Position numbers and translations under genes: made by a program
Part shown: piece after piece, positions 1-64,000 of the stretch
Numbering within the stretch: position 1 is the first letter of the stretch
Layout: the number at the start of each line of letters is the position of its first letter
Source: Escherichia coli
GTDB taxonomy: Bacteria > Pseudomonadota > Gammaproteobacteria > Enterobacterales > Enterobacteriaceae
Reading direction: 5' to 3' (one strand)
Length of the DNA: 64,000 nucleotides
NCBI RefSeq assembly: GCF_003018255.1
Contig: NZ_CP027440.1
The notes under the pieces: generated by a model
Databases searched by the model: none
Seen by the model: only the letters and a program-made list of their open reading frames with translations
What the model was told of the DNA's origin: nothing

Positions 1-2068
1 GGTTGGTTTTACGTACTGGATCTTCTTTGCCCAGCGCCGCAGGGACGATGGAGAAGGTGTACGAGATCCCATCTTTGGCGTAGGTGAACGGCAGTTTCGC
101 CACCGACGTCAATGAGGCCACGGCGCCTTTGCGATCACGACCGTGCATCGGGTTAGCGCCCGGCGCGAACGGTGTTCCGGCGCGGCGACCGTCCGGCGTG
201 TTCCCGGTTTTCTGACCGTACACCACGTTAGAGGTGATAGTCAGAATCGATTGGGTCGGCACAGCATTGCGATAGGTTGGCAAAGCTTTAATTTTCTTCA
301 TAAAGCGTTCAACCAGATCGCAGGCAATGCTGTCTACGCGCTCGTCGTTGTTGCCATACTGCGGATATTCGCCGTCAATCTCGAAATCCACCGCCAGGCC
401 GTTTTCATCACGGATTGGTTTCACACGAGCATATTTGATGGCAGACAGGGAGTCCGTTGCCACCGACAGGCCCGCGATGCCGCACGCCATGGTGCGATAG
501 ACATCACGATCATGTAGCGCCATCAGCGAAGCTTCGTAGCTGTACTTGTCGTGCATGTAGTGAATGATATTCAGCGCGCTGATGTACTGTACCGCCAGCC
601 AGTCCATGAAGTGGTCGAGGCTATCCATCACTTTGTCGTAGTCCAGCACGTCATCCATCAACGGAGCCGTTTTCGGGCCAACCTGAATCTTCAGCTTCTC
701 GTCCATTCCGCCGTTGATTGCGTATAGTAGCGTTTTCGCCAGGTTAGCGCGCGCACCGAAGAACTGCATCTGCTTACCAATCACCATTGGGCTGACGCAA
801 CAGGCAATCGCGTAATCGTCGCTATTGAAGTCAGTACGCATCAGATCGTCGTTTTCATACTGCAAAGAGGATGTGACGATAGACACCTGCGCGGCATATT
901 TTTTGAAGGCAATCGGCAAGGCTTCCGACCACAGAATAGTCAGGTTAGGTTCCGGTGCAGGCCCCATAGTGTGCAGGGTGTGTAAATAGCGGAAGGAGTT
1001 TTTGGTCACCAGGGTTCGACCGTCCAGCCCCATCCCGCCGATCACTTCCGTCGCCCAGATCGGGTCGCCGGAGAACAGCGAATCAAATTCCGGCGTACGC
1101 AAGAAGCGCACCATACGGATCTTCATGATGAAGTGGTCGATCAGTTCCTGTGCCTGCTGCTCATTGAGTACGCCTGCTTTAAAGTCGCGCTCAATGTAGA
1201 TATCGAGGAACGATGCCGTGCGCCCCAGCGACATCGCGCCGCCGTTCTGTGATTTCACTGCCGCCAGGTAAGCGAAGTAGAGCCACTGCACCGCTTCCTG
1301 TGCATTCTGCGCCGGGCGAGAGATGTCAAAACCGTATTTCGCCGCCATTTCTTGAATCTGCAACAGCGCACGACGATGTTCCGCCAGCTCCTCACGCAGA
1401 CGGATCGTAGCTTCGAGATCTTCGCCTTTTTCCAGACGGGACTGGAGATCGGCAAACTGCAGTTCGCGTTCACGTACCAGATAACTGATGCCGTAAAGCG
1501 CCACGCGGCGATAGTCACCGATGATACGCCCACGACCATAACCATCTGGTAAACCGGTCAGTACACCAGATTTACGGCAGCGCAGCATATCCGGTGAGTA
1601 AACATCAAATACGCCCTGATTATGGGTTTTACGCAGATCGGTAAAGATGTATTCAAATTCGCTGTCCATTTCACGACCATACGCGTGGAATGAACTTCTA
1701 ATCATATTAATGCCGCCGAACGGATGCAGCGCACGCTTTAATGGCGCATCCGTTTGCAGACCCACTATTTTTTCCAGCGGCTGGTCAATATATCCTGCAT
1801 CATGAGCGGTAATTGTGGTGGCAATATTGGTATCGAAATCCAATGGCGCGTGAGTCGCATTTTCGATACGGATGCCTTCCATCACTTTTTCCCACAATTC
1901 CGTGGTGGCAGGCGTCGCTTCGGCGAGAAAAGATTCATCACCTTCATACGGTGTATAGTTATGTTGAATAAAATCGCGGACATTAATTTCGTTTTTCCAG
2001 TCCGTACCTTTAAAGCCAAGCCATGCGTCGGCGTACAGCTTATCGCTGGTATCAATATCTACCTTCAT
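1..2068 (-). CDS. tdcE: 2-ketobutyrate/pyruvate formate-lyase (glycyl radical enzyme); N-terminal part only, 3' end lies beyond window start
   Basis: Reverse complement from 2068 reads ATG AAG GTA GAT ATT GAT ACC AGC GAT AAG ([10 protein letters not shown]...), open to the window edge; sits upstream of tdcD in the tdc operon order. Confidence 0.88.
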
Positions 2069-2101
2069 GAAAAATAATCTCTCTACAATACTTCAACTAA
2101 A

Positions 2102-3310
2102 TTATGCAAATTCTGCGGGCGCGTTCACTTTGCCTAAATGAATGGCATCCAAAGCAATCATTTTTTCTTCGTTAGTCGGAATTACGGCGCAAATGACACG
2201 CGCATTTTCACTGGAAACAATTCGCTCTCCAAAAGAGTTAGAGCGATTATTCATTTCTGTATCAATCTCTACGCCTAATACAGCTAAATGTTCCATGACC
2301 AGACGACGAATTAAACTTGAATTCTCTCCTATTCCGCCGGTGAATATAATTCCATCCAGGCGATGTAATGAAGCAGCGTGTCCGGCAATATGACGGGCAA
2401 TTCGGTGAACAAAGGTTTTAATTGCCAGTTGCGCGCGTTCGTGACCTTCATGCCAGGCTTTTTCCAGAACACGTAAATCCGAAGAAAGGCCGGAAATACC
2501 TAATAATCCCGACTCTTTATTCACTACGCGCTCCAGGTCCCCCAGGCTCTGGTTGGTTTGGCTGGCGACCCAGGACATCGCACCAAAGTCGACATCGCCA
2601 CTGCGGGTACCCATCATCAAGCCTTCCAGCGGCGTCATTCCCATGGAAGTGTCAACACTCTGACCGTTGCGAACCGCGCAGATTGACGCGCCATTGCCAA
2701 GATGCGCCACAACCAGGCCGGAGTCATCTTCCGCCAAATTCAGCAAAGAATGCGCGCGCTGGGAAACATAGCGGTGCGACGTGCCGTGGAAACCATAACG
2801 GCGTACACCTAACTCTTCATAATATTTCCACGGCAGGCCGTATAAATAAGCTTCCGGAGCCATCGTCTGGTGGAAACTGGTATCAAATACCGCTACCTGA
2901 GTTACGCCCGGAAATAATTGCTGCGCCGATTCAATACCACTTAAATTGGCGTAATTATGCAGGGGTGCCAGTGGAGAAACGCGACGGATATTATCAATGA
3001 CTTCATCGGTAATAATGGCGGACTCGGTAAAAATACTGCCGCCGTGAGCGATGCGGTGGCCAATTAAGGCCACACTGTCATTTAAATTCCGTTTTTCCAG
3101 TTCAAATGCAATTGCCTTCAATGCACCTTCGTAGCTGTGGTGAGCCAGCGGTGCTGGCTCTCCCCCATTTACGGATAAGAATGCATTTTCCGAGTTAATA
3201 CCGTCGGCAATACCTGACATTAATACTTCACAGTCGCTGGCATTGAGTACGGAAAACTTAATCGAAGACGAACCACAGTTAATAACCAAAACAACCGGAA
3301 ATTCATTCAT
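2102..3310 (-). CDS. tdcD: propionate/acetate kinase
   Basis: ORF track 2102..3322; N-terminus [19 protein letters not shown] matches acetate-kinase family TdcD; start trimmed to the ATG at 3310. Confidence 0.92.
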
Positions 3311-3335
3311 CTCTTTTCTCATCCTGAGTTACGGA

Positions 3336-4670
<1,335 letters not shown>

Positions 4671-4688
4671 CTATCCTCAACGAATTAA

Positions 4689-5678
4689 TTAAGCGTCAAC
4701 GAAACCGGTGATTTGAGAGACGCGAGAAAGATCGATATTGCCGCCGGAAATAATACTGACGGTTTTTCTGTTTTGAATATATTGGTCTAATTTACCGCTT
4801 AATAATGCAGCACATGCCAGAGCGCCTGCGCCTTCGGTGACGACTTTATTGCGCTGAATTAAGGCAATCATACTGTTTCTGATTTCATCTTCGCTGACCA
4901 GCACGATGTCATCGACTAATTCACGAACGATTTCGTAAGTTAAATTACCCGGGCGGGAGACATCACAACCATCCGCCAGGGTGCCGGTAGTTCGGTGCGT
5001 GGTTATTTCTCCGGAGTGGAAAGAAGCCGCCATGCCGTGAACGTTTTCAGACTGTACGCCAATAACACGAATGGTCGGGTTAATTGATTTAATCGCTACC
5101 GCAATACCAGCAATTAAACCGCCACCGCCAATTGGCACAATCACATTATCGACATCATAGAGATCTTCCATAATTTCCAGACCAATCGTTCCCTGGCCAG
5201 CAATCACTTTCGGATCATCGTAAGGTGGGATAAAAATACGGCCTTCCATTTCGACAATTTCGCTCACTTTAGCAATAGTGTCGTTGAAGTTATCACCATG
5301 CAAAACGACTTCTGCGGAGTAGTCGCACGTTGCCGCGACTTTGGATTTCGGCGCACCTTTTGGCATCACCACTTTACCGTCAATACCCAGCATCGCACAG
5401 GAGAGCGAAACCCCTTGCGCATGGTTGCCCGCAGAGCAGGCCACTACACCTTTACGTTTTTCCGCATCAGTCAGTGAACTTAATTTATTAAATGCGCCAC
5501 GAATTTTAAATGAACCGGTACGCTGCATGTTTTCGAATTTGAGGAATATTTCACCTTTGCAACGTTCACTAAAATAGTTGGAGCGAGGCATACCTGTTTT
5601 ATAAATTCGCCCAGCCAGTCGTTGTTTTGCTTCAATGATGTCATCAATAGCAACCGGGAGATCGTATGTAATATGCAT
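4689..5678 (-). CDS. tdcB: catabolic threonine dehydratase (PLP-dependent)
   Basis: 329-aa ORF with the PLP lysine motif SFKIRGA; operon position. Confidence 0.93.
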
Positions 5679-5776
5679 TATAAAACCTCTTAGCCTGAAT
5701 TAAATATGTAGGTAACCGTAACCGACACCTGCAAAACAGACAGGTGGATTATTTATGTTTAAATTAAAACAAATAA

Positions 5777-6715
5777 CTAATCAACTTCAATTAATTGCCT
5801 TCGTCTACACCCATTATAAGATGAATACTCTTTGGCTAATTCCACCAAAACCGATGCTGCTTTTTTAATACGATAATTTTTCGACCATACCGCGGCATAT
5901 TGTGCCACAGGTAATGTTTCTTCAACCGGAATAGTAATAAATTGATTAGAACCAAAAGGTGATGTCATATCACAAGGAATTACAGTTAAGAAATCAGCAT
6001 TGAGAACAAGATTATAAATTGTCACGACTGAGTCGGTTTTAACGATGTTTTCAATACTGATGCCATTTCTTTGTAACGTAGTAAGCAGCTCGCTGTAGTA
6101 CCCCATATTGGTTTGTGGCAACACCCACTGTTCGTTCTTCAACGACTCCAGCGTGGTGGTGCCGGTGCATGTTCGGGACTTACTGGCTACCAGCACAAAC
6201 TCGGACTCGAACAGCGGCTCAACATGTAAATCCTGAAGCTTCATTTCTGCGCTTAACGTACCAATCGCAAAATCCAGTCGACCGTCGCGGATTGCCGGTA
6301 AGAACGAAGACAGTTGCGCTTCATACATAGAAACCTGCGCTTTCGGGAACACCTCTTTGAACTTGTTGATCATCCCGGACATAAAAGTAAAACCAATCAA
6401 TGAAGGAAAACCAAATGAGACTTCCACCACCGCCTCAGAAGACATACCGCTTATCTCATTAACCATATTTTTCATTTCACGGGTAATGGATTCGGAACGG
6501 GAGAGTAACAATTGACCGGCAGGTGTTAATGTTACACCGGTATTTTTCCGCACCACTAACTCCACACCAAAATAATCTTCAATATCGTTAATGATTTTAC
6601 TGACGGCCGGTTGAGTTAACCCTAACTCTTTTGCAGCCGAGCCGATAGAACCACTTCTAATAACTTCCTGAAAGACTACCAGGTGCTGCGTTTTCGGAAG
6701 AAGAATAGTGCTCAT
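5777..6715 (-). CDS. tdcA: LysR-family transcriptional activator of the tdc operon
   Basis: 312-aa ORF with an N-terminal HTH (LTQPAVSKIINDIEDYFGVELV) typical of LysR regulators; first gene of the tdc operon. Confidence 0.92.
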   Translation of the reverse strand: MSTILLPKTQHLVVFQEVIRSGSIGSAAKELGLTQPAVSKIINDIEDYFGVELVVRKNTGVTLTPAGQLLLSRSESITREMKNMVNEISGMSSEAVVEVSFGFPSLIGFTFMSGMINKFKEVFPKAQVSMYEAQLSSFLPAIRDGRLDFAIGTLSAEMKLQDLHVEPLFESEFVLVASKSRTCTGTTTLESLKNEQWVLPQTNMGYYSELLTTLQRNGISIENIVKTDSVVTIYNLVLNADFLTVIPCDMTSPFGSNQFITIPVEETLPVAQYAAVWSKNYRIKKAASVLVELAKEYSSYNGCRRRQLIEVD

Positions 6716-6891
6716 AACGACCTACGTTAATTACCTCATTGACGGCATGAAGTGTATCAAAATGAAATGAACAGGATATGTGCGACCACTCACAAATTAA
6801 CTTTCAATACTTTCCAGGGTATCGTTATTACAATTAAATATCTTTATATATCAATGAGTTAAAGTATAAAAATCAGCATAAACCCTGATTT
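6716..6891. promoter_or_regulatory. tdcA-tdcR divergent control region (tdc operon promoter; CRP/IHF-dependent in K-12)
   Basis: AT-rich intergenic DNA between the divergent tdcA and tdcR frames; individual sites not resolved by eye. Confidence 0.5.
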
Positions 6892-7029
6892 TTGTCAAAA
6901 AAAATGACGGGGATAACCATATTTTATGGCGATAACATCATTCGTTATGTGGTTAATACAAAAAAGGGGCTGAGACCATATTTCAAGCAATTACCGGATA
7001 ATTACCAGGCAAAATTTGAGTTAAATTTA

Positions 7030-7248
7030 ATGAGCAAGTTCTCAAATTTTATTATAAATAAATCATTTTCAGTGATAAATAATGCGGCACGTCACATTTT
7101 TTCACGCTATTTGTTGGAGAACAAACATTTATTTTATCAATATTTTAAAATTTCGAATACAGGTATCGATCATCTCGAACAATTGATTAACGTCAACTTT
7201 TTCTCTTCTGACAGGACGTCATTTTGTGAATGCAATCGTTTTCCATAA
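7030..7248 (+). CDS. tdcR: small tdc operon regulatory protein, 72 aa
   Basis: ORF 6892..7248 contains an internal ATG at 7030 giving the 72-aa product MSKFSNFIINKSFSV...; divergent from tdcA. Confidence 0.7.
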   Translation: MSKFSNFIINKSFSVINNAARHIFSRYLLENKHLFYQYFKISNTGIDHLEQLINVNFFSSDRTSFCECNRFP

Positions 7249-7769
7249 ATTCCTCTCCCCTCATAGGCGACGAATAGCATTTTGTGTTGAGGATCACAAA
7301 ACGAATAATTGCTGGTCGCCGCGATAAGGTCAGACGAAGACAACAAGGGGGATTCTCACTGTGCTTTACATCAGCGTAGGCCATAGAATGTTGCTTCGTT
7401 GACTGTAATGCCGGGTAAATGAGCATTTTTTGATAGTGCGAAAGAACCCTGCGAGGAAAATAAGCATCTATTATTGTTTGTCATGATGACAAGGCAGGCA
7501 TCAATGAAAGGCTTCCCAATTGCACATATTTTTCACCCTTCAATCCCGCCAATGCACGCAGTGGTTAACAATCACAACAGAAATATTGATTATTGGACGG
7601 TAAAAATTTAGGTTATAACGCCCAAATGATTCAACGATCGGACAATACCTGCGAACTTACAATTAATGAGAGAAATATATGTATAATTACGACCTTTTAA
7701 ATGCAATATAGACTTAATAACTTCTTACAAAGTCTATTATTAATACCGTAGATATTCATCTTACCCTGG

Positions 7770-7805
7770 GCACCAAAAGCAAAAACCCGCCGAAGCGGGT
7801 TTTTA
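7770..7805 (-). terminator. rho-independent terminator downstream of rnpB
   Basis: Plus strand aaaaacccgccgaagcgggttttt: GC stem with TTCG-type loop, T-run on the minus strand directly 3' of the rnpB end. Confidence 0.8.
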
Positions 7806-7813
7806 CGTAAATC

Positions 7814-8190
<377 letters not shown>

Positions 8191-8197
8191 GGCGCGC

Positions 8198-8226
8198 AGT
8201 ATAGAGGGTTTGCGCGCCCTTGTCAC
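8198..8226 (-). promoter_or_regulatory. rnpB sigma70 promoter
   Basis: Minus strand reads GTGACA - 17 nt - TATACT - 7 nt - G(+1); the -35 hexamer (8221..8226) overlaps the garK stop codon (8223..8225). Confidence 0.75.
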
Positions 8227-9368
8227 CCCGCGTTGCGCATTCCAATCGCCAGTGTCGCGGCGATATTACGTGAAGCACGGCAGATATTGTCATAAGCTCC
8301 GCGGAATGCTTCGTCTAACGTACCAATGCTGGTCAATACGCTGAAGACCGCATCAATGCCATGCTGATGTACAACGCCAACATCATTGGTCAGGCTACCC
8401 GCAATGCCAATCACCGGTTTATGGTACTTTTTCGCCACGTTTGCGACGCCAATCGGAACCTTGCCGTGAATACTCTGGCTGTCAATACGCCCTTCACCGG
8501 TGATCACCAGCGTACAATCGTGAATATGTTCCTCCAGATTCAGCGCCGTAGTGACGATTTCAATACCACTTTTCAGTTCTGCACCAAGAAACGCCATCAG
8601 CGCCGCGCCCATACCACCCGCAGCTCCTGCGCCGGGGACATCTTTCACATCAACATGCAGCGCTTTTTTAATGACATCGGCATAGTGAGAGAGGTTATTG
8701 TCCAGCTCGACAATCATCGCTTCACTGGCTCCCTTTTGTGGGCCAAAGATGCGCGATGCGCCGTTATCGCCCACCAGCGGATTGGTGACATCACAAGCGA
8801 CGCGAATGACGCAATCTTTTAAGCGCGGATCGAGGCCGGAAATATCAATATCATTCAGAGTATTAAGACTACCGCCGCCAAAACCAATTTCATTGCCGTT
8901 GGCGTCGCATAATTTCGCCCCCAGCGCCTGTACCATGCCTGCGCCGCCATCATTTGTAGCGCTGCCGCCAATGCCGATAATAATGTTTGTTGCACCGCTC
9001 TCCAGCGCCTGCAGGATTAACTCGCCTGTGCCGCGTGAAGTGGTCACGAGTGGATCGCGTTTTTCCGCAGGTACCAGCTCCAGCCCACTGGCCGCCGCCA
9101 TTTCAATAAATGCGGTTTTGCCATCGCCGGAGATCCCCCAACTGGCATCCACTTTCTCGCCCAGCGGCCCTGTAACCCAGGCGTGACGTTCAGAACCCTG
9201 GGTAGCTGCAATCATCGCTTCCACCGTTCCTTCGCCACCATCGGCAACCGGAACAGAAACGTACTGTGCATCAGGAAAAATTTCCCGAAATCCTTTTTCT
9301 ATCGCCTGCGCAACCTCGCTGGCAGATAAACTTTCTTTATAAGAGTCTGGGGCGATTACGATTTTCAT
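8223..9368 (-). CDS. garK: glycerate 2-kinase
   Basis: ORF track 8223..9449; N-terminus MKIVIAPDSYKESLSASEVAQAIE (glycerate kinase family); start trimmed to the ATG at 9368. Confidence 0.9.
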   Translation of the reverse strand: MKIVIAPDSYKESLSASEVAQAIEKGFREIFPDAQYVSVPVADGGEGTVEAMIAATQGSERHAWVTGPLGEKVDASWGISGDGKTAFIEMAAASGLELVPAEKRDPLVTTSRGTGELILQALESGATNIIIGIGGSATNDGGAGMVQALGAKLCDANGNEIGFGGGSLNTLNDIDISGLDPRLKDCVIRVACDVTNPLVGDNGASRIFGPQKGASEAMIVELDNNLSHYADVIKKALHVDVKDVPGAGAAGGMGAALMAFLGAELKSGIEIVTTALNLEEHIHDCTLVITGEGRIDSQSIHGKVPIGVANVAKKYHKPVIGIAGSLTNDVGVVHQHGIDAVFSVLTSIGTLDEAFRGAYDNICRASRNIAATLAIGMRNAG

Positions 9369-9464
9369 ACCTATGCCTGTTACCACATGACGCCGGAGGG
9401 CGTTTCTCTTATTCGGCCTGGATTCCAGGCCCGGATTGCAATACGCCATCCGGGCACGACGTCA

Positions 9465-10349
9465 TTAACGAGTAACTTCGACTTTCGCCAGTTTTTCGTA
9501 GTAGCACGCCAGGGCGCTATGATCTGCCGTTCCTAAACCATCTGCTCGCAGTGCCTGCATCATCTCCATAACCGCAGCTGTGAGCGGCAGTTGCGCACCG
9601 ACGCCGTGGGAAGTATCCAGCGCATTTGCCAGATCCTTAATATGCAGATCAATACGGAAGCCCGGCTTGAAGTTGCGGTCCATCACCATCGGCGCTTTGG
9701 CATCCAGCACGGTACTGCCCGCCAGTCCACCGCGAATTGCCTGATACACCAAATCCGGGTTAACGCCCGCTTTGGTTGCCAGCGTTAACGCTTCTGACAT
9801 CGCGGCAATATTCAGCGCCACAATGACCTGATTCGCCAGTTTGGTAACGTTACCTGCACCAATTTCCCCGGTATGCACCACGGAACCCGCCATCGCTTTC
9901 ATCAAATCATAGTATTTGTCGAAAATAGCCTTGTCGCCGCCCACCATCACTGACAGCGTACCGTCGATGGCTTTCGGTTCACCGCCGCTCACCGGAGCAT
10001 CCAGCATATCAATGCCTTTCGCTTTCAGAGCTTCGCTGATTTCACGGCTTGCCAGCGGTGCAATAGAACTCATATCGATCAATACCGTACCTGGCTTCGC
10101 GCCTTCAATAATGCCATTCTCACCCAGCGCCACCTCTTTCACATGAGGGGAGTTTGGCAGCATGGTTATGATGACGTCACACTGTTCAGCGATCGCTTTA
10201 GCCGTAGAAGCTGTTTCTGCACCTGCAGCAATCACTTCAGCAATAGCTTCTGGGTTACGGTCAGCAACCACCAGCGAGTAACCTGCTTTCAGAAGGTTTT
10301 TACTCATTGGTTTACCCATAATCCCCAGGCCAATAAAACCAACTTTCAT
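9465..10349 (-). CDS. garR: tartronate semialdehyde reductase (2-hydroxy-3-oxopropionate reductase)
   Basis: N-terminus MKVGFIGLGIMGKPMSKNL with a Rossmann GxGxxG motif; gar operon position. Confidence 0.9.
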   Translation of the reverse strand: MKVGFIGLGIMGKPMSKNLLKAGYSLVVADRNPEAIAEVIAAGAETASTAKAIAEQCDVIITMLPNSPHVKEVALGENGIIEGAKPGTVLIDMSSIAPLASREISEALKAKGIDMLDAPVSGGEPKAIDGTLSVMVGGDKAIFDKYYDLMKAMAGSVVHTGEIGAGNVTKLANQVIVALNIAAMSEALTLATKAGVNPDLVYQAIRGGLAGSTVLDAKAPMVMDRNFKPGFRIDLHIKDLANALDTSHGVGAQLPLTAAVMEMMQALRADGLGTADHSALACYYEKLAKVEVTR

Positions 10350-10384
10350 AGTCATATCAATCATCTCTCTTGTTGCGGTGGTGG

Positions 10385-11155
10385 TTATTTTTTAAAGGTA
10401 TCAGCCAGTTTCTGAGTGGCAGAGCGGAAGACGCCGAGATCGCTGCCGACAGCCACAAACGTCGCGCCCCATTCCAGATAACGACGCGCATCGGCTTCGA
10501 CCGGCGCGAGGATACCGCTGGGTTTGCCGTGCGCGCTGGCACGGTTAAAAATGTGCTGAATTGCTTTTTGTACATCCGGGTGTGAGGCATTGCCGAGATG
10601 GCCTAATGCCGCAGCCAGATCGCTGGGGCCGACGAAGATACCGTCTACACCTTCGGTAGCGGCAATGGCATCGACGTTATCTACGCCCTGCTGACTTTCT
10701 ATCTGGACCAGAATAGTGATGTTCTTGTTCGACTGAGCGAAATAATCCGCCACGGTGCCAAACATATTGGCGCGGTGAGAAACGGAGACGCCGCGAATGC
10801 CTTCCGGCGGGTAACGAGTTGATGCCACCGCCTGCTCTGCTTCCTCTTTTGTTTCTACAAAAGGAATCAGGAAGTTATAGAAACCGATATCCAGAAGACG
10901 CTTAATAATTACCGGCTCGTTGGTCGGCACTCGCACTACTGGCGCGCTGGCGCTGCCTTTCAGGGCCATTAACTGCGGAATAAACGTGGAGATATCGTTT
11001 GGCGCATGTTCGCCATCCAGCACCAGCCAGTCAAACCCAGCCAAACCAAGAACTTCAGTGCTAATCGGGTTAGAGAGTGCTGACCAGCAACCAATTTGTA
11101 CCTGTTTCGCAGCCAGTGCGGCTTTGAATTTATTCGGGAAAACATCGTTATTCAT
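10385..11155 (-). CDS. garL: 5-keto-4-deoxy-D-glucarate aldolase
   Basis: 256-aa HpcH/HpaI-family aldolase ORF between garR and garP. Confidence 0.9.
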
Positions 11156-11170
11156 CGCTTATACCTTTGC

Positions 11171-12505
11171 TTATTTCTGCAATTCCATACGTTTAATGTC
11201 GCCAACTACGAAGAGGTAGCAGACCATCGCCATCAGCGCTGAACATCCCACGAAAACCAGTGCTGCATTGAAGGAGTGCAATTCACTTACCAGGTAGCCA
11301 ATCACCAGTGGAGTGACAATGGAGGCAACATTGCCAAAGACGTTAAAGACGCCGCCGCAGAGACCAACAATCTCTTTCGGCGCGGTGTCAGAAATCACTG
11401 GCCAGCCCAGCGCACCAAATCCTTTGCCAAAGAAAGCCAGCGCCATCAGCATGACCACCAGCGTGGTGTTGTTGGTGTAGTTACATAAGATGATGGTGGA
11501 AGCCAGCAACATTCCCAGCACAATCGGTAGCTTACGTGCCAGGGTCAGGGACAAACCGCGTTTGATCAGATAATCCGAGAAGACACCTCCCAGCACGCCG
11601 CCCGCAAAGCCACACAGTGCCGGAATCGAGGCGACCAGACCCACTTTCAGAATCGACATGCCTTTTTCCTGCACCAGATAAATTGGGAACCAAGTGAGGA
11701 AGAACCAGGTAATGGTGTTGATAAAATATTGTCCGAAAAATACGCCCAGCATCATGCGGTTAGAGAGCAATTGCTTGATGTAATGCAGTTTGGGACCACT
11801 TGCTGCCACACTGCCCGGCTTTTTGTGGTCCATATCGACCACCGCGCCATTTTCTGAGATAAACTTCAGCTCTTCCGCAGACATACGTGGGTGATCTGTC
11901 GGGTTATGAATCAACTTGATCCACAGCGCCGTCAGCACAAAACCAATTACCCCCATAACGGTAAAGACGTGCTCCCAGCCCCAGGCGAAAGTCAGCCAGC
12001 CAAGCAGCGGCGAAAAGAGCGCCAACGAGAAATATTGCGCCGAGTTAAAGATGGCGGAGGCAGTACCACGTTCTTTCGTCGGGAACCAGGCGGCGACAAT
12101 ACGGGCGTTCGCCGGGAATGATGGCGCTTCCGAGAACCCCAGCATAAAGCGCATAAAGAACATGGAGATCCCAGCCCAGGCCAGCGGAAACATATCGACA
12201 AAGCCTTGCAGGAAGGTGAACAGCGACCAGAAAAAGAGGCTGTAAGTGTAAACTTTCTTCGAGCCAAACTTATCAAGCAGCCAGCCGCCGGGAATTTGCA
12301 TCAGCAAGTAGGCCCAGCCAAAAGCAGAGAAGATGTAACCCATCGAAACCGCACTTAACTGCAACTCTTTTGCCACTTCGGTACCAGCAATAGACAGCGT
12401 TGCACGATCGGCGTAGTTAACGGCGGTAACAATAAAAATAATCAGTAATATTAAATAGCGGGTATGCACGCCTTTCTTTTTTTCGTCAACGGTGTCCAGC
12501 ATCAT
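11171..12505 (-). CDS. garP: galactarate/glucarate MFS transporter
   Basis: 444-aa 12-TM-like ORF with MFS character; first gene of garPLRK. Confidence 0.9.
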   Translation of the reverse strand: MMLDTVDEKKKGVHTRYLILLIIFIVTAVNYADRATLSIAGTEVAKELQLSAVSMGYIFSAFGWAYLLMQIPGGWLLDKFGSKKVYTYSLFFWSLFTFLQGFVDMFPLAWAGISMFFMRFMLGFSEAPSFPANARIVAAWFPTKERGTASAIFNSAQYFSLALFSPLLGWLTFAWGWEHVFTVMGVIGFVLTALWIKLIHNPTDHPRMSAEELKFISENGAVVDMDHKKPGSVAASGPKLHYIKQLLSNRMMLGVFFGQYFINTITWFFLTWFPIYLVQEKGMSILKVGLVASIPALCGFAGGVLGGVFSDYLIKRGLSLTLARKLPIVLGMLLASTIILCNYTNNTTLVVMLMALAFFGKGFGALGWPVISDTAPKEIVGLCGGVFNVFGNVASIVTPLVIGYLVSELHSFNAALVFVGCSALMAMVCYLFVVGDIKRMELQK

Positions 12506-12879
12506 TTTATTTACCTCGGGTACTTATGCTGATTTTTATTATTATGGGGAAGGTGTTATTTATGAGTTTCATTTATGCCGTTACGACAATGAACTCGGGA
12601 ATTAGTATAAGCAGCGCGAGAATAATAATCATTGTGCAAATGCTAATTTAATTAATACTATTTAAATATTATTTTGAGCATATGCACATAAGGTTGCGCG
12701 CTAAAGCACAGATTTGCGCTTTACCTTGCCGGGAGGTACTGCAATCCCTGAAATGATTGACATTGATCACATTTCTGCATTTAAACTCCTGACATTCTTA
12801 TTTCACCCAATGAAGTTATTTATTTTTAAATGAGACCAGGTCCTCATTTTAATAGTCCCTGGCTGGAGAATATTGCACA
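12506..12879. promoter_or_regulatory. garP/garD divergent promoter region (CdaR-activated in K-12)
   Basis: 374-bp AT-rich spacer between divergent garP and garD; sites not individually resolved. Confidence 0.5.
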
Positions 12880-14451
12880 ATGGCCAACATCAAAATCAGA
12901 CAAGAAACGCCAACTGCGTTTTATATAAAAGTTCACGACACAGATAATGTGGCAATTATTGTTAATGATAATGGCCTGAAAGCAGGAACGCGTTTTCCGG
13001 ATGGGCTGGAATTAATTGAACATATTCCCCAGGGGCATAAAGTCGCATTGCTGGACATTCCGGCTAATGGTGAAATTATTCGTTATGGCGAGGTGATTGG
13101 TTACGCCGTGCGCGCAATCCCACGCGGAAGCTGGATCGACGAATCAATGGTTGTACTACCGGAAGCGCCGCCGTTACATACGCTGCCACTGGCAACCAAA
13201 GTCCCGGAACCCTTACCGCCGCTGGAAGGATACACCTTTGAGGGCTATCGCAATGCCGATGGCAGCGTGGGCACCAAAAACCTGCTCGGCATCACCACCA
13301 GCGTCCACTGTGTGGCAGGCGTGGTGGACTACGTAGTAAAAATCATTGAACGCGATCTGCTACCGAAATACCCGAACGTCGATGGCGTGGTGGGGCTGAA
13401 TCATTTGTACGGTTGTGGCGTGGCGATTAACGCACCCGCGGCAGTTGTACCTATTCGTACCATTCACAATATTTCGCTGAACCCTAACTTTGGCGGCGAA
13501 GTAATGGTGATTGGTCTGGGTTGTGAAAAGTTGCAGCCTGAACGCCTACTGACTGGAACGGATGATGTGCAAGCTATTCCAGTAGAAAGCGCCAGCATTG
13601 TCAGTTTGCAGGATGAAAAGCATGTCGGTTTTCAGTCCATGGTCGAGGATATTTTGCAGGTCGCCGAATGCCATCTACAAAAACTGAATCAACGTCAGCG
13701 AGAAACCTGTCCGGCTTCAGAACTGGTTGTCGGCATGCAGTGCGGTGGCAGCGATGCGTTTTCTGGCGTAACGGCAAACCCGGCGGTTGGGTATGCGTCT
13801 GATCTATTGGTGCGCTGCGGCGCAACGGTGATGTTTTCAGAAGTCACAGAAGTGCGTGACGCGATACATCTGCTGACACCACGCGCAGTGAACGAAGAGG
13901 TCGGCAAACGGCTGCTGGAGGAGATGGAGTGGTACGATAATTATCTCAATATGGGAAAAACCGATCGCAGCGCCAACCCTTCGCCGGGGAACAAGAAAGG
14001 CGGTCTGGCAAATGTGGTGGAGAAGGCACTCGGCTCCATTGCTAAATCGGGTAAAAGTGCAATTGTTGAAGTGCTGTCGCCCGGCCAACGCCCGACTAAA
14101 CGCGGATTAATTTACGCCGCGACGCCAGCCAGCGATTTTGTCTGTGGCACGCAACAGGTGGCTTCGGGTATCACCGTGCAAGTGTTTACGACCGGTCGTG
14201 GTACGCCGTACGGCCTGATGGCGGTACCCGTCATTAAAATGGCGACCCGCACCGAGCTGGCGAACCGCTGGTTTGATTTAATGGATATTAACGCGGGCAC
14301 TATCGCTACCGGCGAAGAAACCATTGAAGAAGTGGGCTGGAAGTTGTTTCACTTTATTCTCGACGTCGCCAGCGGGAAGAAGAAAACTTTCTCGGATCAA
14401 TGGGGACTGCATAACCAGCTGGCGGTGTTTAACCCGGCACCGGTGACCTGA
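12880..14451 (+). CDS. garD: galactarate dehydratase
   Basis: 523-aa [30 protein letters not shown]; altronate-dehydratase-like family. Confidence 0.92.
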
Positions 14452-14473
14452 TTTCTTTTGGAACGTCCCTCGC

Positions 14474-14505
14474 AAAACATGGCCTTAGTGCCATGTTTTT
14501 ATTGT
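14474..14505 (+). terminator. rho-independent terminator after garD
   Basis: aacatggc-cttagt-gccatgtt hairpin followed by TTTTTATTGTTT. Confidence 0.7.
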
Positions 14506-14599
14506 TTAAAGTCCACACATCCATTAATAATGCATTTGCATTACCTTAGTTCAAGCTTATAATTTGAGCAGAAAACAGGCTGTAAAAGGACAGTAAATA

Positions 14600-14935
14600 A
14601 TGCCCGCTAATGCTCGCTCTAACGCTGTACTGACCACTGAATCAAAGGTCACTATACGCGGACAAACAACTATCCCCGCGCCAGTGCGTGAGGCCTTAAA
14701 ACTGAAGCCTGGCCTGGACAGCATTCATTACGAAATTCTGCCTGGTGGGCAAGTATTTATGTGCCGACTGGGAGATGAACAGGAGGATCATACTATGAAT
14801 GCATTTTTGCGTTTTCTGGATGCAGATATCCAGAACAACCCGCAAAAAACTCGTCCATTCGACATTCAACAAGGAAAGAAACTTGTCGCTGGCATGGACG
14901 TCAACATTGACGATGAGATTGGCGACGACGAATAA
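14600..14935 (+). CDS. prlF: type II antitoxin (AbrB/SpoVT-type swapped-hairpin DNA binding)
   Basis: 111-aa ORF with an acidic C-terminus (DDEIGDDE); stop overlaps the yhaV start (TAATG). Confidence 0.88.
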   Translation: MPANARSNAVLTTESKVTIRGQTTIPAPVREALKLKPGLDSIHYEILPGGQVFMCRLGDEQEDHTMNAFLRFLDADIQNNPQKTRPFDIQQGKKLVAGMDVNIDDEIGDDE

Positions 14936-15399
14936 TGGATTTTCCACAAAGGGTTAATGGTTGGGCGCTATATGCTCATCCCTGTTTTCAGGAAACCTAC
15001 GATGCTTTAGTTGCCGAAGTCGAGGCATTAAAGGGAAAAGATCCTGAAAATTATCAGAGAAAAGCTGCCACAAAGTTATTGGCGGTGGTCCATAAAGTGA
15101 TTGAGGAGCATATCACGGTCAATCCATCATCACCGGCATTCCGTCATGGCAAGTCGTTAGGCTCTGGGAAAAATAAAGACTGGTCACTGGTAAAATTTGG
15201 CGCTGGTCGCTATCGTCTCTTCTTTCGTTACAGTGAAAAAGAGAAAGTCATCATTCTGGGATGGATGAACGATGAAAACACGCTGCGCACCTACGGTAAA
15301 AAAACAGATGCCTATACCGTATTCAGTAAAATGTTAAAAAGAGGACATCCTCCTGCCGACTGGGAAAGCCTCACCCAAGAGACAGAAGAAAACCATTGA
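14935..15399 (+). CDS. yhaV: type II toxin, RelE/ParE-superfamily ribonuclease
   Basis: 154-aa ORF translationally coupled to prlF; K-12 synteny between garD and agaR. Confidence 0.88.
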   Translation: MDFPQRVNGWALYAHPCFQETYDALVAEVEALKGKDPENYQRKAATKLLAVVHKVIEEHITVNPSSPAFRHGKSLGSGKNKDWSLVKFGAGRYRLFFRYSEKEKVIILGWMNDENTLRTYGKKTDAYTVFSKMLKRGHPPADWESLTQETEENH

Positions 15400-15453
15400 T
15401 GGTGTTCACAATGCCCGCCGAACGCATTGGTGTTGACCAGCGGGCATCCTTTC

Positions 15454-16263
15454 TCATTCCCCGACCAGAATCACTTCAACCCCAGCCTTTCTCAGTCCTT
15501 CCAGACTATCCGCAGGAATGCCTTCATCAACAATGATCATGTCGATACGTTGAGTATCAATGATCTTATGTAAACTAGAACGATTGAACTTACTGGAATC
15601 GGTGACCACGATGATCCGTTCCGCAACTTCGCACATCCGACGGTTTAAACGGGCTTCATCTTCATTATGCGTGCTGACGCCACGCTCCAGATCAATAGCA
15701 TCTACACCAAGAAACAGCATATCGAAGTGGTAATTTTGCAGCGATTGCTCAGCCTGATCGCCATAAAAAGATTGTGACTGACGGCGCAAATGCCCGCCGG
15801 TCATCAGCAGCTCAACACCTTCCGCTTCCAGCAACGCATTAGCCACGTTCATACCGTTGGTCATCGCAATTACGTCGGTGTGCTTGCGCATCAGACGAGC
15901 AATCTCAAAAGTGGTAGTCCCGGAATCGAGGATTACCCGATGACCTGGCTGAATCAACTCAACGGCAGCTTTCGCAACGCTGCGTTTCATTGCGGTGTTC
16001 AGCGCGCTTTTATCTTCCACTGATGGCTCGACTGACGGCGTCGTGCTATCGCAGATCAACGCGCCGCCATAGGCACGCACAGCGATCCCCTGCTTTTCCA
16101 GAAACGCCAGATCGTTGCGGATCGTCACAGTAGATACACCATACAACGCCGATAGATCATTAACTTGCACACTTCCTTGCTGGCGCAGGCGTTGAATGAT
16201 CTGCTCTCGTCGCTCACTGGTGCCTGTCACTCGCTTCTCGCCTGAAGCGTCGGTATTACTCAT
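15454..16263 (-). CDS. agaR: DeoR-family repressor of the aga regulon
   Basis: 269-aa ORF with an N-terminal HTH ([35 protein letters not shown]) and a DeoR C-terminal sugar-phosphate domain. Confidence 0.92.
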
Positions 16264-16511
16264 AGTAAGTCCTTTCGTAAAACTTTCGTTTCATTTCGTT
16301 TTGCCTATTAACGCCTTTCTATTAAGCAAATGCAAGCCCACCTTACCCATTGGCGCAAGCTACTCTCGTTTCAGTGGCTTTCATTATGTTTCTTTTGTGA
16401 ATCAGATCAGAAAACTATTATCTTTCGTTTTATTTTTATCTCACCATGACGCAGTATCAACTGAAACAAAACGAAAGATTAATATCGCAGTAATCTGAAC
16501 TGGAGAGGAAA
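16264..16511. promoter_or_regulatory. agaR/kbaZ divergent promoters with AgaR operator repeats
   Basis: Repeated CTTTCGTTT / AAACGAAAG motifs at about 16271..16310, 16422..16436 and 16465..16478. Confidence 0.7.
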
Positions 16512-17792
16512 GTGAAACATCTGACAGAAATGGTGAGACAGCACAAAGCGGGCAAAACAAATGGGATTTATGCCGTTTGTTCCGCACATCCGCTGGTGCT
16601 GGAAGCTGCAATCCGCTACGCCAGTGCAAACCAAACGCCGTTACTGATTGAAGCAACCTCCAATCAGGTGGACCAGTTCGGCGGTTATACCGGAATGACA
16701 CCCGCCGATTTTCGCGGCTTTGTTTGTCAGCTAGCCGACTCGTTGAATTTCCCGCAGGATGCGCTGATTCTGGGTGGCGACCATCTGGGGCCAAACCGCT
16801 GGCAAAACCTGCCTGCCGCTCAGGCAATGGCCAATGCCGATGATTTGATTAAAAGCTACGTGGCGGCAGGATTCAAAAAAATTCACCTTGATTGCAGCAT
16901 GTCCTGTCAGGACGATCCGATTCCCTTAACTGATGATATCGTGGCTGAACGCGCCGCCCGTCTGGCGAAAGTGGCGGAAGAAACCTGCCGTGAACATTTT
17001 GGCGAGGCCGATCTGGTGTATGTCATTGGCACCGAAGTTCCGGTGCCTGGCGGCGCGCATGAAACCTTAAGCGAGCTGGCGGTCACCACACCGGATGCCG
17101 CCCGCGCCACACTGGAAGCCCATCGCCACGCCTTTGAAAAGCAGGGCCTGAATGCCATCTGGCCACGCATTATTGCCCTGGTGGTTCAACCCGGCGTCGA
17201 ATTCGATCACACCAACGTTATTGATTATCAGCCCGCCAAAGCGACCGCCTTAAGCCAGATGGTCGAAAACTACGAAACGCTGATTTTCGAAGCGCACTCT
17301 ACCGATTACCAAACACCGCAATCGCTGCGCCAGCTGGTGATTGACCACTTTGCCATTCTGAAAGTTGGCCCGGCGCTGACCTTTGCCCTGCGTGAAGCTC
17401 TGTTCTCTCTGGCGGCGATTGAAGAAGAACTGGTACCAGCAAAAGCCTGTTCTGGTCTGCGTCAGGTGCTGGAAAACGTGATGCTCGACCGCCCGGAATA
17501 CTGGCAAAGCCACTACCACGGTGACGGCAACGCGCGTCGTCTGGCGCGTGGTTACAGCTACTCGGACCGCGTGCGCTATTACTGGCCAGACAGCCAGATT
17601 GATGACGCTTTCGCTCATCTGGTTCGTAATCTGGCGGATTCACCAATTCCGCTGCCGCTGATCAGCCAGTATCTGCCGCTGCAGTACGTGAAAGTTCGCT
17701 CCGGCGAGCTGCAGCCAACGCTACGGGAACTCATTATCAACCATATTCAGGACATCCTGGCGCAGTACCACACAGCCTGTGAAGGCCAATAA
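16512..17792 (+). CDS. kbaZ: tagatose-bisphosphate aldolase non-catalytic subunit
   Basis: 426-aa [26 protein letters not shown]; GTG start at 16512 preceded by GGAGAGG. Confidence 0.92.
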
Positions 17793-17814
17793 GCAAAACA
17801 AAGAGGAACACGCT

Positions 17815-18288
17815 ATGCCAAATATTGTTTTAAGCCGGATTGATGAACGCTTGATTCACGGTCAGGTTGGCGTTCAGTGGGTCGGATTTGCGGGGGCAAA
17901 TCTGGTGCTGGTAGCCAACGATGAGGTTGCCGAAGATCCGGTACAACAAAACCTGATGGAAATGGTACTGGCAGAAGGGATCGCCGTACGTTTCTGGACG
18001 CTGCAAAAAGTTATCGACAACATTCATCGCGCCGCCGATCGACAGAAAATCCTGCTGGTTTGTAAAACACCTGCCGATTTCCTGACGCTGGTGAAAGGTG
18101 GCGTTCCGGTGAATCGCATTAACGTTGGCAATATGCACTACGCCAATGGCAAGCAACAAATCGCCAAAACGGTTTCTGTAGATGCGGGCGATATCGCAGC
18201 ATTTAACGACCTGAAAGCCGCTGGAGTGGAATGCTTCGTTCAGGGCGTCCCGACAGAGCCTGCTGTGGACCTCTTTAAATTACTTTGA
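17815..18288 (+). CDS. agaV: PTS N-acetylgalactosamine-specific EIIB
   Basis: N-terminus MPNIVLSRIDERLIHGQVG (mannose-family IIB); ATG at 17815. Confidence 0.9.
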   Translation: MPNIVLSRIDERLIHGQVGVQWVGFAGANLVLVANDEVAEDPVQQNLMEMVLAEGIAVRFWTLQKVIDNIHRAADRQKILLVCKTPADFLTLVKGGVPVNRINVGNMHYANGKQQIAKTVSVDAGDIAAFNDLKAAGVECFVQGVPTEPAVDLFKLL

Positions 18289-18298
18289 GGGATTCATC

Positions 18299-19078
18299 AT
18301 GGAAATCAGTCTGTTGCAGGCATTCGCGTTGGGCATTATCGCCTTTATCGCTGGCCTGGATATGTTTAACGGCCTAACCCATATGCACCGCCCGGTGGTC
18401 CTCGGCCCGTTGGTCGGGCTGGTACTTGGCGATCTGCATACCGGTATTTTAACCGGCGGTACGCTGGAACTGGTGTGGATGGGGCTGGCCCCGCTGGCGG
18501 GCGCACAGCCGCCTAACGTGATTATCGGTACTATCGTCGGCACGGCGTTTGCCATTACTACTGGCGTGAAACCCGATGTTGCAGTCGGTGTCGCCGTACC
18601 TTTCGCTGTCGCAGTACAGATGGGGATTACCTTCCTGTTCTCGGTGATGTCTGGCGTAATGTCCCGCTGTGACCGGATGGCAGAGAACGCCGATACACGC
18701 GGCATTGAACGCGTGAACTATCTGGCACTGCTGGCACTCGGCACTTTCTATTTTCTCTGCGCTTTCCTGCCTATCTACTTCGGCGCGGAACATGCAAAAA
18801 CCATCATTGATGTCCTACCGCAACGATTAATCGACGGCCTCGGCGTCGCGGGCGGCATCATGCCAGCAATCGGTTTTGCCGTGCTGCTGAAAATCATGAT
18901 GAAAAACGTCTACATCCCCTACTTCATCCTGGGCTTTGTTGCCGCAGCCTGGCTCAAGTTACCGGTGCTGGCTATTGCTGCCGCCGCGCTGGCGATGGCG
19001 CTGATCGACCTGCTGCGTAAATCTCCTGAACCGACTCAACCTGCGGCACAGAAAGAGGAATTTGAAGATGGCATCTAA
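18299..19078 (+). CDS. agaW: PTS N-acetylgalactosamine-specific EIIC (full length)
   Basis: 259-aa membrane ORF, uninterrupted; mannose-family IIC; overlaps agaE by 17 nt. Confidence 0.85.
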   Translation: MEISLLQAFALGIIAFIAGLDMFNGLTHMHRPVVLGPLVGLVLGDLHTGILTGGTLELVWMGLAPLAGAQPPNVIIGTIVGTAFAITTGVKPDVAVGVAVPFAVAVQMGITFLFSVMSGVMSRCDRMAENADTRGIERVNYLALLALGTFYFLCAFLPIYFGAEHAKTIIDVLPQRLIDGLGVAGGIMPAIGFAVLLKIMMKNVYIPYFILGFVAAAWLKLPVLAIAAAALAMALIDLLRKSPEPTQPAAQKEEFEDGI

Positions 19079-19946
19079 TCAAACCACCCTGCCGAACGTC
19101 AGTGAAAACGAAGAAACACTGCTGACAGGCGTCAATGAAAACGTGTATGAAGATCAGAGCATTGGCGCAGAGCTGACGAAAAAAGATATCAACCGCGTCG
19201 CCTGGCGTTCCATGCTGTTACAAGCGTCTTTTAACTACGAACGTATGCAGGCTTCTGGCTGGTTGTACGGTCTGCTGCCTGCTCTGAAAAAGATCCACAC
19301 TAATAAACGCGACCTGGCGCGCGCCATGAAGGGGCATATGGGTTTCTTCAATACCCATCCGTTTCTGGTGACGTTTGTTATCGGCATTATCCTTGCGATG
19401 GAGCGTTCTAAGCAGGACGTTAACAGTATTCAGAGCACCAAAATTGCCGTCGGTGCGCCGCTCGGCGGGATTGGCGATGCGATGTTCTGGCTAACGCTAC
19501 TGCCGATTTGTGGCGGGATAGGCGCAAGCCTCGCGCTACAAGGCTCTATTCTTGGCGCAGTCGTCTTTATTGTGCTGTTCAACGTGGTACACCTGGGGCT
19601 GCGTTTTGGTCTGGCGCATTATGCTTACCGCATGGGCGTGGCGGCGATTCCACTCATTAAAGCGAATACCAAAAAAGTCGGCCATGCTGCGTCAATCGTT
19701 GGGATGACGGTAATCGGCGCGCTGGTGGCAACCTATGTTCGTTTAAGCACCACGCTGGAAATCACCGCTGGCGACGCAGTGGTTAAGTTACAGGCTGATG
19801 TTATCGACAAACTGATGCCAGCCTTCTTACCGCTGGTCTACACCCTGACCATGTTCTGGCTGGTACGCCGCGGCTGGAGTCCGCTGCGCCTGATTGCAGT
19901 GACCGTGGTTCTCGGCATCGTCGGTAAATTCTGCCATTTCCTTTAA
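19062..19946 (+). CDS. agaE: PTS N-acetylgalactosamine-specific EIID
   Basis: 294-aa membrane ORF following agaW; mannose-family IID. Confidence 0.85.
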   Translation: MKMASNQTTLPNVSENEETLLTGVNENVYEDQSIGAELTKKDINRVAWRSMLLQASFNYERMQASGWLYGLLPALKKIHTNKRDLARAMKGHMGFFNTHPFLVTFVIGIILAMERSKQDVNSIQSTKIAVGAPLGGIGDAMFWLTLLPICGGIGASLALQGSILGAVVFIVLFNVVHLGLRFGLAHYAYRMGVAAIPLIKANTKKVGHAASIVGMTVIGALVATYVRLSTTLEITAGDAVVKLQADVIDKLMPAFLPLVYTLTMFWLVRRGWSPLRLIAVTVVLGIVGKFCHFL

Positions 19947-19963
19947 ATACAATGAGGTATTAG

Positions 19964-20398
19964 ATGTTAAGTATTATTTTGACAGGGCATGGCGGGTTTG
20001 CCAGTGGCATGGAAAAAGCAATGAAGCAAATCCTCGGCGAGCAATCGCAGTTTATTGCCATCGATTTTCCGGAAACCTCAAGCACCGCGCTGCTTACATC
20101 GCAGCTTGAAGAGGCCATCGCCCAACTGGATTGTGAAGACGGCATTGTTTTTCTGACGGATTTGCTGGGCGGCACGCCGTTTCGCGTAGCTTCAACGCTG
20201 GCGATGCAAAAACTGGGCTGTGAAGTGATTACCGGCACCAATTTGCAACTGCTACTGGAGATGGTGCTGGAGCGCGAAGGGTTAAGCGGTGAAGAGTTTC
20301 GTGTGCAGGCGCTGGAGTGTGGACATCGTGGGCTGACCAGTCTGGTGGACGAGTTAGGCCGCTGCCATGAGGAATGTCCGGTCGAGGAAGGAATATGA
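19964..20398 (+). CDS. agaF: PTS EIIA (mannose family), shared by the Aga and Gam systems
   Basis: 144-aa ORF MLSIILTGHGGFASGMEKA; stop overlaps the agaA start (ATGA). Confidence 0.85.
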   Translation: MLSIILTGHGGFASGMEKAMKQILGEQSQFIAIDFPETSSTALLTSQLEEAIAQLDCEDGIVFLTDLLGGTPFRVASTLAMQKLGCEVITGTNLQLLLEMVLEREGLSGEEFRVQALECGHRGLTSLVDELGRCHEECPVEEGI

Positions 20399-21528
20399 CA
20401 CCCGTTTTGCGCGCCAGAAGGCTGCTGACTGAAGAGGGATGGCTCGATGACCATCAGTTGCGTATTGCTGACGGTGTAATCGCAGAAATCGAACCGATTC
20501 CAGTGGGCGTGACTGAACGCGATGCGGAACTGCTCTGCCCCGCTTACATCGACACCCATGTACACGGTGGTGCGGGCGTTGATGTAATGGATGACGCGCT
20601 GGATGTGCTCGACAAGCTGGCAATGCACAAAGCACGCGAAGGTGTCGGCAGTTGGTTACCGACCACCGTAACCGCGCCGCTTAATACCATTCATGCGGCG
20701 CTGGAACGTATTGCTCAACGTTGCCAACGCGGCGGACCTGGTGCACAAATACTGGGGAGTTATCTCGAAGGACCGTACTTCACGCCGCAGAATAAAGGCG
20801 CGCATCCGCCGGAGCTGTTTCGCGAGCTGGAAATTGCCGAGCTGGATCAATTGATTGCCGTTTCTCAGCACACCTTGCGCGTGGTGGCGCTGGCACCGGA
20901 AAAAGAAGGGGCATTGCAGGCCATCCGCCATCTTAAACAGCAAAACGTAAGGGTGATGCTGGGGCATAGCGCGGCGACCTGGCAACAAACCCGCGCCGCG
21001 TTTGATGCTGGTGCCGACGGCCTGGTGCATTGCTATAACGGGATGACAGGTTTACATCACCGCGAACCGGGAATGGTTGGCGCGGGATTAACGGACAAGC
21101 GCGCCTGGCTGGAACTGATAGCCGATGGTCATCATGTGCATCCGGCGGCGATGTCGCTGTGTTGTTGCTGTGCGAAAGAGAGAATCGTGCTGATCACCGA
21201 CGCGATGCAGGCAGCCGGGATGCCGGATGGTCGCTATACGTTATGTGGCGAAGAAGTGCAGATGCACGGTGGCGTTGTCCGTACCGCGTCCGGTGGGCTG
21301 GCGGGCAGTACGCTGTCTGTTGATGCGGCAGTGCGCAACATGGTTGAGTTGGCGGGTGTAACGCCTGCGGAAGCCATCCATATGGCATCGCTGCATCCGG
21401 CGCGTATGCTGGGTGTTGATGATGTTCTGGGATCGCTTAAACCGGGCAAACGCGCCAGCGTCGTTGCGCTGGATAGCGGGCTGCATGTGCAACAAATCTG
21501 GATTCAGGGTCAATTAGCTTCGTTTTGA
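20395..21528 (+). CDS. agaA: N-acetylgalactosamine-6-phosphate deacetylase (full length)
   Basis: ORF track 20374..21528; ATG at 20395 gives about 377 aa (MTPVLRARRLLTEEGW...); NagA-like amidohydrolase. Confidence 0.85.
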   Translation: MTPVLRARRLLTEEGWLDDHQLRIADGVIAEIEPIPVGVTERDAELLCPAYIDTHVHGGAGVDVMDDALDVLDKLAMHKAREGVGSWLPTTVTAPLNTIHAALERIAQRCQRGGPGAQILGSYLEGPYFTPQNKGAHPPELFRELEIAELDQLIAVSQHTLRVVALAPEKEGALQAIRHLKQQNVRVMLGHSAATWQQTRAAFDAGADGLVHCYNGMTGLHHREPGMVGAGLTDKRAWLELIADGHHVHPAAMSLCCCCAKERIVLITDAMQAAGMPDGRYTLCGEEVQMHGGVVRTASGGLAGSTLSVDAAVRNMVELAGVTPAEAIHMASLHPARMLGVDDVLGSLKPGKRASVVALDSGLHVQQIWIQGQLASF

Positions 21529-21539
21529 TGGTTTGCTCC

Positions 21540-21700
21540 TTTATTGGGCCTTCACTTCCCCCGTAAGGCCTTTCTTTTTCTTTCGTTTTGATCTGTGCAG
21601 CGGTGTCGGATGCGACGCTAATGCGCCTTATCCGACCTACGGTTGGTGACCGTAAGGCCGGATAAAGTATTTACGCCGCATCCAGCAATCCCTTTTACTT
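21540..21700. repeat. REP/BIME-type palindromic repeats
   Basis: Imperfect palindromes gcgccttatccgacctacg and ggccggataaag...gccgcatcc typical of E. coli REP units. Confidence 0.75.
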
Positions 21701-21877
21701 CCCTTGTCTTTTCTTTCAACGATCACAGATTTCGTTTTATTTCCTTTTTCTCCATTGAACTTTCAGTTTCTTTTCTATAGATTTTAACCAACGAAAGAAA
21801 TCACCAAGTGAAATGAAACGAAAGGCAAACGAAAGCGACAACGCCGACGTCAAGTTCATCAGACTAAGGATTGAGTT
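21700..21877 (+). promoter_or_regulatory. agaS promoter with AgaR operator repeats
   Basis: Four clusters of TTTCGTTT / AACGAAAG motifs (about 21729..21745, 21758..21775, 21790..21805, 21810..21836). Confidence 0.7.
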
Positions 21878-23032
21878 ATGCCAGAAAATTACACCCCTGC
21901 TGCTGCCGCAACCGATACATGGACTGAAGAAGAGATCCGCCATCAGCCTCGCGCATGGATCCGTTCACTCACCAACATCGACGCGCTACGTTCCGCGCTC
22001 AATAACTTCCTTGAACCGTTACTGCGCAAAGAGAATCTGCAAATCATCCTGACCGGAGCCGGAACCTCGGCATTTATCGGTGACATCATCGCGCCGTGGC
22101 TCGCCAGTCATACCGGTAAAAACTTCAGCGCCGTACCGACCACCGATCTGGTCACTAATCCGATGGACTACCTGAATCCAGCTCATCCGCTGCTGTTGAT
22201 CTCCTTCGGTCGATCCGGCAACAGCCCGGAAAGCGTCGCTGCCGTGGAACTGGCAAATCAATTTGTACCCGAGTGCTATCACCTGCCGATCACCTGCAAC
22301 GAAGCGGGCGCTCTTTACCAAAACGCGATCAACAGCGACAACGCGTTTGCCCTACTGATGCCCGCAGAAACGCACGACCGCGGCTTTGCGATGACCAGCA
22401 GCATTACCACCATGATGGCCAGTTGCCTCGCGGTTTTCGCACCTGAGACGATCAACAGCCAGAGCTTCCGCGACGTGGCGGATCGTTGCCAGGCGATCCT
22501 GACCTCACTGGGCGATTTCAGCGAAGGTGTGTTTGGTTACGCACCGTGGAAACGGATCGTTTATCTCGGCAGCGGTGGCTTACAGGGCGCAGCACGCGAG
22601 TCGGCGCTGAAAGTGCTGGAACTGACAGCGGGTAAACTGGCGGCCTTCTATGATTCCCCGACCGGATTCCGTCATGGCCCGAAATCGCTGGTCGATAACG
22701 AAACGCTGGTGGTGGTATTTGTCTCCAGCCACCCTTACACCCGTCAGTATGATCTTGATCTGCTGGCAGAACTCCGCCGCGATAACCAGGCAATGCGCGT
22801 AATCGCCATCGCCGCGGAAAGCAATGACGTTATTACTGCCGGTCCACATATCATCCTGCCGCCGTCCCGTCACTTTATCGACGTTGAGCAGGCATTTTGC
22901 TTCCTGATGTACGCCCAGACATTTGCACTGATGCAGTCGCTGCACATGGGTAATACACCGGATACCCCATCAGCCAGTGGCACCGTTAACCGCGTGGTGC
23001 AAGGCGTAATCATTCATCCGTGGCAGGCATAA
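21878..23032 (+). CDS. agaS: galactosamine-6-phosphate deaminase/isomerase (SIS domains)
   Basis: 384-aa ORF MPENYTPAAAATDTWTEEEIRHQPRAW. Confidence 0.92.
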   Translation: MPENYTPAAAATDTWTEEEIRHQPRAWIRSLTNIDALRSALNNFLEPLLRKENLQIILTGAGTSAFIGDIIAPWLASHTGKNFSAVPTTDLVTNPMDYLNPAHPLLLISFGRSGNSPESVAAVELANQFVPECYHLPITCNEAGALYQNAINSDNAFALLMPAETHDRGFAMTSSITTMMASCLAVFAPETINSQSFRDVADRCQAILTSLGDFSEGVFGYAPWKRIVYLGSGGLQGAARESALKVLELTAGKLAAFYDSPTGFRHGPKSLVDNETLVVVFVSSHPYTRQYDLDLLAELRRDNQAMRVIAIAAESNDVITAGPHIILPPSRHFIDVEQAFCFLMYAQTFALMQSLHMGNTPDTPSASGTVNRVVQGVIIHPWQA

Positions 23033-23905
<873 letters not shown>

Positions 23906-24071
23906 TCATTAGTTTTTTATGATTTATCCCAATGTACTTCCCGATTAATATCGGGGAGTGCCTTAATGGTAAAGGAGATAACTAAACCTTAATAAATACA
24001 TCAGTACAATATCGCAACAATAATATATTTAAAAAGATTATATTATTCAACTTTATGGTGAGGATCACACA

Positions 24072-24548
24072 ATGAGCAGTCCAAATATTCTCTTAACCCG
24101 TATTGATAACCGTCTGGTTCACGGTCAGGTTGGCGTGACCTGGACATCCACCATCGGTGCGAATCTGTTGGTAGTCGTGGATGATGTTGTCGCTAACGAT
24201 GATATTCAACAGAAATTAATGGGTATTACCGCAGAAACCTACGGCTTTGGCATTCGTTTCTTTACTATCGAAAAAACCATTAACGTCATCGGCAAAGCTG
24301 CACCACATCAGAAGATCTTCCTGATTTGCCGTACGCCACAAACGGTACGTAAATTGGTAGAAGGTGGTATTGACCTGAAAGATGTCAACGTCGGCAATAT
24401 GCATTTCTCGGAAGGGAAAAAGCAAATCAGCAGTAAAGTTTATGTCGATGACCAGGATCTCACGGACTTACGTTTTATTAAACAACGTGGCGTGAATGTT
24501 TTCATTCAGGACGTCCCTGGCGATCAAAAAGAACAAATCCCTGACTAA
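24072..24548 (+). CDS. agaB: PTS galactosamine-specific EIIB
   Basis: 158-aa ORF MSSPNILLTRIDNRLVHGQVG. Confidence 0.92.
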   Translation: MSSPNILLTRIDNRLVHGQVGVTWTSTIGANLLVVVDDVVANDDIQQKLMGITAETYGFGIRFFTIEKTINVIGKAAPHQKIFLICRTPQTVRKLVEGGIDLKDVNVGNMHFSEGKKQISSKVYVDDQDLTDLRFIKQRGVNVFIQDVPGDQKEQIPD

Positions 24549-24586
24549 ATCTAAAATCGCCTTAATATTGGTTTGAGGTAATAAAA

Positions 24587-25390
24587 ATGCATGAAATAAC
24601 CCTACTCCAGGGATTATCCCTGGCGGCGTTAGTTTTCTTTCTGGGGATTGATTTTTGGCTGGAAGCCTTATTTTTATTCCGCCCGATAATCGTTTGTACC
24701 CTTACAGGTGCTATTCTCGGTGATATTCAGACTGGCTTAATTACCGGTGGCCTGACAGAGTTGGCTTTCGCCGGATTAACCCCTGCAGGTGGTGTTCAGC
24801 CGCCCAACCCTATTATGGCGGGTCTGATGACCACTGTCATTGCATGGTCTACGGGCGTTGATGCCAAAACGGCAATTGGTCTTGGCCTGCCGTTTAGTTT
24901 GTTAATGCAGTACGTCATTCTGTTCTTCTATTCCGCTTTCTCATTATTTATGACCAAAGCCGATAAATGCGCAAAAGAGGCGGATACGGCAGCGTTTTCC
25001 CGACTTAACTGGACAACGATGCTCATCGTCGCTTCAGCGTATGCGGTGATTGCTTTCCTCTGTACTTACCTGGCACAGGGGGCGATGCAGGCGCTGGTGA
25101 AAGCGATGCCCGCCTGGCTGACCCACGGCTTTGAAGTGGCTGGCGGTATTCTGCCTGCCGTTGGTTTTGGCTTGCTGCTGCGCGTGATGTTCAAAGCGCA
25201 ATATATCCCTTACCTGATCGCCGGTTTCCTGTTTGTTTGCTACATCCAGGTCAGCAACCTGTTGCCGGTTGCCGTGCTGGGCGCAGGCTTTGCGGTGTAT
25301 GAGTTTTTCAATGCGAAATCCCGGCAGCAAGCGCAACCGCAGCCCGTTGCCAGTAAAAATGAAGAAGAGGACTACAGCAATGGGATCTGA
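24587..25390 (+). CDS. agaC: PTS galactosamine-specific EIIC
   Basis: 267-aa membrane ORF; overlaps agaD by 11 nt. Confidence 0.92.
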   Translation: MHEITLLQGLSLAALVFFLGIDFWLEALFLFRPIIVCTLTGAILGDIQTGLITGGLTELAFAGLTPAGGVQPPNPIMAGLMTTVIAWSTGVDAKTAIGLGLPFSLLMQYVILFFYSAFSLFMTKADKCAKEADTAAFSRLNWTTMLIVASAYAVIAFLCTYLAQGAMQALVKAMPAWLTHGFEVAGGILPAVGFGLLLRVMFKAQYIPYLIAGFLFVCYIQVSNLLPVAVLGAGFAVYEFFNAKSRQQAQPQPVASKNEEEDYSNGI

Positions 25391-26171
25391 AATCAGTAAA
25401 AAAGATATCACCCGTCTGGGCTTTCGTTCGTCACTGCTACAAGCAAGCTTTAACTACGAAAGGATGCAGGCGGGCGGTTTTACCTGGGCGATGTTGCCGA
25501 TCCTGAAAAAGATTTATAAGGACGACAAACCGGGCCTAAGCGCGGCGATGAAAGATAACCTCGAATTTATTAATACCCACCCTAATCTGGTCGGATTCCT
25601 GATGGGGTTATTAATTTCGATGGAAGAAAAAGGAGAAAACCGCGACACCATTAAAGGCCTCAAAGTAGCACTGTTTGGCCCAATCGCCGGGATTGGCGAT
25701 GCGATTTTCTGGTTCACTTTGTTGCCGATTATGGCGGGGATTTGCTCATCGTTTGCCAGTCAGGGAAACCTGCTGGGGCCGATTCTATTTTTCGCCGTTT
25801 ACCTGCTTATCTTTTTCCTGCGCGTCGGCTGGACCCACGTCGGTTATTCAGTCGGCGTGAAGGCGATCGATAAAGTGCGAGAGAACTCGCAGATGATTGC
25901 CCGTTCGGCAACCATCCTCGGGATCACAGTAATCGGCGGGCTGATCGCTTCGTATGTGCATATTAACGTGGTGACATCGTTTGCCATCGACAGTACCCAC
26001 AGCGTCGCGCTGCAGCAGGATTTCTTCGATAAAGTCTTCCCGAATATTTTACCGATGGCCTACACCCTGCTGATGTATTACTTCCTGCGGGTAAAAAAAG
26101 CGCATCCGGTGCTGTTAATCGGCGTGACGTTTGTTCTTTCTATTGTTTGTTCTGCATTCGGCATTTTGTAA
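25380..26171 (+). CDS. agaD: PTS galactosamine-specific EIID
   Basis: ORF track 25233..26171; internal ATG at 25380 gives the 263-aa product MGSEISKKDITRLGF. Confidence 0.9.
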   Translation: MGSEISKKDITRLGFRSSLLQASFNYERMQAGGFTWAMLPILKKIYKDDKPGLSAAMKDNLEFINTHPNLVGFLMGLLISMEEKGENRDTIKGLKVALFGPIAGIGDAIFWFTLLPIMAGICSSFASQGNLLGPILFFAVYLLIFFLRVGWTHVGYSVGVKAIDKVRENSQMIARSATILGITVIGGLIASYVHINVVTSFAIDSTHSVALQQDFFDKVFPNILPMAYTLLMYYFLRVKKAHPVLLIGVTFVLSIVCSAFGIL

Positions 26172-26939
26172 ATGGAACGAGGCACCGCGTCTGGCGGTGC
26201 CTCTTTACTTAAGGAATTTCATCCTGTGCAAACCCTTCAACAAGTTGAAAACTATACGGCGTTAAGTGAACGTGCCAGCGAATATTTATTGGCCGTGATC
26301 CGTAGCAAACCGGATGCCGTGATTTGCCTGGCGACCGGAGCCACGCCATTACTGACGTATCATTATCTGGTAGAAAAAATCCACCAGCAGCAGGTTGATG
26401 TCAGCCAGCTCACCTTCGTGAAGCTCGACGAATGGGTGGATCTGCCATTAACGATGCCTGGTACCTGCGAAACTTTCCTGCAACAGCATATCGTGCAGCC
26501 GCTGGGGCTACGTGAAGACCAGCTCATCAGCTTTCGCTCCGAAGAGATAAATGAGACAGAGTGCGAACGGGTAACGAACCTGATTGCGCGCAAAGGCGGT
26601 CTGGATTTATGCGTTCTCGGATTGGGGAAAAACGGTCATCTTGGGCTGAACGAACCGGGAGAAAGCCTGCAACCGGCCTGCCATATCAGTCAACTTGATG
26701 CCAGAACACAGCAACATGAGATGTTAAAAACCGCGGGTCACCCCGTGACTCGTGGGATCACCTTAGGCCTGAAGGATATTCTCAATGCCCGCGAAGTTTT
26801 GTTACTGGTGACTGGCGAAGGAAAGCAGGATGCGACAGAACGTTTTCTCACAGCTAAAGTCTCTACCGCTATCCCGGCTTCATTTTTATGGCTGCATAAC
26901 TATTTCACATGCATGATTGATGAGATGTGTCGTCGTTAA
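26172..26939 (+). CDS. agaI: putative galactosamine-6-phosphate deaminase/isomerase (NagB family)
   Basis: 255-aa ORF starting at the ATG directly after the agaD stop; the annotated K-12 start may lie a few codons away. Confidence 0.85.
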   Translation: MERGTASGGASLLKEFHPVQTLQQVENYTALSERASEYLLAVIRSKPDAVICLATGATPLLTYHYLVEKIHQQQVDVSQLTFVKLDEWVDLPLTMPGTCETFLQQHIVQPLGLREDQLISFRSEEINETECERVTNLIARKGGLDLCVLGLGKNGHLGLNEPGESLQPACHISQLDARTQQHEMLKTAGHPVTRGITLGLKDILNAREVLLLVTGEGKQDATERFLTAKVSTAIPASFLWLHNYFTCMIDEMCRR

Positions 26940-26948
26940 CTCGCCTGC

Positions 26949-26987
26949 TACAGGCGTTGCAACGCTATTCCTGCTGCGACGCCTGTA
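26949..26987. terminator. inverted repeat between convergent agaI and rsmI (probable bidirectional terminator)
   Basis: tacaggcgt ... acgcctgta arms with an internal gcgttgcaacgc palindrome inside a 49-bp spacer. Confidence 0.55.
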
Positions 26988-26988
26988 A

Positions 26989-27852
26989 TCACTCTCCCTG
27001 CTGCTCCAGCGCATACTTATACAGCGCATTTTTCTTCACGCCGTGAATTTCTGCGGCCAGCGCCGCCGCTTTTTTCAGCGGCAGTTCTGCCTGCAACAGC
27101 GCCAGCGTGCGCAGAGCATCGGCGGGTAAGTCTTCTTCCTGTGCTTTATGGCCTTCGACAATCAGCACCATTTCGCCTTTGCGACGGTTTTCATCTTCTT
27201 TGACCCACGCCAGCAGCTCGCCAACGGGCGCGCCGTGAATGGTTTCCCAGGTTTTGGTCAGCTCACGCGCCAGAACCACGTAGCGGGATTCGCCTAATAC
27301 CGCAACGATATCTTCCAGGCTATCTAACAGACGGTGGGTAGATTCATAAAAAATCAGCGTGCGCGGCTCCGCTTCAATAGCTTTTAGCGCATCACGGCGG
27401 CCTTTTGATTTGGCAGGTAAAAAGCCTTCATAACAAAAACGATCGGATGGTAAACCCGCGGCGCTTAACGCAGTGATAGCAGCACACGGCCCTGGTAGCG
27501 GCACCACGCGAATCCCCGCTTCACGACAGGTACGCACCAGATGGTAGCCAGGATCGTTAATTAGCGGCGTTCCGGCATCGGAAACCAGCGCAATGTTTTG
27601 CCCCTCTTGCAGTTTCGCCAGCAGCGTTTCGGCTTTTTGTTGTTCGTTATGGTCGTGCAGCGCAAACAACCGGGCATTAATCCCAAAATGTTGCAGCAAT
27701 AAACCGGTGTGACGCGTATCCTCGGCGGCAATCAGATCAACGGCCTGTAATACCTCTAATGCACGCTGGGTGATATCAGCCAGATTGCCGATTGGCGTCG
27801 GTACAATGTAAAGCTGGCCCTGAGAATTATCCGCCGATTGGTGTTGTTTCAT
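26989..27852 (-). CDS. rsmI: 16S rRNA (cytidine1402-2'-O)-methyltransferase
   Basis: 287-aa [31 protein letters not shown] (tetrapyrrole-methylase fold); divergent from lpoA. Confidence 0.9.
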
Positions 27853-27916
27853 TGTGTCGTCCGTATTGCCGATTTAATATTGAGCATTGCGTAAAAAAAA
27901 TATCACTGGATACATT

Positions 27917-29953
27917 ATGGTACCCTCAACATTTTCTCGTTTGAAAGCCGCGCGTTGTCTGCCTGTTGTTCTGGCAGCCCTGATTTTCGCCGGTTGTGGC
28001 ACCCATACTCCCGATCAGTCCACTGCTTATATGCAGGGCACGGCGCAGGCTGATTCTGCCTTTTACCTGCAACAGATGCAGCAAAGTTCTGATGATACCA
28101 GGATCAACTGGCAATTACTCGCCATTCGTGCACTGGTGAAAGAAGGTAAAACCGGACAGGCGGTGGAGTTGTTTAACCAACTACCGCAAGAACTGAACGA
28201 TTCTCAGCGTCGCGAGAAAACACTGCTGGCGGCAGAGATTAAACTGGCGCAGAAAGATTTTGCTGGCGCGCAAAACTTGCTGGCGAAAATCACACCTGCC
28301 GATTTAGAACAAAACCAGCAAGCCCGTTACTGGCAGGCAAAAATCGATGCCAGCCAGGGGCGTCCTTCCATTGATTTACTGCGCGCGTTAATTGCTCAGG
28401 AACCGCTGCTCGGTGCGAAAGAAAAGCAGCAGAATATTGACGCCACATGGCAGGCGCTCTCCTCCATGACTCAGGAGCAGGCGAATACGCTGGTGATCAA
28501 CGCCGACGAAAATATTCTGCAAGGCTGGCTGGATTTGCAGCGCGTCTGGTTTGATAACCGTAACGATCCTGACATGATGAAAGCTGGGATCGCCGACTGG
28601 CAGAAACGTTATCCGAACAACCCGGGCGCGAAAATGCTACCAACGCAGTTGGTTAACGTAAAAGCGTTTAAACCCGCATCGACCAACAAAATCGCCCTGC
28701 TGTTGCCGCTGAATGGCCAGGCAGCGGTATTTGGTCGCACTATTCAGCAAGGCTTTGAAGCGGCGAAAAATATCGGCACTCAGCCAGTGGCGGCCCAGGT
28801 AGCAGCCGCACCTGCCGCAGACGTAGCAGAACAACCTCAGCCGCAAACCGTGGATGGCGTTGCCAGCCCGGCACAAGCTTCGGTTAGCGAGCTGACCGGT
28901 GAACAGCCTGCGGCCCAGCCGGTACCTGTAAGCGCCCCGGCGACAAGCACCGCAGCGGTAAGCGCACCCGCAAATCCATCCGCAGAGCTGAAAATCTACG
29001 ATACCTCATCACAACCACTTAGCCAGATCTTAAGCCAGGTTCAGCAGGATGGTGCGAGTATTGTGGTCGGTCCGTTGCTGAAAAATAACGTTGAAGAGTT
29101 GCTGAAGAGCAACACCCCGCTGAACGTGCTGGCACTGAACCAGCCGGAGAACATCGAAAACCGCGTCAATATTTGTTACTTCGCGCTTTCACCGGAAGAC
29201 GAAGCGCGCGATGCAGCGCGTCATATTCGTGACCAGGGTAAACAAGCGCCGCTGGTGCTGATCCCACGCAGTTCATTGGGCGACCGCGTAGCCAATGCGT
29301 TTGCGCAAGAGTGGCAGAAACTGGGCGGCGGCACCGTTCTGCAACAAAAATTTGGTTCCACCAGCGAATTACGCGCGGGTGTTAACGGCGGTTCTGGTAT
29401 TGCTTTAACGGGTAGCCCGATTACTCCCAGAGCGACAACCGACTCCGGCATGACGACCAACAATCCAACGCTGCAAACCACGCCAACCGATGACCAGTTC
29501 ACCAATAATGGCGGTCGTGTCGATGCGGTGTACATTGTGGCAACGCCGGGTGAAATCGCTTTTATCAAACCGATGATCGCCATGCGTAACGGTAGCCAGA
29601 GCGGTGCAACGCTGTACGCCAGTTCCCGCAGCGCACAAGGCACCGCAGGCCCGGATTTCCGTCTGGAGATGGAAGGCTTGCAGTATAGCGAAATCCCGAT
29701 GCTGGCAGGCGGTAATCTGCCGTTAATGCAGCAGGCGCTCAGCGCGGTGAACAACGATTATTCGCTGGCTCGCATGTATGCGATGGGCGTCGATGCCTGG
29801 TCGTTGGCAAATCATTTCTCACAAATGCGCCAGGTTCAGGGTTTTGAAATCAACGGTAATACCGGAAGCCTGACGGCAAACCCGGATTGCGTGATTAACA
29901 GGAAGTTATCATGGCTACAGTACCAACAAGGTCAGGTAGTCCCCGCCAGTTAA
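27917..29953 (+). CDS. lpoA: outer-membrane lipoprotein activator of PBP1A
   Basis: ORF track 27887..29953; ATG at 27917 gives [28 protein letters not shown] with lipobox LAGC; TPR N-domain plus Ala/Pro/Gln-rich linker. Confidence 0.9.
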
Positions 29954-30306
29954 CCACCAAACAGACCGGCGATGCGTGGGAAGCACAAGCGCGTCGCTGG
30001 CTGGAAGGCAAAGGACTACGGTTTATCGCCGCTAACGTGAACGAGCGTGGCGGCGAGATCGATCTGATAATGCGTGAAGGCCGGACCACCATTTTTATCG
30101 AGGTGCGTTACCGCCGCTCTGCGCTTTATGGCGGCGCGGCAGCCAGTGTGACCCGCAGCAAACAACACAAATTATTACAGACTGCCCGCTTGTGGCTCGC
30201 GCGTCATAATGGGAGTTTTGATACTGTGGATTGCCGGTTCGATGTGGTAGCCTTCACCGGGAATGAGGTTGAGTGGATTAAGGATGCCTTTAATGACCAC
30301 TCATAA
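29911..30306 (+). CDS. yraN: UPF0102 family protein
   Basis: 131-aa ORF overlapping the lpoA 3' end by 43 nt. Confidence 0.85.
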
Positions 30307-30325
30307 TTAAGGTTTAAGGATTAGC

Positions 30326-30916
30326 GTGCAAGAAAGAATTAAAGCTTGCTTCACTGAAAGCATTCAAACTCAAATTGCGGCGGCAGAGGCGCTTCCGGAT
30401 GCCATCTCGCGTGCAGCTATGACGCTGGTTCAGTCTCTGCTCAATGGCAACAAAATCCTCTGTTGTGGTAATGGAACTTCCGCTGCCAATGCACAGCATT
30501 TTGCTGCCAGCATGATCAACCGTTTCGAAACGGAGCGGCCCAGCTTACCTGCCATTGCACTAAATACTGATAATGTTGTCTTAACGGCGATTGCCAACGA
30601 TCGCTTACATGATGAAGTGTATGCAAAACAGGTGCGGGCGCTGGGTCATGCGGGAGATGTATTGTTAGCCATTTCCACCCGTGGCAACAGCCGCGATATT
30701 GTAAAAGCGGTAGAAGCTGCCGTTACGCGTGATATGACCATTGTGGCATTAACCGGCTATGACGGCGGTGAACTTGCAGGTTTGTTAGGGCCACAGGATG
30801 TGGAGATCCGCATTCCTTCGCATCGTAGTGCTCGCATTCAGGAAATGCATATGCTGACGGTAAATTGCCTGTGCGATCTGATCGATAACACGCTTTTCCC
30901 TCACCAGGATGTTTAA
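30326..30916 (+). CDS. diaA: DnaA initiator-associating protein (SIS domain)
   Basis: 196-aa [30 protein letters not shown]. Confidence 0.9.
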
Positions 30917-30925
30917 GGAGAATAC

Positions 30926-31501
30926 ATGAAGGCATTATCGCCAATCGCAGTCCTTCTTTCCGCGCTGCTGTTGCAAGGTTGTGTTGCCGCTGCCGTAGTG
31001 GGTACCGCTGCTGTAGGTACCAAAGCCGCAACTGACCCACGCAGTGTCGGCACCCAGGTGGACGATGGTACCCTGGAAGTGCGCGTGAACAGCGCATTGT
31101 CGAAAGACGAACAAATTAAGAAAGAAGCGCGCATTAATGTCACGGCCTATCAGGGCAAAGTGCTGCTGGTTGGGCAGTCACCAAACGCTGAACTTTCGGC
31201 TCGCGCCAAACAGATTGCTATGGGCGTAGACGGTGCCAACGAAGTGTATAACGAGATTCGTCAGGGCCAGCCGATTGGTCTGGGCGAAGCGTCTAACGAT
31301 ACGTGGATCACCACCAAAGTACGTTCGCAGCTGTTAACCAGCGACCTGGTGAAATCGTCCAACGTGAAAGTGACCACCGAAAACGGTGAAGTGTTCCTGA
31401 TGGGGCTGGTGACTGAACGTGAAGCGAAAGCGGCGGCAGATATTGCCAGCCGGGTAAGCGGCGTGAAGCGGGTAACTACGGCGTTTACGTTTATTAAATA
31501 G
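30926..31501 (+). CDS. dolP: BON-domain outer-membrane lipoprotein
   Basis: 191-aa ORF with signal peptide and lipobox LLQGC. Confidence 0.9.
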   Translation: MKALSPIAVLLSALLLQGCVAAAVVGTAAVGTKAATDPRSVGTQVDDGTLEVRVNSALSKDEQIKKEARINVTAYQGKVLLVGQSPNAELSARAKQIAMGVDGANEVYNEIRQGQPIGLGEASNDTWITTKVRSQLLTSDLVKSSNVKVTTENGEVFLMGLVTEREAKAAADIASRVSGVKRVTTAFTFIK

Positions 31502-31510
31502 CAGCCCTTG

Positions 31511-31601
31511 TAATGCCTGATGCGACGCTTGCAGCGTCTTATCAGGCCTACAACGATGCAAACCGTAGGTCGGATAAGGCGTTTACGCCGCATCCGACAT
31601 G
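31511..31601. repeat. REP/BIME element
   Basis: gcctgatgcgacgcttgcagcgtcttatcaggcctac ... ggtcggataaggcgtttacgccgcatccgaca. Confidence 0.8.
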
Positions 31602-31613
31602 TTTTCCCTCAAA

Positions 31614-32654
31614 TCAAACCAACAGCGCCAGCCCGCCGACAATCACACCAGACACTGCCACCATCGCCCCCGTCAGCCATAAGGCTTTCGCCGGGAACGC
31701 TTTGCGCAGCATAATCAGTGACGGCAAACTCACCGCCGGGAGCGTCATCAACAATGCCAGCGCCGGAGCAGTTCCCATACCTGCCAGCATCATCGTTTGT
31801 ACAATCGGAATTTCTGCTGCCGTGGGAATGACAAACAAGCATCCCGCTACCGCCATCGCCACCACCCACATCAGGCTGTTATCGACAGCACCATCGGCAT
31901 GGGGGAATAACCAGACGCGAGCGGCACCCAACACCAGTACTGCAAGGATGTAAACCGGGATCGTACTCCAGAAAAGCGTCCATAGCGCCCTGCCCCAGCG
32001 GCTAAAAAATCCTCCCTGTGCTTCCGGTATGTCAATTTCGACCGGTGCCTGCGTTTGCGGTGTTTCACGCACCCATTTTTGCACCAGCGTCGCAATCAGC
32101 AACACCATCACCAGCCCCGCCACCAGACGAATCGCCGCAAAATCCCAGCCGAGGACGAACCCCATAAACACCAGCGTCGCCGGGTTTAACAACGGATTCC
32201 CCATCCAGAATGCCAGCGCACCGCCCATCGACACCTGTTGGCGACGCATTCCCGCCGCGACCGGAGCCGCACAGCAGGTACACATCATGCCCGGCAGCGA
32301 AAACAGCGTTCCCAGCAGCGTGCCGCGAAAGCGCGATTGCCCAAGCGTACGCAATAACCAGTCACGCGGGATCAGCACCTGAATCAACGACCCGAGCAGT
32401 ACGCCCAGCACCGCCGCTTTCCATACCGCGAGGAAATAGATCATCGCGTAATCCAACGCCGCCTGCCACGGATTAGCATCCGCCTGCGCAAGGATAGATT
32501 TACCGATACTGTGGGTTTCGGCAGCAGTAAACGCTTTGCCGTAGTAAGGTTGCCATTTCACATACCAGAGACCAGCAATGACAACGAGAAAGAAAAGCGC
32601 GGGTTTCCACCACTGAATGGGCGTTGCCGCCTGAGATGAAGACTGACCAGTCAT
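31614..32654 (-). CDS. yraQ: putative permease
   Basis: 346-aa polytopic membrane ORF. Confidence 0.85.
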   Translation of the reverse strand: MTGQSSSQAATPIQWWKPALFFLVVIAGLWYVKWQPYYGKAFTAAETHSIGKSILAQADANPWQAALDYAMIYFLAVWKAAVLGVLLGSLIQVLIPRDWLLRTLGQSRFRGTLLGTLFSLPGMMCTCCAAPVAAGMRRQQVSMGGALAFWMGNPLLNPATLVFMGFVLGWDFAAIRLVAGLVMVLLIATLVQKWVRETPQTQAPVEIDIPEAQGGFFSRWGRALWTLFWSTIPVYILAVLVLGAARVWLFPHADGAVDNSLMWVVAMAVAGCLFVIPTAAEIPIVQTMMLAGMGTAPALALLMTLPAVSLPSLIMLRKAFPAKALWLTGAMVAVSGVIVGGLALLV

Positions 32655-32726
32655 AGCATTCCCCAGGAATAAGTTATGATAATTGAGCGCGTGAATATTA
32701 CGCTCACTATCAATTCTTGGGAATAA

Positions 32727-33476
<750 letters not shown>

Positions 33477-33477
33477 T

Positions 33478-33987
<510 letters not shown>

Positions 33988-34008
<21 letters not shown>

Positions 34009-34431
34009 GTTACGTAGCCAGATCATTTTTTTACCAAAGCCCAGCGTGTTGTCGGTGAATTTGATTTCATCAAGCCGGATTTCCCACACCGGGGCCGACA
34101 GCATTCTGGCAACCGGAAAGCGACGATTGTACGCCTGGCGCGCAAGGTCGCTTTCCTCACCTTCAAGCCTGCGGATCTCGCCTTTAAATTGCACGCCGCG
34201 AATTAACGCTACCGTTTTCGGCTGACCGTTTACCGTTCCGGCAACTGCCGCCTGCGGCCCACTCATCTGCGCGTGGCGCGTTTTTTCTTCCGTCAAAATG
34301 TAGAAGGCAACTTTCTGCGCATCAAAAAGATAAAAGGCATTAGCGCACCAGAGTTCCCCTTCCTGCTGCACACACCAGGTGACAACATGTTGTTTTGCCA
34401 GCCAACGGCTGATGGCGGTGAGTGTTTCCAT
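33988..34431 (-). CDS. yhbP: UPF0306 protein
   Basis: 147-aa ORF; 3' end overlaps yhbO convergently. Confidence 0.85.
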
Positions 34432-34481
34432 TGCTGTTCTCTTTTATACTGTGGGCCTGACCTTAACATGCGACGCAGACG

Positions 34482-34784
34482 ATGACACCCTGGTTTCTTT
34501 ACTTGATCCGTACCGCCGACGATAAGCTTTATACCGGGATCACCACAGATGTCGAACGCCGCTATCAGCAGCACCAAAGCGGCAAAGGGGCGAAAGCACT
34601 GCGCGGGAAAGGAGAACTAACGCTGGCGTTTTCCGCGCCAGTGGGCGATCGTTCGCTGGCACTACGGGCGGAATATCGCGTTAAGCAACTGACCAAACGG
34701 CAAAAAGAGCGTCTGGTAGCGGAAGGCGCAGGGTTTGCAGAACTGTTGAGCAGCCTGCAAACCCCAAAGATTAAAAGCGATTGA
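34482..34784 (+). CDS. yhbQ: GIY-YIG domain nuclease
   Basis: 100-aa ORF with [16 protein letters not shown] (GIY-YIG-like). Confidence 0.85.
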
Positions 34785-35274
34785 AGTGCTCGTGATACTC
34801 AACCAGACCAGTTACACCGTTCAGCGCGTCATCCGCTAAACGATGTACCTGGAAGGCACTTTCAGTGCCCGGCCAGCGGCAACGCAGATCGTGATGTGCC
34901 GCCAGTTCAAAGCCGAAACGGCTGTACAGCGCCGGATCGCCCAGCGTCACCACTGCGGCATAGCCGAACTCATTAAGCGAATCGAGTCCTTCATAGACCA
35001 GTTGGCGTGCCAGCCCCTGTCCACGGTATTTTTCATCTACCGCCAGCGGTGCCATGCCGACCCATTGCAGGTCTTCGCCCTGCACATCAACCGGACTAAA
35101 TGCCACATAGCCAATGACCTGACCTTCGTCATCTGTCGCCACCAGCCCCAGCGTCAGAAAGCCATCTTCACGCAGATCGTGAACCAGCTTCGCTTCCGCA
35201 TCACTTTCGAATGAACGACGCAGCAGGGCATCAATACCCGGCGCATCAATGGGAATTTCTACTCGAATTAGCAT
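34771..35274 (-). CDS. yhbS: GNAT-family N-acetyltransferase
   Basis: 167-aa ORF; 3' end overlaps yhbQ convergently. Confidence 0.85.
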
Positions 35275-35792
35275 GGTTCACCTACCGATGTCTGTTTGGT
35301 TTCAGGCGCGGTTTTCATTCCCGCCTCAACAAAATCCGCCAGTTGCAGCAGCATCATGCGTAAGGCTTTCGGCATTTGCTCCAGTTCAATGGCGTCCATC
35401 AGGTTTTTCACATACAGCCCCAGCTCCGTATCGCCTTCAATTACCAGCCGACGCTGGAAGAAGAGCGTATCCGGATCTTGTTTACGCGCCGCAATCATCA
35501 GCAGATCGCTGGCGTCGGCACTAAAACTCACATCAGCTTGCGCGTTCTGGCTAACGACCAGTTTGCCATTCACCACCGAGGTAAACCATTGCAGGTCAAT
35601 ATCACGCACATGAATACTTAACCAGCGGCCTTCAAGAAACTCCAGCTCGCCATCATCCAACGCCTGGCGGAATTGCCAGCTTAAGACCTGCTCAAGAACC
35701 TGGCGTTTTAGCGCAAATGGCGTCAGTTTTACCGGTACACTCAACAGAGATGGCCCCAAATGCACAATACGGGAACGCAGTTTATCCAACAC
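35268..35792 (-). CDS. ubiT: SCP2-domain lipid-binding protein for O2-independent ubiquinone synthesis
   Basis: ORF track 35268..35816; GTG at 35792 gives the 174-aa product M-LDKLRSRIVHLGPSLL (yhbT). Confidence 0.8.
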   Translation of the reverse strand: MLDKLRSRIVHLGPSLLSVPVKLTPFALKRQVLEQVLSWQFRQALDDGELEFLEGRWLSIHVRDIDLQWFTSVVNGKLVVSQNAQADVSFSADASDLLMIAARKQDPDTLFFQRRLVIEGDTELGLYVKNLMDAIELEQMPKALRMMLLQLADFVEAGMKTAPETKQTSVGEPC

Positions 35793-36000
35793 GAGTTTTA
35801 CTCCCTGTTTCAACAATCATCCTATTTTGCCATATCAGAAAAATAACATAGCGGTATAAATCAACAATTCCATATGAAATTGCTGCTACCACCAATACAA
35901 CTTTAACTGCCTTAAATCAAAAATTGTCGCAGCAAGGTTAACTAAAATCCCAGTTCGTTAACATTTTTGCGCTTTGATAGCGCAACCTTCAGGAAAAATT

Positions 36001-36996
36001 ATGGAGCTGCTCTGCCCTGCCGGAAATCTCCCGGCGCTTAAGGCGGCCATCGAAAACGGCGCAGATGCTGTTTATATCGGGCTAAAAGATGATACCAATG
36101 CCCGTCACTTCGCCGGCCTTAACTTTACCGAGAAAAAATTGCAGGAAGCGGTGAGTTTTGTCCATCAACATCGCCGCAAACTTCACATCGCGATTAACAC
36201 TTTTGCGCATCCGGACGGTTACGCCCGCTGGCAGCGCGCCGTGGATATGGCGGCGCAGTTGGGTGCCGACGCGCTGATCCTCGCCGACCTCGCCATGCTG
36301 GAGTACGCCGCCGAGCGTTACCCGCATATTGAGCGTCATGTGTCAGTGCAGGCTTCGGCGACCAATGAAGAGGCGATTAACTTTTATCATCGCCATTTTG
36401 ACGTTGCCCGCGTGGTGCTGCCGCGCGTGTTGTCGATTCATCAGGTGAAACAACTGGCACGGGTCACACCTGTCCCGCTGGAAGTGTTTGCTTTCGGCAG
36501 CCTGTGCATTATGTCGGAAGGCCGTTGCTATCTGTCGTCGTATCTGACGGGTGAGTCGCCCAACACCGTGGGCGCGTGTTCTCCGGCCCGTTTCGTGCGC
36601 TGGCAGCAAACGCCGCAGGGACTGGAATCTCGCCTGAACGAAGTGCTGATCGACCGTTATCAGGATGGCGAAAACGCAGGTTATCCGACGCTGTGTAAAG
36701 GGCGTTATCTGGTGGACGGCGAGCGCTATCACGCGCTGGAAGAACCCACCAGTCTCAATACCCTGGAACTGCTGCCGGAGTTAATGGCGGCGAATATTGC
36801 TTCGGTGAAAATTGAAGGCCGCCAGCGTAGCCCGGCGTATGTCAGCCAGGTGGCGAAAGTCTGGCGTCAGGCTATCGACCGTTGTAAGGCCGATCCGCAA
36901 AACTTCGTACCGCAAAGCGCGTGGATGGAGACGCTCGGGTCGATGTCCGAAGGCACGCAAACTACCCTTGGCGCGTATCACCGTAAATGGCAGTGA
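36001..36996 (+). CDS. ubiU: U32-peptidase-family protein, O2-independent ubiquinone hydroxylation
   Basis: ATG at 36001 gives MELLCPAGNLPALKAAIENGADAVYIG (yhbU). Confidence 0.88.
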   Translation: MELLCPAGNLPALKAAIENGADAVYIGLKDDTNARHFAGLNFTEKKLQEAVSFVHQHRRKLHIAINTFAHPDGYARWQRAVDMAAQLGADALILADLAMLEYAAERYPHIERHVSVQASATNEEAINFYHRHFDVARVVLPRVLSIHQVKQLARVTPVPLEVFAFGSLCIMSEGRCYLSSYLTGESPNTVGACSPARFVRWQQTPQGLESRLNEVLIDRYQDGENAGYPTLCKGRYLVDGERYHALEEPTSLNTLELLPELMAANIASVKIEGRQRSPAYVSQVAKVWRQAIDRCKADPQNFVPQSAWMETLGSMSEGTQTTLGAYHRKWQ

Positions 36997-37004
36997 GAAA
37001 AGCA

Positions 37005-37883
37005 ATGAAATATTCCTTAGGGCCGGTGCTATGGTACTGGCCAAAAGAGACGCTGGAAGACTTTTATCAGCAGGCCGCCGCCAGCAGCGCAGACGTGATT
37101 TATCTTGGTGAAGCGGTCTGTAGCAAACGCCGGGCAACCAAAGTTGGCGACTGGCTGGAGATGGCAAAATCGCTCGCCGGAAGTGGCAAGCAGATTGTGC
37201 TCTCCACGCTGGCGCTGGTGCAGGCGTCCTCCGAACTTGGCGAACTGAAACGTTATGTTGAGAACGGTGAGTTTCTGATTGAAGCCAGCGATCTCGGCGT
37301 GGTGAATATGTGCGCTGAACGCAAACTGCCGTTCGTCGCCGGGCACGCGCTGAACTGCTACAACGCGGTGACACTGAAAATATTGCTCAAACAGGGCATG
37401 ATGCGCTGGTGTATGCCGGTGGAGCTTTCCCGCGACTGGCTGGTGAATCTGCTTAATCAGTGCGATGAGCTGGGCATTCGCAACCAGTTTGAAGTGGAAG
37501 TCCTGAGCTACGGTCATCTGCCGCTGGCCTACTCCGCCCGCTGCTTTACCGCGCGTTCGGAAGACCGCCCGAAAGATGAGTGTGAAACCTGCTGCATTAA
37601 GTATCCGAACGGGCGCAACGTGCTATCGCAGGAAAACCAACAAGTGTTTGTACTCAATGGCATTCAGACCATGAGCGGCTACGTTTACAACCTCGGTAAC
37701 GAGCTGGCATCCATGCAGGGGCTGGTCGATGTGGTCCGCCTGTCACCGCAGGGTACTGACACTTTCGCGATACTCGACGCCTTCCGCGCCAATGAAAATG
37801 GCGCTGCACCACTGCCGTTGACGGCAAACAGCGATTGTAACGGCTACTGGCGGCGGCTGGCCGGGCTGGAGCTGCAAGCCTAA
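37005..37883 (+). CDS. ubiV: U32-peptidase-family protein, partner of UbiU
   Basis: ATG at 37005 gives MKYSLGPVLWYWPKETLEDFYQ (yhbV); overlaps the ubiU frame end. Confidence 0.88.
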   Translation: MKYSLGPVLWYWPKETLEDFYQQAAASSADVIYLGEAVCSKRRATKVGDWLEMAKSLAGSGKQIVLSTLALVQASSELGELKRYVENGEFLIEASDLGVVNMCAERKLPFVAGHALNCYNAVTLKILLKQGMMRWCMPVELSRDWLVNLLNQCDELGIRNQFEVEVLSYGHLPLAYSARCFTARSEDRPKDECETCCIKYPNGRNVLSQENQQVFVLNGIQTMSGYVYNLGNELASMQGLVDVVRLSPQGTDTFAILDAFRANENGAAPLPLTANSDCNGYWRRLAGLELQA

Positions 37884-37963
37884 GTAAATAGCTCACTTTG
37901 TTAACAACTTTAACTACTCTTTAATGCAGTATTAAAGATTAATCAGTAACAAAGTGAGCTGTT

Positions 37964-38971
37964 ATGACTGATAAAACCATTGCGTTTTCGCTACTCGATC
38001 TGGCCCCCATTCCCGAAGGCTCTTCAGCGCGGGAAGCGTTCTCCCACTCTCTCGACCTCGCCCGTCTGGCTGAAAAGCGCGGCTATCATCGCTACTGGCT
38101 GGCGGAACACCACAATATGACCGGCATTGCCAGTGCTGCAACATCAGTTTTGATTGGCTATCTGGCGGCGAATACCACTACGCTGCATCTGGGGTCTGGC
38201 GGCGTGATGTTGCCTAACCACTCACCATTGGTGATCGCCGAACAGTTCGGCACGCTTAATACGCTCTATCCGGGGCGAATCGATTTGGGGCTGGGTCGTG
38301 CGCCGGGTAGTGACCAGCGAACCATGATGGCACTACGTCGTCATATGAGCGGTGATATTGATAATTTCCCCCGCGATGTCGCGGAGCTGGTGGACTGGTT
38401 TGACGCCCGCGATCCCAATCCGCATGTGCGCCCGGTACCAGGCTATGGCGAGAAAATCCCCGTGTGGTTGTTAGGCTCCAGCCTTTACAGCGCGCAACTG
38501 GCGGCGCAGCTTGGTCTGCCGTTTGCGTTTGCCTCACACTTCGCGCCGGATATGTTGTTCCAGGCGCTGCATCTTTATCGCAGCAACTTCAAACCGTCGG
38601 CACGACTGGAAAAACCATACGCGATGGTGTGCATCAATATTATCGCTGCCGACAGCAACCGCGACGCTGAATTTCTGTTTACCTCAATGCAGCAAGCCTT
38701 TGTGAAACTACGCCGTGGCGAAACCGGACAACTACCGCCACCGATTCAAAATATGGATCAGTTCTGGTCACCGTCTGAGCAGTATGGCGTGCAGCAGGCG
38801 CTGAGTATGTCGTTGGTAGGTGATAAAGCGAAAGTGCGTCATGGCTTGCAGTCGATCCTGCGCGAAACCGACGCCGATGAGATTATGGTTAACGGGCAGA
38901 TTTTCGATCACCAGGCACGCCTGCATTCGTTTGAACTGGCGATGGATGTGAAGGAAGAGTTGTTGGGATAG
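37964..38971 (+). CDS. yhbW: luciferase-like flavin-dependent monooxygenase
   Basis: 335-aa [29 protein letters not shown]. Confidence 0.88.
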
Positions 38972-38982
38972 TATGTCTTAAC

Positions 38983-39085
38983 GCGGGAAGCCTTATCCGA
39001 GCTGGCAACGCTGTCCTACGTAGACCTGATAAGCGAAGCGCATCAGGCATTGTGGAGGCAGCAGAAATGTCGGATAAGGCACCGC
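38983..39085. repeat. REP/BIME element
   Basis: gccttatccgagctggc ... tgtcggataaggcaccgc palindromic units between yhbW and mtr. Confidence 0.75.
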
Positions 39086-39088
39086 TGA

Positions 39089-40333
39089 TTACTGATACAC
39101 CGGCAGCAAATTAAAGCTCGATAAAATATGCACCAGTGCGTTGCCGACGCCAAATACCAGAATCAGCGCAATCATCGGCTTGCCGCCCCAGACGCGGAAT
39201 TTCGGGCTGCCAAAGCGTTTACGCGATGCGCGGGCCAACAGCGCCGGTACAATTGCCGCCCAGATAGTAGCTGCTAAGCCAGCATAACCAATGGCATACA
39301 GGAATCCGTTCGGAAATAGCAGACCACCCACAACAGGCGGGGCAAAGGTCAGCAACGCCGTTTTAAAGCGGCCCAGGGCAGAGTCGTCAAAACCAAACAG
39401 ATCTGCCAGATAGTCAAACAAACCCAGCGTTACGCCGAGGAACGAACTTGCTACCGCAAAGTTTGAGAACACGACCAGCAGAAGGTCCAGGCTACGGCTG
39501 TTCAGCACGCCGCTTAATGCCTGTACCAGCACATCAATATTACCGCCCTTCTCGGCGATGCCGATAAACTCCGGACGAGGGATGTTGCCCATCGTCGCCA
39601 GCAACCAGATGGTATACAGCGCCAGCGCCATCAGCGTACCGTACACCAGGCATTTCACGATGGTTTTCGGATCTTTGCCGTAATACTTCATCAGGCTCGG
39701 CACGTTACCGTGATAACCAAACGATGCCAGACAGAATGGCAGCGTCATCAGCAGATACGGTGCATAAGACGCATTGCTTTCGGCGACGTTGAACAATGTC
39801 GCAGGCTGCACATGCCCCAGTAGGCTACCGAAGGTGAGGAAGAAGGTAATGACTTTCGCCCCCAGCACAATCGCCGTCATGCGGCTGACGGCTTTAGTGC
39901 TCAACCACACCACAAACGCCACCAGCAGTGCAAAACCAAAACCCGCTGCCCGTGCCGGGACGTTCAATGACATCTCTGCGAAGGTATGATGCAGAATCGA
40001 ACCGCTGGCAGAAATATAGGCATAGGTCAGGATATAGAGCACAAAGGCAATGGAAATGCCGTTGACCACGTTCCAGCCTTTGCCCAGCAAATCTTTGGTG
40101 ATGGTGTCAAAGCTCGAACCGATTCGGTAATTCAGGTTAGCTTCCAGAATCATCAAGCCGGAATGCAGCATACAGAACCAGGTAAAGATCAGCGCCGCCA
40201 TTGACCAGAAGAACCACGCCCCGGACATGACCACAGGCAGAGAAAACATCCCTGCGCCAATAATGGTGCCGCCGATAATCACCACGCCGCCAAGCAGCGA
40301 CGGTGACGTTTGGGTGGTGGTTAGTGTTGCCAT
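39089..40333 (-). CDS. mtr: tryptophan-specific permease
   Basis: 414-aa membrane [36 protein letters not shown]. Confidence 0.92.
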
Positions 40334-40486
40334 GAGGGCTTCTCTCCAGTGAAAAATAGTGCGACTGCGTTGTTATGCATTGCACTGTACCAGTACACGA
40401 GTACAAAAGACAGAAAAAAAGCCCCGATGGTAAAAATCGGGGCTGTATATATTATTTTACAGATTGTGTTCGCTGTTCAGCGATGA

Positions 40487-42376
40487 TTACGCATCACCAC
40501 CGAAACGACGACGACCGGTAGAGTCATCACGACGCGGAGCGCGGCCTTCACGACGTTCGCCGCTAAAACGACGACCATCACCACGACCACCTTCACGGCG
40601 TTCACCGCTGAAGTTACGACCGCCTTCACGACGTTCGCCACTGAAACCACGACCACCGCCACGACGCTCACCGCCAGTATGCGGCTGTGCATCGCCCAGT
40701 AACTGCATGTTCATCGGCTTGTTGAGAATGCGAGTGCGTGTAAAGTGTTGCAGCACTTCACCCGGCATACCTTTCGGCAGTTCGATGGTGGAGTGAGAAG
40801 CAAACAGCTTGATGTTACCAATGTAACGGCTGCTGATGTCGCCTTCGTTAGCAATCGCACCAACGATATGACGAACTTCAACACCATCATCGCGGCCCAC
40901 TTCAATGCGGTACAGCTGCATATCGCCAACATCACGACGTTCACGACGCGGACGATCTTCACGGTCACCACGCGGGCCACGGTCGTTACGATCGCGCGGA
41001 CCACGGTCATCACGGTCACGGAATTCACGTTTCGGACGCATCGGCGCATCTGGCGGAACAATCAGAGTACGTTCACCCTGTGCCATTTTCAGCAGTGCGG
41101 CGGCCAGAGTTTCGAGATCCAGCTCTTCACCTTCTGCCGTCGGCTGAATTTTGCTCAGCAGTGCACGGTATTGATCCAGATCGCTGCTTTCCAGCTGCTG
41201 CTGTACTTTAGCGGCGAATTTTTCCAGACGACGTTTGCCCAGCAGTTCTGCGTTCGGCAGTTCAACTTCCGGAATGGTCAGCTTCATGGTGCGTTCAATG
41301 TTACGCAGCAGACGACGCTCACGGTTCTCAACGAACAGCAGCGCACGGCCAGCACGGCCCGCACGACCAGTACGACCGATACGGTGAACGTAAGACTCAG
41401 AATCCATCGGGATATCGTAGTTAACTACCAGGCTGATACGCTCAACGTCCAGGCCACGGGCCGCAACGTCGGTCGCAATCAGGATGTCCAGACGACCATC
41501 TTTCAGTCGTTCCAGTGTCTGCTCACGCAGCGCCTGGTTCATGTCACCGTTCAGCGCGGCGCTGTTGTAGCCGTTACGCTCAAGGGCTTCTGCCACTTCC
41601 AGAGTCGCGTTTTTGGTACGAACGAAGATAATCGCCGCATCAAAATCTTCCGCTTCCAGGAAACGTACCAGTGCTTCGTTTTTACGCATACCCCAGACAG
41701 TCCAGTAGCTCTGGCTGATGTCAGGACGGGTAGTCACGCTGGACTGAATGCGCACTTCCTGCGGCTCTTTCATAAAGCGGCGGGTAATGCGACGAATCGC
41801 TTCCGGCATGGTTGCAGAGAACAGAGCGGTCTGATGACCTTCCGGGATCTGCGCCATAATAGTTTCAACGTCTTCGATGAAGCCCATGCGCAGCATTTCG
41901 TCAGCTTCATCCAGAACCAGACCGCTCAGTTTAGAAAGGTCCAGAGTGCCACGTTTCAGGTGATCCAGCAGACGGCCCGGAGTACCGACAACGATCTGCG
42001 GCCCCTGACGCAGGGCGCGTAATTGCACGTCATAACGCTGGCCGCCGTACAGGGCAACCACGTTTACGCCGCGCATGTGTTTAGAGAAATCCGTCATTGC
42101 CTCAGCAACCTGTACCGCCAGTTCGCGGGTCGGTGCCAACACCAGAATCTGTGGTGCTTTCAGCTCAGGATCAAGATTCTGCAGCAGAGGTAAAGAGAAT
42201 GCTGCAGTTTTTCCGCTCCCCGTCTGGGCCATACCCAGAACGTCGCGGCCATTCAGCAGATGTGGAATACACTCTGCCTGAATTGGAGATGGTTTTTCGT
42301 AACCCAGATCGTTAAGGGCTTCAAGGATAGGAGCCTTCAGGCCCAGATCTGCAAAAGTGGTTTCGAATTCAGCCAT
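40487..42376 (-). CDS. deaD: cold-shock DEAD-box RNA helicase
   Basis: ORF track 40487..42442; ATG at 42376 gives [33 protein letters not shown]; DEAD motif; RGG/GERREG-rich C-terminus. Confidence 0.93.
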
Positions 42377-42449
42377 GTAGTACGTGTGCCTCAAAATTAA
42401 TGGCGGCCAGTCTACATAACTCATCATGAAATTGATCAGCAATTTTCAT
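42369..42449 (-). CDS. yrbN: 26-codon small ORF overlapping the deaD start
   Basis: Read directly: ATG AAA ATT GCT GAT CAA TTT CAT GAT GAG TTA TGT AGA CTG GCC GCC ATT AAT TTT GAG GCA CAC GTA CTA CAT GGC TGA; stop overlaps the deaD ATG; name recalled from K-12 annotation. Confidence 0.55.
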
Positions 42450-42555
42450 TGAAAAGTGTGAACCGGCTCAAAGTAGGTGTATTAACGAACAACAACGCCC
42501 TCACCCGTTAAGGTGATGGCAATCAAAAAAGATTACGGGCTGATGTGTACGTCAG

Positions 42556-43440
42556 CTATTGCTGGTCCGATTCTGCCAGGTCATCTTGGTCCTGGCCCAG
42601 GAGCGATAATTCCAACAATGCGTATCGGTGCTCAACAAAGTTATGAACGTTGTTGGCAACCGCCAGTTTGAACAGTGCCGTGGCGCTGTCCAAATCCCCC
42701 AGACTTAGGTAGTACTTACCTAAATAGAAGTTGGTTTCACTGAGATGCTCAGCGAGCGAGGTGTTATCCGTTGCGTCCGCCTTGAGCCTTTCCATTAACG
42801 TTTGTTCGCTAATGTTGCCCAGGTAGAACTCGACAATGTTCCATCCCCACTGTTCCTTATCCGATTTTTCGAAGTGCTGTTTCAACACTTCTTTAGCCTG
42901 CTTCTCATCGAGCTTCTGCTCGGCGAGATAAAGCCACAGACTACGGAAAGGATCATTGGGATCGTCTTGATAAAACGCCAGCAGATCATCTTGCGCTAAC
43001 TTGTCACGACCGCCGTAATATAATGCGATCCCGCGATTCAAGTGCGCGTAGTTGTAAGTTGGATCAAGCTCAAGTACAGAATCAAACGCTTCATAGGCAG
43101 CATCAAAATTGCCTGCCTGCGTTAAATATATGCCTAAGTAATTGAATACTTCAGGCATATCCGGTCGGATTGCCAGCGCTTGCGAAAAATCGTTACGCGC
43201 TAATGCCCTCAGACCGAGACTATCATACAACACTCCGCGCTCATATAAAAGCTGTGCGCGTTCGTCATCGGTTAAAGCCCGACTGGCAAGGATTTGTTCC
43301 ATACGTGCCAGAATCACTTCCTGCTGTAAAGTCGGTTGCAATGGTACCGCGAGGACTTCACTTTTACGCCAGGAAGTATTACTGCATCCTGCAAGCGTAA
43401 GTGCTGTCGCAACGAAACACCAGCGCAAAAAAGGCTTCAT
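42556..43440 (-). CDS. nlpI: TPR-repeat lipoprotein
   Basis: 294-aa [22 protein letters not shown] with lipobox. Confidence 0.92.
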
Positions 43441-43548
43441 TTCCCACTCCCGAAGACCACGGTTGAATGAACGTCCTGTTCCCGGTTGCTAACAAGGCGT
43501 CCTGCCCGGTTAAAAGCCCCCCGCCGCAGCGGAGGGCAAATGGCAACC

Positions 43549-45684
43549 TTACTCGCCCTGTTCAGCAGCCGGAGCTTCCGGTGCTGCAGCAGGTTGAGAC
43601 TGCTCAGTCGCTTCTTTAATGCTCAGACGGATACGGCCCTGGCGATCAACTTCCAGAACTTTCACCGGTACTTCCTGACCCATCTGCAGGTAATCGGTCA
43701 CTTTCTCAACGCGTTTGTCAGCGATCTGAGAGATGTGTACCAGACCTTCTTTACCGCCGCCGATGGCAACAAATGCGCCAAAGTCAACGATACGGGTCAC
43801 TTTACCATTGTAGACGCGGCCCACTTCGATTTCTGCAGTGATCTCTTCGATACGACGAATAGCATGTTTCGCTTTCTCGCCGTCGGTCGCTGCGATTTTC
43901 ACAGTACCGTCATCTTCGATTTCGATGGTGGTGCCAGTTTCTTCGGTCAGAGCACGGATAACAGAACCGCCTTTACCGATAACGTCTTTGATCTTGTCCG
44001 GGTTGATCTTGATGGTATGGATACGCGGAGCGAACTCAGAGATATCGCCGCGCGGCGCGTTGATCGCCTGTTCCATTACGCCCAGGATATGCAGACGCGC
44101 ACCTTTAGCCTGGTTCAGCGCAACCTGCATGATCTCTTTGGTGATACCTTCAATTTTGATATCCATCTGCAATGCAGAGATACCGTCACGGGAACCCGCA
44201 ACTTTGAAGTCCATATCGCCCAGGTGATCTTCGTCGCCCAAAATGTCAGACAGTACAACGTAGTTGTCGCCTTCTTTCACCAGACCCATTGCGATACCCG
44301 CAACGGCAGCTTTGATCGGCACACCTGCGTCCATCAGCGCCAGAGACGCGCCGCACACGGAAGCCATAGAAGAGGAACCGTTGGATTCGGTGATTTCAGA
44401 CACAACACGTACGGTATACGGGAATTTGTCCATATCCGGCATGACTGCCAGCACGCCGCGCTTCGCCAGACGACCGTGACCAATTTCACGACGCTTCGGA
44501 GAACCGACCATGCCGGTTTCGCCTACAGAGTACGGAGGGAAGTTGTAGTGGAACAGGAAGGTGTCAGTACGTTCGCCCATCAGTTCATCAAGAACCTGCG
44601 CGTCACGTGCAGTACCTAGCGTTGCGGTAACCAGCGCCTGAGTTTCACCACGGGTGAACAGCGCAGAACCGTGAGTACGCGGCAGCACACCAGTACGCAC
44701 ATCCAGACCACGGATCATATCTTTTTCACGACCGTCGATACGCGGTTCGCCTGCCAGTACGCGGCTACGAACAACATTTTTCTCGATAGCGTGCAGAATT
44801 TCACCCAGTTCGTTTTCGTCCAGGGTTTCGTCTTCAGCAAGCAGTGTCGCGATGGTTTCAGATTTGATGACATCAACCTGCGCATAACGCTCTTGTTTGT
44901 CGGTGATGCGGTAAGCATCGCTCAGACGAGCTTCAGCCAGTGCAGCAACGCGCGCGTTCAGCGCTTCGTTTACCGGCTCCGGCTGCCAGTCCCAACGCGG
45001 TTTACCGGCTTCTTTCACCAGTTCATTGATGTTCTGAATAACAACCTGCTGTTGTTCATGACCGAAGACTACTGCGCCCAGCATCTGGTCTTCGCTCAGC
45101 AGTTCAGCTTCAGATTCAACCATCAGTACAGCGGCTTCAGTACCCGCAACAACCAGATCCAGTTTGCTCTCTTTCAACTCGTCCTGAGTCGGGTTCAGTA
45201 CGTACTGGTCATTGATGTAACCTACACGGGCAGCACCAATCGGGCCATTGAACGGAATACCAGACAGAGACAGGGCTGCGGAAGCACCAATCATCGCGAC
45301 GATATCCGGGTTAACCTGCGGGTTAACAGAAACCACGGTGGCGATAACCTGAACTTCGTTGACGAAGCCTTCCGGGAACAGCGGGCGAATCGGGCGGTCA
45401 ATCAGACGCGCGATCAGGGTTTCGCCTTCGCTTGGGCGGCCTTCACGACGGAAGAAGCTACCCGGGATACGACCAGCAGCGTAGGTACGCTCCTGATAGT
45501 TAACGGTCAGCGGGAAGAAGTCCTGACCTGGTTTGGCTTTTTTCTGACCAACAACGGTAACGAATACCGCAGTGTCATCCATGCTAACCATAACAGCGGC
45601 AGTAGCCTGACGAGCCATCATGCCGGTTTCCAGAGTCACGGTGTGTTGGCCGTACTGGAATTTACGAACGATCGGATTAAGCAA
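43549..45684 (-). CDS. pnp: polynucleotide phosphorylase
   Basis: ORF track 43549..45771; PNPase N-terminus (M)[20 protein letters not shown] begins at a TTG codon at 45684; KH and S1 domains at the C-terminus. Confidence 0.93.
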
Positions 45685-45930
45685 TGTAATATCCTTTCTC
45701 TTTCTTAGACAGTACCTTACGGCACTGGTGTTAATACCCGATCTTCTGCGCATCCTCGCGACTAATGACAACCCTAACCCAGCTCTATGTGGGTAAAGCC
45801 TCTCATTAGCCGCGCGAACCTCTGCAGCGGAAGATCATTCATAGCAACAATACATTAGTTTCCAGTGAATTGCTGCCGTCAGCTTGAAAAAAGGGGCCAC
45901 TCAGGCCCCCTTTTCTGAAACTCGCAAGAA
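45685..45930 (-). promoter_or_regulatory. pnp leader and rpsO terminator region
   Basis: GC-rich hairpin aaaaaaggggccactcaggccccctttt at 45887..45914 just 3' of rpsO, followed by a long structured pnp 5' UTR. Confidence 0.7.
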
Positions 45931-46296
<366 letters not shown>

Positions 46297-46348
46297 TTAA
46301 GCGGCAGTATTCTACTCGTAGCGACCTGTTATCGCAAGACGGTTAACA

Positions 46349-47293
46349 TTACGCCGGGTATTCAACCACCAGGCGACGAGGCGCAACGCGGCCTTCATCG
46401 TCAATTTCGCCCATACCGATAAACTTGCCGTTCTCACCTTCTGTAACGCGAACCAGTCCTTCCAGCGGCGCACCGGATGTACGAACCGGGTTACCATTTT
46501 TGAAGTAAACAGAAGACGTTAACGGAAGATTCACCACTGGATAGTCCGAAGCTGGACTGTCCATTGGCATCAGTAATGGATCAAGTAACTCCGCAGCCGG
46601 AATATCCTGCTGTTCGGCTTGCTCAACCAGTTCACGCAGATGTTCCAGGGTCACCATCCGTTCAACCGGATATTTACTTACCGCCAGACGACGCAAGTAA
46701 ATAACATGCGCGCCACAACCGAGTTTTTCGCCGAGATCGTCAATGATAGTGCGGATATAAGTGCCTTTTGAGCAGTGAATTTCCAGCTCCAGCTCATTGC
46801 CTTCATGGCGAATAAACAGCAATTCATAAACGGTAATCGGGCGCGCTTCACGCGGAACTTCAATGCCCTGACGCGCGTATTCGTACAGTTTTTTGCCCTG
46901 ATATTTCAGTGCTGAATACATCGAAGGGATCTGTTCGATATCGCCACGGAAGGTATCCAGCGCCGCCGCCAGTTGCTCTGCACTAAAGGTTACCGGACGT
47001 TCTTCAACGATTTGTCCGTCGGCATCAGAAGTATCGGTACGCTGTCCAAGACGCGCAATGACCCGATAACGTTTGTCGGAGTCCAGCAGATACTGGGAAA
47101 ACTTCGTCGCTTCCCCGAGGCAAATTGGCAACATGCCGGTCGCCAGCGGGTCCAGCGCACCGGTATGCCCGGCACGGTTGGCGTTATAAATCCGTTTCAC
47201 TTTTTGCAGCGCATCGTTGCTGGACATCCCCTGCGGTTTATCCAGCAACAAAACGCCGTTAATGTCGCGACCGCGACGACGAGGACGACTCAT
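46349..47293 (-). CDS. truB: tRNA pseudouridine(55) synthase
   Basis: 314-aa ORF with the catalytic motif [11 protein letters not shown]. Confidence 0.95.
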
Positions 47294-47694
47294 TAGTCCT
47301 CCTTGCTGTCGTCCGGGTTAACACGACGTTCTTCGTCATGTTTGACCACGCTGGTCACCAGGTTTGACATGCGCATCCCTTCAACCAGAGAGTTGTCGTA
47401 GAAGAAGGTCAGTTCCGGCACGATACGCAGGCGCATCGCTTTCCCCAGCAGGCTGCGGATGAAACCAGAAGCTTCCTGCAGCGCTTTGATGCCCGCTTTA
47501 ACCGCGTCTTCATCTTTGTCGTTGAGGAACGTTACATATACTTTGGCATACGCCAGGTCGCGAGACATTTCGACACCGGAAACGGTGGTCATCATGCCCA
47601 GACGAGGATCTTTAATTTCACGCTGCAGGATGAGAGCGATCTCTTTTTGCATTTCCTGCGCTACGCGCTGCGGGCGACCAAATTCTTTCGCCAT
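47293..47694 (-). CDS. rbfA: 30S ribosome-binding factor A
   Basis: ATG at 47694 gives [23 protein letters not shown]; 3' end abuts truB. Confidence 0.93.
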
Positions 47695-47772
47695 AATAAA
47701 TTCTCCTGACAAAAAAGGGGCTGTTAGCCCCTTTTTAAAATTAATTTCAGGTGGAAGGGCTGTTCACGTTGG

Positions 47773-47846
47773 CCTGATAAGACGCGCCAGCGTCGCATCA
47801 GGCAATCCATGCCGGATGCGGCGTAAACGCCTTATCCCGCATGGAA
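47773..47846. repeat. REP/BIME element
   Basis: ggcctgataagacgcgccagcgtcgcatcaggc ... gccggatgcggcgtaaacgccttatcc. Confidence 0.8.
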
Positions 47847-47857
47847 CCCTAAAAACC

Positions 47858-50530
47858 TTAAGCGATGGTACGTTGGATTTCGATGATTTCGAATACTTCG
47901 ATCACATCGCCAGTGCGGACGTCGTTGTAGTTCTTAACGCCGATACCACATTCCATACCGTTACGGACTTCGTTAACGTCATCTTTGAAGCGGCGCAGGG
48001 ACTCCAGCTCGCCTTCGTAGATAACCACGTTGTCGCGCAGAACGCGGATCGGGTTGTGACGTTTAACCACACCTTCGGTAACCATACAACCTGCGATGGC
48101 ACCAAATTTCGGTGATTTGAATACGTCACGAACTTCCGCCAGACCGATAATCTGTTGTTTCAGTTCCGGAGACAGCATACCGCTCATTGCCGCTTTCACT
48201 TCGTCGATCAGGTTATAGATGACGGAGTAGTAACGCAGATCCAGGCTTTCCGCTTCAATCACTTTACGTGCAGAGGCATCAGCACGTACGTTGAAGCCAA
48301 CCAGGATGGCATTGGACGCCGCAGCCAGGGTAGCGTCGGTTTCGGTGATACCACCTACGCCAGAACCGATGATCTTCACTTTAACTTCGTCAGTAGACAG
48401 TTTCAGCAAGGAGTCGGAGATAGCTTCCACAGAACCCTGTACGTCTGCCTTCAGGACGATATTCACTTCGTGAACTTCGCCTTCGGTCATGTTGGCGAAC
48501 ATGTTCTCGAGTTTAGATTTCTGCTGACGCGCCAGTTTAACTTCGCGGAATTTACCCTGACGATAGAGTGCAACTTCACGCGCTTTCTTCTCGTCACGTA
48601 CAACGGTAACTTCATCACCCGCAGCCGGAACGCCGGACAGGCCGAGGATTTCCACCGGAATGGACGGACCCGCTTCCAGCACTTCCTGACCCAGTTCGTT
48701 GCGCATCGCACGAACACGACCGTATTCGAAGCCACACAGAACGATATCGCCCTTGTGCAGAGTACCTTCACGTACCAGAACGGTAGCAACCGGACCACGA
48801 CCTTTATCGAGGAAGGATTCGATAACCGCACCGCTCGCCATACCTTTACGTACCGCTTTCAGTTCCAGAACTTCCGCCTGCAGCAGGATAGCGTCCAGCA
48901 GCTCATCGATACCAGTACCCGCTTTCGCAGACACATGTACGAACTGGCTTTCACCGCCCCACTCTTCCGGCAGGATGCCGTACTGGGAGAGTTCGTTCTT
49001 AACGCGATCCGGATCGGCTTCTGGTTTATCGATCTTGTTCACTGCAACCACCACCGGAACCTGCGCCGCTTTCGCGTGCTGGATTGCTTCGATGGTCTGC
49101 GGCATTACGCCGTCGTCGGCAGCAACAACCAGGACTACGATGTCCGTTGCCTGCGCACCACGAGCACGCATTGAAGTAAACGCGGCGTGCCCCGGGGTGT
49201 CCAGGAAGGTGATCATGCCGTTTTCAGTTTCAACGTGGTATGCACCAATGTGCTGGGTAATGCCGCCCGCTTCGCCAGAGGCCACTTTCGTTGAACGAAT
49301 GTAGTCCAGCAGAGAGGTTTTACCGTGGTCAACGTGACCCATGATGGTCACAACCGGCGCGCGCGGTTCAGCCGCTGCACCCGTGTCACGGTCGCTCATT
49401 ACCGCTTCTTCCAACTCGTTTTCACGACGCAGGATAACTTTGTGGCCCATCTCTTCAGCAACCAGCTGTGCGGTTTCCTGATCGATAACCTGGTTGATGG
49501 TTGCCATTGCGCCCAGTTTCATCATCGCTTTGATGACCTGAGAGCCTTTAACCGCCATCTTGTTCGCCAGTTCGCCAACGGTGATGGTTTCGCCGATCAC
49601 AACGTCACGGTTAACGGCCTGAGCAGGCTTCTGGAAGCCTTGCTGCAGCGAAGAACCTTTACGTTTTCCGCCCTTACCGCCACGTACTGCTGCGCGTGCT
49701 TCTTCACGATCAGCTTTTGATTCAGCGTGTTTGTTGCCTTTCTTCGGACGCGCAGCTTTCGCGTTACGACCACGGCCACGGCCGCCTTCGACTTCACGAT
49801 CGCTTTCGTCTTCTGCCTGGCGAGCATGTTGAGAAGTAGTAACGTGATAATCGCTGGAATCTTCAGTCGGTTCCGCGTTATCAGTCCATTTGTTTTCTTC
49901 CGCCATACGACGTGCTTCTTCAGCAACGCGACGTGCTTCTTCTTCGAGTTTACGACGCGCTTCTTCTTCGGCTTTACGCTTGAGCTCTGCAGCTTCCTGC
50001 TCACGGCGGGCTTTTTCAGCCTGGGCGTTTTTAGTCATATCGTCTTGTTGATTGCTCACTTTGTCTTTTTCCGCAGCTTCACGTTTCGCTTGTTCAGCAG
50101 CTTCACGCTTAGCTTGTTCTGCGGCCTCACGTTCAGCTTTTTGTTGCGCCTCACGTTTGGCCGATTCTTCTGCCTCACGACGGGCTTGCTCTTCCGCTTC
50201 ACGCTGCGCTTGCTCTTCCGCAGCAAGGCGTTCAGCCTCTTGCGGATCGCGTTTCACAAAGGTGCGTTTCTTGCGGACTTCGATTTGTACCGATTTGCTT
50301 TTTCCACCGGTACCAGGAATGTTAAGGGTGCTGCGTGTTTTACGTTGCAGCGTCAATTTGTCCGGGCCTGAATTTTTCTGATTCAGGTGGTCAATCAAAG
50401 TCTGTTTCTCTTGTGCAGACACAGAGTCGTCAGCAGACTTCCGGATACCTGCATCAGCAAATTGCTGTACCAGGCGTTCCACGGAGGTCTGTCGCTCTGC
50501 GGCCAGCGTTTTAATCGTTACATCTGTCAT
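47858..50530 (-). CDS. infB: translation initiation factor IF-2
   Basis: 890-aa [32 protein letters not shown]; GTPase motifs; charged repeat-rich N-terminal region. Confidence 0.97.
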
Positions 50531-50554
50531 GCTGTTCCTTCCTGCTACAGTTTA

Positions 50555-52042
<1,488 letters not shown>

Positions 52043-52069
52043 CGCGGGCTTTTCACCTCATCCAGACTA

Positions 52070-52522
52070 TTAAAAGTGGGGAACCAGGTTCGCCTTCTGG
52101 ATATTACTCAGCGCGAACACTTCATCTTTACCTTCGACGGTAACTGTGATCATTTCACCGTCTACCGCTTTGATAACGCCCTGCCATTTACGACGGTTTT
52201 GTACCGCCATGCGGAGAACCAGAGTCACCTCTTCTCCGACGAAACGGGCGTAGTGTTCAGCCGTGAACAGTGGGCGATCGAGACCCGGTGAGGAGACTTC
52301 CAGGTTATAAGCAACGGTGATGGGATCTTCAACATCCAGCACAGCACTTACCTGGTGGCTCACATCAGCACAATCATCAACATTGATGCCATCTTCACTA
52401 TCAATATAGATGCGCAGTGTGGATGTGCGACCGCGAATAAATTCGATGCCAACCAGTTCAAAACCCAGGGCCTCAACTGGCGCAGTAATCATCTCTGTTA
52501 ATTTTTGCTCTAATGTGGACAA
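52070..52522 (-). CDS. rimP: ribosome maturation factor RimP
   Basis: ORF track 52070..52534; the 150-aa product (M)[27 protein letters not shown] begins at the TTG at 52522. Confidence 0.88.
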
Positions 52523-52582
52523 GCCCACCCCCAAGACATAAAAAAAGGGCCTAAAGCCCAGTTATTCTGTAGTCAGATAACA

Positions 52583-52608
52583 AAAAACCCCGATAAATCG
52601 GGGCTTTA
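52583..52608 (-). terminator. hairpin with U-run between metY and rimP (probable partial terminator/attenuator)
   Basis: Plus strand aaaaaaccccgataaatcggggcttt; on the minus strand a 6-bp GC stem followed by Ts. Confidence 0.55.
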
Positions 52609-52728
52609 TATAACTGAACCCTATAACCGCAACTGCGGTCTGGAGCACTTTCCAGAAGGATTTTTTCAAATCCCACTACGAAGGCCGAAGTCTTCACAGT
52701 ATATTTGAAAAAGGACTCTAAGGGAAAG

Positions 52729-52805
<77 letters not shown>

Positions 52806-53062
52806 CCTGAAACGTGGCAAATTCTACTCGTTTTGGGTAAAAAATGCAAATACTGCTGGGATTTGGTGTACCGAGACGGGACGTAAAATCTGCAGGCATT
52901 ATAGTGATCCACGCCACATTTTGTCAACGTTTATTGCTAATCACGTGAATGAATATCCAGTTCACTTTCATTTGTTGAATACTTTTGCCTTCTCCTGCTC
53001 TCCCTTAAGCGCATTATTTTACAAAAAACACACTAAACTCTTCCTGTCTCCGATAAAAGATG

Positions 53063-53101
53063 ATTAAATGAAAACTCATTTATTTTGCATAAAAATTCAG
53101 T
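53063..53101 (+). promoter_or_regulatory. argG control region with putative tandem ARG boxes (ArgR operators)
   Basis: aatgaaaactcattta and tttgcataaaaattcagt resemble the TNTGAAT-AT-rich-ATTCA ARG box consensus; assigned by eye. Confidence 0.5.
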
Positions 53102-53137
53102 GAGAGCGGAAATCCAGGCTCCTCATCAGTTAATTAA

Positions 53138-54496
<1,359 letters not shown>

Positions 54497-54503
54497 TTCG
54501 ACA

Positions 54504-56129
54504 TCAACCCTGCCCTTCAGGGGTGGGGTTACCTTGCTTATCCTCTGTAAACTCCTTTCTGAGCATCACATAATCGAAAACATCATGGTTTGCATCCACA
54601 ACCCGTGAGTCTCCTTTATAGTGTGCAATCACTTCCTCCAGCGTTTTCGGTTGTTCCGGCTTTGTTACCCCCATCCACGCATTAATCAGGTAATTATTGT
54701 AAGCTGTGGAAAAGATGTTGTTTTCCGTTGTGCGATCCACGCCATCCCCAAGAACGGGGCTATACCAGATAAACATCGGGACATGATATGCCTGCTGGCT
54801 GGCCTCCCTGCCTCCATGAAAATAGACGTTCTTCTTCGTAGGGTCACGTTCCAGGCCGTGGTCGGCAAAATACATGACCGAGGCGCGGCGATCTTTTAAT
54901 AATTCAAAAACCTGACCTAGCAAACTATCTGTGTAATGAATGGAGTTGTCATAGCAGGCATCCTGATCGTCCTGCGGTTGAAACACGGCGCTGGATTGCG
55001 GATAGGCGCTACAAGCCGGTTCATGGCTTCCATTTAAATGAAGAACAATCAGTTTCTTTTGCTGCGTATTTTGCTGTAATGCTTGCGATAAATGCGGCAA
55101 CAACAATTCATCAAATCCTCTGACATAAACTGTTTCCATGGCGCGCATGGCGATACTGGTAACTGCTGTACCATTCTGCCGAAAAGCGGATTGCGAGCTT
55201 AGCCAGAAAGTCTGAAATCCTGCTTGATTAGCCATATTAATAATGTTGTCCGGGTAATTATGAATGTCATGACTCAAAACGGAATCAGCAGTTAAAGAAA
55301 GGGGAACCGACAGCGCAGTGTAAGGTGCACCGCTTATTGCTTGATTAAACAGTTTGATCTGTTTTCTTTGTGCTTCGACTTGCGGTGTCGTAGAGCGTGT
55401 ATATCCATACAAAGACATATTGTCGACGCGTACAGACTCCCCCACAATCAACACGTAGGTATCAATACCTGTATCCCTGACTGATAATTGAAAATACGGC
55501 ACCGTGTTTGCAATTGAGAGTAATCTTTGATGCTCTTTCGCTGCTAAAGCAAAATAATTGAGATTGAAAAACGGTGTATAGGTAGCAAATCGCGACGCTA
55601 GTATATATGGACTGAACGCTTTTTTATTTTTTGCATCTTTATAAGCAAATTGACAAGCGGAAAATAAACTGCCCGAAATGACAATCAGCAATAATATTCC
55701 TGTCACTTTTTTCGTCGGCAAGGAAACATCATATTTTATTATTACTGCCAAAAAAAGAAGGGATAAAAAGGCAAAAGCACATAGATAAGGGATATACATC
55801 CCCAGCATTTTGACAACTTCATCCGGATCACTCTGCAGCACACTAATCGCAAATCCATCATTGAAAGTTGTACCAAAGGTACACCATGAATAGAGGCTAA
55901 TACTCATGTCTGCCGCTGTCAGTAACACAAATGGTGCGGCAACAAGCAGGCGAAGCGGAAGGGATGATATACGTTTAACAACCAGGATGGTCAGAACGAA
56001 GAACAGCAATCGCTGAACCATATGCGCTCCGGAAGAGGCGACTAAGTTCGTAATACCAAAAACAATAACACAAAGATACAACAACCAATGAGATTTAAAA
56101 CTTCTAACAAATTTGTTGAATACTGTCAT
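54504..56129 (-). CDS. yhbX: putative phosphoethanolamine transferase (sulfatase superfamily, EptA/OpgE-like)
   Basis: ORF track 54504..56162; ATG at 56129 gives MTVFNKFVRSFKSHWLL; N-terminal TM helices then a sulfatase-like domain; convergent with argG across a 7-nt gap. Confidence 0.85.
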   Translation of the reverse strand: MTVFNKFVRSFKSHWLLYLCVIVFGITNLVASSGAHMVQRLLFFVLTILVVKRISSLPLRLLVAAPFVLLTAADMSISLYSWCTFGTTFNDGFAISVLQSDPDEVVKMLGMYIPYLCAFAFLSLLFLAVIIKYDVSLPTKKVTGILLLIVISGSLFSACQFAYKDAKNKKAFSPYILASRFATYTPFFNLNYFALAAKEHQRLLSIANTVPYFQLSVRDTGIDTYVLIVGESVRVDNMSLYGYTRSTTPQVEAQRKQIKLFNQAISGAPYTALSVPLSLTADSVLSHDIHNYPDNIINMANQAGFQTFWLSSQSAFRQNGTAVTSIAMRAMETVYVRGFDELLLPHLSQALQQNTQQKKLIVLHLNGSHEPACSAYPQSSAVFQPQDDQDACYDNSIHYTDSLLGQVFELLKDRRASVMYFADHGLERDPTKKNVYFHGGREASQQAYHVPMFIWYSPVLGDGVDRTTENNIFSTAYNNYLINAWMGVTKPEQPKTLEEVIAHYKGDSRVVDANHDVFDYVMLRKEFTEDKQGNPTPEGQG

Positions 56130-56544
56130 CCAGAAATCCAAGTTCACAACCAATATAAACAATTATCAACAATGTTCAATTTTATATCAGACATGTTTTT
56201 CAACTCTGATCCATATCAGACCGAAACACTGTTAGTTTTTTCTTTTTAAATGATGCGGCCATTGTTCTCAGTAATTAAATAACATTATCAATGCGTCTCT
56301 AAACATTACGCAGAACGTAGCCATCAGTAGTTATACTGACAGGAGCAGGATGGTTTATCGAGAAGTAAACATATCCGTATTCGTACCGGAACTGGAGTTG
56401 ACACAATAAAGTGCCAATTATGTCAGCAGAAGGGAAAAGTTTATAACTAAGGCGTACCGATACCATCGTTTCAAAGTACCAGCTACGAGTAAAGCAACTG
56501 GACGAGATACAGATACCTGACAACCATTCCTCAGACCAGGACCA

Positions 56545-56577
56545 AAACGAAAAAAGACGCTTTTCAGCGTCTCTTTT
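56545..56577 (-). terminator. rho-independent terminator of the secG-leuU transcript
   Basis: Plus strand aaaacgaaaaaagacgcttttcagcgtct; on the minus strand agacgct/agcgtct stem followed by a T-run. Confidence 0.8.
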
Positions 56578-56585
56578 CTGGAATT

Positions 56586-56672
56586 TGGTACCGAGGACGG
56601 GACTTGAACCCGTAAGCCCTATTGGGCACTACCACCTCAAGGTAGCGTGTCTACCAATTCCACCACCTCGGC
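56586..56672 (-). tRNA. leuU: tRNA-Leu (GAG anticodon), 87 nt
   Basis: Reverse complement reads GCCGAGGTGGTGGAATTGGTAGACACGCTACCTTGAGGTGGTAGTGCCCAATAGGGCTTACGGGTTCAAGTCCCGTCCTCGGTACCA. Confidence 0.95.
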
Positions 56673-56686
56673 ACGGATACTACTTT

Positions 56687-57019
56687 TTAGTTCGGGATAT
56701 CGCTGGTCGGCTTAGCCGGAGCTGCTGGCTGAATTTGTTCGGTTTTCGTCGGCGCACTCAGGTTTTCCCATTCGCTACCTTTATTGGTTTTGTTGCTATT
56801 GATGTTACCCAGCACCAGACTGATGATGAAGAATAACGTTGCCAGCAGCGCTGTCATGCGGGTCATGAAGTTACCAGAACCACTTGAACCAAACAGCGTA
56901 GCGGAAGCGCCTGCTCCGAAGGAGGCTCCCATATCAGCGCCTTTACCTTGCTGCAGCATGATCAGACCAACAAGGCCAATTGCCACAATAAGGAAAACTA
57001 CTAAAAGAGCTTCGTACAT
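56687..57019 (-). CDS. secG: protein-export membrane protein SecG
   Basis: ORF track 56687..57067; ATG at 57019 gives MYEALLVVFLIVAIGLVGLIMLQQGKGADMGASFG. Confidence 0.95.
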   Translation of the reverse strand: MYEALLVVFLIVAIGLVGLIMLQQGKGADMGASFGAGASATLFGSSGSGNFMTRMTALLATLFFIISLVLGNINSNKTNKGSEWENLSAPTKTEQIQPAAPAKPTSDIPN

Positions 57020-57202
57020 AATCAACCTGTTCCTTGCGGAGTTGCCGCGTACCAATGCTTCAACCAATAAAGCGGGAGTTTTTAATCTTTCCCACTGAAG
57101 CGGGTGTGAATACTAACCAAAGCGAATGACCTTCGCAAGGGCAATTTTATTGCATTGTATCAACTGCGGAAAAAAACAGCAAAACCGATGTGTTCGCTGA
57201 GA

Positions 57203-57232
57203 AAAAAGGCGACAATCGCCGCCTTTTTAGCC
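57203..57232 (-). terminator. hairpin plus U-run 3' of glmM
   Basis: Plus strand aaaaaaggcgacaatcgccgcctttt located just downstream (minus sense) of the glmM stop. Confidence 0.55.
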
Positions 57233-57246
57233 AGTTATTTATCGTT

Positions 57247-58584
57247 TTAAACGGCTTTTACTGCATCGGCGATGCGGTGTGCAAATTCAGTCACCTGCGC
57301 TTCGTCTTCGCCTTCCACCATCACGCGAATTAACGGTTCGGTGCCGGATTTACGCAACAGCACACGTCCACGGCTACCCAGCGCAGCTTCAACTTCTGCG
57401 GTCACAGCTTTGACTGACTCATGCTCCAGCGGATCGCCGCTGCCTGCTGTGTAACGCACGTTAACCAGAATCTGCGGGAACATTTTCATGCCGCTGCAAA
57501 GGTCGTGCAGGCTCATATGGTTACGCGCCATCGCCGCCAGCACCTGCAAGCCAGCAACAATGCCGTCACCGGTAGTGGTTTTATCCAGCAGGATCACATG
57601 ACCGGAGTTCTCTGCACCGATACGCCAGCCTTTCTCCTGCATTTTTTCCAGTACGTAGCGGTCACCCACTTTCGCGCGCGCAAATGGAATACCTAACTGT
57701 TTCAGCGCCAGTTCAAGCCCCATGTTGCTCATCAATGTACCCACAGCACCACCACGCAGCTGGCCCTGACGAAGACCTTCACGCGCGATGATATACATGA
57801 TCTGATCGCCATCGACTTTATTGCCTTCATGGTCAACCATAATCACGCGATCGCCGTCGCCGTCGAAGGCAATACCGAGATCCGCTTTTTCAGCCAGCAC
57901 ACGAGCCTGGAGCGCGCGAACGTCGGTAGCCCCCACTTCGGCATTGATGTTTACACCGTTCGGCTCACAACCGATAGCGATAACGTTCGCCCCCAGTTCG
58001 CGCAGCACGTTCGGCGCGATGTGATAAGTCGCACCGTTTGCACAATCCACCACAATCTTCAGTTCACTGAGGCTAAGTTCGTTCGGGAACGTGGCTTTGC
58101 AAAACTCGATATAGCGACCCGCAGCATCAACGATACGGCTGGCTTTACCCAGTTCTGCCGAATCAACGCAGCTGATCTCTTTTTCCATTTCCGCTTCGAT
58201 GGCCTCTTCTACCGCATCCGGTAGTTTGGTGCCGTCGATAGAGAAGAATTTAATGCCGTTATCGTAGAATGGGTTATGCGATGCAGAAATTACAATTCCA
58301 GCCTCTGCGCGGAAGGTACGCGTCAGATAAGCCACGGCCGGTGTTGGCATCGGGCCAGTGAAGAGCGCGGAAAGACCGGCTGCCGCAAGCCCCGCTTCCA
58401 GTGCTGACTCCAGCATATAGCCAGAAATACGCGTGTCTTTACCAATAATAATCTTACGGGAGCCGTGGCGCGCCAGCACTTTACCCGCGGCCCAACCCAG
58501 CTTAAGCACAAAATCAGGGGTGATCGGCGCATCCCCTACACGACCACGAATCCCATCGGTACCGAAATATTTACGATTACTCAT
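57247..58584 (-). CDS. glmM: phosphoglucosamine mutase
   Basis: 445-aa [20 protein letters not shown] with the active-site Ser in the SASHNP motif. Confidence 0.96.
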
Positions 58585-59425
58585 AGCGTTTGTTTTCCTT
58601 TGCAGACAGAGTGGCTTCCACCACCCGCATCGCTTCTACGGTTTCTTTGACGTCATGAACACGAATGATGTGCGCGCCTTGCATTGCGGCAATGACCGCA
58701 CAGGCCAGACTACCGCTCAAACGCTCGGACGGCCCCACGTTCAGCAGCTGTCCAATCATCGATTTTCGTGACATACCCACCAACAGCGGCAGGTTGAAAT
58801 GGTGAAATTCAGCCAGGCGCGCCAGTAATGAATAGTTATGGGAGAGATTTTTACCGAAACCGAATCCGGGGTCGAGCAACAATTTCTCTTTTGCGATACC
58901 CGCCTGCTCGCAACGTGCTATTTGCTCAATAAAGTAGCGATTCACTTCTGCAAAGACATCGTGATACTTCGGGGCTTCCTGCATGGTTTTTGGATTTCCC
59001 TGCATATGCATCAGACAAACCGGTAAACCGGTTTCTGCAGCCGCCTCCAGAGCGCCAGGTTCGGAAAGGGAGCGGATATCGTTAATAATGTGAGCGCCAA
59101 CTTTCGCTGACTCACGGATGACTTCTGGTTTGGATGTATCTACCGAGATCCAGACTTCGAAGCGTTGAGCAATTGCCTCAACCACAGGAATAACACGTTG
59201 TAACTCTTCTTCAACGCTAACTTCCGCCGCCCCTGGACGTGTGGACTCGCCACCAACGTCAATGATCGTCGCGCCAGCGTTGATCATCAGATTCGCATGT
59301 TTCACCGCATCTATCAGCGAGTTATGCGTGCCACCATCCGAAAAGGAATCAGGCGTGACGTTGAGGATCCCCATTACGTGAGGATGGCTAAGGTCCAGTG
59401 AAGTACCCTGGGCAAAGAGTTTCAT
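58577..59425 (-). CDS. folP: dihydropteroate synthase
   Basis: ATG at 59425 gives [32 protein letters not shown]; 3' end overlaps the glmM start. Confidence 0.95.
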
Positions 59426-59514
59426 AATGTTATCCCTGGTATGAATTGATAAGAAAAAACCCCGGAGCACGCCCCGGGGTTTTTGGTACAAATACAGTCA
59501 TCTGATGCGGGAAC

Positions 59515-61449
59515 TTACTTGTCGCCTAACTGCTCTGACATGGTGTTACCCGGGTTCGGCGTACGCGGTTCATCAACCGGACGAGGAGCCTTTGGACTAC
59601 CATTGTCGCCAGAATTGTTAGAAGCGCCTGGTTCTTCCCAGCCCGCTGGCGGACGTACATCGCGACGTGCCATCAGGTCATCAATCTGCGGTGCGTCGAT
59701 AGTCTCATATTTCATGAGAGCATCTTTCATCGCATGCAGTATATCCATATTGTCGGTCAGAAGCTGACGCGCACGATTATAGTTGCGCTCAATCAGTGCT
59801 TTCACTTCCTGGTCGATGATACGTGCAGTTTCATCGGACATATGTTTCGCCTTCGCTACGCTACGGCCGAGGAACACTTCACCTTCTTCTTCCGCGTACA
59901 GCAGTGGACCCAATTTCTCAGAGAAGCCCCACTGAGTCACCATGTTACGTGCCAGGTTGGTCGCAACTTTAATATCGTTGGACGCACCGGTAGAAACATG
60001 TTCCGGCCCGTAGATGATCTCTTCTGCCAGACGACCACCGTACAGCGTAGAAATCTGGCTTTCCAGTTTCTGACGGCTAGCGCTGATTGCGTCGCCCTCA
60101 GGCAAGAAGAAAGTCACACCCAGCGCACGACCGCGTGGGATAATCGTCACTTTGTGCACCGGATCATGTTCCGGCACCAGGCGACCGATAATCGCATGAC
60201 CCGCTTCGTGGTAAGCCGTCGATTCTTTCTGCGCTTCCGTCATCACCATGGAGCGACGTTCCGCACCCATCATGATTTTGTCTTTCGCTTTCTCGAACTC
60301 AACCATCGACACAACGCGTTTGTTGCCACGAGCAGCGAACAGTGCCGCTTCGTTCACCAGGTTCGCCAGGTCAGCACCGGAGAAACCAGGAGTACCACGG
60401 GCAATGATTGCCGCGTCGATATCGGGTGCCAATGGTACGCGACGCATGTGAACTTTCAGGATCTGTTCACGACCGCGAACATCTGGCAAGCCAACCACAA
60501 CCTGACGGTCGAAACGGCCAGGACGCAGCAGCGCCGGGTCGAGAACGTCCGGACGGTTAGTCGCGGCGATAACGATGATACCTTCGTTACCTTCGAAGCC
60601 ATCCATCTCAACCAGCATCTGGTTCAGAGTCTGTTCACGTTCATCGTGACCACCGCCCAGACCTGCGCCACGCTGGCGGCCTACGGCGTCGATTTCATCG
60701 ATAAAGATGATGCAGGGTGCCGCTTTCTTCGCCTGTTCGAACATGTCACGAACACGGGATGCACCCACACCGACGAACATTTCTACGAAGTCAGAACCGG
60801 AGATAGTAAAGAACGGAACTTTCGCTTCGCCTGCAATCGCTTTCGCCAGCAACGTTTTACCGGTACCCGGAGGACCGACCATCAGGACGCCTTTCGGGAT
60901 CTTACCGCCGAGTTTCTGGAAGCGGCTCGGCTCGCGCAGATACTCAACCAGTTCAGCAACTTCTTCTTTTGCTTCGTCGCAGCCCGCAACGTCAGCAAAG
61001 GTCGTTTTGATCTGATCTTCAGTCAGCATGCGCGCTTTGCTCTTACCAAACGACATGGCACCTTTGCCACCGCCGCCCTGCATTTGACGCATGAAGAAGA
61101 TCCAGACACCAATCAGCAACAGCATCGGGAACCAGGAGATGAAGATAGAAGCCAGCAGGCTTGGTTCTTCAGGCGGTTCACCGACAACCTTGACGTTCTT
61201 GGTCAACAAGTTATCCAGTAATTTCGGATCCTGAACCGGAATGTAAGTGGTATAACGGTTACTATCTTTCTTGGTAACGTTGATTTCACGTCCGTTGATA
61301 CGCGCTTCACGAACCTGGTCGTTATTGACCTCTTGTAGGAAGGTAGAGTAATCCACCTTACGGCCATTAGACTCGCTGGGCCCAAAGCTCTGGAATACTG
61401 ACATCAGCACAACGGCAATGACCAGCCAGAGTATTAGGTTTTTCGCCAT
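59515..61449 (-). CDS. ftsH: ATP-dependent zinc metalloprotease FtsH (AAA+)
   Basis: ORF track to 61458; [19 protein letters not shown] from the ATG at 61449; Walker A GPPGTGKT and zinc-binding HEAGH motif. Confidence 0.96.
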
Positions 61450-61548
61450 GTCACTCAAGGGATTAACCTCTTATTACAACTGTGTTAAAAACAGCGTCAG
61501 GATACTCTATATCCAGCATCTTTCAAACTTTCGTCTGAAATCTCCCGG

Positions 61549-62178
61549 TTAGGGTTTACGCCCGGTCGCTACAATATACACTTCCCGCGAACGTGCGCGA
61601 GAAGAGTCCGGCTTACGAACTTTGACCTTCGTAAACAGGGAGCGAATTTCCCTTAGATACTCATCGAAACCTTCGCCCTGGAACACCTTCACTACAAAAC
61701 TGCCACCTGGCGCTAATACATCACGACACATTTCTAGCGCCAGTTCCACCAGATACATGGCACGGGGGATATCCACCGCCGGTGTTCCGCTCATGTTTGG
61801 TGCCATATCGGACATGACAACCTGGACTTTGCTGTCGCCAACGCGCTCCAGCAGTGCTTTCATCACCAGTTCATCACGAAAATCGCCCTGAAGAAAGTCC
61901 ACACCAACGATAGGATCCATAGGTAAAAGATCGCAAGCGATGATACGGCCTTTACCGCCAATTTGGGTGACCACATATTGTGACCAACCACCCGGCGCAG
62001 CACCAAGGTCGACAACCGTCATTCCCGGTTTAAAGAGTTTGTCACTTTGCTGTATTTCATCAAGTTTAAACCAGGCACGGGAACGTAACCCCTTTTTCTG
62101 TGCCTGTTGAACATATTTATCGCTAAAGTGTTCCTGAAGCCAGCGGCTGGAGCTGGCAGAACGCTTCTTACCTGTCAT
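61549..62178 (-). CDS. rlmE: 23S rRNA (uridine2552-2'-O)-methyltransferase
   Basis: 209-aa [45 protein letters not shown]. Confidence 0.95.
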
Positions 62179-62303
62179 TTAACTTTCCCATTGGGATAAC
62201 TCATCGTAACCAATTGCGTAAATTTTTACGCGCCTATTTGGCGATATATGGGAGATGGCGGTAGAATGACCCGTTTTCAATCCCAACGTAAGCAAAAAAT
62301 ACG

Positions 62304-62597
62304 ATGAATCTGAGTACTAAACAAAAACAGCACCTGAAAGGTCTGGCACATCCGCTCAAGCCAGTTGTTCTGCTTGGCAGTAATGGTTTGACCGAAGGGG
62401 TGCTGGCCGAGATTGAACAAGCGTTAGAGCACCATGAACTCATCAAGGTGAAAATCGCCACCGAAGATCGCGAAACTAAAACCTTGATCGTGGAAGCTAT
62501 CGTGCGCGAAACCGGCGCCTGTAATGTACAGGTCATCGGTAAAACGCTGGTGCTTTATCGCCCAACTAAAGAACGTAAAATCTCGCTGCCACGCTAA
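62304..62597 (+). CDS. yhbY: CRS1/YhbY-domain RNA-binding protein
   Basis: 97-aa ORF MNLSTKQKQHLKGLAHPLKPVVLLGSNGLTEG; divergent from rlmE. Confidence 0.93.
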   Translation: MNLSTKQKQHLKGLAHPLKPVVLLGSNGLTEGVLAEIEQALEHHELIKVKIATEDRETKTLIVEAIVRETGACNVQVIGKTLVLYRPTKERKISLPR

Positions 62598-62752
62598 GAT
62601 TATCCTAAAGTTACACACATTTGCTGTGTAAAACGAGGGGTTTTCCGCAGGCAGGAGAGCAAAATGCCACGCTCTGTTCGTTGATAAAAGGCCGCATAGC
62701 GGCCTTTTTCCTTTCTTTACAATACATCAACATCTTGAGTATTGGGTAATTC

Positions 62753-63229
<477 letters not shown>

Positions 63230-63475
63230 TTGTTATACCTCTTGAATATTCCTGATGGGGCAAGTCTTCACCCACCCCGGCTGTTCGGCCTGCCCGGCAT
63301 AACTCCTCACCGGGACCAGAAGCAAAAAAATACCGACCCGGGTACAAGTCCCAGGTCAGCTACAATTCACATTTTGATAGTCATTTTACCCTGAAGTTCC
63401 CGAAGGGTCATCGTTTACTTTATAGGGCGTTGCGCCGTAGTATGACGGCTCGATTCCAGGTTGTTAGCGCGAGAT

Positions 63476-64000
63476 TATGCGATTTTCCAGATTTATCATC
63501 GGATTGACCAGCTGTATAGCGTTCAGTGTTCAGGCCGCAAATGTTGATGAGTACATTACTCAACTCCCCGCTGGTGCCAACCTTGCCCTGATGGTGCAAA
63601 AAGTCGGCGCGTCGGCCCCCGCTATTGATTACCACAGTCAGCAGATGGCGCTGCCCGCCAGTACGCAGAAAGTGATTACTGCACTGGCGGCGTTGATTCA
63701 ACTCGGCCCCGATTTTCGTTTTACCACGACGCTTGAAACCAAAGGCAATGTGGAAAACGGCGTACTTAAGGGTGACTTAGTGGCGCGATTTGGTGCCGAT
63801 CCGACGTTAAGACGTCAGGATATTCGCAATATGGTCGCGACTTTGAAAAAATCTGGCGTCAACCAAATCGATGGCAATGTGTTGATAGATACCTCCATTT
63901 TCGCCAGCCACGATAAAGCCCCCGGCTGGCCATGGAATGACATGACACAATGCTTTAGCGCTCCGCCTGCCGCCGCCATAGTTGACCGCAACTGTTTCTC
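63476..64000 (+). CDS. dacB: D-alanyl-D-alanine carboxypeptidase/endopeptidase (PBP4); 5' part only, continues past window end
   Basis: ATG at 63476 opens MRFSRFIIGLTSCIAFSVQA (signal peptide), frame open to the window edge. Confidence 0.85.

Follow-up and report, generated by a model that had tools for sequence, protein, structure and literature searches.

The four small genes yhbO, yhbP, yhbQ, and yhbS of Escherichia coli form two adjacent convergent pairs whose coding sequences overlap tail to tail. In the stretch of DNA analyzed here (64,000 nt, called the window), the analysis favors a rather undramatic origin: these are quite probably ordinary overlaps that arose through movement of stop codons after a spacer was lost, with the minus-strand transcripts ended by Rho and their ends set or protected by stem-loops embedded in the opposite gene. 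The steps would be as follows. Loss of the spacers between the convergent genes, together with movement of the stop codons, would have generated the overlaps; the tolerant tails of YhbP and YhbQ would then be read antisense into the last codons of the neighbor until the first antisense stop is reached. Since no spacer is present, each mRNA would run into the antisense of its neighbor. Transcription of yhbP and of ubiT-yhbS would be ended by Rho some hundreds of nt inside the neighboring gene, and a conserved stem-loop, located 5 to 55 nt past the stop and encoded within the neighbor's coding sequence, would then set or protect the mature 3' end. Losing a spacer would not remove the 3' end signals; they would move into the coding sequence next door. 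If general, such an arrangement would provide a way for spacerless convergent genes to obtain stable 3' ends. It also provides a worked example of a fixed overlap length, in which the stop of one gene is built from the conserved codons of the other, and it corrects the intuitive idea that a gene pair lacking a spacer must also lack terminators. The follow-up is of modest value, and the overlaps carry little weight as a discovery.

The four genes and their overlapping ends

A first-pass annotation of this DNA described a 21-nt overlap of yhbO(+) with yhbP(-), a 14-nt overlap of yhbQ(+) with yhbS(-), and an alternation of strand among four small genes in about 1.8 kb. Both overlaps are exact in the ORF list and the raw sequence, RefSeq agrees with them (Table 1), and the span of the four genes is 1,785 nt. 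Identical stops and overlaps are present in RefSeq for K-12 MG1655 (b3153-b3156) and for the closest genome. All four are real protein-coding genes: a Pfam scan finds DJ-1/PfpI, GIY-YIG, and GNAT domains in YhbO, YhbQ, and YhbS, respectively, a homologue search returns 1,074 homologues of YhbP, and across 80 genomes all four genes retain 70-100% identity and vary at synonymous sites as coding sequence typically does. By RT-PCR, ubiT and yhbS constitute one transcription unit (PMC10470549).

Table 1. Genes, stop codons, overlaps, and candidate 3' end signals of the yhbO-yhbS region (window positions)
Feature	Position	Strand	Remarks
yhbO CDS	33490..34008	+	172 aa, DJ-1/PfpI protein/nucleic acid deglycase; Pfam PF01965, E 1.4e-56; ORF list, RefSeq
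Rho-dependent termination peak (published)	~33600..33640	-	window ~33618 = K-12 3299102; antisense to yhbO, ~370 nt past yhbP stop
yhbP 3' hairpin, CGGCUGG-UAA-CCAGCUG	33934..33950	-	yhbP mRNA strand; 37 nt past yhbP stop; within yhbO codons Q149-R154; -11.1 kcal/mol
yhbO/yhbP convergent overlap	33988..34008	.	21 nt; codon-on-codon, antisense register
yhbP stop, TAA (TTA on + strand)	33988-33990	-	raw sequence
yhbP CDS	33988..34431	-	147 aa, YhbP/UPF0306 family; ORF list, RefSeq, homologues
yhbO stop, TGA	34006-34008	+	raw sequence
yhbQ CDS	34482..34784	+	100 aa, GIY-YIG DNA-damage-response nuclease; PF01541 at residues 4-76
HP2 stem-loop	34692..34717	-	ubiT-yhbS mRNA strand; 53 nt past yhbS stop; within yhbQ codons L70-V79
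HP1 stem-loop	34730..34765	-	ubiT-yhbS mRNA strand; starts 5 nt past yhbS stop; within yhbQ tail coding region
yhbQ/yhbS convergent overlap	34771..34784	.	14 nt; raw sequence
yhbS stop, TAA (TTA on + strand)	34771-34773	-	raw sequence
yhbS (hqbA) CDS	34771..35274	-	167 aa, GNAT family; ORF list, Pfam, RefSeq
yhbQ stop, TGA	34782-34784	+	raw sequence
ubiT (yhbT)	35268..35792	-	upstream gene of the ubiT-yhbS operon; stop overlaps yhbS start by 7 nt, same strand

Long overlaps in annotated prokaryotic genomes are generally suspected of wrongly assigned gene ends, and the true coding regions could in principle end upstream, leaving overlaps that exist only on paper. Nothing in the data favors this reading. 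Stop codons are not open to annotation choice, and each ORF lacks an earlier in-frame stop. In addition, the same stops recur in 54 to 77 genomes, both overlaps are short, and the Pfam match on YhbO extends to residue 168 of 172. The annotated stops, then, do not lie upstream of the overlaps, the one finding that the first-pass annotation had named as fatal to its description; an artefact of annotation has practically no probability and is rejected, given stops that are unambiguous and conserved.

Neither the overlaps nor the overlap of the transcripts is new, as both are known from standard annotation and from a 2025 genome-wide map (ExcludonFinder, PMC12288877). In E. coli, 75 overlapping convergent CDS pairs have been counted among 4,131 adjacent pairs (Huvet & Stumpf 2014, PMC4161906). 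The K-12 stretch that matches the window contains 9 convergent CDS pairs, whose spacings are 613, 54, 42, 113, -21, -14, 117, 7, and 155 nt. If, by rough extrapolation, about 1 in 8 to 10 convergent pairs overlap, a handful of adjacent doublets would be expected per genome; an adjacent doublet is not remarkable compared with chance. What is new is the persistence of the overlaps across the Enterobacteriaceae and the codon logic behind it.

Prokaryotic convergent overlapping pairs arise by 3' extension after the loss or shift of a stop (PMC2716372, PMC4161906). Like these, and as members of the class of 75 counted in E. coli, the pairs described here consist of real genes that face each other from the two strands and share only a few 3' bases (14 and 21 nt), and they exhibit stop movement among relatives, with overlaps of 4, 14, 15, 21, or 39 nt and, in one case, a gap of 144 nt. 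Nothing essential differs; the particular features here are that the two pairs are adjacent and that the stop of one partner is derived from conserved codons of the other.

Codon constraint and the persistence of overlap lengths

Conservation of the overlaps had been suggested as a check at the outset, and it is high. The yhbQ/yhbS overlap is 14 nt in 77 of 80 species-level Enterobacteriaceae genomes. The yhbO gene is absent from 22 of the 80; among 59 genomes with yhbO, its overlap with yhbP is 21 nt in 41 and 15 nt in 13 (54 of 59 in total). Other lengths can be traced to particular changes: in Klebsiella pneumoniae the yhbO stop has been lost, giving an overlap of 39 nt, and in three Citrobacter genomes a 1-nt insertion reduces the yhbQ/yhbS overlap to 4 nt.

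Each pair combines a constrained C-terminus with a drifting tail. In the codon table across genomes, the last 9 residues of YhbO (...REALRLLGA*) are nearly invariant while synonymous change is free, whereas the tail of YhbP after ...WLR varies in both length and sequence, and as many as 12 different residues occur at a single tail position in the alignment. In the 22 genomes that lack yhbO, YhbP ends ...WLR(D)(L). The same relationship holds for YhbS, whose C-terminus H-F-N-R-F* is conserved, and YhbQ, whose GIY-YIG domain ends near residue 76 and whose C-terminal tail is variable.

The stops of the drifting partners are written in the codons of the constrained ones. The TAA stop of yhbP is the antisense of yhbO codon Leu167 (TTA), and this codon is TTA or CTA in 42 of 56 genomes (75%). 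When L169 is also considered, a TTA or CTA codon is present at L167 or L169 in 54 of 54 genomes, compared with a background of 12.5% among the 6,245 Leu codons in these genes. Judging from these codon counts, the TTA/CTA leucine codon in yhbO that is needed for the yhbP stop is held by selection. In the other pair, a YhbS Phe codon (TTY) and the A that opens the codon after it, read on the opposite strand, spell the yhbQ stop (TGA or TAA). The Phe codon is TTC or TTT, and the next codon begins with A, in 77 of 77 genomes; thus, the Phe-Asn codons of YhbS fix the yhbQ stop. The constrained partner, YhbO or YhbS, sets the length of its overlap and so keeps it stable, and coding constraint, as read from these alignments, accounts for the persistence of the lengths. 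The overlaps themselves would be selectively near-neutral, although their strong conservation would also be in keeping with selection for the arrangement.

Rho-dependent termination and stem-loops within the neighboring genes

The first-pass annotation also held that the convergent overlaps leave no room for terminators. Intergenic room is indeed absent, yet signals are present inside the opposite gene: a Rho region antisense to yhbO, and conserved stem-loops after the yhbP and yhbS stops. The Rho region was mapped by Adams et al. (2021, eLife, supplementary file 2) as a bicyclomycin-sensitive region with a Rho score of 4.79 (p 2.7e-9). Its position is coarse, given the 800-nt windows of the mapping, and its coordinates were transferred here by an offset of 3265484. 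At this locus the mapping concerns only the yhbP-side transcript; Rho would be expected to end the other three transcripts as well. The C/G ratio of the RNA is 1.83 at +41..120 past the yhbP stop and 1.2-1.4 past the yhbS stop, values that must be read against the general tendency of the antisense of coding sequence to be C-rich. Rho-mapping reads at the locus are low (77 and 20 in 800-nt windows).

Intrinsic termination signals, in the sense of a G+C-rich stem-loop that has a U tract immediately behind it and is conserved among relatives, are represented at the four-gene locus by weak candidates only. Across 59-81 orthologous loci no terminator-like site is conserved in most genomes, the best being present in 23 of 81 with a weak tail, AUCUUUAU. 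One candidate, GCGCG-UGG-CGCGU plus U6 at 34268-34281, 260 nt past the yhbO stop, was rejected: its energy is only -5.5 kcal/mol and it occurs in 8 of 59 genomes. Past the yhbO and yhbQ stops, RNAalifold predicts no conserved structure (consensus -0.17 and -2.15 kcal/mol, respectively), and no Rfam family matches within 33300-35500 at E <= 1. The Term-seq tables searched, from the Adams 2021 and TERMITe supplements, list no 3' end for any of the four genes, and neither the TERMITe nor the PMC10349824 supplements mention them.

The minus strand, by comparison, carries three stem-loops past the yhbP and yhbS stops. Past the yhbP stop lies one hairpin, with a weak U tract, AUCUUUAUU, behind it. 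Within this hairpin, 96.9% of cells are paired in 56 genomes, and third-position entropy at the yhbO codons L150, T152, and S153 is 0.26, 0, and 0.36, respectively, versus a gene mean of 1.30. The two strands differ, with 78 G.U cells versus 3 A.C cells, which favors folding of the yhbP-sense strand. Covariation does not rise above the shuffle control in the 56 genomes, so the case for this hairpin is built on the low synonymous-site entropy and the asymmetry between strands. Both signals might in part stem from codon preference in the conserved peptide QLVTSR.

Two further stem-loops, HP1 and HP2, follow the yhbS stop. HP1 contains a perfect 10-bp inverted repeat (34731-34740/34755-34764), has z-scores of -2.6 and -2.7, and covaries: pair 12-43 is GC in 27 genomes and CG in 13, and pair 14-41 is UA in 31 and CG in 3. 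It occurs in Escherichia, Citrobacter, Salmonella, Lelliottia, Trabulsiella, and several further genera and is missing where the yhbQ tail is shorter (for example, in Klebsiella and most Enterobacter). HP1 can fold on both strands and has no strand asymmetry. The arms of HP2 are ACCAGACG...CGUUUGGU in the window and AACGAGGCGC...GCGCUUCGUU in Enterobacter and Klebsiella. For this stem-loop, 88.5% of cells are paired and both sides have changed in 4 of 10 pairs, as judged against an empirical null of random third-position column pairs. One strand is again favored (109 G.U versus 22 A.C cells), and RNAalifold predicts the structure independently, with a modest consensus energy of -6.1 kcal/mol. 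Among distant yhbQ homologues, three informative contexts lack an adjacent yhbS (L085, L086, and L092); in the two covered at the sequence level, L085 and L086, HP2 is not formed, a result that carries little weight given so small and diverged a sample. In another relative (L090), a hairpin that is not homologous to HP1 or HP2 is found after the yhbS stop.

These features resemble the hairpin-protected ends of Rho-dependent transcripts modeled by Dar & Sorek 2018 (PMC6061677). Stable stem-loops that lack a proper U tract lie shortly past the yhbP and yhbS stops, the RNA beyond them has more C than G, as antisense of coding sequence tends to have anyway, and, in the case of yhbP, bicyclomycin-sensitive termination occurs further downstream. 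By analogy, the hairpins may mark or protect the 3' ends. The difference is that the stem-loops here are inside the coding sequence of the convergent neighbor, which imposes a double constraint, and that they are candidate ends only. A stronger version, tentative and somewhat short of an even chance in our estimation, is that the antisense strands of yhbO and yhbQ carry stem-loops under selection and that these define or shield the 3' ends of the yhbP and ubiT-yhbS mRNAs, the same bases serving both as codons and as 3' structure and being maintained by synonymous-site constraint and covariation across the Enterobacteriaceae.

Stem-loops at convergent junctions could also act in another way. 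In the collision model of Ju et al. 2019, as summarized by Wang et al. 2022 (bioRxiv 10.1101/2022.10.23.513370), RNA polymerases that meet head-on at the overlap would halt one another there, with stem-loops serving as pause elements that fix the site. According to that summary, such termination has been described for E. coli convergent pairs with terminators unlike intrinsic or Rho-dependent ones and needs a stem-loop in the nascent RNA. HP1 resembles the bidirectional or overlapping bidirectional terminators described there, as it adjoins the yhbQ/yhbS overlap and folds on both strands without asymmetry. However, the stems here lack both the flanking A/U tract and the intergenic location given in that summary, and two of the three hairpins, HP2 and the hairpin after yhbP, favor one strand only. 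Furthermore, the bicyclomycin sensitivity of the yhbP-side transcript indicates that it is Rho-dependent, and the same source reports less efficient termination for lowly than for highly expressed convergent pairs, while the reads at this locus are few (77 and 20). Collision is thus a very improbable explanation, and Rho-dependent termination with embedded stem-loops is preferred.

Transcript overlap and its possible regulatory use

According to the first-pass annotation, the overlaps force the transcripts into mutual 3' antisense pairing. Overlap of the transcripts is borne out by published RNA-seq: yhbO-yhbP and yhbQ-yhbS are among the 165 convergent E. coli excludons of ExcludonFinder (PMC12288877, Table 1), a class whose members overlap at the transcript level in 50% or more of 58 MG1655 transcriptomes. 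Duplex formation itself is putative for either pair; the ExcludonFinder authors state that their validation of double-stranded RNA with p19 was not feasible for convergent pairs (PMC12288877). In these two pairs the overlap extends beyond untranslated regions to the coding sequences themselves. The outcome that defines an excludon, mutually exclusive expression with RNase III processing, is putative for both. Transcript overlap is obligatory whenever both genes are on, and any regulatory use of it is only putative.

The ubiT-yhbS transcription unit is influenced by Fnr. A regulatory excludon would build on such a circumstance: the overlaps would be kept for mutually exclusive expression, achieved through transcriptional interference and cleavage of duplexes by RNase III, so that, for example, Fnr-driven anaerobic expression of ubiT-yhbS would shut off yhbQ, the gene for the DNA-damage nuclease, and yhbP would counteract yhbO. 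The presence of both pairs in the ExcludonFinder core set and the higher synteny of excludon pairs in general (PMC12288877) are in keeping with this idea, as are the conservation of overlaps and gene order across the 80 Enterobacteriaceae genomes, the single Fnr-influenced ubiT-yhbS unit, and the Rho region, which places the yhbP-side transcript ~370 nt into yhbO. We nevertheless consider it unlikely. The conserved overlap lengths are fully explained by coding constraints, and in the literature searched neither pair is reported to show reciprocal expression, to form duplex RNA, or to depend on RNase III. Deletion of yhbQ or yhbP from a yhbS plasmid, a test on a plasmid rather than of chromosomal regulation, alters the YhbS phenotype little or not at all. 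Coupling of yhbO with yhbP is, moreover, dispensable, since 22 of the 80 genomes have no yhbO and a more distant relative that shares the gene order has 144 nt between the two genes, with a canonical terminator belonging to yhbO. Two relatives that have a spacer there, L089 and L090, carry canonical terminators after yhbO.

Four small genes with overlapping ends

Within 1,785 nt of the window sequence lie four small genes on alternating strands: yhbO (a DJ-1/PfpI deglycase), yhbP (YhbP-family), yhbQ (a GIY-YIG nuclease) and yhbS (a GNAT acetyltransferase, to which the newer name HqbA is now also given; PMC10710024). When the stop codons are read directly, yhbO and yhbP overlap tail to tail by 21 nt and yhbQ and yhbS by 14 nt, exactly the lengths claimed in the first-pass annotation; the annotated stops do not lie upstream of the overlaps in either RefSeq or the sequence, and the observation stands. 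The same genes and overlaps are present in the RefSeq annotation of the closest genome and of K-12 MG1655, and 5,424 of 5,426 complete E. coli genomes match the window at 95-99% identity (best, 99.2%). An annotation artefact is excluded as the source of the overlaps.

Coordinates of the four genes and of the stem-loops that follow yhbP and yhbS
Feature	Window position	Strand	K-12 MG1655 (b3153-b3156, RefSeq)	Remark
yhbO	33490..34008	+	3298974..3299492 +	stop TGA 34006-34008, read from sequence
yhbP	33988..34431	-	3299472..3299915 -	stop TAA (TTA at 33988-33990 on + strand)
yhbQ	34482..34784	+	3299966..3300268 +	stop TGA 34782-34784
yhbS	34771..35274	-	3300255..3300758 -	stop is TTA at 34771-34773 on + strand
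yhbP 3' hairpin	33950 to 33934	-		37 nt after yhbP stop, inside yhbO codons 149-154
HP1	34765 to 34730	-		begins 5 nt past yhbS stop, inside yhbQ coding sequence
HP2	34717 to 34692	-		53 nt past yhbS stop, in yhbQ codons L70-V79

yhbP and yhbQ diverge from start codons that are only 50 nt apart (34432-34481), so their promoters and 5' UTRs must overlap each other or the neighbor's coding sequence; a consensus scan of this interval found no σ70-like site. On the other side of the cluster, the stop of ubiT (yhbT) and the start of yhbS, which lie on one strand, share 7 nt (35268-35274). This fits the single ubiT-yhbS transcription unit of PMC10470549, in which the two genes are co-transcribed and yhbS is influenced by Fnr.

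The overlaps are already known. Both pairs are named among the 165 convergent excludons of MG1655 in Table 1 of ExcludonFinder (Nucleic Acids Res 2025, PMC12288877), which required RNA-seq-defined transcripts to overlap in no fewer than half of the 58 transcriptomes. Antisense overlap of the transcripts, as inferred in the first-pass annotation, is thus documented at the transcript level for both pairs. The defining functional features of an excludon (mutually exclusive expression and RNase III processing) are putative for these pairs, and the authors were unable to validate convergent pairs by p19 capture of double-stranded RNA (PMC12288877). Two other pairs within the window, yhaV-agaR and argG-yhbX, are on the same list (PMC12288877). 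The convergent gap is 54 nt for yhaV-agaR in K-12 and 7 nt for argG(+), ending at 54496, and yhbX(-), ending at 54504.

In the K-12 counterpart of the window, the gaps of the nine convergent CDS pairs are 613, 54, 42, 113, -21, -14, 117, 7 and 155 nt; short convergent spacers are therefore common, and yhbO/yhbP and yhbQ/yhbS are the only pairs in the window that overlap. A published count for E. coli gives 75 convergent overlapping CDS pairs among 4,131 adjacent pairs (PMC4161906). If about one convergent pair in 8-10 overlaps, a rough extrapolation from this count and the K-12 gaps, chance alone would give a few adjacent doublets per genome, and the doublet is not very unusual.

Conservation of the overlaps and the codons beneath them

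The locus was collected from 80 species-level Enterobacteriaceae genomes with a YhbP alignment as probe; the four genes were located by tblastn, and each was extended to its own stop. Of the 80 genomes, 77 have a yhbQ/yhbS overlap of 14 nt (with the annotated K-12 and O169:H41 loci, 79 of 82 sequences); it measures 4 nt in three Citrobacter genomes, in which a 1-nt insertion in a G run shifts the frame of the yhbQ tail. Of the 59 genomes with yhbO, 41 have a yhbO/yhbP overlap of 21 nt and 13 have one of 15 nt. There are five exceptions. In two Escherichia genomes yhbO is frameshifted by a 7-nt deletion, a metagenome-assembled genome has lost the yhbP stop, and another genome has only a partial, diverged yhbO. 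In the fifth, Klebsiella pneumoniae ATCC 13883, the TGA stop of yhbO is replaced (GCC GGC ATC ...), making the gene six codons longer and the overlap 39 nt, vs 21 nt in other Klebsiella. In the two Escherichia loci (L003 and L005) the deletion, at the equivalent of window ~33950-33965, adjoins the yhbP 3' hairpin; yhbO is an apparent pseudogene whose shifted frame enters yhbP by 25 or 238 nt.

At this locus yhbO is missing from 22 of the 80 genomes, namely the Citrobacter freundii group, E. albertii, E. whittamii, Kluyvera and Trabulsiella (loci L007, L009, L011, L014, L015, L018-L022, L024, L026, L030, L033, L049, L061, L064, L068, L069 and L071-L073). YhbP ends early in all 22, at ...WLR(D)(L), and is 5-7 residues shorter. 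Tens of bases past yhbP, the Citrobacter and Trabulsiella loci of this group carry ATG-AGC/AGT(-CA), the expected start of yraR, on the same strand. A regulatory excludon, a possible but unsupported reading of the listed pairs, fits poorly with this loss of yhbO and is unlikely.

Codon tables of the gene ends reveal a constrained and a drifting partner in each pair. YhbO ends in nine almost invariant residues (R-E-A-L-R-L/I-L-G-A) with freely variable third codon positions; each of the last nine positions of YhbP accepts up to 12 different residues, which follow the synonymous changes in yhbO. For example, GGT, GGC or GGG at yhbO Gly171 gives Thr, Ala or Pro in YhbP. Since the two frames lie codon on codon in antisense, yhbP takes its stop from a leucine codon of yhbO that is TTA or CTA. 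Such a codon stands at Leu167 in 42 of 56 genomes and otherwise at Leu169; all 54 regular genomes keep one, although TTA and CTA make up only 12.5% of the 6,245 leucine codons in these genes. The similar frequencies of TTA and CTA at Leu167 imply repeated synonymous switching that retains the antisense stop. In the second pair, YhbS ends in H-F-N-R-F/L/V, and the antisense of its Phe codon (TTC/TTT) plus the first A of the next codon reads TGA or TAA. Thus, the yhbQ stop is present in 77 of 77 genomes without selection of its own, and the YhbQ tail ahead of it is highly variable.

In the standard model, convergent overlaps arise by 3' extension after a stop codon is lost or shifted (PMC2716372). 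The codon patterns at both junctions fit this model and account for the conservation without any function of the overlap itself. All tested defining features of convergent overlapping gene pairs are found here, and the pairs are probably ordinary overlaps produced by stop-codon movement, which the constrained C-termini of YhbO and YhbS would hold in place.

Stem-loops inside the neighboring genes

The stem-loop after yhbP has a folding energy of -11.1 kcal/mol, and 96.9% of its cells are paired across 56 distinct sequences, in which covariation is not above controls. Under the stem, third-position entropy is 0.26 at L150, 0 at T152 (ACC in every genome) and 0.36 at S153, vs a gene mean of 1.30 over 77 conserved four-fold or six-fold yhbO codons; these are three of only five among the 77 with values <0.5. 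The flanking codons R154, T155 and P156 have entropies of 1.99, 1.68 and 1.46, and the loop codon is freely variable. Changes read on the yhbP-sense strand give G.U in 78 cells vs A.C in 3; the helix is thus 96.9% paired on this strand vs 77.8% on the opposite one.

Two further stem-loops follow yhbS. HP1, a perfect 10-bp inverted repeat in the window (fold z-scores -2.6 and -2.7), recurs in several genera, where some pairs are flipped (columns 12-43 pair as GC in 27 sequences but as CG in 13). In HP2, 88.5% of cells are paired and 4 of 10 pairs are altered on both sides; pair 60-81 is GC 36, AU 12, CG 7 and GU 6, and pair 63-78 is GC 53, AU 8 and GU 9. The joint covariation score of HP1 and HP2 is 0.132, vs 0.078 in shuffles (reached by 0 of 500) and 0.104 for the best slid control. 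All the variable pairs are between third codon positions. To preserve relatedness, the null was drawn from these genomes as 213,940 random pairs of variable third-position columns, and its mean paired fraction was 0.40 (sd 0.19). In HP2, the four third-position pairs are paired at 0.77, 0.89, 0.77 and 0.69 (empirical tails 0.033, 0.002, 0.033 and 0.082, or 0.009, 0.001, 0.033 and 0.0001 with the further requirement of kept double changes). From the same alignment, RNAalifold predicts HP2 alone (-6.1 kcal/mol). Because of an invariant G.U, the helix is better on the yhbS-sense strand (88.5% paired vs 77.5% on the other; G.U 109 cells vs A.C 22). Across Enterobacteriaceae, HP2 has undergone compensatory synonymous substitution. 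HP2 does not form in two of two distant yhbQ homologues that do not adjoin yhbS, a weak comparison, given their small number and their divergence.

Transcript ends, Rho and relatives with a spacer

It had been proposed that the overlaps leave no room for terminators. There is indeed no intergenic room, but signals are present in the form of a Rho region and the conserved stem-loops in the neighboring genes. Adams et al. 2021 (eLife 10:e62438, supplementary file 2) report a minus-strand Rho termination region, antisense to yhbO, at K-12 3299102, with upstream/downstream read counts of 77/20 without and 115/143 with bicyclomycin (Rho score 4.79, p 2.7e-9). In window coordinates this is close to 33618, ~370 nt beyond the stop of yhbP, a coarse position since 800-nt windows were compared. 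The bicyclomycin sensitivity, the strand bias of the hairpins and the small number of reads make termination driven by collision very improbable.

The definition of an intrinsic or bidirectional intrinsic terminator does not apply here. No proper U tract follows the yhbP 3' hairpin, HP1 or HP2; intrinsic terminators inside the neighboring gene are not conserved at the orthologous loci scanned; the first 110 nt after the yhbO and yhbQ stops contain no conserved structure; and no Rfam family matches the region. Nearly all genomes conserve a run, CAUUUUUUUACC, at 34014-34033 (+), 14-27 nt past the stop of yhbO. It corresponds in antisense to the invariant YhbP Lys-Lys (AAA AAA) and is not a terminator by the usual definition, as no hairpin lies adjacent ahead of it.

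The antisense extensions are richer in C than in G (C/G ratio up to 1.83 after the yhbP hairpin), as the antisense of coding sequence tends to be anyway. Dar & Sorek described Rho-dependent transcripts whose steady-state 3' ends directly follow a stable stem-loop that lacks a U tract and is itself followed at once by rut sites (PMC6061677). The hairpins here resemble this description in lacking a proper U tract; unlike those ends, they sit inside the neighbor's coding sequence. The transcription units run on into the antisense of the neighbor, and Rho ends the yhbP-side transcript well inside yhbO; for the yhbP and ubiT-yhbS mRNAs, the embedded stem-loops may define or shield the 3' ends. That these hairpins are dual-use sequence, at once codons and 3' end structure, and that this is general for convergent genes without spacers, is a tentative suggestion, somewhat short of an even chance.

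Two more distant relatives have a spacer after yhbO, and in both it occurs together with a canonical terminator. L090 (Logan ERR15373422; YhbQ 63% identical) keeps the order yraR-yhbO-yhbP-yhbQ-yhbS-ubiT-ubiU and the 14-nt yhbQ/yhbS overlap; a 144-nt spacer (L090:1819-1962) separates yhbO from yhbP, and directly 3' of yhbO is the intrinsic terminator AGCCGGG-UUCG-CCCGGCU followed by UUUGUUCUCUUUG. This arrangement also fits poorly with a regulatory excludon. About 30 nt past its yhbS stop, L090 has a different, non-homologous 10-bp hairpin. L089 (GCA_052258045.1) is without yhbP, has a canonical terminator after yhbO, and has a yhbQ/yhbS overlap of 4 nt. Between its yhbO and yhbQ (L089:1937-2500), a 9-nt unit, GCCAGGTCA, is repeated in a long tandem array that also includes variants of it.

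Follow-up and report, generated by a model that had tools for sequence, protein, structure and literature searches.

The closest described system is that of E. coli K-12 MG1655, in which ubiT (b3157), ubiU (b3158) and ubiV (b3159), formerly yhbT, yhbU and yhbV, serve O2-independent ubiquinone biosynthesis. UbiU and UbiV of K-12 form a heterodimer, each binding one [4Fe-4S] cluster through four cysteines (PMC6747719). They perform the ubiquinone ring hydroxylations that are done in air by the flavin mono-oxygenases UbiI, UbiH and UbiF, and 18O labelling showed that the oxygen atoms come from prephenate, not from O2 (PMC10990095). UbiT of K-12 is an SCP2 lipid-binding accessory factor, thought to fill the role that UbiJ has aerobically. 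Work in both K-12 and Pseudomonas aeruginosa found that UbiT is needed for anaerobic ubiquinone synthesis and binds lipid or ubiquinone (PMC6747719; bioRxiv 10.1101/2020.03.22.002311). The pathway is important for growing across oxygen gradients and for colonising the gut (PMC10470549).

The P. aeruginosa homologues, ubiUVT (PA3913-PA3912-PA3911), are likewise required for O2-independent ubiquinone synthesis; there UbiV was found to bind a [4Fe-4S] cluster and UbiT to bind lipid (bioRxiv 10.1101/2020.03.22.002311). E. coli differs from P. aeruginosa in having ubiT divergent from ubiUV and paired with hqbA. The tRNA U34 hydroxylase TrhP and the rRNA hydroxylase RlhA belong to the same Pfam U32 family as UbiU and UbiV, with conserved four-cysteine motifs and O2-independent hydroxylation, and NCBIfam describes TrhP as prephenate-dependent. 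The substrates of TrhP and RlhA are RNA, whereas that of UbiU-UbiV is a prenylated quinone precursor.

The stretch of DNA analysed here, a 64-kb window, is E. coli chromosome, collinear over its 64 kb with NZ_AP045067.1 (521 mismatches, no indels). Its ubiTUV locus matches that of K-12 in gene content, order and orientation and in protein lengths (174, 331 and 292 aa). The 208-bp intergenic region is shared too, with F1 and F2, its Fnr sites, identical to those of K-12, and the locus is flanked as in K-12 by yhbS on the upstream side and yhbW on the downstream side. Differences from K-12 are allelic only, the genes sharing 96.9–99.6% nucleotide identity. Of 5426 complete E. coli genomes, 5424 carry the locus, which is thus not a chance feature.

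The initial annotation had placed ubiT on the minus strand and ubiU-ubiV on the plus strand and had recognised the known O2-independent ubiquinone system. Both points stand: the open reading frame list, RefSeq and K-12 agree on the strands, and Pfam, NCBIfam equivalog models, RefSeq names and the published Fnr sites agree on the system. RefSeq uses the same gene names, ubiT, ubiU and ubiV. The coordinates of ubiT, of ubiU and of the end of ubiV agree among the open reading frame list, K-12 MG1655, and a genome of 100% identity as annotated in RefSeq. Because the sequences are nearly identical, K-12 function and regulation can be transferred to the window, and the locus is almost certainly a core-genome one for O2-independent ubiquinone-8 biosynthesis, with K-12-type function and Fnr control. 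It is ordinary, well studied and already known; the strain appears to carry the O2-independent ubiquinone pathway intact and under canonical regulation, and there is little new in this.

Genes, proteins and the ubiV start codon

The ubiT gene (35268..35792, minus strand) encodes the 174-residue SCP2-domain accessory factor from a GTG start. Pfam SCP2 (PF02036) matched residues 43–133 with an E-value of 7.9e-20, and the NCBIfam UbiT equivalog (NF047962) scored 153.6 bits (cut-off 46.9). A sequence search against solved structures gave weak, distant SCP2 matches only (e.g. 1c44, E-value 4e-5). The protein has no differences from K-12 UbiT. Its GTG start is kept in 78 of 78 related Enterobacteriaceae loci, and the Shine-Dalgarno pairing in front of it (–7.7 kcal/mol) is stronger than any other in the locus; these 78 loci also share the divergent arrangement of ubiT and ubiU. 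A longer ubiT start, TTG at 35816, was rejected on annotation, Shine-Dalgarno pairing, profile boundaries and cross-species conservation. Downstream, the ATG of yhbS (hqbA; 34771..35274, minus strand), the second gene of the ubiT operon, overlaps the ubiT stop codon in the 7-nt sequence ATGCTAA (35268-35274). Co-transcription of hqbA with ubiT as the operon's second gene, and its Fnr-dependent anaerobic co-induction, have been reported (PMC10710024).

The ubiU gene (36001..36996, plus strand) encodes a 331-residue U32-family [4Fe-4S] protein, one of the subunits of the O2-independent hydroxylase. It matched Pfam peptidase U32 (PF01136) with an E-value of 6.9e-68, and the UbiU equivalog NF047963 over residues 1–331 of 331 (560.5 bits, cut-off 440). 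There is a single difference from K-12 UbiU, I190V. A longer start for this gene too, TTG at 35974, was rejected on the same four grounds. Its partner gene ubiV (37005..37883, plus strand) encodes a 292-residue U32-family [4Fe-4S] protein, with a Pfam peptidase U32 match at an E-value of 1.2e-9 and scores of 363.8 bits for the equivalog NF047965 (cut-off 275) and 440.5 bits for PRK15447 (NF011991; cut-off 283). It differs from K-12 UbiV at three residues, E19D, T26A and M256I. Pfam thus finds the domains that had been assigned to all three proteins, SCP2 in UbiT and U32 in UbiU and UbiV. Among solved structures, a sequence search returned none for UbiU or UbiV.

The eight published Fe-S cysteine ligands of UbiU and UbiV are all present. 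Those of UbiU are C169, C176, C193 and C232, in the motif CX6CX16CX38C, and those of UbiV are C39, C180, C193 and C197, in CXnCX12CX3C (PMC6747719). In the window the same residues occur as Cys169, Cys176, Cys193 and Cys232 of UbiU, and as Cys39, Cys180, Cys193 and Cys197 of UbiV when counted from the ATG at 37005.

Two other readings of these coding genes were weighed. In one, UbiU and UbiV are U32 collagenase-type peptidases with no direct role in quinone hydroxylation; the Pfam family is indeed named Peptidase_U32, and the RefSeq product label for ubiV here is still 'U32 family peptidase'. Against these names stand the genetics, Fe-S biochemistry and heterodimer of the K-12 proteins (PMC6747719), the 18O labelling from prephenate (PMC10990095), and the conservation here of every Fe-S ligand. 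UbiU and UbiV also score far higher on their own equivalogs than on paralogue models: the TrhP model, with a cut-off of 534 bits, gives UbiU only 165, so UbiU is a paralogue and not a member of TrhP. The peptidase reading is therefore exceedingly improbable, and UbiU-UbiV of this strain would be a heterodimeric prephenate-dependent hydroxylase, as carried over from K-12. The other reading concerns the start of ubiV. The first ATG in the ubiV open frame is at 36987, and starting there would give a protein of 298 aa, a 10-nt overlap with ubiU, and translational coupling by that overlap. An in-frame start is common at this position, being ATG in 60 of the 78 related loci and GTG in three more, but the ATG at 36987 is a by-product of the conserved codons AAA-TGG (K-W) at the C-terminus of ubiU. 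The remaining 15 loci have no in-frame start there, while the UbiV start MKYS (ATG-AAA-TAT for MKY) is invariant in all 78. Nine of these 15 have a 7-nt spacer or a ubiU end that could not be placed, which leaves the ATG of that position outside the ubiV frame, and the other six have an in-frame stop codon in the spacer. The NCBIfam UbiV and PRK15447 profiles begin only at residues 8 and 7 of the 298-residue reading frame. No Shine-Dalgarno motif precedes 36987 (–2.3 kcal/mol, vs –3.6 for 37005), and RefSeq and K-12 both start ubiV at 37005. Finally, the published numbering of the four UbiV ligands fits the 292-aa protein only, and the complementing constructs were of 292-aa UbiV (PMC6747719). 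With annotation, Shine-Dalgarno pairing, profile boundaries and cross-species conservation all opposed to it, a start at 36987 is very unlikely.

The statement of the initial annotation that ubiU and ubiV overlap is accordingly wrong: the ubiU stop codon (36994-36996) precedes the ubiV start at 37005, leaving an 8-nt spacer (36997..37004, plus strand), GAAAAGCA. A purine-rich motif resembling a Shine-Dalgarno sequence extends across the ubiU stop codon (TGAGA). Among the 78 loci, 69 have an 8-nt spacer and eight a 7-nt one, and the spacer sequence varies freely. The closeness of ubiV, 8 nt after ubiU, and the Shine-Dalgarno-like motif lying over the ubiU stop codon suggest that translation of UbiU and UbiV is probably coupled by proximity, not by overlap. 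In practice, the ubiV gene model should begin at 37005, without overlap.

Control region and Fnr sites

The divergent control region runs from the ubiT to the ubiU start codon (35793..36000) and is exactly the 208 bp that had been given for it. One base differs from K-12, at 35972 (T in K-12, C here), outside F1 and F2. In K-12, Fnr-dependent anaerobic expression was established with reporter fusions, western blots and chromosomal site mutants (PMC10470549), and was supported independently (PMC10710024). Fnr at F1 turns on the ubiUV promoter in conditions ranging from microaerobic to anaerobic, and Fnr at F2 activates the proximal ubiT promoter, ubiTp2; both sites were mutated, whereupon Fnr-dependent induction was abolished, and mutation of F1 abolished anaerobic production of UbiV (PMC10470549). 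Basal aerobic expression of ubiT in K-12 comes from a second, distal promoter that is constitutive.

The initial annotation had proposed a search of the spacer for Fnr half-sites, and here the answer was already in the literature: the experimentally validated F1 and F2 occur verbatim. F2 (35851..35864, minus strand; TTGATTTATACCGC) and F1 (35907..35920, minus strand; TTGATTTAAGGCAG) are each an exact 14-mer match, unique in the window. In the 78 loci, the ATCAA half-site of F2 is invariant and lies 57–60 nt from the ubiT GTG; CTGCCYNAAATCAA of F1 is kept in 78 of 78. Each site has one perfect TTGAT half-site, with three mismatches in the other half. A scan for TTGAT-N4-ATCAA allowing up to two mismatches recovered neither F1 nor F2 and had no match in the spacer; over the window it gave 39 matches against 33.2 ± 5.9 expected, the chance level. 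Such a consensus scan is uninformative because the real sites have three mismatches each. By sequence alone the Fnr sites would rank as weak, which leaves their published function unaffected. A symmetric consensus scan evidently cannot recognise Fnr control here; only the single-half-site pattern conserved in Enterobacteriaceae does.

Candidate promoter elements were placed from the distances published for K-12, in which F1 lies 36 nt upstream of the ubiUV start site, and F2 lies 33 nt upstream of the ubiTp2 start and 19 nt downstream of that of ubiTp1 (PMC10470549). These put the ubiUV start at ~35956-35957, with a candidate –10 element TAAAAT (35943..35948, plus strand). They put the ubiTp2 start at ~35817, with a candidate –10 element CAAAAT (35824..35829, minus strand), and the start of the distal constitutive ubiTp1 at ~35884 on the minus strand. 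At the published start sites, a simple sigma-70 scan of 35100-38100 found nothing resembling a consensus promoter. Its one promoter-like match, at 35974, overlaps the ubiU start, and nothing rose above shuffled expectation. The absence of a sigma-70 consensus fits activator dependence, and does not demonstrate it. Carried over from K-12, Fnr at F1 would switch on ubiUV, and Fnr at F2 would switch on the proximal ubiT promoter; we infer Fnr-activated promoters and their expression in this strain from near-identity to K-12.

Leader RNAs were also folded. A hairpin in the ubiUV 5' leader (35967-35985, TTGCGC/GCGCAA) folded no better than shuffles (z = –0.33). Two ubiT leader segments had z-scores of –1.8 and –1.7 against shuffles.

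The palindrome between ubiV and yhbW

The 80-bp spacer between ubiV and yhbW (37884..37963, plus strand) adjoins ubiTUV, outside its known description, and holds a nested palindrome. The outer arms are inverted repeats at 37887-37903 and 37947-37963, and the inner arms are inverted repeats at 37915-37925 and 37931-37941. The spacer RNA has a predicted fold of –28 kcal/mol (z = –5.45), and none of 200 shuffles was as stable. The hairpin begins 4 nt past the ubiV stop codon; at the other end its right arm (37947-37963) abuts the yhbW ATG at 37964 and takes in the ribosome-binding region of that gene. Pairing in the outer stem is 100% across 47 distinct sequences, and a stem of 10–17 bp ending 0–5 nt before the yhbW ATG is kept in 75 of 76 loci. 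There were no double compensatory changes in the stem, and with arms so close to invariant the shuffle control for covariation carries no information. Rfam searches at gathering thresholds over the whole window matched no known RNA family, either within the locus or between ubiV and yhbW, and a search of 35700-38100 with a permissive E-value gave only two sub-threshold chance matches. A literature search on yhbW and yhbV transcript units found no papers; the palindrome is the only element here without prior description in the literature searched.

We tentatively suggest that the palindrome may act as an RNA-level insulator between ubiV and yhbW, a possibility to which we give less than even weight. 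Transcripts reading through from the Fnr-activated ubiUV promoter would hold both arms and could form a stem of 13–17 bp in which the Shine-Dalgarno region of yhbW is hidden as far as the AUG. YhbW, a luciferase-like mono-oxygenase that depends on O2 and belongs to the mar/sox/rob/RamA regulon, would then not be made anaerobically, and the untranslated yhbW RNA would be open to Rho termination. An activator-dependent promoter of yhbW itself, predicted between the arms (putatively with TATTAA at 37930-37935), would yield translatable transcripts without the left arm. An activator (marbox-like) site may coincide with the left arm, and service as both stem and activator site would explain the near-invariance of both arms. 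The left arm matches a marbox with three mismatches; the window scan gave 140 matches against 135.5 ± 12.1 expected, which is chance, so that sequence alone does not establish a marbox there.

The palindrome could instead be just the 3' end of the ubiUV operon, a terminator or stabilising hairpin with no role for yhbW. The hairpin is very stable and starts 4 nt past the ubiV stop codon, and a terminator scan of 35100-38100 found nothing else terminator-like after ubiV. The stem, however, is not followed by a U-tract. Where REP or ERIC elements have been inserted, they part the palindrome from ubiV, while the right arm always stays 0–5 nt from the yhbW ATG; insertion on the ubiV side, with the right arm fixed at yhbW, indicates that the palindrome travels with yhbW. 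The RamA-bound promoter in Klebsiella, moreover, must fall inside the ubiV-yhbW spacer (PMC4310594). We consider a purely ubiUV-terminal role unlikely.

The insulator reading resembles a known case of control by RNA folding. In IS10/Tn10, as reportedly described by Davis, Simons and Kleckner in 1985, fold-back structures inhibit translation of transposase in transcripts reading in from outside. The likeness lies in the position of the arms: in both, the downstream arm covers the ribosome-binding region and the upstream arm lies 5' of the gene's own predicted promoter, so that only read-through transcripts would form the inhibitory hairpin. If the reading is right, the palindrome would be a chromosomal counterpart of the fold-back inhibition in IS10 and a simple case, at an operon boundary, of translation that depends on the promoter used. 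It would link the 3' end of the ubiUV operon to the insulation of an oxygen-dependent gene. It would differ from IS10/Tn10 in that yhbW is chromosomal and lies downstream of an Fnr-activated operon, and in that its upstream arm may double as an activator site.

The ubiT–ubiUV locus and its products

The locus is an already known system, and its identity as initially annotated is borne out by domains, equivalog models and the K-12 locus b3157–b3159. Genes were placed by mapping the RefSeq annotation of strain JNE23-011 and K-12 MG1655 onto the window, and the ORF list and sequence concur: yhbS (34771–35274) and ubiT (35268–35792) on the minus strand, and ubiU (36001–36996), ubiV (37005–37883) and yhbW (37964–38971) on the plus strand. 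The window is E. coli chromosomal DNA: a 3.2-kb query around the locus was matched at ≥95% identity in 5424 of 5426 complete E. coli genomes. JNE23-011 was 100% identical to the window over this query and collinear over the whole 64 kb, with 521 mismatches and no indels.

The SCP2 (UbiT) and U32 (UbiU/UbiV) assignments, on which the initial annotation had staked the identification, were upheld by Pfam: SCP2 in UbiT (E = 7.9e-20) and Peptidase_U32 in UbiU (E = 6.9e-68) and UbiV (E = 1.2e-9). NCBIfam equivalog models scored 153.6 bits for UbiT, 560.5 for UbiU and 363.8 for UbiV against curated cut-offs of 46.9, 440 and 275, while the model of the paralogue TrhP scored far under its own cut-off. 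Relative to K-12, UbiT has no residue differences, UbiU only I190V, and UbiV E19D, T26A and M256I. The eight cysteines that are ligands of two [4Fe-4S] clusters (PMC6747719) are all in place, C169, C176, C193 and C232 in UbiU and C39, C180, C193 and C197 in UbiV.

The mechanism was established in K-12 and is carried over to the window because the sequences are nearly identical. UbiU pairs with UbiV in a heterodimer that holds two [4Fe-4S] clusters and carries out, independently of O2, the ring hydroxylations of the ubiquinone pathway (PMC6747719), with prephenate as oxygen donor (PMC10990095). UbiT, an accessory factor of the SCP2 lipid-binding type, has been proposed to take the place of UbiJ under anaerobic conditions (PMC6747719; bioRxiv 10.1101/2020.03.22.002311). 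From microaerobiosis to anaerobiosis, Fnr turns on ubiUV and raises ubiT (PMC10470549). In the ubiT operon the second position is taken by hqbA (yhbS), whose product is an acetyltransferase that binds Hfq; hqbA is co-induced by Fnr and is expressed in air as well (PMC10710024).

Other features of the window were noted. Relative to K-12, yhbS has 12 nucleotide differences and yhbW 39, all without amino-acid change; this indicates strong purifying selection on YhbS and YhbW, two poorly understood proteins. The 3' ends of convergent genes overlap by 21 nt in yhbO/yhbP (33988–34008) and by 14 nt in yhbQ/yhbS (34771–34784). Rfam matches at gathering level elsewhere in the window were RNase P RNA, SraG sRNA, the S15 leader, naRNA4, the rimP and greA leaders and two tRNAs, annotated tRNA-Met and tRNA-Leu in JNE23-011 (reported coordinates 7814–8190, 45743–45914, 46144–46258, 47771–47841, 52540–52640, 63325–63446, 52732–52805 and 56589–56672). 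All are expected in the E. coli region tdc-gar-aga ... nusA-infB-pnp ... ftsH-greA. Between tdcR and rnpB, 7504–7670 holds two tiny pseudogene fragments in the matching RefSeq genome ("incomplete; partial in the middle of a contig").

Fnr sites in the ubiT–ubiU intergenic region

The divergent genes are separated by exactly the 208 bp first reported, by annotation, ORF list and sequence alike. Whether this spacer holds an Fnr half-site pair is answered by the literature: Arias-Cartin et al. defined two Fnr sites (PMC10470549). F1 (TTGATTTAAGGCAG) precedes the ubiUV transcription start by 36 nt, and F2 (TTGATTTATACCGC) lies between the two ubiT starts, 33 nt before the proximal one and 19 nt beyond the distal, constitutive one. 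In reporter fusions and chromosomal mutants, anaerobic UbiV production required F1 and anaerobic induction of UbiT required F2 (PMC10470549). Both 14-mers were found exactly, each once in the window and on the minus strand, F1 at 35907–35920 and F2 at 35851–35864. The published distances would put the ubiUV start at ∼35956–35957, with a candidate −10 hexamer TAAAAT at 35943–35948; the proximal ubiT start (ubiTp2) at ∼35817, with a candidate −10 hexamer CAAAAT at 35829–35824; and the distal start (ubiTp1) at ∼35884.

In each site one TTGAT half-site is perfect and the other half departs from the consensus at three bases, which places both sites beyond the reach of a neutral consensus scan; allowing up to two mismatches over the whole window, that scan found 39 sites against 33 ± 6 expected, the chance level. 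Conservation gives independent support for F1 and F2. Among 78 loci from other Enterobacteriaceae, retrieved with UbiV as query, the ATCAA half-site of each was invariant (78/78), F1 read CTGCCYNAAATCAA (with C for T at the sixth base in two loci), and F2 lay 57–60 nt from the ubiT start codon, itself GTG in all 78.

Spacing varied more. F1 and F2 are 56 bp apart in Escherichia vs mostly 65–67 bp in other genera (loci L009–L084), so that Escherichia is about one helical turn short between the Fnr sites; in the same loci the intergenic length, 208 bp in Escherichia, was mostly 213–241 bp (overall range 205–258). The single intergenic difference from K-12, at 35972, lies outside F1 and F2. It falls in the ubiUV 5' leader, in a small hairpin (TTGCGC-N7-GCGCAA, 35967–35985) just upstream of the Shine-Dalgarno sequence, where T (K-12) to C (window) turns a G·U into a G-C stem pair. 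The hairpin folded no better than shuffled sequence (z = −0.33).

The ubiU–ubiV junction

An overlap of ubiU and ubiV, as first annotated, was not borne out. It needs ubiV to start at 36987, where the open frame has its earliest ATG, and the evidence favours 37005, the start common to the RefSeq and K-12 annotations. On the 298-aa ORF opened at 36987, profile matches begin at residue 8 (UbiV) and residue 7 (PRK15447). Both the cysteine numbering in the literature and the constructs used to complement a ubiV deletion fit the 292-aa protein (PMC6747719). Upstream of 37005 lies a purine-rich Shine-Dalgarno-like motif, TGAGAAAAGCAATG, that runs across the ubiU stop codon; 36987 has no counterpart of it ahead. 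The 78-locus comparison was decisive against 36987. The start ATG-AAA-TAT (MKY) was invariant in 78/78, the ATG at 36987 is part of the conserved ubiU codons AAA-TGG, and 15 loci had no in-frame start codon at that position (nine with a 7-nt spacer or a ubiU end that could not be placed, six with an in-frame stop in the spacer). The genes are therefore separated by an 8-nt gap, 36997–37004. The genuine overlap in the locus is that of the yhbS (hqbA) ATG with the ubiT stop, ATGCTAA (35268–35274), which fits the published ubiT-hqbA operon (PMC10710024).

A palindrome between ubiV and yhbW

Beyond the region initially annotated, the 80-bp ubiV–yhbW spacer (37884–37963) is a nested palindrome, with 17-nt outer arms (37887–37903 and 37947–37963, one U·G pair) and inner arms at 37915–37925 and 37931–37941; its right arm runs directly up to the yhbW start codon. 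As RNA, the spacer is predicted to fold at −28 kcal/mol (z = −5.45), and it matched no Rfam family. Adjacency of ubiV and yhbW is kept in 76 of 78 assessable related loci. In 75 of the 76 yhbW-bearing loci, long forms counted, a 10–17 bp stem is kept and its right arm ends 0–5 nt upstream of the yhbW ATG; inter-arm distances are ∼43–46, 97–114 or 161 nt. When 47 distinct core sequences from other members of the family were compared, 12 bp of the outer stem were paired in every one of them (564/564 base-pair positions).

We prefer, tentatively and as no better than a possibility, a reading in which read-through ubiUV transcripts would fold on themselves and mask the yhbW ribosome-binding site, while transcripts from yhbW's own promoter, being without the left arm, would remain translatable. 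IS10 fold-back inhibition is analogous. As alternatives, the palindrome might simply be a hairpin at the 3' end of ubiUV, or a pair of DNA sites recognised by a protein. Changes in the outer stem are all one-sided and keep a G·U pair on the plus-strand RNA; no double compensatory change that would prove RNA pairing was found in the stem, because the arms are almost invariant. The left arm has three mismatches to the marbox consensus, a degree of match at chance level within the window, and lies where a class II activator would be expected relative to TATTAA (37930–37935); it is a possible marbox-like activator site. yhbW belongs to the mar/sox/rob/RamA regulon, and in Klebsiella its promoter is directly bound and activated by RamA (PMC4310594; PMC6561319).

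Insertions in related loci were of two kinds. REP or ERIC insertions separate ubiV from the left arm: an element of ∼270 nt whose core is ERIC-like, CACCCCAGTCACTTACTTATGTAAGCTCCTGGGGATTCAC, in E. albertii and E. whittamii (L005, L006; 4380–4655), and REP-like elements, GCCGGATG..., in Salmonella and several Citrobacter (L030, L048, L009, L012, L060). The palindrome is untouched in all of these. Between the arms, directly after the predicted −10 hexamer, Klebsiella, Raoultella, Kluyvera, Kosakonia, Phytobacter, Cedecea and others carry, in a patchy distribution, a conserved structured insert of ∼63 nt, GCAGCTTTTCTGGC..GC-rich stem, variable loop..GCCAGGCTGGAAGAAGACCTTCAATCTGATGAC (∼4383–4530 in each of L024, L025, L027, L036, L037, L039, L040, L043, L044, L049, L050, L052, L065–L068, L071, L074, L076, L079 and L082). 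It would form a 5'-terminal stem-loop of the yhbW mRNA, and its AATCTGATGAC pairs with sequence adjoining the left arm. In Escherichia sp. MOD1-EC7003 (L007, 4379–5284), yhbW and the palindrome are deleted; post-ubiV sequence is fused to the last yhbW codons, followed by mtr (92% identity to window 38918–39794).

Compared with known systems, the window's ubiT-ubiU-ubiV is the same locus as K-12 b3157–b3159 and differs from it at the allelic level only. In P. aeruginosa the same three genes form one predicted co-directional operon. TrhP and RlhA are paralogous U32 hydroxylases whose substrate is RNA.

Follow-up and report, generated by a model that had tools for sequence, protein, structure and literature searches.

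Directly upstream of deaD (csdA), a reading frame of 26 codons, yrbN, ends inside the first codons of the helicase gene, and this arrangement raises two questions, namely whether the frame is a gene at all and whether its translation bears on that of deaD. Among the RNA helicases of E. coli, DeaD/CsdA is the main one in cold shock, and its tight autoregulation runs via an unusually long leader. The published study of this autoregulation (Ojha & Jain, PMC7430678), in which yrbN and nlpI are nowhere mentioned, is silent on the conserved ORF at the leader end and on the fact that nlpI makes up most of the leader. Should translation of yrbN govern how ribosomes reach deaD, or protect the leader from Rho, it would be a missing component of this circuit; if it has no such role, yrbN would be one more small protein. 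In this study, the locus was analysed in a stretch of 64,000 nucleotides of Escherichia coli DNA (contig NZ_CP027440.1), referred to below as the window, and was compared with related loci.

Identity and coding capacity of yrbN

The following features of the window define the junction:

42369..42449, minus strand: yrbN CDS (direct reading, K-12 identity, NF033440, frame intact in 78/78 species)
40487..42376, minus strand: deaD (csdA) CDS, with its true start at 42376 (ORF list, annotation, K-12)
42376..42369, minus strand: overlap of the yrbN stop and the deaD start, ATGGCTGA, 8 nt (direct reading, annotation)
42402..42431, minus strand: yrbN core, codons 7-16, under amino-acid-level purifying selection (substitution counts)

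Direct reading of the minus strand from 42449 to 42369 gave 26 codons, of which the first is ATG, and a TGA, with letters running from ATG AAA ATT to CAT GGC TGA. The ATG of deaD occupies 42376..42374, and the TGA of yrbN lies 5 nt past the A of that ATG. The first-pass annotation had described a 26-codon ORF whose stop overlaps the deaD start, and this was confirmed by the direct reading and by the open frame in all 78 species compared. Because 91 ORFs of at least 20 aa were listed in the 6 kb around yrbN, a length of 26 codons alone is within chance, and conservation is what makes yrbN real.

The frame is the same as K-12 b4685 (YP_002791258.1) at 81 of 81 nucleotides. The genes on the minus strand follow the order rpsO, pnp, nlpI, yrbN, deaD and mtr, and the order nlpI-yrbN-deaD-mtr is that of K-12. 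The product matched the NCBIfam equivalog NF033440 (small_YrbN) with 76.3 bits (E = 9.4e-22), residues 1-26 aligning with profile positions 1-26, at a curated cutoff of 33 bits. Among the E. coli records listed, RefSeq labels the gene 'yrbN: protein YrbN' (WP_010723222.1) with an 8-nt overlap with deaD; the K-12 product annotation reads 'uncharacterized', and in public databases the name YrbN is given to variants from Enterobacteriaceae, Klebsiella, Yersiniaceae and Edwardsiella. A 351-nt yrbN region was found in 5425 of 5426 complete E. coli genomes, in 5424 of them at 99% identity or more. On the identity to b4685, the RefSeq naming and the NF033440 score above cutoff, the earlier attribution of the ORF to K-12 yrbN holds. 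The ORF is the known small gene yrbN and a member of the YrbN family without any difference. Since the frame is matched in RefSeq, NCBIfam and K-12, and the 8-nt yrbN/deaD overlap was already given in a 2021 preprint (bioRxiv 10.1101/2021.03.08.434349), both the gene and the overlap were already known, and no new element is involved.

The local copy of Pfam-A, which is probably older than PF28071, returned no family for YrbN; an identical 26-aa product at another locus (L089) is labelled PF28071:YrbN in precomputed annotation. Searches of the PDB and of the local Pfam with this very short query yielded no domain, structure or related PDB entry, and yrbN is missing from the Salmonella census supplements. 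Tagged YrbN protein was reportedly detected by Hemm et al. in 2008.

Some further observations were made on the surroundings of the gene and on its name. Between positions 39316-42916 of the window and 3304800-3308400 of K-12 MG1655, 78 of 3601 positions differ (2.2%), yet yrbN is identical. A 115-nt region containing yrbN is also identical in Escherichia albertii. In addition, the legend of Figure 2 in PMC6001520 calls a cold-induced small protein 'yrbN_PAIR_0', and the text there names YnfR; the label appears to be a leftover working name and to hold no evidence on YrbN.

For the comparison, the 80 closest species loci were taken, mostly from Enterobacteriaceae together with Hafnia, Edwardsiella, Serratia, Ewingella and Chimaeribacter; the usable set consisted of the 78, among the fetched loci and the window itself, whose DNA extended far enough upstream. 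All 78 keep the yrbN frame open from a conserved ATG-AAA, with lengths of 24-26 codons and 38 distinct peptides. The distance from the yrbN ATG to the deaD ATG is 67, 70 or 73 nt and always 1 mod 3. Indels within yrbN are all multiples of 3 and arose in at least five independent lineages, and 1-nt indels occur 2-3 nt 5' of the yrbN ATG. Upstream of the deaD ATG, stops interrupt the deaD frame in 34 of the 78 species and the third frame in all of them. The mechanical deaD ORF reaches a TTG at 42442 and counts 651 aa, which we take to resemble the old long DeaD annotation (646/651 aa). An N-terminal extension of DeaD over 42377-42442 was rejected, given these stops in 34/78 species and an omega of 0.7-1.4 in the frames other than that of yrbN.

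Substitutions were counted by parsimony on a neighbour-joining tree of deaD, whose third positions show a mean of 10.3 changes per site. Within core codons 7-16, 22 synonymous and 9 non-synonymous changes were found (omega ~0.11); read in either other frame, the same changes would give 5 synonymous and 25 non-synonymous. The synonymous excess has a binomial P of 4e-9 to 2e-5 for kappa 1-6. Residues 7-16 follow the pattern F-[HL]-[DV]-E-L-[CRS]-R-L-A-A, and the two-fold wobble sites of His8 and Asp9 carry T or C only. The gene is a mosaic, in which every position of codons 3-6 and 17-19 is free to vary (omega ~0.9 for codons 3-6) and the C-terminal residues (HG, HD, DY) are set by the deaD start region. 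Purifying selection across the 26 codons, to which the first-pass annotation had looked for support, was found in the core (omega ~0.1) and is lacking in codons 3-6. A metal-binding arrangement H-x3-C...H-x2-H was also considered for YrbN and was rejected, since several lineages have other residues in place of His8, Cys12 and His22. Judged by this comparison, Enterobacteriaceae, Hafniaceae and Yersiniaceae have all kept the frame, the ATG and the length of 24-26 codons, and yrbN is, by its pattern of change, a genuinely coding gene of 26 codons.

The limits of the family were followed in outgroup loci, every one of which keeps the order pnp-nlpI-deaD. One Serratia-like and two E. coli-like outgroup loci carry yrbN. 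In a metagenomic relative from Enterobacterales (L088, 900-1010), a TAA at codon 19, directly before GAGG, leaves a peptide of 18 aa with the core and residues 1-16 retained; its stop lies 19 nt 5' of the deaD ATG, and there is no overlap. In a Plesiomonas MAG (L085, 1100-1210), TTG stands for the ATG and a TAA occupies codon 11, so that the ORF is lost; the flanking nucleotide motifs are kept. Upstream of deaD in Pasteurella and in a further outgroup locus (L084), no yrbN homologue was found.

The deaD leader and its conserved nucleotides

The leader of deaD and the conserved segments within it are as follows:

42377..43214, minus strand: deaD 5' leader, 838 nt, of which the last 73 nt are yrbN (published TSS and promoter hexamers)
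42556..43440, minus strand: nlpI CDS, of which the last 659 nt double as deaD leader (ORF list, annotation, K-12)
42389..42392, minus strand: likely Shine-Dalgarno sequence of deaD, GAGG, in yrbN codons 20-21 (invariant GAGGCA, pairing -5.6 kcal/mol)
42442..42472, minus strand: block of 31 nt across the yrbN start, TTTGAGCCGGTTCACACTTTTCAATGAAAAT, with most positions invariant and the others nearly so (conservation profile, alignment)
42546..42554, minus strand: TGACGTACA, identical to the core of the cspA 5'-UTR 'cold box', just past the nlpI stop (invariant block)
42391..42384, minus strand: AGGCACAC, in yrbN codons 20-23 and the deaD Shine-Dalgarno region (shared with the cspA 5' UTR)
42721-42765, 43081-43125, 42946-42990 and 42559-42585, minus strand: near-frozen nlpI blocks (third-position change counts)

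The main TSS of deaD lies 838 nt 5' of the ATG and has a TATGAT -10 element (Ojha & Jain, PMC7430678). In the window, TATGAT at 43227..43222 and TTTATA at 43249..43244 place this TSS at 43214, inside nlpI. From 5' to 3', the leader consists of the last 659 nt of nlpI, a spacer of 106 nt and 73 nt of yrbN, which occupies +766..+846. The first-pass annotation had set yrbN at the start of the long deaD leader, which is wrong; the gene is located at the 3' end of these 838 nt. No promoter is present between the TSS at -838 and deaD (PMC7430678; bioRxiv 10.1101/2021.03.08.434349), and with this TSS and no internal promoter, yrbN and deaD lie on the same strand in one transcript. In Erwinia RNA-seq, yrbN (log2 3.65) and the helicase gene (3.84) are up together. 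DeaD autoregulates via the leader by RNase E and Rho, and the products of Rho termination in vitro are 400-900 nt long (Ojha & Jain, PMC7430678).

At the junction itself, the stop of yrbN is formed from xxT-GAx of deaD codons 2-3 or 3-4 in 78/78 species, so that the two genes overlap by 8 or 11 nt and yrbN terminates 5 or 8 nt past the A of the deaD start codon. In Pasteurella, the L084 locus and Plesiomonas, where yrbN is absent or broken, deaD still starts with ATG-xxT-GAx; it may therefore be the N-terminal codons of deaD that produce the overlapping stop as a by-product. The idea that the conserved T of GCT/ACT is kept by selection for the yrbN stop was rejected on the same three loci. Moreover, the overlaps of 8 nt in folP-glmM (41064-41071 of a K-12 locus, L091) and of 11 nt in agaC-agaD (2479-2489 of the same locus) are ordinary operon junctions. 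The GAGG preceding deaD is 12 nt from the AUG in E. coli and Enterobacteriaceae, and 9 nt from it in Hafnia, Edwardsiella and Serratia. No Shine-Dalgarno sequence was found for yrbN, the best anti-SD pairing being -3.4 to -3.6 kcal/mol at 12 nt from the start.

The nucleotides of yrbN are constrained beyond its amino acids, with 12 of 25 wobble positions invariant as against 7% in deaD (P ~4e-8). RNA structure is not supported as the explanation of this constraint. The fold had a z-score of -1.44, with 18 of 200 shuffles as stable; the pairs proposed by RNAalifold were all invariant, with zero compensatory changes, and covariation in the yrbN region was no better than in shuffles. A search of Rfam 15 gave no family, its sole hit being a chance snoRNA match (E = 0.88) elsewhere in nlpI. 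A predicted hairpin around the yrbN start, and a predicted pairing of codons 11-16 with the deaD Shine-Dalgarno sequence and AUG, were unsupported by the same z-score and the zero compensatory pairs. Thermodynamic masking of the deaD start was likewise rejected, its opening energy being 10.4 kcal/mol as against 9.0 +/- 3.9 for 43 neighbouring genes. A ribosome modelled on yrbN codons 5-15 barely altered the opening energy of the deaD start.

Synonymous change is also low and uneven in nlpI, with a mean of 5.1 per third position as against the 10.3 of deaD. Near-frozen bins are codons 226-240 (0.4), 106-120 (1.2), 151-165 (1.9) and 286-294 (1.7), and codons 181-195 reach 13.0 changes per third position. 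Since most of nlpI doubles as leader, these frozen blocks may be RNA-level regulatory elements.

Two short motifs of the leader are shared with cspA. The last nine codons of nlpI, the stop and the next bases (GCAGAATCGGACCAGCAATAGCTGACG, 42546-42576) are almost invariant among 74 distinct sequences and run into the match to the cold-box core of cspA in the L082 locus; as a 9-mer such as TGACGTACA is expected ~0.5 times by chance, its weight comes from the cross-species invariance. The 8-mer AGGCACAC is common to the 'upstream box' of cspA, GCCGAAAGGCACAC (L082, 367-374), at a comparable distance from the start codon, and has a chance expectation of ~2 over the whole leader. A cold box was reportedly noted in csdA by Jiang, Fang and Inouye in 1996. 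The gene at 401-613 of the L082 locus (NZ_CP025859.1), between yiaG and hokA, carries the RefSeq label 'cspE'; it is 100% identical to the cspA coding sequence, and the label is presumably a naming slip.

Possible effects of yrbN on deaD

From the geometry of the junction, coupling or occlusion, as proposed in the first-pass annotation, is a reasonable reading. We tentatively prefer the former, and hold it plausible though still short of probable that yrbN is positively coupled to deaD by termination and re-initiation, together with shielding of the Rho-sensitive distal leader. According to this model, ribosomes would load at the AU-rich yrbN start, which has no Shine-Dalgarno sequence, and those translating yrbN would cross the deaD initiation region and melt any structure there. 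They would then terminate at the UGA on top of the deaD AUG, and a fraction might re-initiate, aided by GAGG. At the same time, ribosome traffic on yrbN would cover the distal leader within the 400-900 nt Rho zone, which would link yrbN initiation to read-through into deaD.

This proposal is favoured by the overlap of stop and start in all 78 species, by a deaD Shine-Dalgarno sequence consisting only of GAGG and lying 12 nt from the AUG in Enterobacteriaceae, and by co-transcription, with yrbN at +766..+846 falling in the range of the Rho products. Moreover, when the upstream smORFs pssL and yoaL are blocked, the downstream genes that they overlap are expressed less. However, the same geometry represses in baxL and argL, deaD has its own Shine-Dalgarno sequence and an initiation region that is not unusually structured, and overlaps of 8 and 11 nt are ordinary operon junctions. 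The overlap may also be incidental, in view of the T-GA that persists where yrbN is absent or broken, and in the L088 relative yrbN already stops at codon 19, which leaves 19 nt to the deaD ATG. In addition, a selected peptide core is not needed for pure coupling, so a further role would have to be assumed, be it that of a nascent chain in cis or one in trans.

Analogous smORFs of E. coli act in both directions, and therefore the geometry alone cannot decide the sign of the effect. In the opposite sense, ribosomes on yrbN would cover the Shine-Dalgarno sequence and AUG of deaD and lower de novo initiation, acting as a brake that keeps DeaD low at 37 C. Such a brake seems unlikely, although yrbN does read across both GAGG and the AUG, and replacement of the stop codons of baxL and argL raises downstream expression. 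The whole deaD leader is strongly repressive (bioRxiv 10.1101/2021.03.08.434349; PMC7430678), which agrees with a brake, but a deaD-lacZ fusion whose leader was cut down to its final 100 nt, which still contain yrbN, was well expressed and unregulated (Ojha & Jain, PMC7430678). The absence of a Shine-Dalgarno sequence also suggests that ribosome traffic on yrbN may be modest. Because the 720-nt leader deletion of Ojha & Jain retains yrbN, it says nothing on the effect of yrbN, and the GFP constructs of the preprint were unable to separate this effect (bioRxiv 10.1101/2021.03.08.434349).

YrbN might instead work in trans as an independent small protein, its target in the cold being, for example, DeaD, the ribosome or the degradosome, and the overlap would be a compact operon junction. 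The selection on residues 7-16 at the amino-acid level, the retention of residues 1-16 in the L088 relative that drops the overlap, the ordinariness of 8-nt overlaps, and the maintenance and naming of the family across several families of Enterobacterales all argue in its favour. On the other hand, residues 3-6 and 17-19 are free to change, the searches for a domain, a structure or a relative in the PDB gave nothing, and the protein, at only 3 kDa, is not known to have a phenotype. A role of this kind on its own is conceivable but improbable.

A more elaborate proposal joins the peptide core to the nucleotide-level signal, namely the 31-nt block and the 12 frozen wobbles. In this proposal, about 110 nt would be dual-coded and would serve as a gate, responsive to cold or to DeaD, that controls the deaD start and distal Rho termination, acting via yrbN initiation or via a nascent-chain effect of residues 7-16. 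If true, such a gate would add to DeaD autoregulation its missing translational arm; we consider it doubtful, and decidedly so.

Leader peptides such as tnaC, secM, speFL and toiL provide precedents for a nascent-peptide sensor, in which the core of YrbN would pause the ribosome at the deaD start from within the tunnel and gate Rho access or deaD initiation on cold or another signal. With the ribosome on the stop codon, a conserved block 10-19 residues from the C terminus would fit this role, and a Rho-sensitive leader is documented; but YrbN has no known arrest motif and no C-terminal proline, its C-terminal residues are variable and dictated by the deaD start region, and the L088 peptide is shortened, which makes a sensor very unlikely. 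That the conservation belongs to an RNA or DNA element of the leader only, with the open frame as its by-product, is scarcely credible, since the invariant wobble positions (12/25 vs 7% in deaD), the almost invariant 31-nt start block and the Plesiomonas motifs that outlast the broken ORF are set against a frame-specific synonymous excess, indels in multiples of three only, a frame open in 78/78 species through two hypervariable segments, an RNA structure that is unsupported (z-score -1.44, zero compensatory pairs, no Rfam family) and the tagged protein reportedly detected by Hemm et al. in 2008.

Comparison with known systems

With respect to cold-shock genes, the deaD leader has short matches to the cspA 5'-UTR, TGACGTACA and AGGCACAC. 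The classical coupled junctions are trpE-trpD and trpB-trpA. Like coupled operon junctions such as trpE-trpD, and like folP-glmM with its 8-nt overlap in the same region, yrbN and deaD lie on the same strand, are co-transcribed and have stop and start a few nt apart. The junction differs from the classical ones in its upstream partner, which is no full-length gene but a frame of 26 codons without a Shine-Dalgarno sequence, set in an 838-nt Rho-sensitive leader.

A second group of relevance comprises the leader peptides that act through Rho or through unmasking of a start, including tnaC-tnaA, secM-secA, speFL, mgtL and toiL. In common with these, yrbN is short and conserved, lies in a long leader on which Rho-dependent termination acts and has a conserved internal segment; it differs from them in that no arrest motif was found and no alternative RNA structures were supported.

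Finally, pairs of an upstream smORF and a downstream gene have been described as pssL-pssA, yoaL-yoaE, baxL-baxA, argL-argF and evgL-evgA (Weaver et al. 2019). In these pairs the effect on the downstream gene was measured, pssL and yoaL acting positively and baxL and argL negatively. The smORFs of Weaver et al. 2019 are, like yrbN, short leader ORFs in another frame whose stop lies just inside the downstream gene.

Follow-up and report, generated by a model that had tools for sequence, protein, structure and literature searches.

The peptide-repeat tail encoded at the 3′ end of Escherichia coli deaD and its natural length alleles

The deaD locus and its C-terminal tail

The deaD (csdA) gene, whose product is a cold-shock RNA helicase, is among the best-studied helicase genes of E. 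coli. We analyzed its 3′ end within a 64,000-nucleotide stretch of DNA (hereafter "the window"), which derives from a non-K-12 E. coli and shares 98.8% identity with MG1655 in a 321-nt comparison. Based on the open reading frame, its translation, and Pfam matches, the deaD coding sequence spans positions 40487-42376 on the minus strand (629 aa plus stop, with the stop codon at 40487-40489). The gene order is nlpI-yrbN-deaD-mtr, with nlpI and the 26-codon yrbN located upstream of deaD and mtr downstream, and a strong intrinsic terminator (40420-40444, minus strand), consisting of a 9-bp stem followed by a T run, lies 3′ of the stop codon. The gene product is a DeaD/CsdA-type DEAD-box RNA helicase: it matches the Pfam families DEAD, Helicase_C, DeaD_dimer, DbpA, and DeaD_C, all five above their curated cut-offs, and its residues 6-210 and 218-445 match the PDB entries 5gju and 5gi4, both named "ATP-dependent RNA helicase DeaD". 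The gene is annotated in 5425 of the 5426 complete E. coli genomes.

The tail comprises residues 568-629 (40490-40675, minus strand) and is delimited by its composition and by a match to DeaD_C (PF12343) that spans the full profile (positions 1-62 of 62) with a score of 45.7 bits (cut-off 23.3), in agreement with the original prediction, which had assigned the region to the C-terminal tail of DeaD. Directly upstream, the DbpA-type RNA-binding domain (residues 489-558, PF03880) is encoded at 40703-40912 on the minus strand, and it is almost unchanged across 100 Enterobacterales sequences. The interval 40487-40700 takes in the stop codon, the tail, and the last few residues past the RNA-binding domain. 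Residue 579 is a serine in the DeaD of the window and a glycine in K-12. A full-length DeaD protein search, in which the best 120 matches all came from E. coli or Salmonella, returned homologues that all carry a precomputed DeaD_C assignment. The tail is a direct match to this family, without any difference, and is an already known and ordinary feature. By itself, finding it is of little significance, as the curated family is already described in Pfam (PF12343) as "DeaD helicase C-terminal disordered region"; the present analysis adds a description of the units and a count of the length alleles.

Among the 62 tail residues are 19 arginines and 19 glycines (31% each), and together with glutamate (11%) they make up 73% of the tail, which has a net charge of about +8. 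Codon usage is similarly narrow, with CGT used for 17 of the 19 arginines, GGT or GGC for glycine, and GAA for glutamate. An AlphaFold2 model covering residues 481-629, obtained with a 100-species alignment, gave residues 563-629 a pLDDT below 50 (39-46 per 10-residue block) and no secondary structure, and the DbpA-type RNA-binding domain folds in the same model with a pLDDT of 64-77. We did not find a solved structure of the tail in the PDB, which holds only the two DeaD segments named above, and from the model the tail is predicted to be an intrinsically disordered region.

Within the tail, imperfect DNA repeats encode units of the GERREGGR type, on which Tandem Repeats Finder (TRF), the repeat families, and the codon reading agree. 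TRF recovered a period of 33 at 40580-40674 (2.9 copies, 74% matches, score 120). A 44-nt repeat family is present at 40544, 40589, and 40622 with 75-89% identity, a 19-nt family occurs with spacings of 63, 45, and 33, and the peptide FSGERREG is found three times without change. The tail thus consists of a degenerate leading unit, three units that open with FSGERREG, and the partial start of another, all encoded on the minus strand. According to the codon table, the degenerate unit 1 (residues 568-577) occupies 40646-40675. The repeat families and the codon table together place unit 2 (residues 578-588, 33 bp) at 40613-40645, unit 3 (residues 589-603, 45 bp) at 40568-40612, and unit 4 with its extension (residues 604-624, 63 bp) at 40505-40567. 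The terminal FGGDA (residues 625-629, 40490-40504) is the start of a truncated unit, supported by a family copy at 40494-40512. Since the spacers differ, the unit period is 33, then 45, then 63 bp. The predicted existence of GERREGGR-type repeats was therefore confirmed, and the unit length of roughly 30-33 bp given with it agrees with the TRF period, but the real spacings are not uniform. Similarly, the repeats are real, but where about 70 final codons had been described as repetitive, clear repeats are confined to about 44 (codons 568-611).

Length alleles and their repeat boundaries

A comparison of the DeaD C-terminus across the complete E. coli genomes recovered the tail in 5425 of 5426 and revealed four tail length alleles, every one of which is in frame (multiples of 3 bp). 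Together, these alleles account for about 3.3% of the genomes, and about 97% keep the dominant length of 629 aa. The census was compiled from among the matches listed, so further rare alleles may exist; six genomes matched a 214-nt tail query yet not a 101-nt query.

The most frequent variant is a +12 bp allele (633 aa) formed by tandem duplication of GTCGTGAAGGYG (REGG), which is present in 158 of the 5426 genomes (2.9%) as counted with a junction-specific 42-nt query, for which non-carriers offer no seed. The 12-bp segment GTCGTGAAGGCG (REGG) that is tandemly doubled in this allele lies at 40621-40632 (minus strand) in the window. Five sampled carriers, including strain 042, were only 0-1 SNP apart in deaD and shared their Mtr and NlpI proteins as well as a distinct gene content past mtr. 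The near-identical deaD and shared flanking proteins of these carriers indicate that the +12 bp allele goes back to one event in one lineage.

The second allele, with a deletion of 78 bp (603 aa), was found in at least 21 genomes. The deletion removes exactly units 2 and 3 and lies between the two copies of an 18-bp exact direct repeat, GGCGAACGTCGTGAAGGC on the coding strand, which is the longest exact repeat in the tail. Copy A (40622-40639, minus strand) forms one end of the deletion, and copy B (40544-40561, minus strand) is located 78 bp from it. Four sampled carriers were 15-39 SNPs apart in deaD and 36-166 SNPs apart over 5.1 kb, a divergence equal to that of unrelated strains, and one SNP lies 14 bp from the junction. 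As the deletion is thus found on divergent haplotypes, the -78 bp allele is most likely recurrent, having arisen several times from separate origins.

The remaining two alleles were each found in a single genome. In strain 124611, a +15 bp allele (634 aa) is a perfect tandem duplication of TGGCGGTGAGCGTCG (GGERR), and in strain FXCREC035, a -132 bp allele (585 aa) is a deletion between two octamers of the sequence GCGTCGTG, the upstream end of which lies at 40660-40667 (minus strand) and its partner at 40528-40535. The +15, +12, and -132 bp events have repeats of 8-12 bp at their ends. Database proteins furthermore include singletons whose tails are 5 aa shorter or 34 aa longer in E. coli and changed by +1, +2, +21, +22, and +26 aa in Salmonella. 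Of these, the +26 aa form of Salmonella corresponds to the reciprocal product of the -78 bp deletion.

As a control, we sampled 60 rows evenly down the ranking for the other 1676 bp of deaD and found the standard length in 59 of them. The weakest match of this sample, isolate F1053, carries a -24 bp allele (621 aa) that has lost one copy of the other deaD repeat, which is located in the R/D linker before the RNA-binding domain. Indels in deaD are therefore concentrated in its two low-complexity repeats, which supports slippage-proneness. DeaD lengths of 585, 603, 621, 629, 633, and 634 aa are real alleles rather than sequencing errors, and the forms of 646 and 651 aa reflect start-codon miscalls, that is, annotation choices and not sequencing errors. 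The earlier suggestions that the repeats are prone to slippage and that tail length may vary between strains were thus both borne out, with the qualification that the variation is rare, modest, and always in frame.

Judging from the alignments, the location of the indel ends in repeats and the apparently independent recurrence of the -78 bp deletion mark the tail as a slippage-prone direct repeat. The tail still contains exact direct repeats of 8-18 bp at distances of 12-132 bp, which would occasionally permit slipped-strand mispairing or unequal recombination and thereby the in-frame duplication or deletion of whole or partial units. Such events could have generated the rare E. coli alleles, of which the +4 aa form belongs to a single lineage, the -26 aa form appears to have arisen repeatedly, and the +5 and -44 aa forms occur in one genome each. 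We infer slippage from the indel endpoints; RecA-dependent unequal exchange would leave similar footprints, as would short-patch recombination spreading a single -78 bp event. Indel frequency seems to track repeat length, with the 18-bp repeat giving the recurrent allele. In these respects, the tail resembles deletion hotspots of the lacI type, where indels likewise end in short exact direct repeats (8-18 bp and 12-132 bp apart in the deaD tail). As at classic slippage hotspots, deletions are accompanied by reciprocal duplications, and the longest repeat is associated with the recurrent event. A literature search on in-frame deletions of deaD in evolution experiments returned nothing relevant.

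That 629 aa prevails in E. coli as well as in Salmonella implies either that the length is under stabilizing selection or that the events are rare. It is conceivable, although improbable, that the tail repeats serve as an evolutionary tuning knob, with length alleles that alter RNA tethering or the condensate threshold and are selected by niche; if so, selection might act on growth in the cold, the rate of ribosome assembly, or persistence under antibiotics. The alternative is that the alleles are neutral products of slippage. There are two candidates for such tuning: the -26 aa form recurs in clinical lineages, and the +4 aa form has become fixed in the lineage to which strain 042 belongs.

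We regard it as very unlikely that the tail is a contingency locus, in which hypermutable repeats have been selected for frequent switching of tail length or for on/off switching of DeaD. The existence of several length alleles, the multiple origins of the -78 bp deletion, and the reciprocal duplications in Salmonella and E. coli would fit such a role, as would the link between DeaD condensates and persistence (PMC12758526). However, all four alleles are multiples of 3 bp and allow no on/off frameshifting, exactly 629 aa are kept in about 97% of the 5426 genomes and in Salmonella, and the common +12 bp allele arose once and was then inherited. The DNA copies have also diverged at synonymous sites, and the longest exact repeat of 18 bp is no more than the peptide and its codon bias predict (see below). 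In view of the frame, the frequency of the variants, and the conserved length in Salmonella, the DeaD tail is not a phase-variation locus, and occasional slippage or unequal recombination between the remaining direct repeats stays our preferred explanation of the alleles.

Peptide pattern, codon bias, and open antisense frames

The repeat in the tail exceeds what its composition would produce. The best ungapped self-match of the tail had a score of 34, compared to 9.0 ± 1.4 in mononucleotide shuffles and 19.0 ± 3.7 in codon shuffles, and a score of 34 was reached in none of 500 and 2 of 500 shuffles, respectively. Since even codon shuffles rarely reach the observed value, the tail contains a tandem DNA repeat above chance given composition. 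A different result was obtained when the protein was kept fixed and synonymous codons were redrawn according to the codon usage of either the whole gene or the tail itself. These redraws scored 32.6-36.8 and reached 34 in 207-378 of 500 cases, and their longest exact repeat was 15.2-18.2 nt vs. 18 nt observed; taking both measures (score 34 and the 18-nt exact repeat), 117-378 of 500 redraws reached the observed values. Thus, this protein-fixed test detected no DNA similarity between units beyond that given by peptide and codon usage, and nothing in the allele of the window points to recent duplication or gene conversion. As the redraws match the observed score, the DNA repeat is fully explained by a repeated peptide that is encoded with strongly biased codons.

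This raises the question of whether there is a true repeat at all, or whether the periodicity is a by-product of arginine, glycine, and glutamate richness and codon bias in a low-complexity tail. The extreme composition described above and the mean self-match of already 19 in codon shuffles point in this direction, as does the lag identity over the last 240 nt, which is only modestly raised at 33 nt (0.45) and 66 nt (0.44) vs. about 0.35. At the peptide level, however, the self-match obtained in just 2 of 500 codon shuffles refutes this explanation, and the threefold exact FSGERREG, the TRF score of 120, the matching units at orthologous positions in Salmonella, the unit consensus recoverable in 100 species, and the gain or loss of whole units in natural indels all speak against it, leaving it extremely unlikely. 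Instead, an 11-residue unit, F-(S/G)-G-E-R-R-E-G-G-R-x, would have given rise to the tail through ancient tandem duplications. Selection would now keep the peptide pattern while the DNA copies differ at synonymous sites, so that these copies may be alike only as far as the shared peptide and the strong codon bias (CGT, GGT, GAA) require.

The same codon composition explains a feature of the opposite strand, where two of the three plus-strand frames are stop-free across the tail: the antisense codons of CGT, GGT, GAA, and TTC cannot make stops in two frames. An antisense ORF of 110 aa (40464-40796, plus strand), which is rich in proline, arginine, and serine and begins with TTG, is an artefact of this composition, and an out-of-frame ORF of 71 aa on the deaD strand (40477-40692, minus strand) is likewise an artefact. 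No Pfam match was found for the antisense ORFs over the tail. Between E. coli and Salmonella, codons 561-629 contain 27 differences, distributed 5/2/20 over positions 1/2/3 of the deaD codons, and the rest of the gene shows 12/4/124. This accumulation at third positions indicates that only the deaD frame is under selection. The prediction that stop-free frames opposite the tail inflate antisense ORFs proved correct. That 40464-40796 encodes a real overlapping antisense protein for which the repeats are kept is hardly credible, as the ORF, although open in E. coli and Salmonella alike, belongs to no Pfam family, starts with TTG, owes its openness to the codon composition of the tail, overlies the deaD stop codon just upstream of the terminator (40420-40444), and faces a substitution pattern with 20 of 27 tail differences at deaD third positions. 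Gene callers should therefore disregard both the antisense and the out-of-frame ORFs over the deaD tail.

Conservation, relatives, and proposed role of the tail

Salmonella DeaD also has 629 aa and the unit layout of E. coli, and 58 of the 62 tail residues are identical between the two. Among identical residues, identical codons are used at 45 of 58 positions in the tail and 431 of 551 in the rest of the protein (about 78% each). Unit 2 shows no differences between the two species over 24 nt, and units 2 and 3 of Salmonella have a common 23-bp exact repeat, although this comparison, made with regard to concerted evolution, involves few sites. To extend the comparison to other Enterobacterales, deaD was located in species-representative genomes by a degenerate DNA pattern for a 10-residue motif. 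In all 119 genomes, the tail was present (R 29%, G 26%, E 11%), with a length of 58-102 aa counted from the upstream motif (median 83, E. coli 78) and 0-5 GERR[EG] units. Fresh duplications are visible in the tails of Serratia oryzae (52-bp exact repeat) and Rahnella inusitata (32-bp exact repeat). Among 150 more distant representatives of 50%-identity clusters, 135 carry a basic tail with a median length of 46 aa behind the RNA-binding domain, and there is no sequence conservation among these distant tails. Distant DeaD-type tails often bear repeats of their own. Taken together, these comparisons show that the character of the tail is conserved and its sequence lineage-specific, and that its length changes in evolution as units are gained or lost; over longer times, indels of the kind seen in E. 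coli would change the unit number between genera.

The DeaD tail shares its arginine- and glycine-rich, disordered nature and its position on a DEAD-box core with the RGG/RG boxes in the tails of Ded1/DDX3, LAF-1, and Dbp2, and by analogy both would be expected to bind RNA non-specifically and to favor condensates. In contrast to RGG boxes, however, the DeaD tail is built from GERREGGR units, glutamates and phenylalanines recur in it at regular positions, and its net charge comes to only about +8 over 64 residues. RGG/RG motifs, which Thandapani et al. reportedly defined in 2013 as a minimum of two RGG or three RG with 0-4 residues between them, were searched for in the tail, which contains one RGG and neither a tri-RGG, a di-RGG, nor a tri-RG; a single di-RG is formed by RGGGRG (residues 572-577). 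The "RGG" label originally given to the tail is hence apt as a loose description of its arginine and glycine content, but the tail is not a canonical RGG box. Eukaryotic RGG boxes are typically methylated at arginine, a modification that is not expected in E. coli.

Closer counterparts are the tails of RhlE, SrmB, and the Pseudomonas proteins RhlE1 and RhlE2, which are likewise variable, basic, and fast-evolving disordered C-terminal regions. Unlike the tails of RhlE and SrmB, the DeaD tail follows folded dimerization and DbpA-type domains and has a unit of its own. Its sequence is also dissimilar to the tails of the distant representatives. The disordered tails of bacterial DEAD-box proteins tune RNA binding, unwinding, and phase separation (PMC11260450; PMC1616957), and C-terminal extensions have been proposed to act as a secondary RNA-binding site (PMC1616957). 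In line with this literature, the basic and flexible tail of DeaD may provide a sequence-nonspecific secondary surface for RNA binding or tethering and for annealing beside the DbpA-type domain. It is probably the seat of the ATP-independent annealing activity of CsdA, for which the basic C-terminal domain has been named as the likely location (PMC3590231). As DeaD forms foci (PMC7414142) and undergoes phase separation in vitro (PMC12758526), the tail may also contribute to these foci and to liquid-like condensates. In the accessible literature, we found no experiment that assigns RNA binding, annealing, or condensates specifically to residues 568-629, and none that deletes these residues alone. 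The C-terminal regions of CsdA are said to be needed for RNA binding and function (Xu et al. in Structure, 2017), and a C-terminally truncated CsdA reportedly supports growth only at milder cold (Turner et al. in the Journal of Bacteriology, 2007).

Overall, we consider it very probable that a single account, namely a peptide-repeat tail at the 3′ end of deaD/csdA that undergoes slippage indels and has a putative RNA-binding role, explains these observations jointly. The tail itself was known before, and the catalogue of its natural length alleles is the sole, mildly new item. The natural alleles lacking 26 or 44 tail residues are material for testing the part of the tail in RNA binding, cold growth, and condensates.

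Reading frames at and opposite deaD

The start of deaD (40487-42376, minus strand) overlaps by 8 nt with yrbN, a 26-codon ORF on the minus strand at 42369-42449 that is present in the RefSeq annotation and matches Pfam YrbN. In the mechanical ORF list, deaD is lengthened through an added stretch (42377-42442) to a TTG at 42442, giving a protein of 651 aa. Upstream starts of this kind are used in many database DeaD entries, with lengths of 651 aa in E. coli and 646 aa in Salmonella; these lengths are annotation choices and not alleles. The ORF list also contains a 425-aa antisense ORF on the plus strand (40745-42022) that covers most of deaD. Its frame has just 3 stops over 1890 nt and the ORF had no match in Pfam; it looks like a shadow ORF arising from the codon bias of deaD.

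Length variation outside the tail

The linker that joins the dimerisation domain of DeaD to its RNA-binding domain holds a second low-complexity repeat, at residues about 453-480 (minus strand, 40937-41019; 30 protein letters, not shown). Within this repeat, the repeat search identified a 24-nt direct repeat (40971-40994 and 40995-41018, minus strand). Exactly one 8-residue copy of the linker repeat is gone from the 621-aa DeaD of E. coli isolate F1053 (one genome), and a Salmonella DeaD protein (P0110) is missing 3 residues at the same site. Five database DeaD proteins (P0001-P0005, 656-829 aa) contain a large tandem duplication that lies within the protein but not in the tail, the duplicated stretch being 27-200 residues from the helicase core, the dimerisation domain or the RNA-binding domain. 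Each duplication is seen on a single contig, and they may be real or assembly artefacts. No part of deaD was matched in one of the 5426 complete E. coli genomes. A single extra copy of the deaD region in this genome collection is found on a plasmid record.

Tail-length alleles and tail repeat units

The E. coli lineage with 12 bp added to deaD (L012-L016, including strains 042 and 118UI) encodes an L,D-transpeptidase past mtr together with a hypothetical protein, whereas the sampled carriers of the 78-bp deletion (L008-L011) have yhbW in their place. Within the tail, codon 579 (40640-40642) encodes serine (AGT) here vs. glycine (GGT) in K-12 and most sampled strains, and Ser579 thus renders all three FSGERREG units identical in this sequence. 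Exact DNA repeats are found in the deaD tails of two other Enterobacterales species, Serratia oryzae (52 bp, 42 bp apart) and Rahnella inusitata (32 bp, 63 bp apart). These tail duplications are very recent, and both tails would be far likelier to undergo slippage than that of E. coli.

Follow-up and report, generated by a model that had tools for sequence, protein, structure and literature searches.

How is the level of PNPase set, and on which strand of the DNA do the signals that set it act? PNPase is a major 3'-5' exoribonuclease and a component of the degradosome, and it is required for growth in the cold and for virulence in some pathogens. Its level is set in the 246-nt spacer that separates rpsO from pnp. 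A first-pass annotation of this spacer had proposed a UUG start codon for pnp, an rpsO terminator hairpin, a leader processed by RNase III and the small RNA SraG on the opposite strand. These proposals were followed up in the window, i.e. the whole 64,000-nt stretch of DNA analyzed here. Everything in that proposal was found to be already known, established E. coli biology, and it is held with high confidence that the spacer is the E. coli rpsO-pnp intergenic control region, working as the literature describes.

Identity of the locus and its relation to K-12

The window is E. coli DNA. Over positions 45500..46250, two complete E. coli genomes match it with 100% identity, and the region was found in 5,425 of 5,426 complete E. 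coli genomes. The gene order on the minus strand is truB-rpsO-pnp-nlpI, the same as in MG1655, and the genes are placed as follows.

46349..47293, minus strand: truB (open reading frame list and RefSeq/MG1655 annotation)
45931..46200, minus strand: rpsO, ribosomal protein S15, 89 aa, stop codon ending at 45931 (open reading frame list, RefSeq annotation of an identical genome and MG1655)
43549..45684, minus strand: pnp, encoding PNPase, TTG start at 45684..45682 (open reading frame list, RefSeq annotation of a twin genome and MG1655)
42556..43440, minus strand: nlpI (open reading frame list and RefSeq/MG1655 annotation)

The rpsO-pnp spacer spans 45685..45930 and measures 246 nt, the same length as in K-12 MG1655 and in line with the figure of about 245 nt given at first pass. 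MG1655 is collinear with the window without indels (MG1655 coordinate = window + 3,265,484). Over 45500..46000 there are 4 base differences from MG1655, the sole one in the spacer being at 45827. As the window is collinear with K-12 and carries a single spacer substitution, experiments performed in K-12 apply to it. The base at 45827, read on the pnp strand, is C in the window and U in K-12. A U.G pair in the lower stem of the hairpin R described below is thereby replaced by C-G, and the A.C mismatch that K-12 has at this place in SraG becomes G-C. This allele, searched as an exact 61-mer, is present in just 34 of the 5,425 complete E. coli genomes and the substitution is expected to have no functional consequence. 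Outside the spacer, the pnp gene shows 36 nucleotide differences from MG1655, and PNPase differs at residue 194 (E here, Q in K-12) and residue 626 (N here, T in K-12).

Folding of the whole spacer on the minus strand, for which a stable leader structure had been anticipated, gave a predicted energy of -98 kcal/mol (z -6.2, 0 of 200 shuffles equal). The plus-strand fold of 45699..45920 gave -68.8 kcal/mol (z -4.5). Further upstream, the S15 autoregulatory leader of rpsO was found at 46144..46258 on the minus strand (Rfam RF00114, 117.6 bits). A sigma-70-like site at 46309..46337 on the same strand (TTGCGA, 17-nt spacer, TAGAAT) lies inside the end of truB, upstream of the S15 leader, and judged by its sequence and position would be well placed to act as the rpsO P1 promoter.

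For comparison, 120 Enterobacterales loci were collected with a search pattern placed in pnp codons 7-16. Of these relatives, 111 yielded the spacer, giving 112 species together with the window. Spacers of 380-535 nt, vs the usual 240-260 nt, were observed in a few Enterobacterales (loci L023, L099, L076, L053, L080 and L112, e.g. Candidatus Hartigia and some Providencia), which suggests insertions. An insertion element in the rpsO-pnp spacer has been reported for Yersinia pestis (Fontaine 2016, PMC5029454).

Boundaries of the spacer: the rpsO terminator and the pnp start codon

The two ends of the spacer are defined by the following features.

45887..45914, both strands: bidirectional Rho-independent terminator, T1 of rpsO (minus) and T of SraG (plus)
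45682..45696, minus strand: pnp initiation region, with Shine-Dalgarno sequence AAGGA at 45696..45692, a 7-nt spacer and UUG at 45684..45682

On the minus strand the terminator hairpin (45914..45887) reads AAAAGGGGGCC-UGAGU-GGCCCCUUUUUU, which corresponds to GGGGGCC-UGAGU-GGCCCC followed by UUUUUU. Read on the plus strand it is GGGGCC-ACUCA-GGCCCC followed by CUUUU. For the minus-strand form the predicted energy is -22.3 kcal/mol (z -3.76, none of 200 dinucleotide shuffles equal), and for the plus-strand form it is -15.7 kcal/mol (z -2.1). Of the 112 species, 108 have a perfect G+C-rich hairpin within the spacer's first 110 nt. The relatives printed as examples show a GGGGCC-loop-GGCCCC core, with an A-tract before it, a T-tract after it and a variable loop. 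The MG1655 sraG feature ends at window position 45914, which is the last U of the plus-strand U-run, and T1 of rpsO and T of sraG have been described as one bidirectional terminator (Fontaine 2016, PMC5029454). The hairpin proposed as the rpsO terminator at first pass is thus the one known as T1, now with exact coordinates and a z-score of -3.76. A consensus terminator scan returned a plus-strand match with its stem at 45893..45909 and left the minus-strand site unlisted despite its longer U-run and more stable fold, and a simple promoter scan found neither the pnp promoter P2 nor the SraG promoter. Since the minus-strand terminator, P2 and the SraG promoter were all missed, scan negatives at the rpsO-pnp locus are not informative.

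At the other end of the spacer, the RefSeq start of pnp is TTG 45684 in the twin genome and the same in MG1655. Among 111 Enterobacterales species the start codon is TTG in 107 and GTG in 4, and AAGG(A/G) is conserved upstream of the start in the relatives. A toe-print dependent on 30S and tRNAfMet has been observed 15 nt from the pnp UUG, and pnp mRNA was lost when the TTG was changed to TGA (Fontaine 2016, PMC5029454). Annotation, toe-print, the AAGGA 7 nt upstream and the codon counts agree in placing the start at 45684, as the first-pass annotation had done.

Both boundaries admit another reading. The hairpin at 45887..45914 could be just a 3' stabilizing stem-loop left by processing and no termination site at all. 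Such a role would fit the protection of rpsO mRNA by the hairpin, the removal of which by RNase E starts rpsO decay, and the fact that part of the transcription reads into pnp (Fontaine 2016, PMC5029454). The element nevertheless has the canonical form of an intrinsic terminator on both strands (6-7 bp G-C stem, 5-nt loop and U-run), most SraG 3' ends map to it as the shared terminator, and it is treated in the literature as the Rho-independent terminator T1 (Fontaine 2016, PMC5029454). Stabilization is a role that the hairpin has in addition to termination and provides no alternative to it, so that a purely stabilizing stem-loop is considered very improbable. As for the start codon, the open reading frame list carries the pnp frame up to an in-frame TTG at 45771, and in the window this frame is without stops for 50 codons upstream of 45684. 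PNPase could on that basis begin at 45771 with 29 additional residues, which would make the leader below 45771 coding. In the relatives, however, the frame stays open for a median of 9 codons upstream of the pnp start, vs 50 here. The codons of the extension furthermore fall within hairpin R, where substitutions are paired and not codon-like, while the RefSeq and MG1655 starts, the Shine-Dalgarno sequence 7 nt upstream of the UUG and the reported toe-print (Fontaine 2016, PMC5029454) all point to 45684. With the frame closed by stops in most relatives and the toe-print at 45684, the longer PNPase was rejected, and there is hardly any chance that it is made. The terminator at 45887..45914 and the UUG at 45684 are accordingly retained as the boundaries of the control region.

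The RNase III hairpin and the autoregulatory leader of pnp

Between these boundaries the minus strand carries the long hairpin on which RNase III acts, together with the elements listed here.

45740..45836, minus strand: hairpin R, RNase III substrate of the pnp leader, 97 nt, imperfect, 37 predicted pairs
45839..45852, minus strand: pnp promoter P2 region, with candidate -10 TATTGT at 45852..45847 and a start at ~45839 derived by arithmetic
45753..45755, minus strand: GGA motif in the 3' arm of R (GCGAGGAUG), candidate upstream CsrA site

Hairpin R lies in the pnp 5' UTR, downstream of T1 and P2, and folds at -49.5 kcal/mol (z -6.3). Its core is a helix of 12 bp, formed by 45814..45803 with 45768..45757, that is essentially invariant in sequence. 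Per-species folds recovered hairpin R in nearly every relative, and both conserved core motifs are present in 110 of 112 species. Two loci, L023 and L100, are without a recognizable 5' core motif.

Conservation of the pairing outside the core was evaluated with a covariance model, R1, that was built from 60 non-redundant sequences and the window's own MFE structure. The model was used for realignment because a MAFFT alignment of core-anchored hairpins left the basal and apical stems out of register, with RNAalifold giving the core alone and 6 covarying pairs; MAFFT on fixed-length leaders had produced a ragged alignment. A search with R1 at E<=0.001 mixed sense and antisense matches, and the alignment from it was dropped and the search repeated at E<=2e-8. 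One sense-strand match was found in 96 of 98 sources (the window and 97 relatives) with scores of 43-99 bits. In the resulting alignment of 95 distinct sequences, standard pairs fill 90.5% of the cells, vs 33-46% in controls with the partners shifted by 1-3 columns. Fitting of the alignment to the structure by the model inflates these pair counts somewhat, but the gap to the shifted controls is large. Double-sided changes were observed in 21 of 36 pairs, all 12 basal pairs covary, and none of 500 shuffles reached any of the observed measures. The hairpin sequence R is confined to Enterobacterales in this sample, a limit that is that of the search pattern's reach.

RNase III is reported to cut hairpin R twice, at +39 (RIII1) and +77 (RIII2) counted from the P2 start; the 5' fragment is then broken down by PNPase and the pnp message inactivated by RNase E (Fontaine 2016, PMC5029454). 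The first-pass annotation had associated the terminator hairpin with an RNase III-processed autoregulatory leader. Processing of the leader stands, but the processed hairpin is the one at 45836..45740 and is separate from the terminator at 45887..45914.

Promoter P2 has been placed downstream of T1, and the pnp RNA used in vitro spans 234 nt counted from the P2 start, its last nucleotide being ORF nt 79 (Fontaine 2016, PMC5029454). From these figures a UTR of 155 nt and a P2 start at ~45839 follow. The TATTGT at 45852..45847 is a candidate for the P2 -10 by its sequence. Transcripts from P2 would then begin 3 nt before the base of hairpin R. RIII1 would fall at ~45801, just above the invariant core helix, and RIII2 at ~45763. 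All three positions come by arithmetic from one paper and may be off by a few bases, as the derived cuts lie 38 nt apart and do not give the textbook 2-nt stagger on the predicted helix. A cross-check of RIII1 against rpsO transcript sizes of 404 and 500 nt, counted from the site at 46337..46309, disagreed by ~6-10 nt and was set aside.

Two GGA motifs are present in the pnp leader: the Shine-Dalgarno sequence holds one at 45694..45692, and the 3' arm of R holds the other at 45755..45753. This second motif occurs as GAGGAUG in 83 of 110 species. Two CsrA sites have been described in the pnp leader, one of them on the Shine-Dalgarno sequence, and CsrA binds the leader after processing (Fontaine 2016, PMC5029454). 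The motif at 45755..45753 is a candidate for the second site, and according to the predicted fold it would stay hidden by pairing until the 5' arm of R has been removed by RNase III and PNPase. Under some conditions no effect of CsrA on the PNPase level has been reported (Carzaniga 2021).

In its general design the leader resembles other leaders under RNase III control, such as rnc-era and the rpsO-pnp operons of Streptomyces, Borrelia, Campylobacter and Streptococcus, in which a long imperfect hairpin of the 5' leader is cut by RNase III to destabilize the message; the likeness is drawn from their description. Repression of PNPase by RNase III has been reported in several phyla.

Position and activity of SraG

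The opposite strand of the spacer encodes SraG.

45699..45914, plus strand: SraG, 216-nt primary antisense transcript (MG1655 b4449, Rfam RF00082; cRT-PCR and Northern blot in K-12)
45687..45692, plus strand: SraG promoter -10 box TAATAT, at -12..-7 from the start T 45699 and between the pnp Shine-Dalgarno sequence and UUG

The gene lies between rpsO and pnp and is transcribed opposite to both. The MG1655 ncRNA sraG (b4449, 3311183..3311398) corresponds to 45699..45914 on the plus strand of the window, and a match to RF00082 was obtained at 45743..45914 on the same strand (162.4 bits, E 2.6e-31, model positions 1-177 of 177, gathering score 50). The proposal that SraG is encoded here was borne out by annotation, by the Rfam match and by the ends mapped with cRT-PCR (Fontaine 2016), and a plus-strand transcript in the spacer is documented for a K-12 sequence identical but for one base. 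The ends of the RNA, which had been left unplaced, can now be set at 45699 and 45914 (+). The RF00082 model represents the older 174-nt annotation of SraG and starts at 45743, whereas the mapped primary transcript runs from 45699. By cRT-PCR with and without polyphosphatase, the primary 5' end was located 42 nt upstream of the older annotated end, giving a transcript of 216 nt, and the extra 5' nucleotides were found to be needed for repression (Fontaine 2016, PMC5029454).

The promoter and start region of SraG is base-for-base identical to K-12. On inspection of the promoter no convincing canonical -35 or extended -10 was seen; a TG directly precedes the hexamer, lacking the base that usually separates the two, and a TTTACG is located 20 nt upstream. 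Mutation of the -10 box (PSraGmut), which lies near the Shine-Dalgarno sequence without overlapping it, abolished the 216-nt SraG and raised pnp mRNA and PNPase 1.3-fold (Fontaine 2016, PMC5029454). A longer antisense transcript has also been predicted to start 339 nt upstream of the SraG promoter (Fontaine 2016, PMC5029454), which in the window would be at ~45360 (+), inside the pnp coding sequence.

The complementarity of SraG to the pnp leader sets in 3 nt upstream of the Shine-Dalgarno sequence and extends through R to the rpsO terminator. That its 5' end pairs up to 3 nt from the Shine-Dalgarno sequence agrees with the published pairing, which is near this sequence and non-overlapping (PMC5029454). 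With full-length SraG the 30S toe-print on pnp disappears and pnp mRNA falls, and neither is seen with the 5'-truncated SraG-S (Fontaine 2016, PMC5029454). SraG itself is cleaved by RNase III at mirror sites, and in the SraG-pnp duplex the enzyme cleaves at new ones (Fontaine 2016, PMC5029454). The size of the effect is 1.3-fold on deletion and about 2-fold on overexpression, and no other targets of SraG were found in E. coli (Fontaine 2016, PMC5029454).

Comparison of the two strands

The comparative data indicate that the structures of the spacer are selected on the pnp strand and not on that of SraG. In all 62 non-redundant species hairpin R has its more stable form on the pnp strand (median -47.2 vs -30.0 kcal/mol), and the same holds for H2, a smaller stem-loop downstream of R, in 46 of 62. 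Two pairs of hairpin R stay G.U in 91 and 90 of 95 sequences, respectively, and would read as A.C mismatches in SraG. Of 110 species, just 38 have the exact SraG -10 hexamer, and 57 have a match to TAnnnT. On the antisense strand RF00082 scored above threshold in all 15 genera tested, ranging from 161.8 bits in E. albertii to 58.9 in Providencia. R and the terminator make up most of the model and are what it mainly detects. Since the sense strand needs both elements, a match alone is no proof that SraG is made in a species. This caveat leaves the window unaffected, as the K-12 experiments apply there.

It could be argued from these observations that SraG is largely a by-product, with the constraint arising from the pnp and rpsO sense transcripts and the antisense RNA being weak, lineage-restricted and of little physiological weight. 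The strand bias of R and H2, the conserved G.U pairs, the poorly kept -10 box and the presence of RF00082 matches in every genus tested are all as such a reading would have them. The 5' 42 nt of SraG moreover fold no better than shuffles (z -0.2), and the published effects are small and limited to one known target in E. coli (Fontaine 2016, PMC5029454). In K-12, however, SraG is real: its ends have been mapped, it is lost on mutation of the -10 box with the consequent rise in pnp mRNA and PNPase, and the full-length RNA blocks the 30S toe-print in a manner that depends on its 5' end (PMC5029454). The by-product reading concerns the importance and the spread of SraG and not its existence in the window. 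It is judged possible but somewhat unlikely.

Small stem-loops of the leader

Two further stem-loops are predicted on the pnp strand.

45710..45727, minus strand: H2, second leader stem-loop, CAGUGCC-GUAA-GGUACUG, between R and the ribosome binding site, with a GNRA-type loop GUAA
45844..45878, minus strand: H0, a linker stem-loop of the whole-spacer fold (GCAGCAAU...AUUGUUGC) that separates the terminator from R

H2 folds at -10.9 kcal/mol on the pnp strand (z -3.6) and at -5.9 kcal/mol on the SraG strand (z -0.2). Its sequence is unalignable between genera and the structure alone is conserved. It was assessed by shuffle z-scores and a coding sequence control, as aligning via folds would be circular. 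In the equivalent region of 62 non-redundant species the median MFE was -14 kcal/mol and the median z -2.6 against dinucleotide shuffles, with z below 0 in 98% and p<=0.05 in 74% of the species. The control of the same length from the pnp coding sequence gave a median z of +0.56.

No description of H2 was found in the literature examined, and its structure-only conservation is the sole loose end of any novelty at the locus. What the evidence shows is only that a hairpin is kept on the pnp strand. H2 could keep the freed 3' arm of R off the ribosome binding site after processing. It could also set the geometry between the two CsrA sites; H2 persists in genera without the upstream GGA (e.g. Providencia), which argues against a role purely in CsrA spacing. 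Finally, H2 faces the 5' 42 nt of SraG that are required for repression and could be a structured target on which these nucleate pairing. That H2 has a function of its own within the pnp leader is regarded as doubtful.

The region of H0 in relatives gave a median z of -1.85 against dinucleotide shuffles, with z below -1.64 in 62% (n=60), and H0 appears more weakly supported than H2. Because it overlaps the DNA of promoter P2, H0 would be present on the sense strand in P1 read-through transcripts alone.

Discussion

The results can be combined with the published experiments into a scheme for the control of pnp, in which positions, stabilities, conservation, covariation and strand bias were computed and the steps of cleavage, binding and expression are taken from the literature. 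No feature of the sequence speaks against this scheme. Transcripts from P1, the rpsO promoter, would mostly end at the terminator at 45914..45887, with some reading through into pnp, and the other pnp transcripts would start at P2 (~45839), just upstream of hairpin R. RNase III would cut both arms of R and PNPase would digest the short 5' fragment still paired to the message. This digestion would expose a monophosphorylated single-stranded 5' end and thereby lead to decay of pnp mRNA by RNase E. The same digestion would uncover the GGA site in the 3' arm of R, and with this site and the GGA of the Shine-Dalgarno sequence CsrA would block translation from UUG 45684. The outcome would be that PNPase limits its own synthesis.

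On the opposite strand SraG would be transcribed from a promoter with its -10 box between the pnp Shine-Dalgarno sequence and start codon, and would end at the same hairpin read backwards. Pairing of SraG with the leader to within 3 nt of the Shine-Dalgarno sequence would prevent 30S binding, and the duplex would offer new sites to RNase III, with pnp mRNA being modestly lowered as a result. Other cis-antisense RNAs that have a bidirectional terminator in common with a convergent gene, such as those of the GadY/gadX type, with 3' overlaps, and SymR/symE, with a 5' overlap, are likewise fully complementary to their targets, and the likeness lies in the action on translation initiation and in RNase III-dependent processing. 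Unlike these, SraG overlaps the pnp 5' leader and the rpsO 3' end at once and uses the terminator of the upstream gene.

Across Enterobacterales the UUG start codon and the 12-bp core of hairpin R are essentially fixed. The rpsO-pnp locus is a textbook case of layered post-transcriptional control, in which termination and read-through, RNase III, PNPase, RNase E, CsrA and an antisense RNA come together.

Follow-up and report, generated by a model that had tools for sequence, protein, structure and literature searches.

Within the 64,000-nucleotide stretch of Escherichia coli DNA that we analysed (the window), positions 49700-50300 look like a tandem-repeat array while coding for protein. This raises the question of whether the repetition belongs to the DNA or to the peptide, and of what it serves. 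An open reading frame search and translation place the segment in a coding sequence at 47858..50530 on the minus strand, which is infB and encodes IF2-1 (IF2 alpha) of 890 amino acids. The annotated E. coli infB is 100% identical to the window gene over 931 bases, and infB has a match in 5,425 of 5,426 complete E. coli genomes. Pfam matches, all above the gathering scores, comprise IF2_N (twice), IF2_assoc, GTP_EFTU, EF-G_D2, IF-2 and GTP_EFTU_D2, and the full IF2 domain set is present (IF2_N, the GTP_EFTU G-domain, EF-G_D2-like domain II, IF-2 or C1, and GTP_EFTU_D2-like C2). PDB sequence matches lead to E. coli IF2 entries, and the annotation of an identical strain gives the operon order rimP-nusA-infB-rbfA-truB-rpsO-pnp, with tRNA-Met upstream.

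The protein begins with the compact IF2N (N1) subdomain (residues 1-50; 50381..50530, minus strand), which was matched by Pfam IF2_N in two stretches and by PDB 1ND9 over residues 2-50. The IF2_assoc region (residues 56-94; 50249..50365, minus strand; PF08364, E=2.2e-17) immediately precedes the repeats in the protein chain, and AlphaFold2 predicts a beta hairpin in it (strands 57-71 and 79-93). For residues 95-313, the Pfam search returned no domain. The periodic stretch is the E. coli infB segment that encodes the IF2 N-terminal extension, in the N-terminal third of the gene, and sits between the N1 (IF2N)/IF2_assoc module and a second IF2N-like subdomain. It does not differ from the known N-terminal region encoded by the same gene (domains I-II of the six-domain model; IF2-1, IF2-2 and IF2-3). 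The layout of N1 subdomain, linker and N2 subdomain is the one described before (PMC12297416, PMC3334882, PMC12919033), and the internal starts (codons 158 and 165) and operon context are likewise those of known E. coli infB. The region is ordinary and already described, with nothing new in kind, and what we add is minor: a unit table, a codon-identity test, charge-register statistics and unit-number alleles.

To characterize the periodicity, we calculated the autocorrelation of the DNA for 49700-50299, with 1000 codon-shuffled versions of the interval as the null. The value at lag 24 was 0.465, compared with 0.322 in the shuffles (z=7.07), and lag 48 was also elevated (z=4.88). Tandem Repeats Finder detected arrays of period 24 at 50065-50139 (3.1 copies), 50166-50221 (2.3 copies) and 49929-49978, and one of period 21 at 49895-49942. 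An earlier note on this DNA had proposed periodic repeats here, to be checked by tandem-repeat detection and given up if autocorrelation revealed no period; both analyses bear the proposal out. The unit length of 24-30 bp given there did not hold, as the main array is strictly 24 nt and a 30-nt period was absent over 49700-50299 (z=-0.11). A region-wide 21-nt period was absent over the same interval as well (z=0.87), the 21/24-nt signal being local only. The proposed extent also has to be narrowed, since 49883..50245 is periodic whereas 49700..49880 is charged yet aperiodic.

The most regular part, array A (50060..50227, minus strand; gene nt 304-471), consists of seven tandem units of exactly 24 nt (8 amino acids), as defined by the unit table, the Tandem Repeats Finder arrays and the spacing of the octamer GCYTCACG. 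This octamer occurs six times at exact 24-nt spacing (50076, 50100, 50124, 50148, 50172 and 50196) and 17 times in the whole window, against 4.6 matches expected. The encoded consensus is R-E-A-A/E-E-Q-A-K (REAAEQAK), seven times head to tail over residues 102-157, and the EAEEQA(R)REAEE-type repeats previously read in the infB N-terminal coding region are indeed encoded. Block B (residues 166-216; 49883..50035, minus strand), delimited by the Tandem Repeats Finder arrays, AlphaFold2 and i,i+4 charge pairs, has its repeat core at 49895..49978, where a looser repeat of 7/8 residues gives a period of 21/24 nt. At the protein level, lags of 8 and 16 gave autocorrelations of 0.45 and 0.37 over residues 96-216.

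The 24-nt period of the DNA results from an 8-residue motif that occurs seven times in the protein. At positions where units share the same residue, the same codon was used in 48 of 100 cases, while 49.9-50.5 are expected from codon usage. Codon sharing is therefore at chance level, and the DNA repeat is a by-product of the peptide repeat. For example, units 5 and 6 both encode REAAEQAK, yet 5 of their 24 nucleotides differ, all synonymously. Comparison with locus L003 from another enterobacterium showed that orthologous units share 22.7 of 24 nt and paralogous units 15.5 of 24, and the substitutions between the two loci fall on codon positions 1, 2 and 3 in the ratio 9/9/52. In both the unit comparison and the ortholog, residues were conserved while synonymous sites diverged. 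As the units are far nearer to their orthologs than to their neighbours and show no excess codon identity, array A is old. What preserves it is selection on the peptide, and recent duplication or homogenisation of the DNA does not account for it. The earlier view that the region mimics a tandem array falls short, since the peptide contains a true in-frame array of seven units and whole units are occasionally gained or lost among strains. The repeat-like DNA is neither a mobile element nor a CRISPR-like array, and it is not a regulatory repeat or an overlapping gene either.

Next, we asked what structure the repeats may adopt. AlphaFold2 predicts two helices, at residues 96-158 and 166-216, separated by a break at 159-165 with pLDDT below 50. 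Helix A (50057..50245, minus strand) contains array A, and helix B coincides with block B. The pLDDT is 86-92 for residues 101-140 of helix A (10-residue block means) and 81-87 in helix B, values to be read with the tendency of AlphaFold2 to draw any E/K/R/A-rich segment as helix. With a pTM of 0.25 for the IF2 model, no packing is confident and the relative arrangement of the helices is not given by the model. We also counted charge pairs in the sequence itself, using shuffles of the same composition as the null. Opposite-charge i,i+4 pairs number 17 in helix A, against 8.0±2.2 in shuffles (z=4.0), and 20 in helix B, against 7.7±2.1 (z=5.8). Like-charge i,i+4 pairs are absent from both helices, where 7-8 are expected (7.9 in helix A). 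Opposite-charge i,i+3 pairs are enriched in helix B only (z=3.7). Helix A has 19 E/D, 14 K/R, 18 A, 8 Q and 2 hydrophobic residues other than Ala among its 63, and helix B has 14 E/D, 15 K/R, 11 A, 2 Q and 5 such hydrophobics among its 51.

ER/K-motif single alpha-helices occur in the lever extensions of myosin VI/X and in caldesmon. The IF2 blocks resemble these domains in their E/K/R composition (with A and Q), the scarcity of hydrophobic residues, the excess of opposite-charge i,i+4 pairs, the lack of like-charge pairs and the prediction of uninterrupted helices of 51-63 residues. They differ in being richer in Ala and Gln than classic E4K4-type sequences, and in IF2 a stable monomeric helix is a prediction drawn from the model and from sequence statistics. 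We infer that the repeat blocks are patterned like an ER/K (charged) single alpha-helix. In the literature searched, we found no paper that places bacterial IF2 in the charged single alpha-helix class. Highly charged, long alpha-helical segments also precede the conserved GTPase core in IF2 homologs of other lineages (eIF5B; types 3, 5 and 7 of PMC12919033); these are likened by description, and their lengths and motifs differ between lineages.

The reading that competes best with a helical one is a low-complexity polyampholyte linker or intrinsically disordered region (IDR), in which what counts is composition, for instance in RNA-dependent, cold-induced condensation, and the 8-residue register is a frozen relic of old duplications that means nothing for structure. 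The region has been called a long flexible linker (PMC12297416), and E. coli IF2 is reported to have an N-terminal IDR of about 320 residues that phase separates with RNA and has a role in cold fitness (PMC11838494). The lack of a Pfam domain in residues 95-313 and the variation of length and sequence between genera fit this as well. On the other hand, the charge register is non-random for the composition, the repeat blocks have pLDDT 81-92 compared with below 50 in the truly variable segments, their residues have been conserved during synonymous divergence, and the preprint that reports the IDR itself mentions predicted helical regions in agreement with spectroscopic data (PMC11838494). We regard disorder as possible but doubtful as the main account of the register; it is compatible with the helical reading, and the two are not exclusive. 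The earlier description of a known flexible region agrees with this literature and with the predicted helix breaks, which lie between and after the repeat blocks. For the blocks themselves, which are predicted as long helices, it is right only in part.

The break between the blocks is also where the shorter isoforms begin. GTG codon 158 (50057..50059, minus strand; gene nt 472-474) is the internal in-frame start of IF2-2 (IF2 beta) and ATG codon 165 (50036..50038, minus strand; gene nt 493-495) that of IF2-3. Their positions match the start-codon knockouts g474c for IF2-2 and t494c for IF2-3 (Madison et al. 2012, PMC3334882). Such a pair of internal starts is characteristic of enterobacterial infB. 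The last unit of array A immediately precedes GTG158, and both codons are held at the segment that separates the two repeat blocks (residues 159-165). Because GTG158 and ATG165 lie between the blocks, array A is confined to full-length IF2 and block B is common to all isoforms, as deduced from the start-codon positions, with start use according to PMC3334882.

This arrangement could also mean that the repeat acts mainly in the mRNA, where a purine-rich sequence would keep the surroundings of GUG158 and AUG165 unstructured and so allow internal initiation of IF2-2 and IF2-3. The 120-nt windows over gene nt 391-600 fold with -22 to -23 kcal/mol, compared with an infB mean of -34.5±6.3, and are among the least structured of infB, with 66-70% purine; moreover, array A ends exactly at GTG158. 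However, windows across units 1-5 (nt 271-450) reach -36 to -41.5 kcal/mol. They are as structured as average or more so, which means that structure is not reduced by the array taken as a whole. Equally unstructured windows are found at nt 121-300, outside the repeats, and neither a strict 8-codon register nor conserved residues are needed for low structure. We thus consider an mRNA function unlikely to explain the array.

Much less probable still is a coiled coil that dimerises IF2, or a helical hairpin that folds back on itself. Two long predicted helices with a short break between them would suit such a fold, but a heptad pattern with hydrophobic a/d positions was not found in the IF2 repeat blocks. 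No hydrophobic heptad seam exists, as hydrophobics other than Ala amount to just 2 residues in helix A (of 63) and 5 in helix B (of 51). Array A has a period of 8 instead of 7, and the pTM offers no confident packing.

To see whether the number of units changes between strains, we compared complete E. coli genomes. Array A has seven units in 99.7% of them; 18 of 5,426 (0.33%) carry 3, 6 or 8 units instead, always as whole units. The earlier note had called for a comparison of IF2 lengths across strains, and the length is nearly fixed, with these 18 whole-unit variants. The variants were counted by four junction-specific searches of the assemblies and cross-checked against 17+1 outliers only; the count covers the unit number of array A. 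Ranking BLAST matches with the 3-unit deletion allele of strain N68 failed because normal alleles tied as two perfect pieces, and short junction-specific queries and a 104-nt half-array were used instead. The 3-, 6-, 7- and 8-unit alleles have gene lengths of 2577, 2649, 2673 and 2697 nt, checked in the annotation. In a spread sample of 59 genomes, the IF2 length was identical in all. In other genera, the length of the array region differs by inserted repeat-like blocks of about 8-24 residues, according to an N-terminal alignment built mostly on N-terminal fragments of IF2 and not on full-length proteins.

These alleles bear on a further alternative, in which the array is a DNA-level VNTR (a contingency locus) whose copy number is rapidly tuned between strains. 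Like bacterial in-frame coding minisatellites, array A has head-to-tail units of constant period (7 x 24 nt) and rare gains and losses of whole units, and the breakpoints that were examined or used for junction queries lie in exact inter-unit repeats of 10-14 nt. Unlike in those loci, the infB units have diverged at synonymous sites to chance level and show no concerted evolution. Inter-unit nucleotide identity beyond what the peptide requires was not found (48 against about 50 same codons; 22.7 against 15.5 of 24 nt), units correspond one to one with those of another enterobacterium, and frequent copy-number polymorphism was not found among the 5,426 genomes. In addition, a unit length that is a multiple of three allows no on/off switching. 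A role as a rapidly tuned VNTR is therefore hardly credible.

Long stop-free frames on the opposite strand, which had been pointed out before, do exist, but that they encode an overlapping protein has next to no probability. One stretch of 216 codons is codon-aligned with infB (49721..50368, plus strand) and a second spans 109 codons (50052..50378, plus strand); the corresponding plus-strand ORFs are 49727..50371 and 50052..50381, and the third plus-strand frame is closed in the repeat stretch. A stop in the codon-aligned frame requires one of the rare sense codons TTA, CTA or TCA in infB, so the openness of this frame follows from codon content: it has 1 stop in 200 codons with a shuffle sd of 0, and other parts of infB leave it open over 352 and 141 codons. 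The other two antisense frames have 4 and 5 stops, against 5.4±1.9 and 5.8±2.0 in codon shuffles. The frame with the 109-codon stretch is the one with 4 in 200 codons, and was rejected on stop count only, as it shares its third positions with infB, which makes synonymous counts uninformative. Against the ortholog, the 216-codon frame shows 4 synonymous and 55 non-synonymous codon differences. Neither openness beyond codon content nor, in the 216-codon frame, purifying selection was found.

Overall, we are confident that the array is a coding repeat of infB that is driven by the peptide and carries a helical charge register. In an alpha-helix, a period of 8 residues corresponds to two i,i+4 steps. 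Arg/Lys and Glu alternating four residues apart would form a continuous intrahelical salt-bridge ladder with almost no hydrophobic residues. This register points to semi-rigid helical spacers as the most likely role of the blocks. Joined by flexible hinges, they would keep the N1 domain, with NusA being bound by IF2 Domain I (PMC12297416), distant from the ribosome-bound core, a role to which we give an even chance. At 37 °C, cells tolerate the loss of the entire N-terminal region (PMC11838494, PMC3334882), and any spacer role is therefore not essential. Whole units may be gained or lost on the rare occasions when replication slips or units recombine unequally, and the near-fixation at seven suggests selection on length, low slippage owing to the synonymous divergence of the units, or both.

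More tentatively, and with rather less than even likelihood, the seven-unit array could be a length-calibrated ER/K helical ruler that sets the reach of N1 from the ribosome-bound core in full-length IF2 only. By our arithmetic, about 56 residues at a rise of about 1.5 Å per residue would span about 8 nm. If this is true, stabilising selection on reach would explain seven units in 99.7% of genomes despite slippage, and the rare natural alleles would be ready tests of the geometry of transcription-translation coupling. More generally, the charge register is relevant to the choice between disorder and a series of long helices for the IF2 N-terminus, and the natural 3-, 6- and 8-unit alleles could be used to test the effect of linker length on IF2-NusA contact, cold fitness and DNA-damage phenotypes.

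The repeat region lies inside an 890-codon open reading frame on the minus strand (47858..50530), found by ORF search, whose translation is IF2. The segment 49600-50530 is 100% identical to the annotated infB of E. coli strain DETEC-S792, and the annotated neighbourhood consists of tRNA-Met, rimP, nusA, infB, rbfA, truB, rpsO and pnp. The same segment was matched at 90-100% identity in 5,425 of 5,426 complete E. coli genomes, with no match in the remaining one; in a few E. coli genome records the segment matches at two or more places, one of them on a plasmid. Pfam matches in IF2 comprise IF2_N (two stretches, the better-scoring at residues 314-364), IF2_assoc, the GTP_EFTU G-domain, EF-G_D2, IF-2 and GTP_EFTU_D2, and the Pfam search placed no domain in residues 95-313. 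Sequence matches in the PDB were E. coli IF2 entries, 3JCJ among them, and the IF2N NMR structure 1ND9 matches residues 2-50. IF2_assoc (50249..50365, residues 56-94) sits just upstream of the repeats; AlphaFold2 predicts a long beta hairpin there (E57-71 and E79-93, pLDDT 70-87 as 10-residue block means), and many columns of this region are invariant across the aligned orders.

To describe the periodicity, we used Tandem Repeats Finder, autocorrelation and motif spacing, and all three bear out the periodic repeats that an earlier note had seen in the infB N-terminal region. Tandem Repeats Finder reported three period-24 arrays (50065-50139, 50166-50221 and 49929-49978) and one of period 21 (49895-49942). 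The motif GCYTCACG occurs six times between 50076 and 50196 at a spacing of exactly 24 nt. The DNA autocorrelation of the 200 codons examined, set against 1000 shuffles of those codons, is significantly raised at a lag of 24 nt (0.465 vs 0.322, z=7.07) and at 48 nt (z=4.88); at 30 nt it is not (z=-0.11). Thus, of the proposed 24-30-bp unit length, 24 nt stands and 30 nt does not. Likewise, the proposed range of 49700-50300 has to be shortened, as 49700..49880 (residues 217-277) is charged without being periodic; the periodic part is 49883..50245. The strict part, array A, is made of seven units of exactly 24 nt (50060..50227, gene nt 304-471), the last encoding REAAEKDK. The core of the second, looser repeat, block B, spans 49895..49978. 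Residues 96-216 of the protein are autocorrelated as well, with values of 0.45 for a lag of 8 residues and 0.37 for 16, and the reading of the region as charged repeats of the IF2 N-terminus is supported.

Next, we asked at which level the period is held. Comparison between array A units showed the same residue at 100 of 168 position pairs, and the same codon at 48 of these 100, where chance gives 49.9 (whole-gene usage) or 50.5 (regional usage). The peptide REAAEQAK is encoded by unit 5 and again by unit 6, but with five differences among the 24 nt, every one synonymous. A second comparison was with the infB of a related enterobacterium (locus L003; N-terminal protein identity 94%). Here orthologous units have 22.7 of 24 nt in common with array A and non-orthologous units 15.5, and substitutions over residues 78-277 fall at codon positions 1, 2 and 3 in numbers of 9, 9 and 52. 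Array A is therefore older than the lineage split, and each unit evolves on its own, constrained by purifying selection on the protein and with no concerted evolution. The period in the DNA follows from that in the peptide, and array A is not a DNA-level repeat element. The infB of L003 (L003:1154-3831, GCA_917184645.1) was called as two ORFs (682 aa and 210 aa) that overlap where they meet, at 3199-3202, suggestive of a frameshift, or of an assembly error, in its C-terminal half.

The internal in-frame starts of the shorter isoforms, codon 158 GTG for IF2-2 (50057-50059) and codon 165 ATG for IF2-3 (50036-50038), both follow the last unit, which ends at gene nt 471; published start-codon knock-outs are g474c and t494c (PMC3334882). 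Therefore, array A is present only in full-length IF2, and block B in all isoforms. Around GUG158/AUG165 (gene nt 391-600, 49931..50140) the mRNA is 66-70% purine and among the least structured in infB, with windows of -22 to -23 kcal/mol per 120 nt against an infB mean of -34.5±6.3, consistent with internal translation initiation. As low mRNA structure does not hold for the first five units, it was set aside as the reason for the repeat.

Long stop-free frames on the opposite strand, also remarked on earlier, do exist: one of 216 codons, codon-aligned with infB (49721..50368, plus strand), and one of 109 codons (50052..50378, plus strand), the third plus-strand frame being closed. A stop in the codon-aligned frame requires a sense codon TTA, CTA or TCA, which infB hardly uses, and other parts of infB leave this frame open for 352 and 141 codons. 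Its openness is thus a matter of gene-wide avoidance of these codons and not a property of the repeat region. We found no evidence for an antisense gene: the other two frames contain 4 and 5 stops per 200 codons vs 5.4±1.9 and 5.8±2.0 in codon shuffles, and codon differences from L003 are 4 synonymous and 55 non-synonymous in the 216-codon frame, compared with 45 and 14 in the infB frame.

We then compared infB length across strains. The span was the same in all 59 genomes of a spread sample of full-length matches. Junction-specific queries of the 5,426 complete genomes detected 18 whole-unit variants (0.33%): loss of one unit at the unit 1/2 boundary in four genomes (ETEC4077, infB 2649 nt), loss of unit 6 in five (two checked, 2649 nt), duplication of unit 6 in eight (two checked, 2697 nt) and one genome, strain N68, with three units. 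N68, the weakest match (infB 2577 nt), carries an in-register 96-nt deletion with its breakpoint within the 10-nt repeat AGCGTGAAGC. E. coli arrays thus have 3, 6, 7 or 8 units, always whole. The 18 variants agree with 17 low-identity outliers plus one partial match, so the queries likely missed few array A alleles. Among the protein-database matches listed, an E. coli-labelled fragment (P0005) lacks one unit and an unlabelled E. coli-like fragment (P0042) lacks four. The length of the array region also differs in other Enterobacterales, Vibrionales and related orders; the segment between the anchors VRKKRT and DYHVTT measures 104 to 164 residues among the matches listed, and the differences appear in the alignment as inserted repeat-like blocks of about 8-24 residues. 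Also among the matches listed, seven public proteins (P0056-P0058, P0061, P0068, P0069, P0070) are truncated 'IF2', mostly of 310 aa, whose sequence is identical to E. coli IF2 as far as residue 196-212 and out of frame beyond it. The frame is lost within the block B purine runs GAAGAAGAAG and GAAGAAAACAAA (49883..49945, residues 196-216), and some of these products stem from complete-genome-sized contigs. As a real frameshift in block B would remove all IF2 isoforms, they probably reflect mistakes in sequencing or assembling purine runs.

Finally, we analyzed the repeat blocks as possible helices, in which an eight-residue period would equal twice the i,i+4 spacing. Against composition-preserving shuffles, residues 96-158 contain 17 opposite-charge i,i+4 pairs (8.0±2.2 expected, z=4.0) and no like-charge pairs (7.9 expected); residues 166-216 contain 20 (7.7±2.1, z=5.8) and again no like-charge pairs. 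Apart from Ala, the first segment has 2 hydrophobic residues in 63 and the second 5 in 51. From a 23-sequence alignment (A1), AlphaFold2 predicted helices at exactly these residues, with 10-residue block means of pLDDT of 86-92 (residues 101-140) and 81-87 (residues 171-210), a break at 159-165 (pLDDT <50) and low-confidence coil beyond residue 216; the pTM is 0.25, so the mutual arrangement of the helices is undefined. We take the charge pattern to be that of ER/K-type charged single alpha-helices. Charge register, predicted helices and ER/K pattern together lead us to read the blocks as putative semi-rigid helical spacers with hinges between them. The literature is divided in how it words the IF2 repeat region, and our search found no paper naming it a charged single helix.

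These results confirm that the feature is the N-terminal extension of E. coli IF2, already known to be charged and repetitive, and add the demonstration of a peptide-driven period, statistics on the charge register and a short list of alleles that differ in copy number by whole units. The IF2 N-terminal region is dispensable at 37 °C and matters in the cold and in DNA-damage tolerance (PMC11838494, PMC3334882). Its N1 subdomain binds NusA (PMC12297416), and helical spacers would keep this subdomain distant from the ribosome-bound core.
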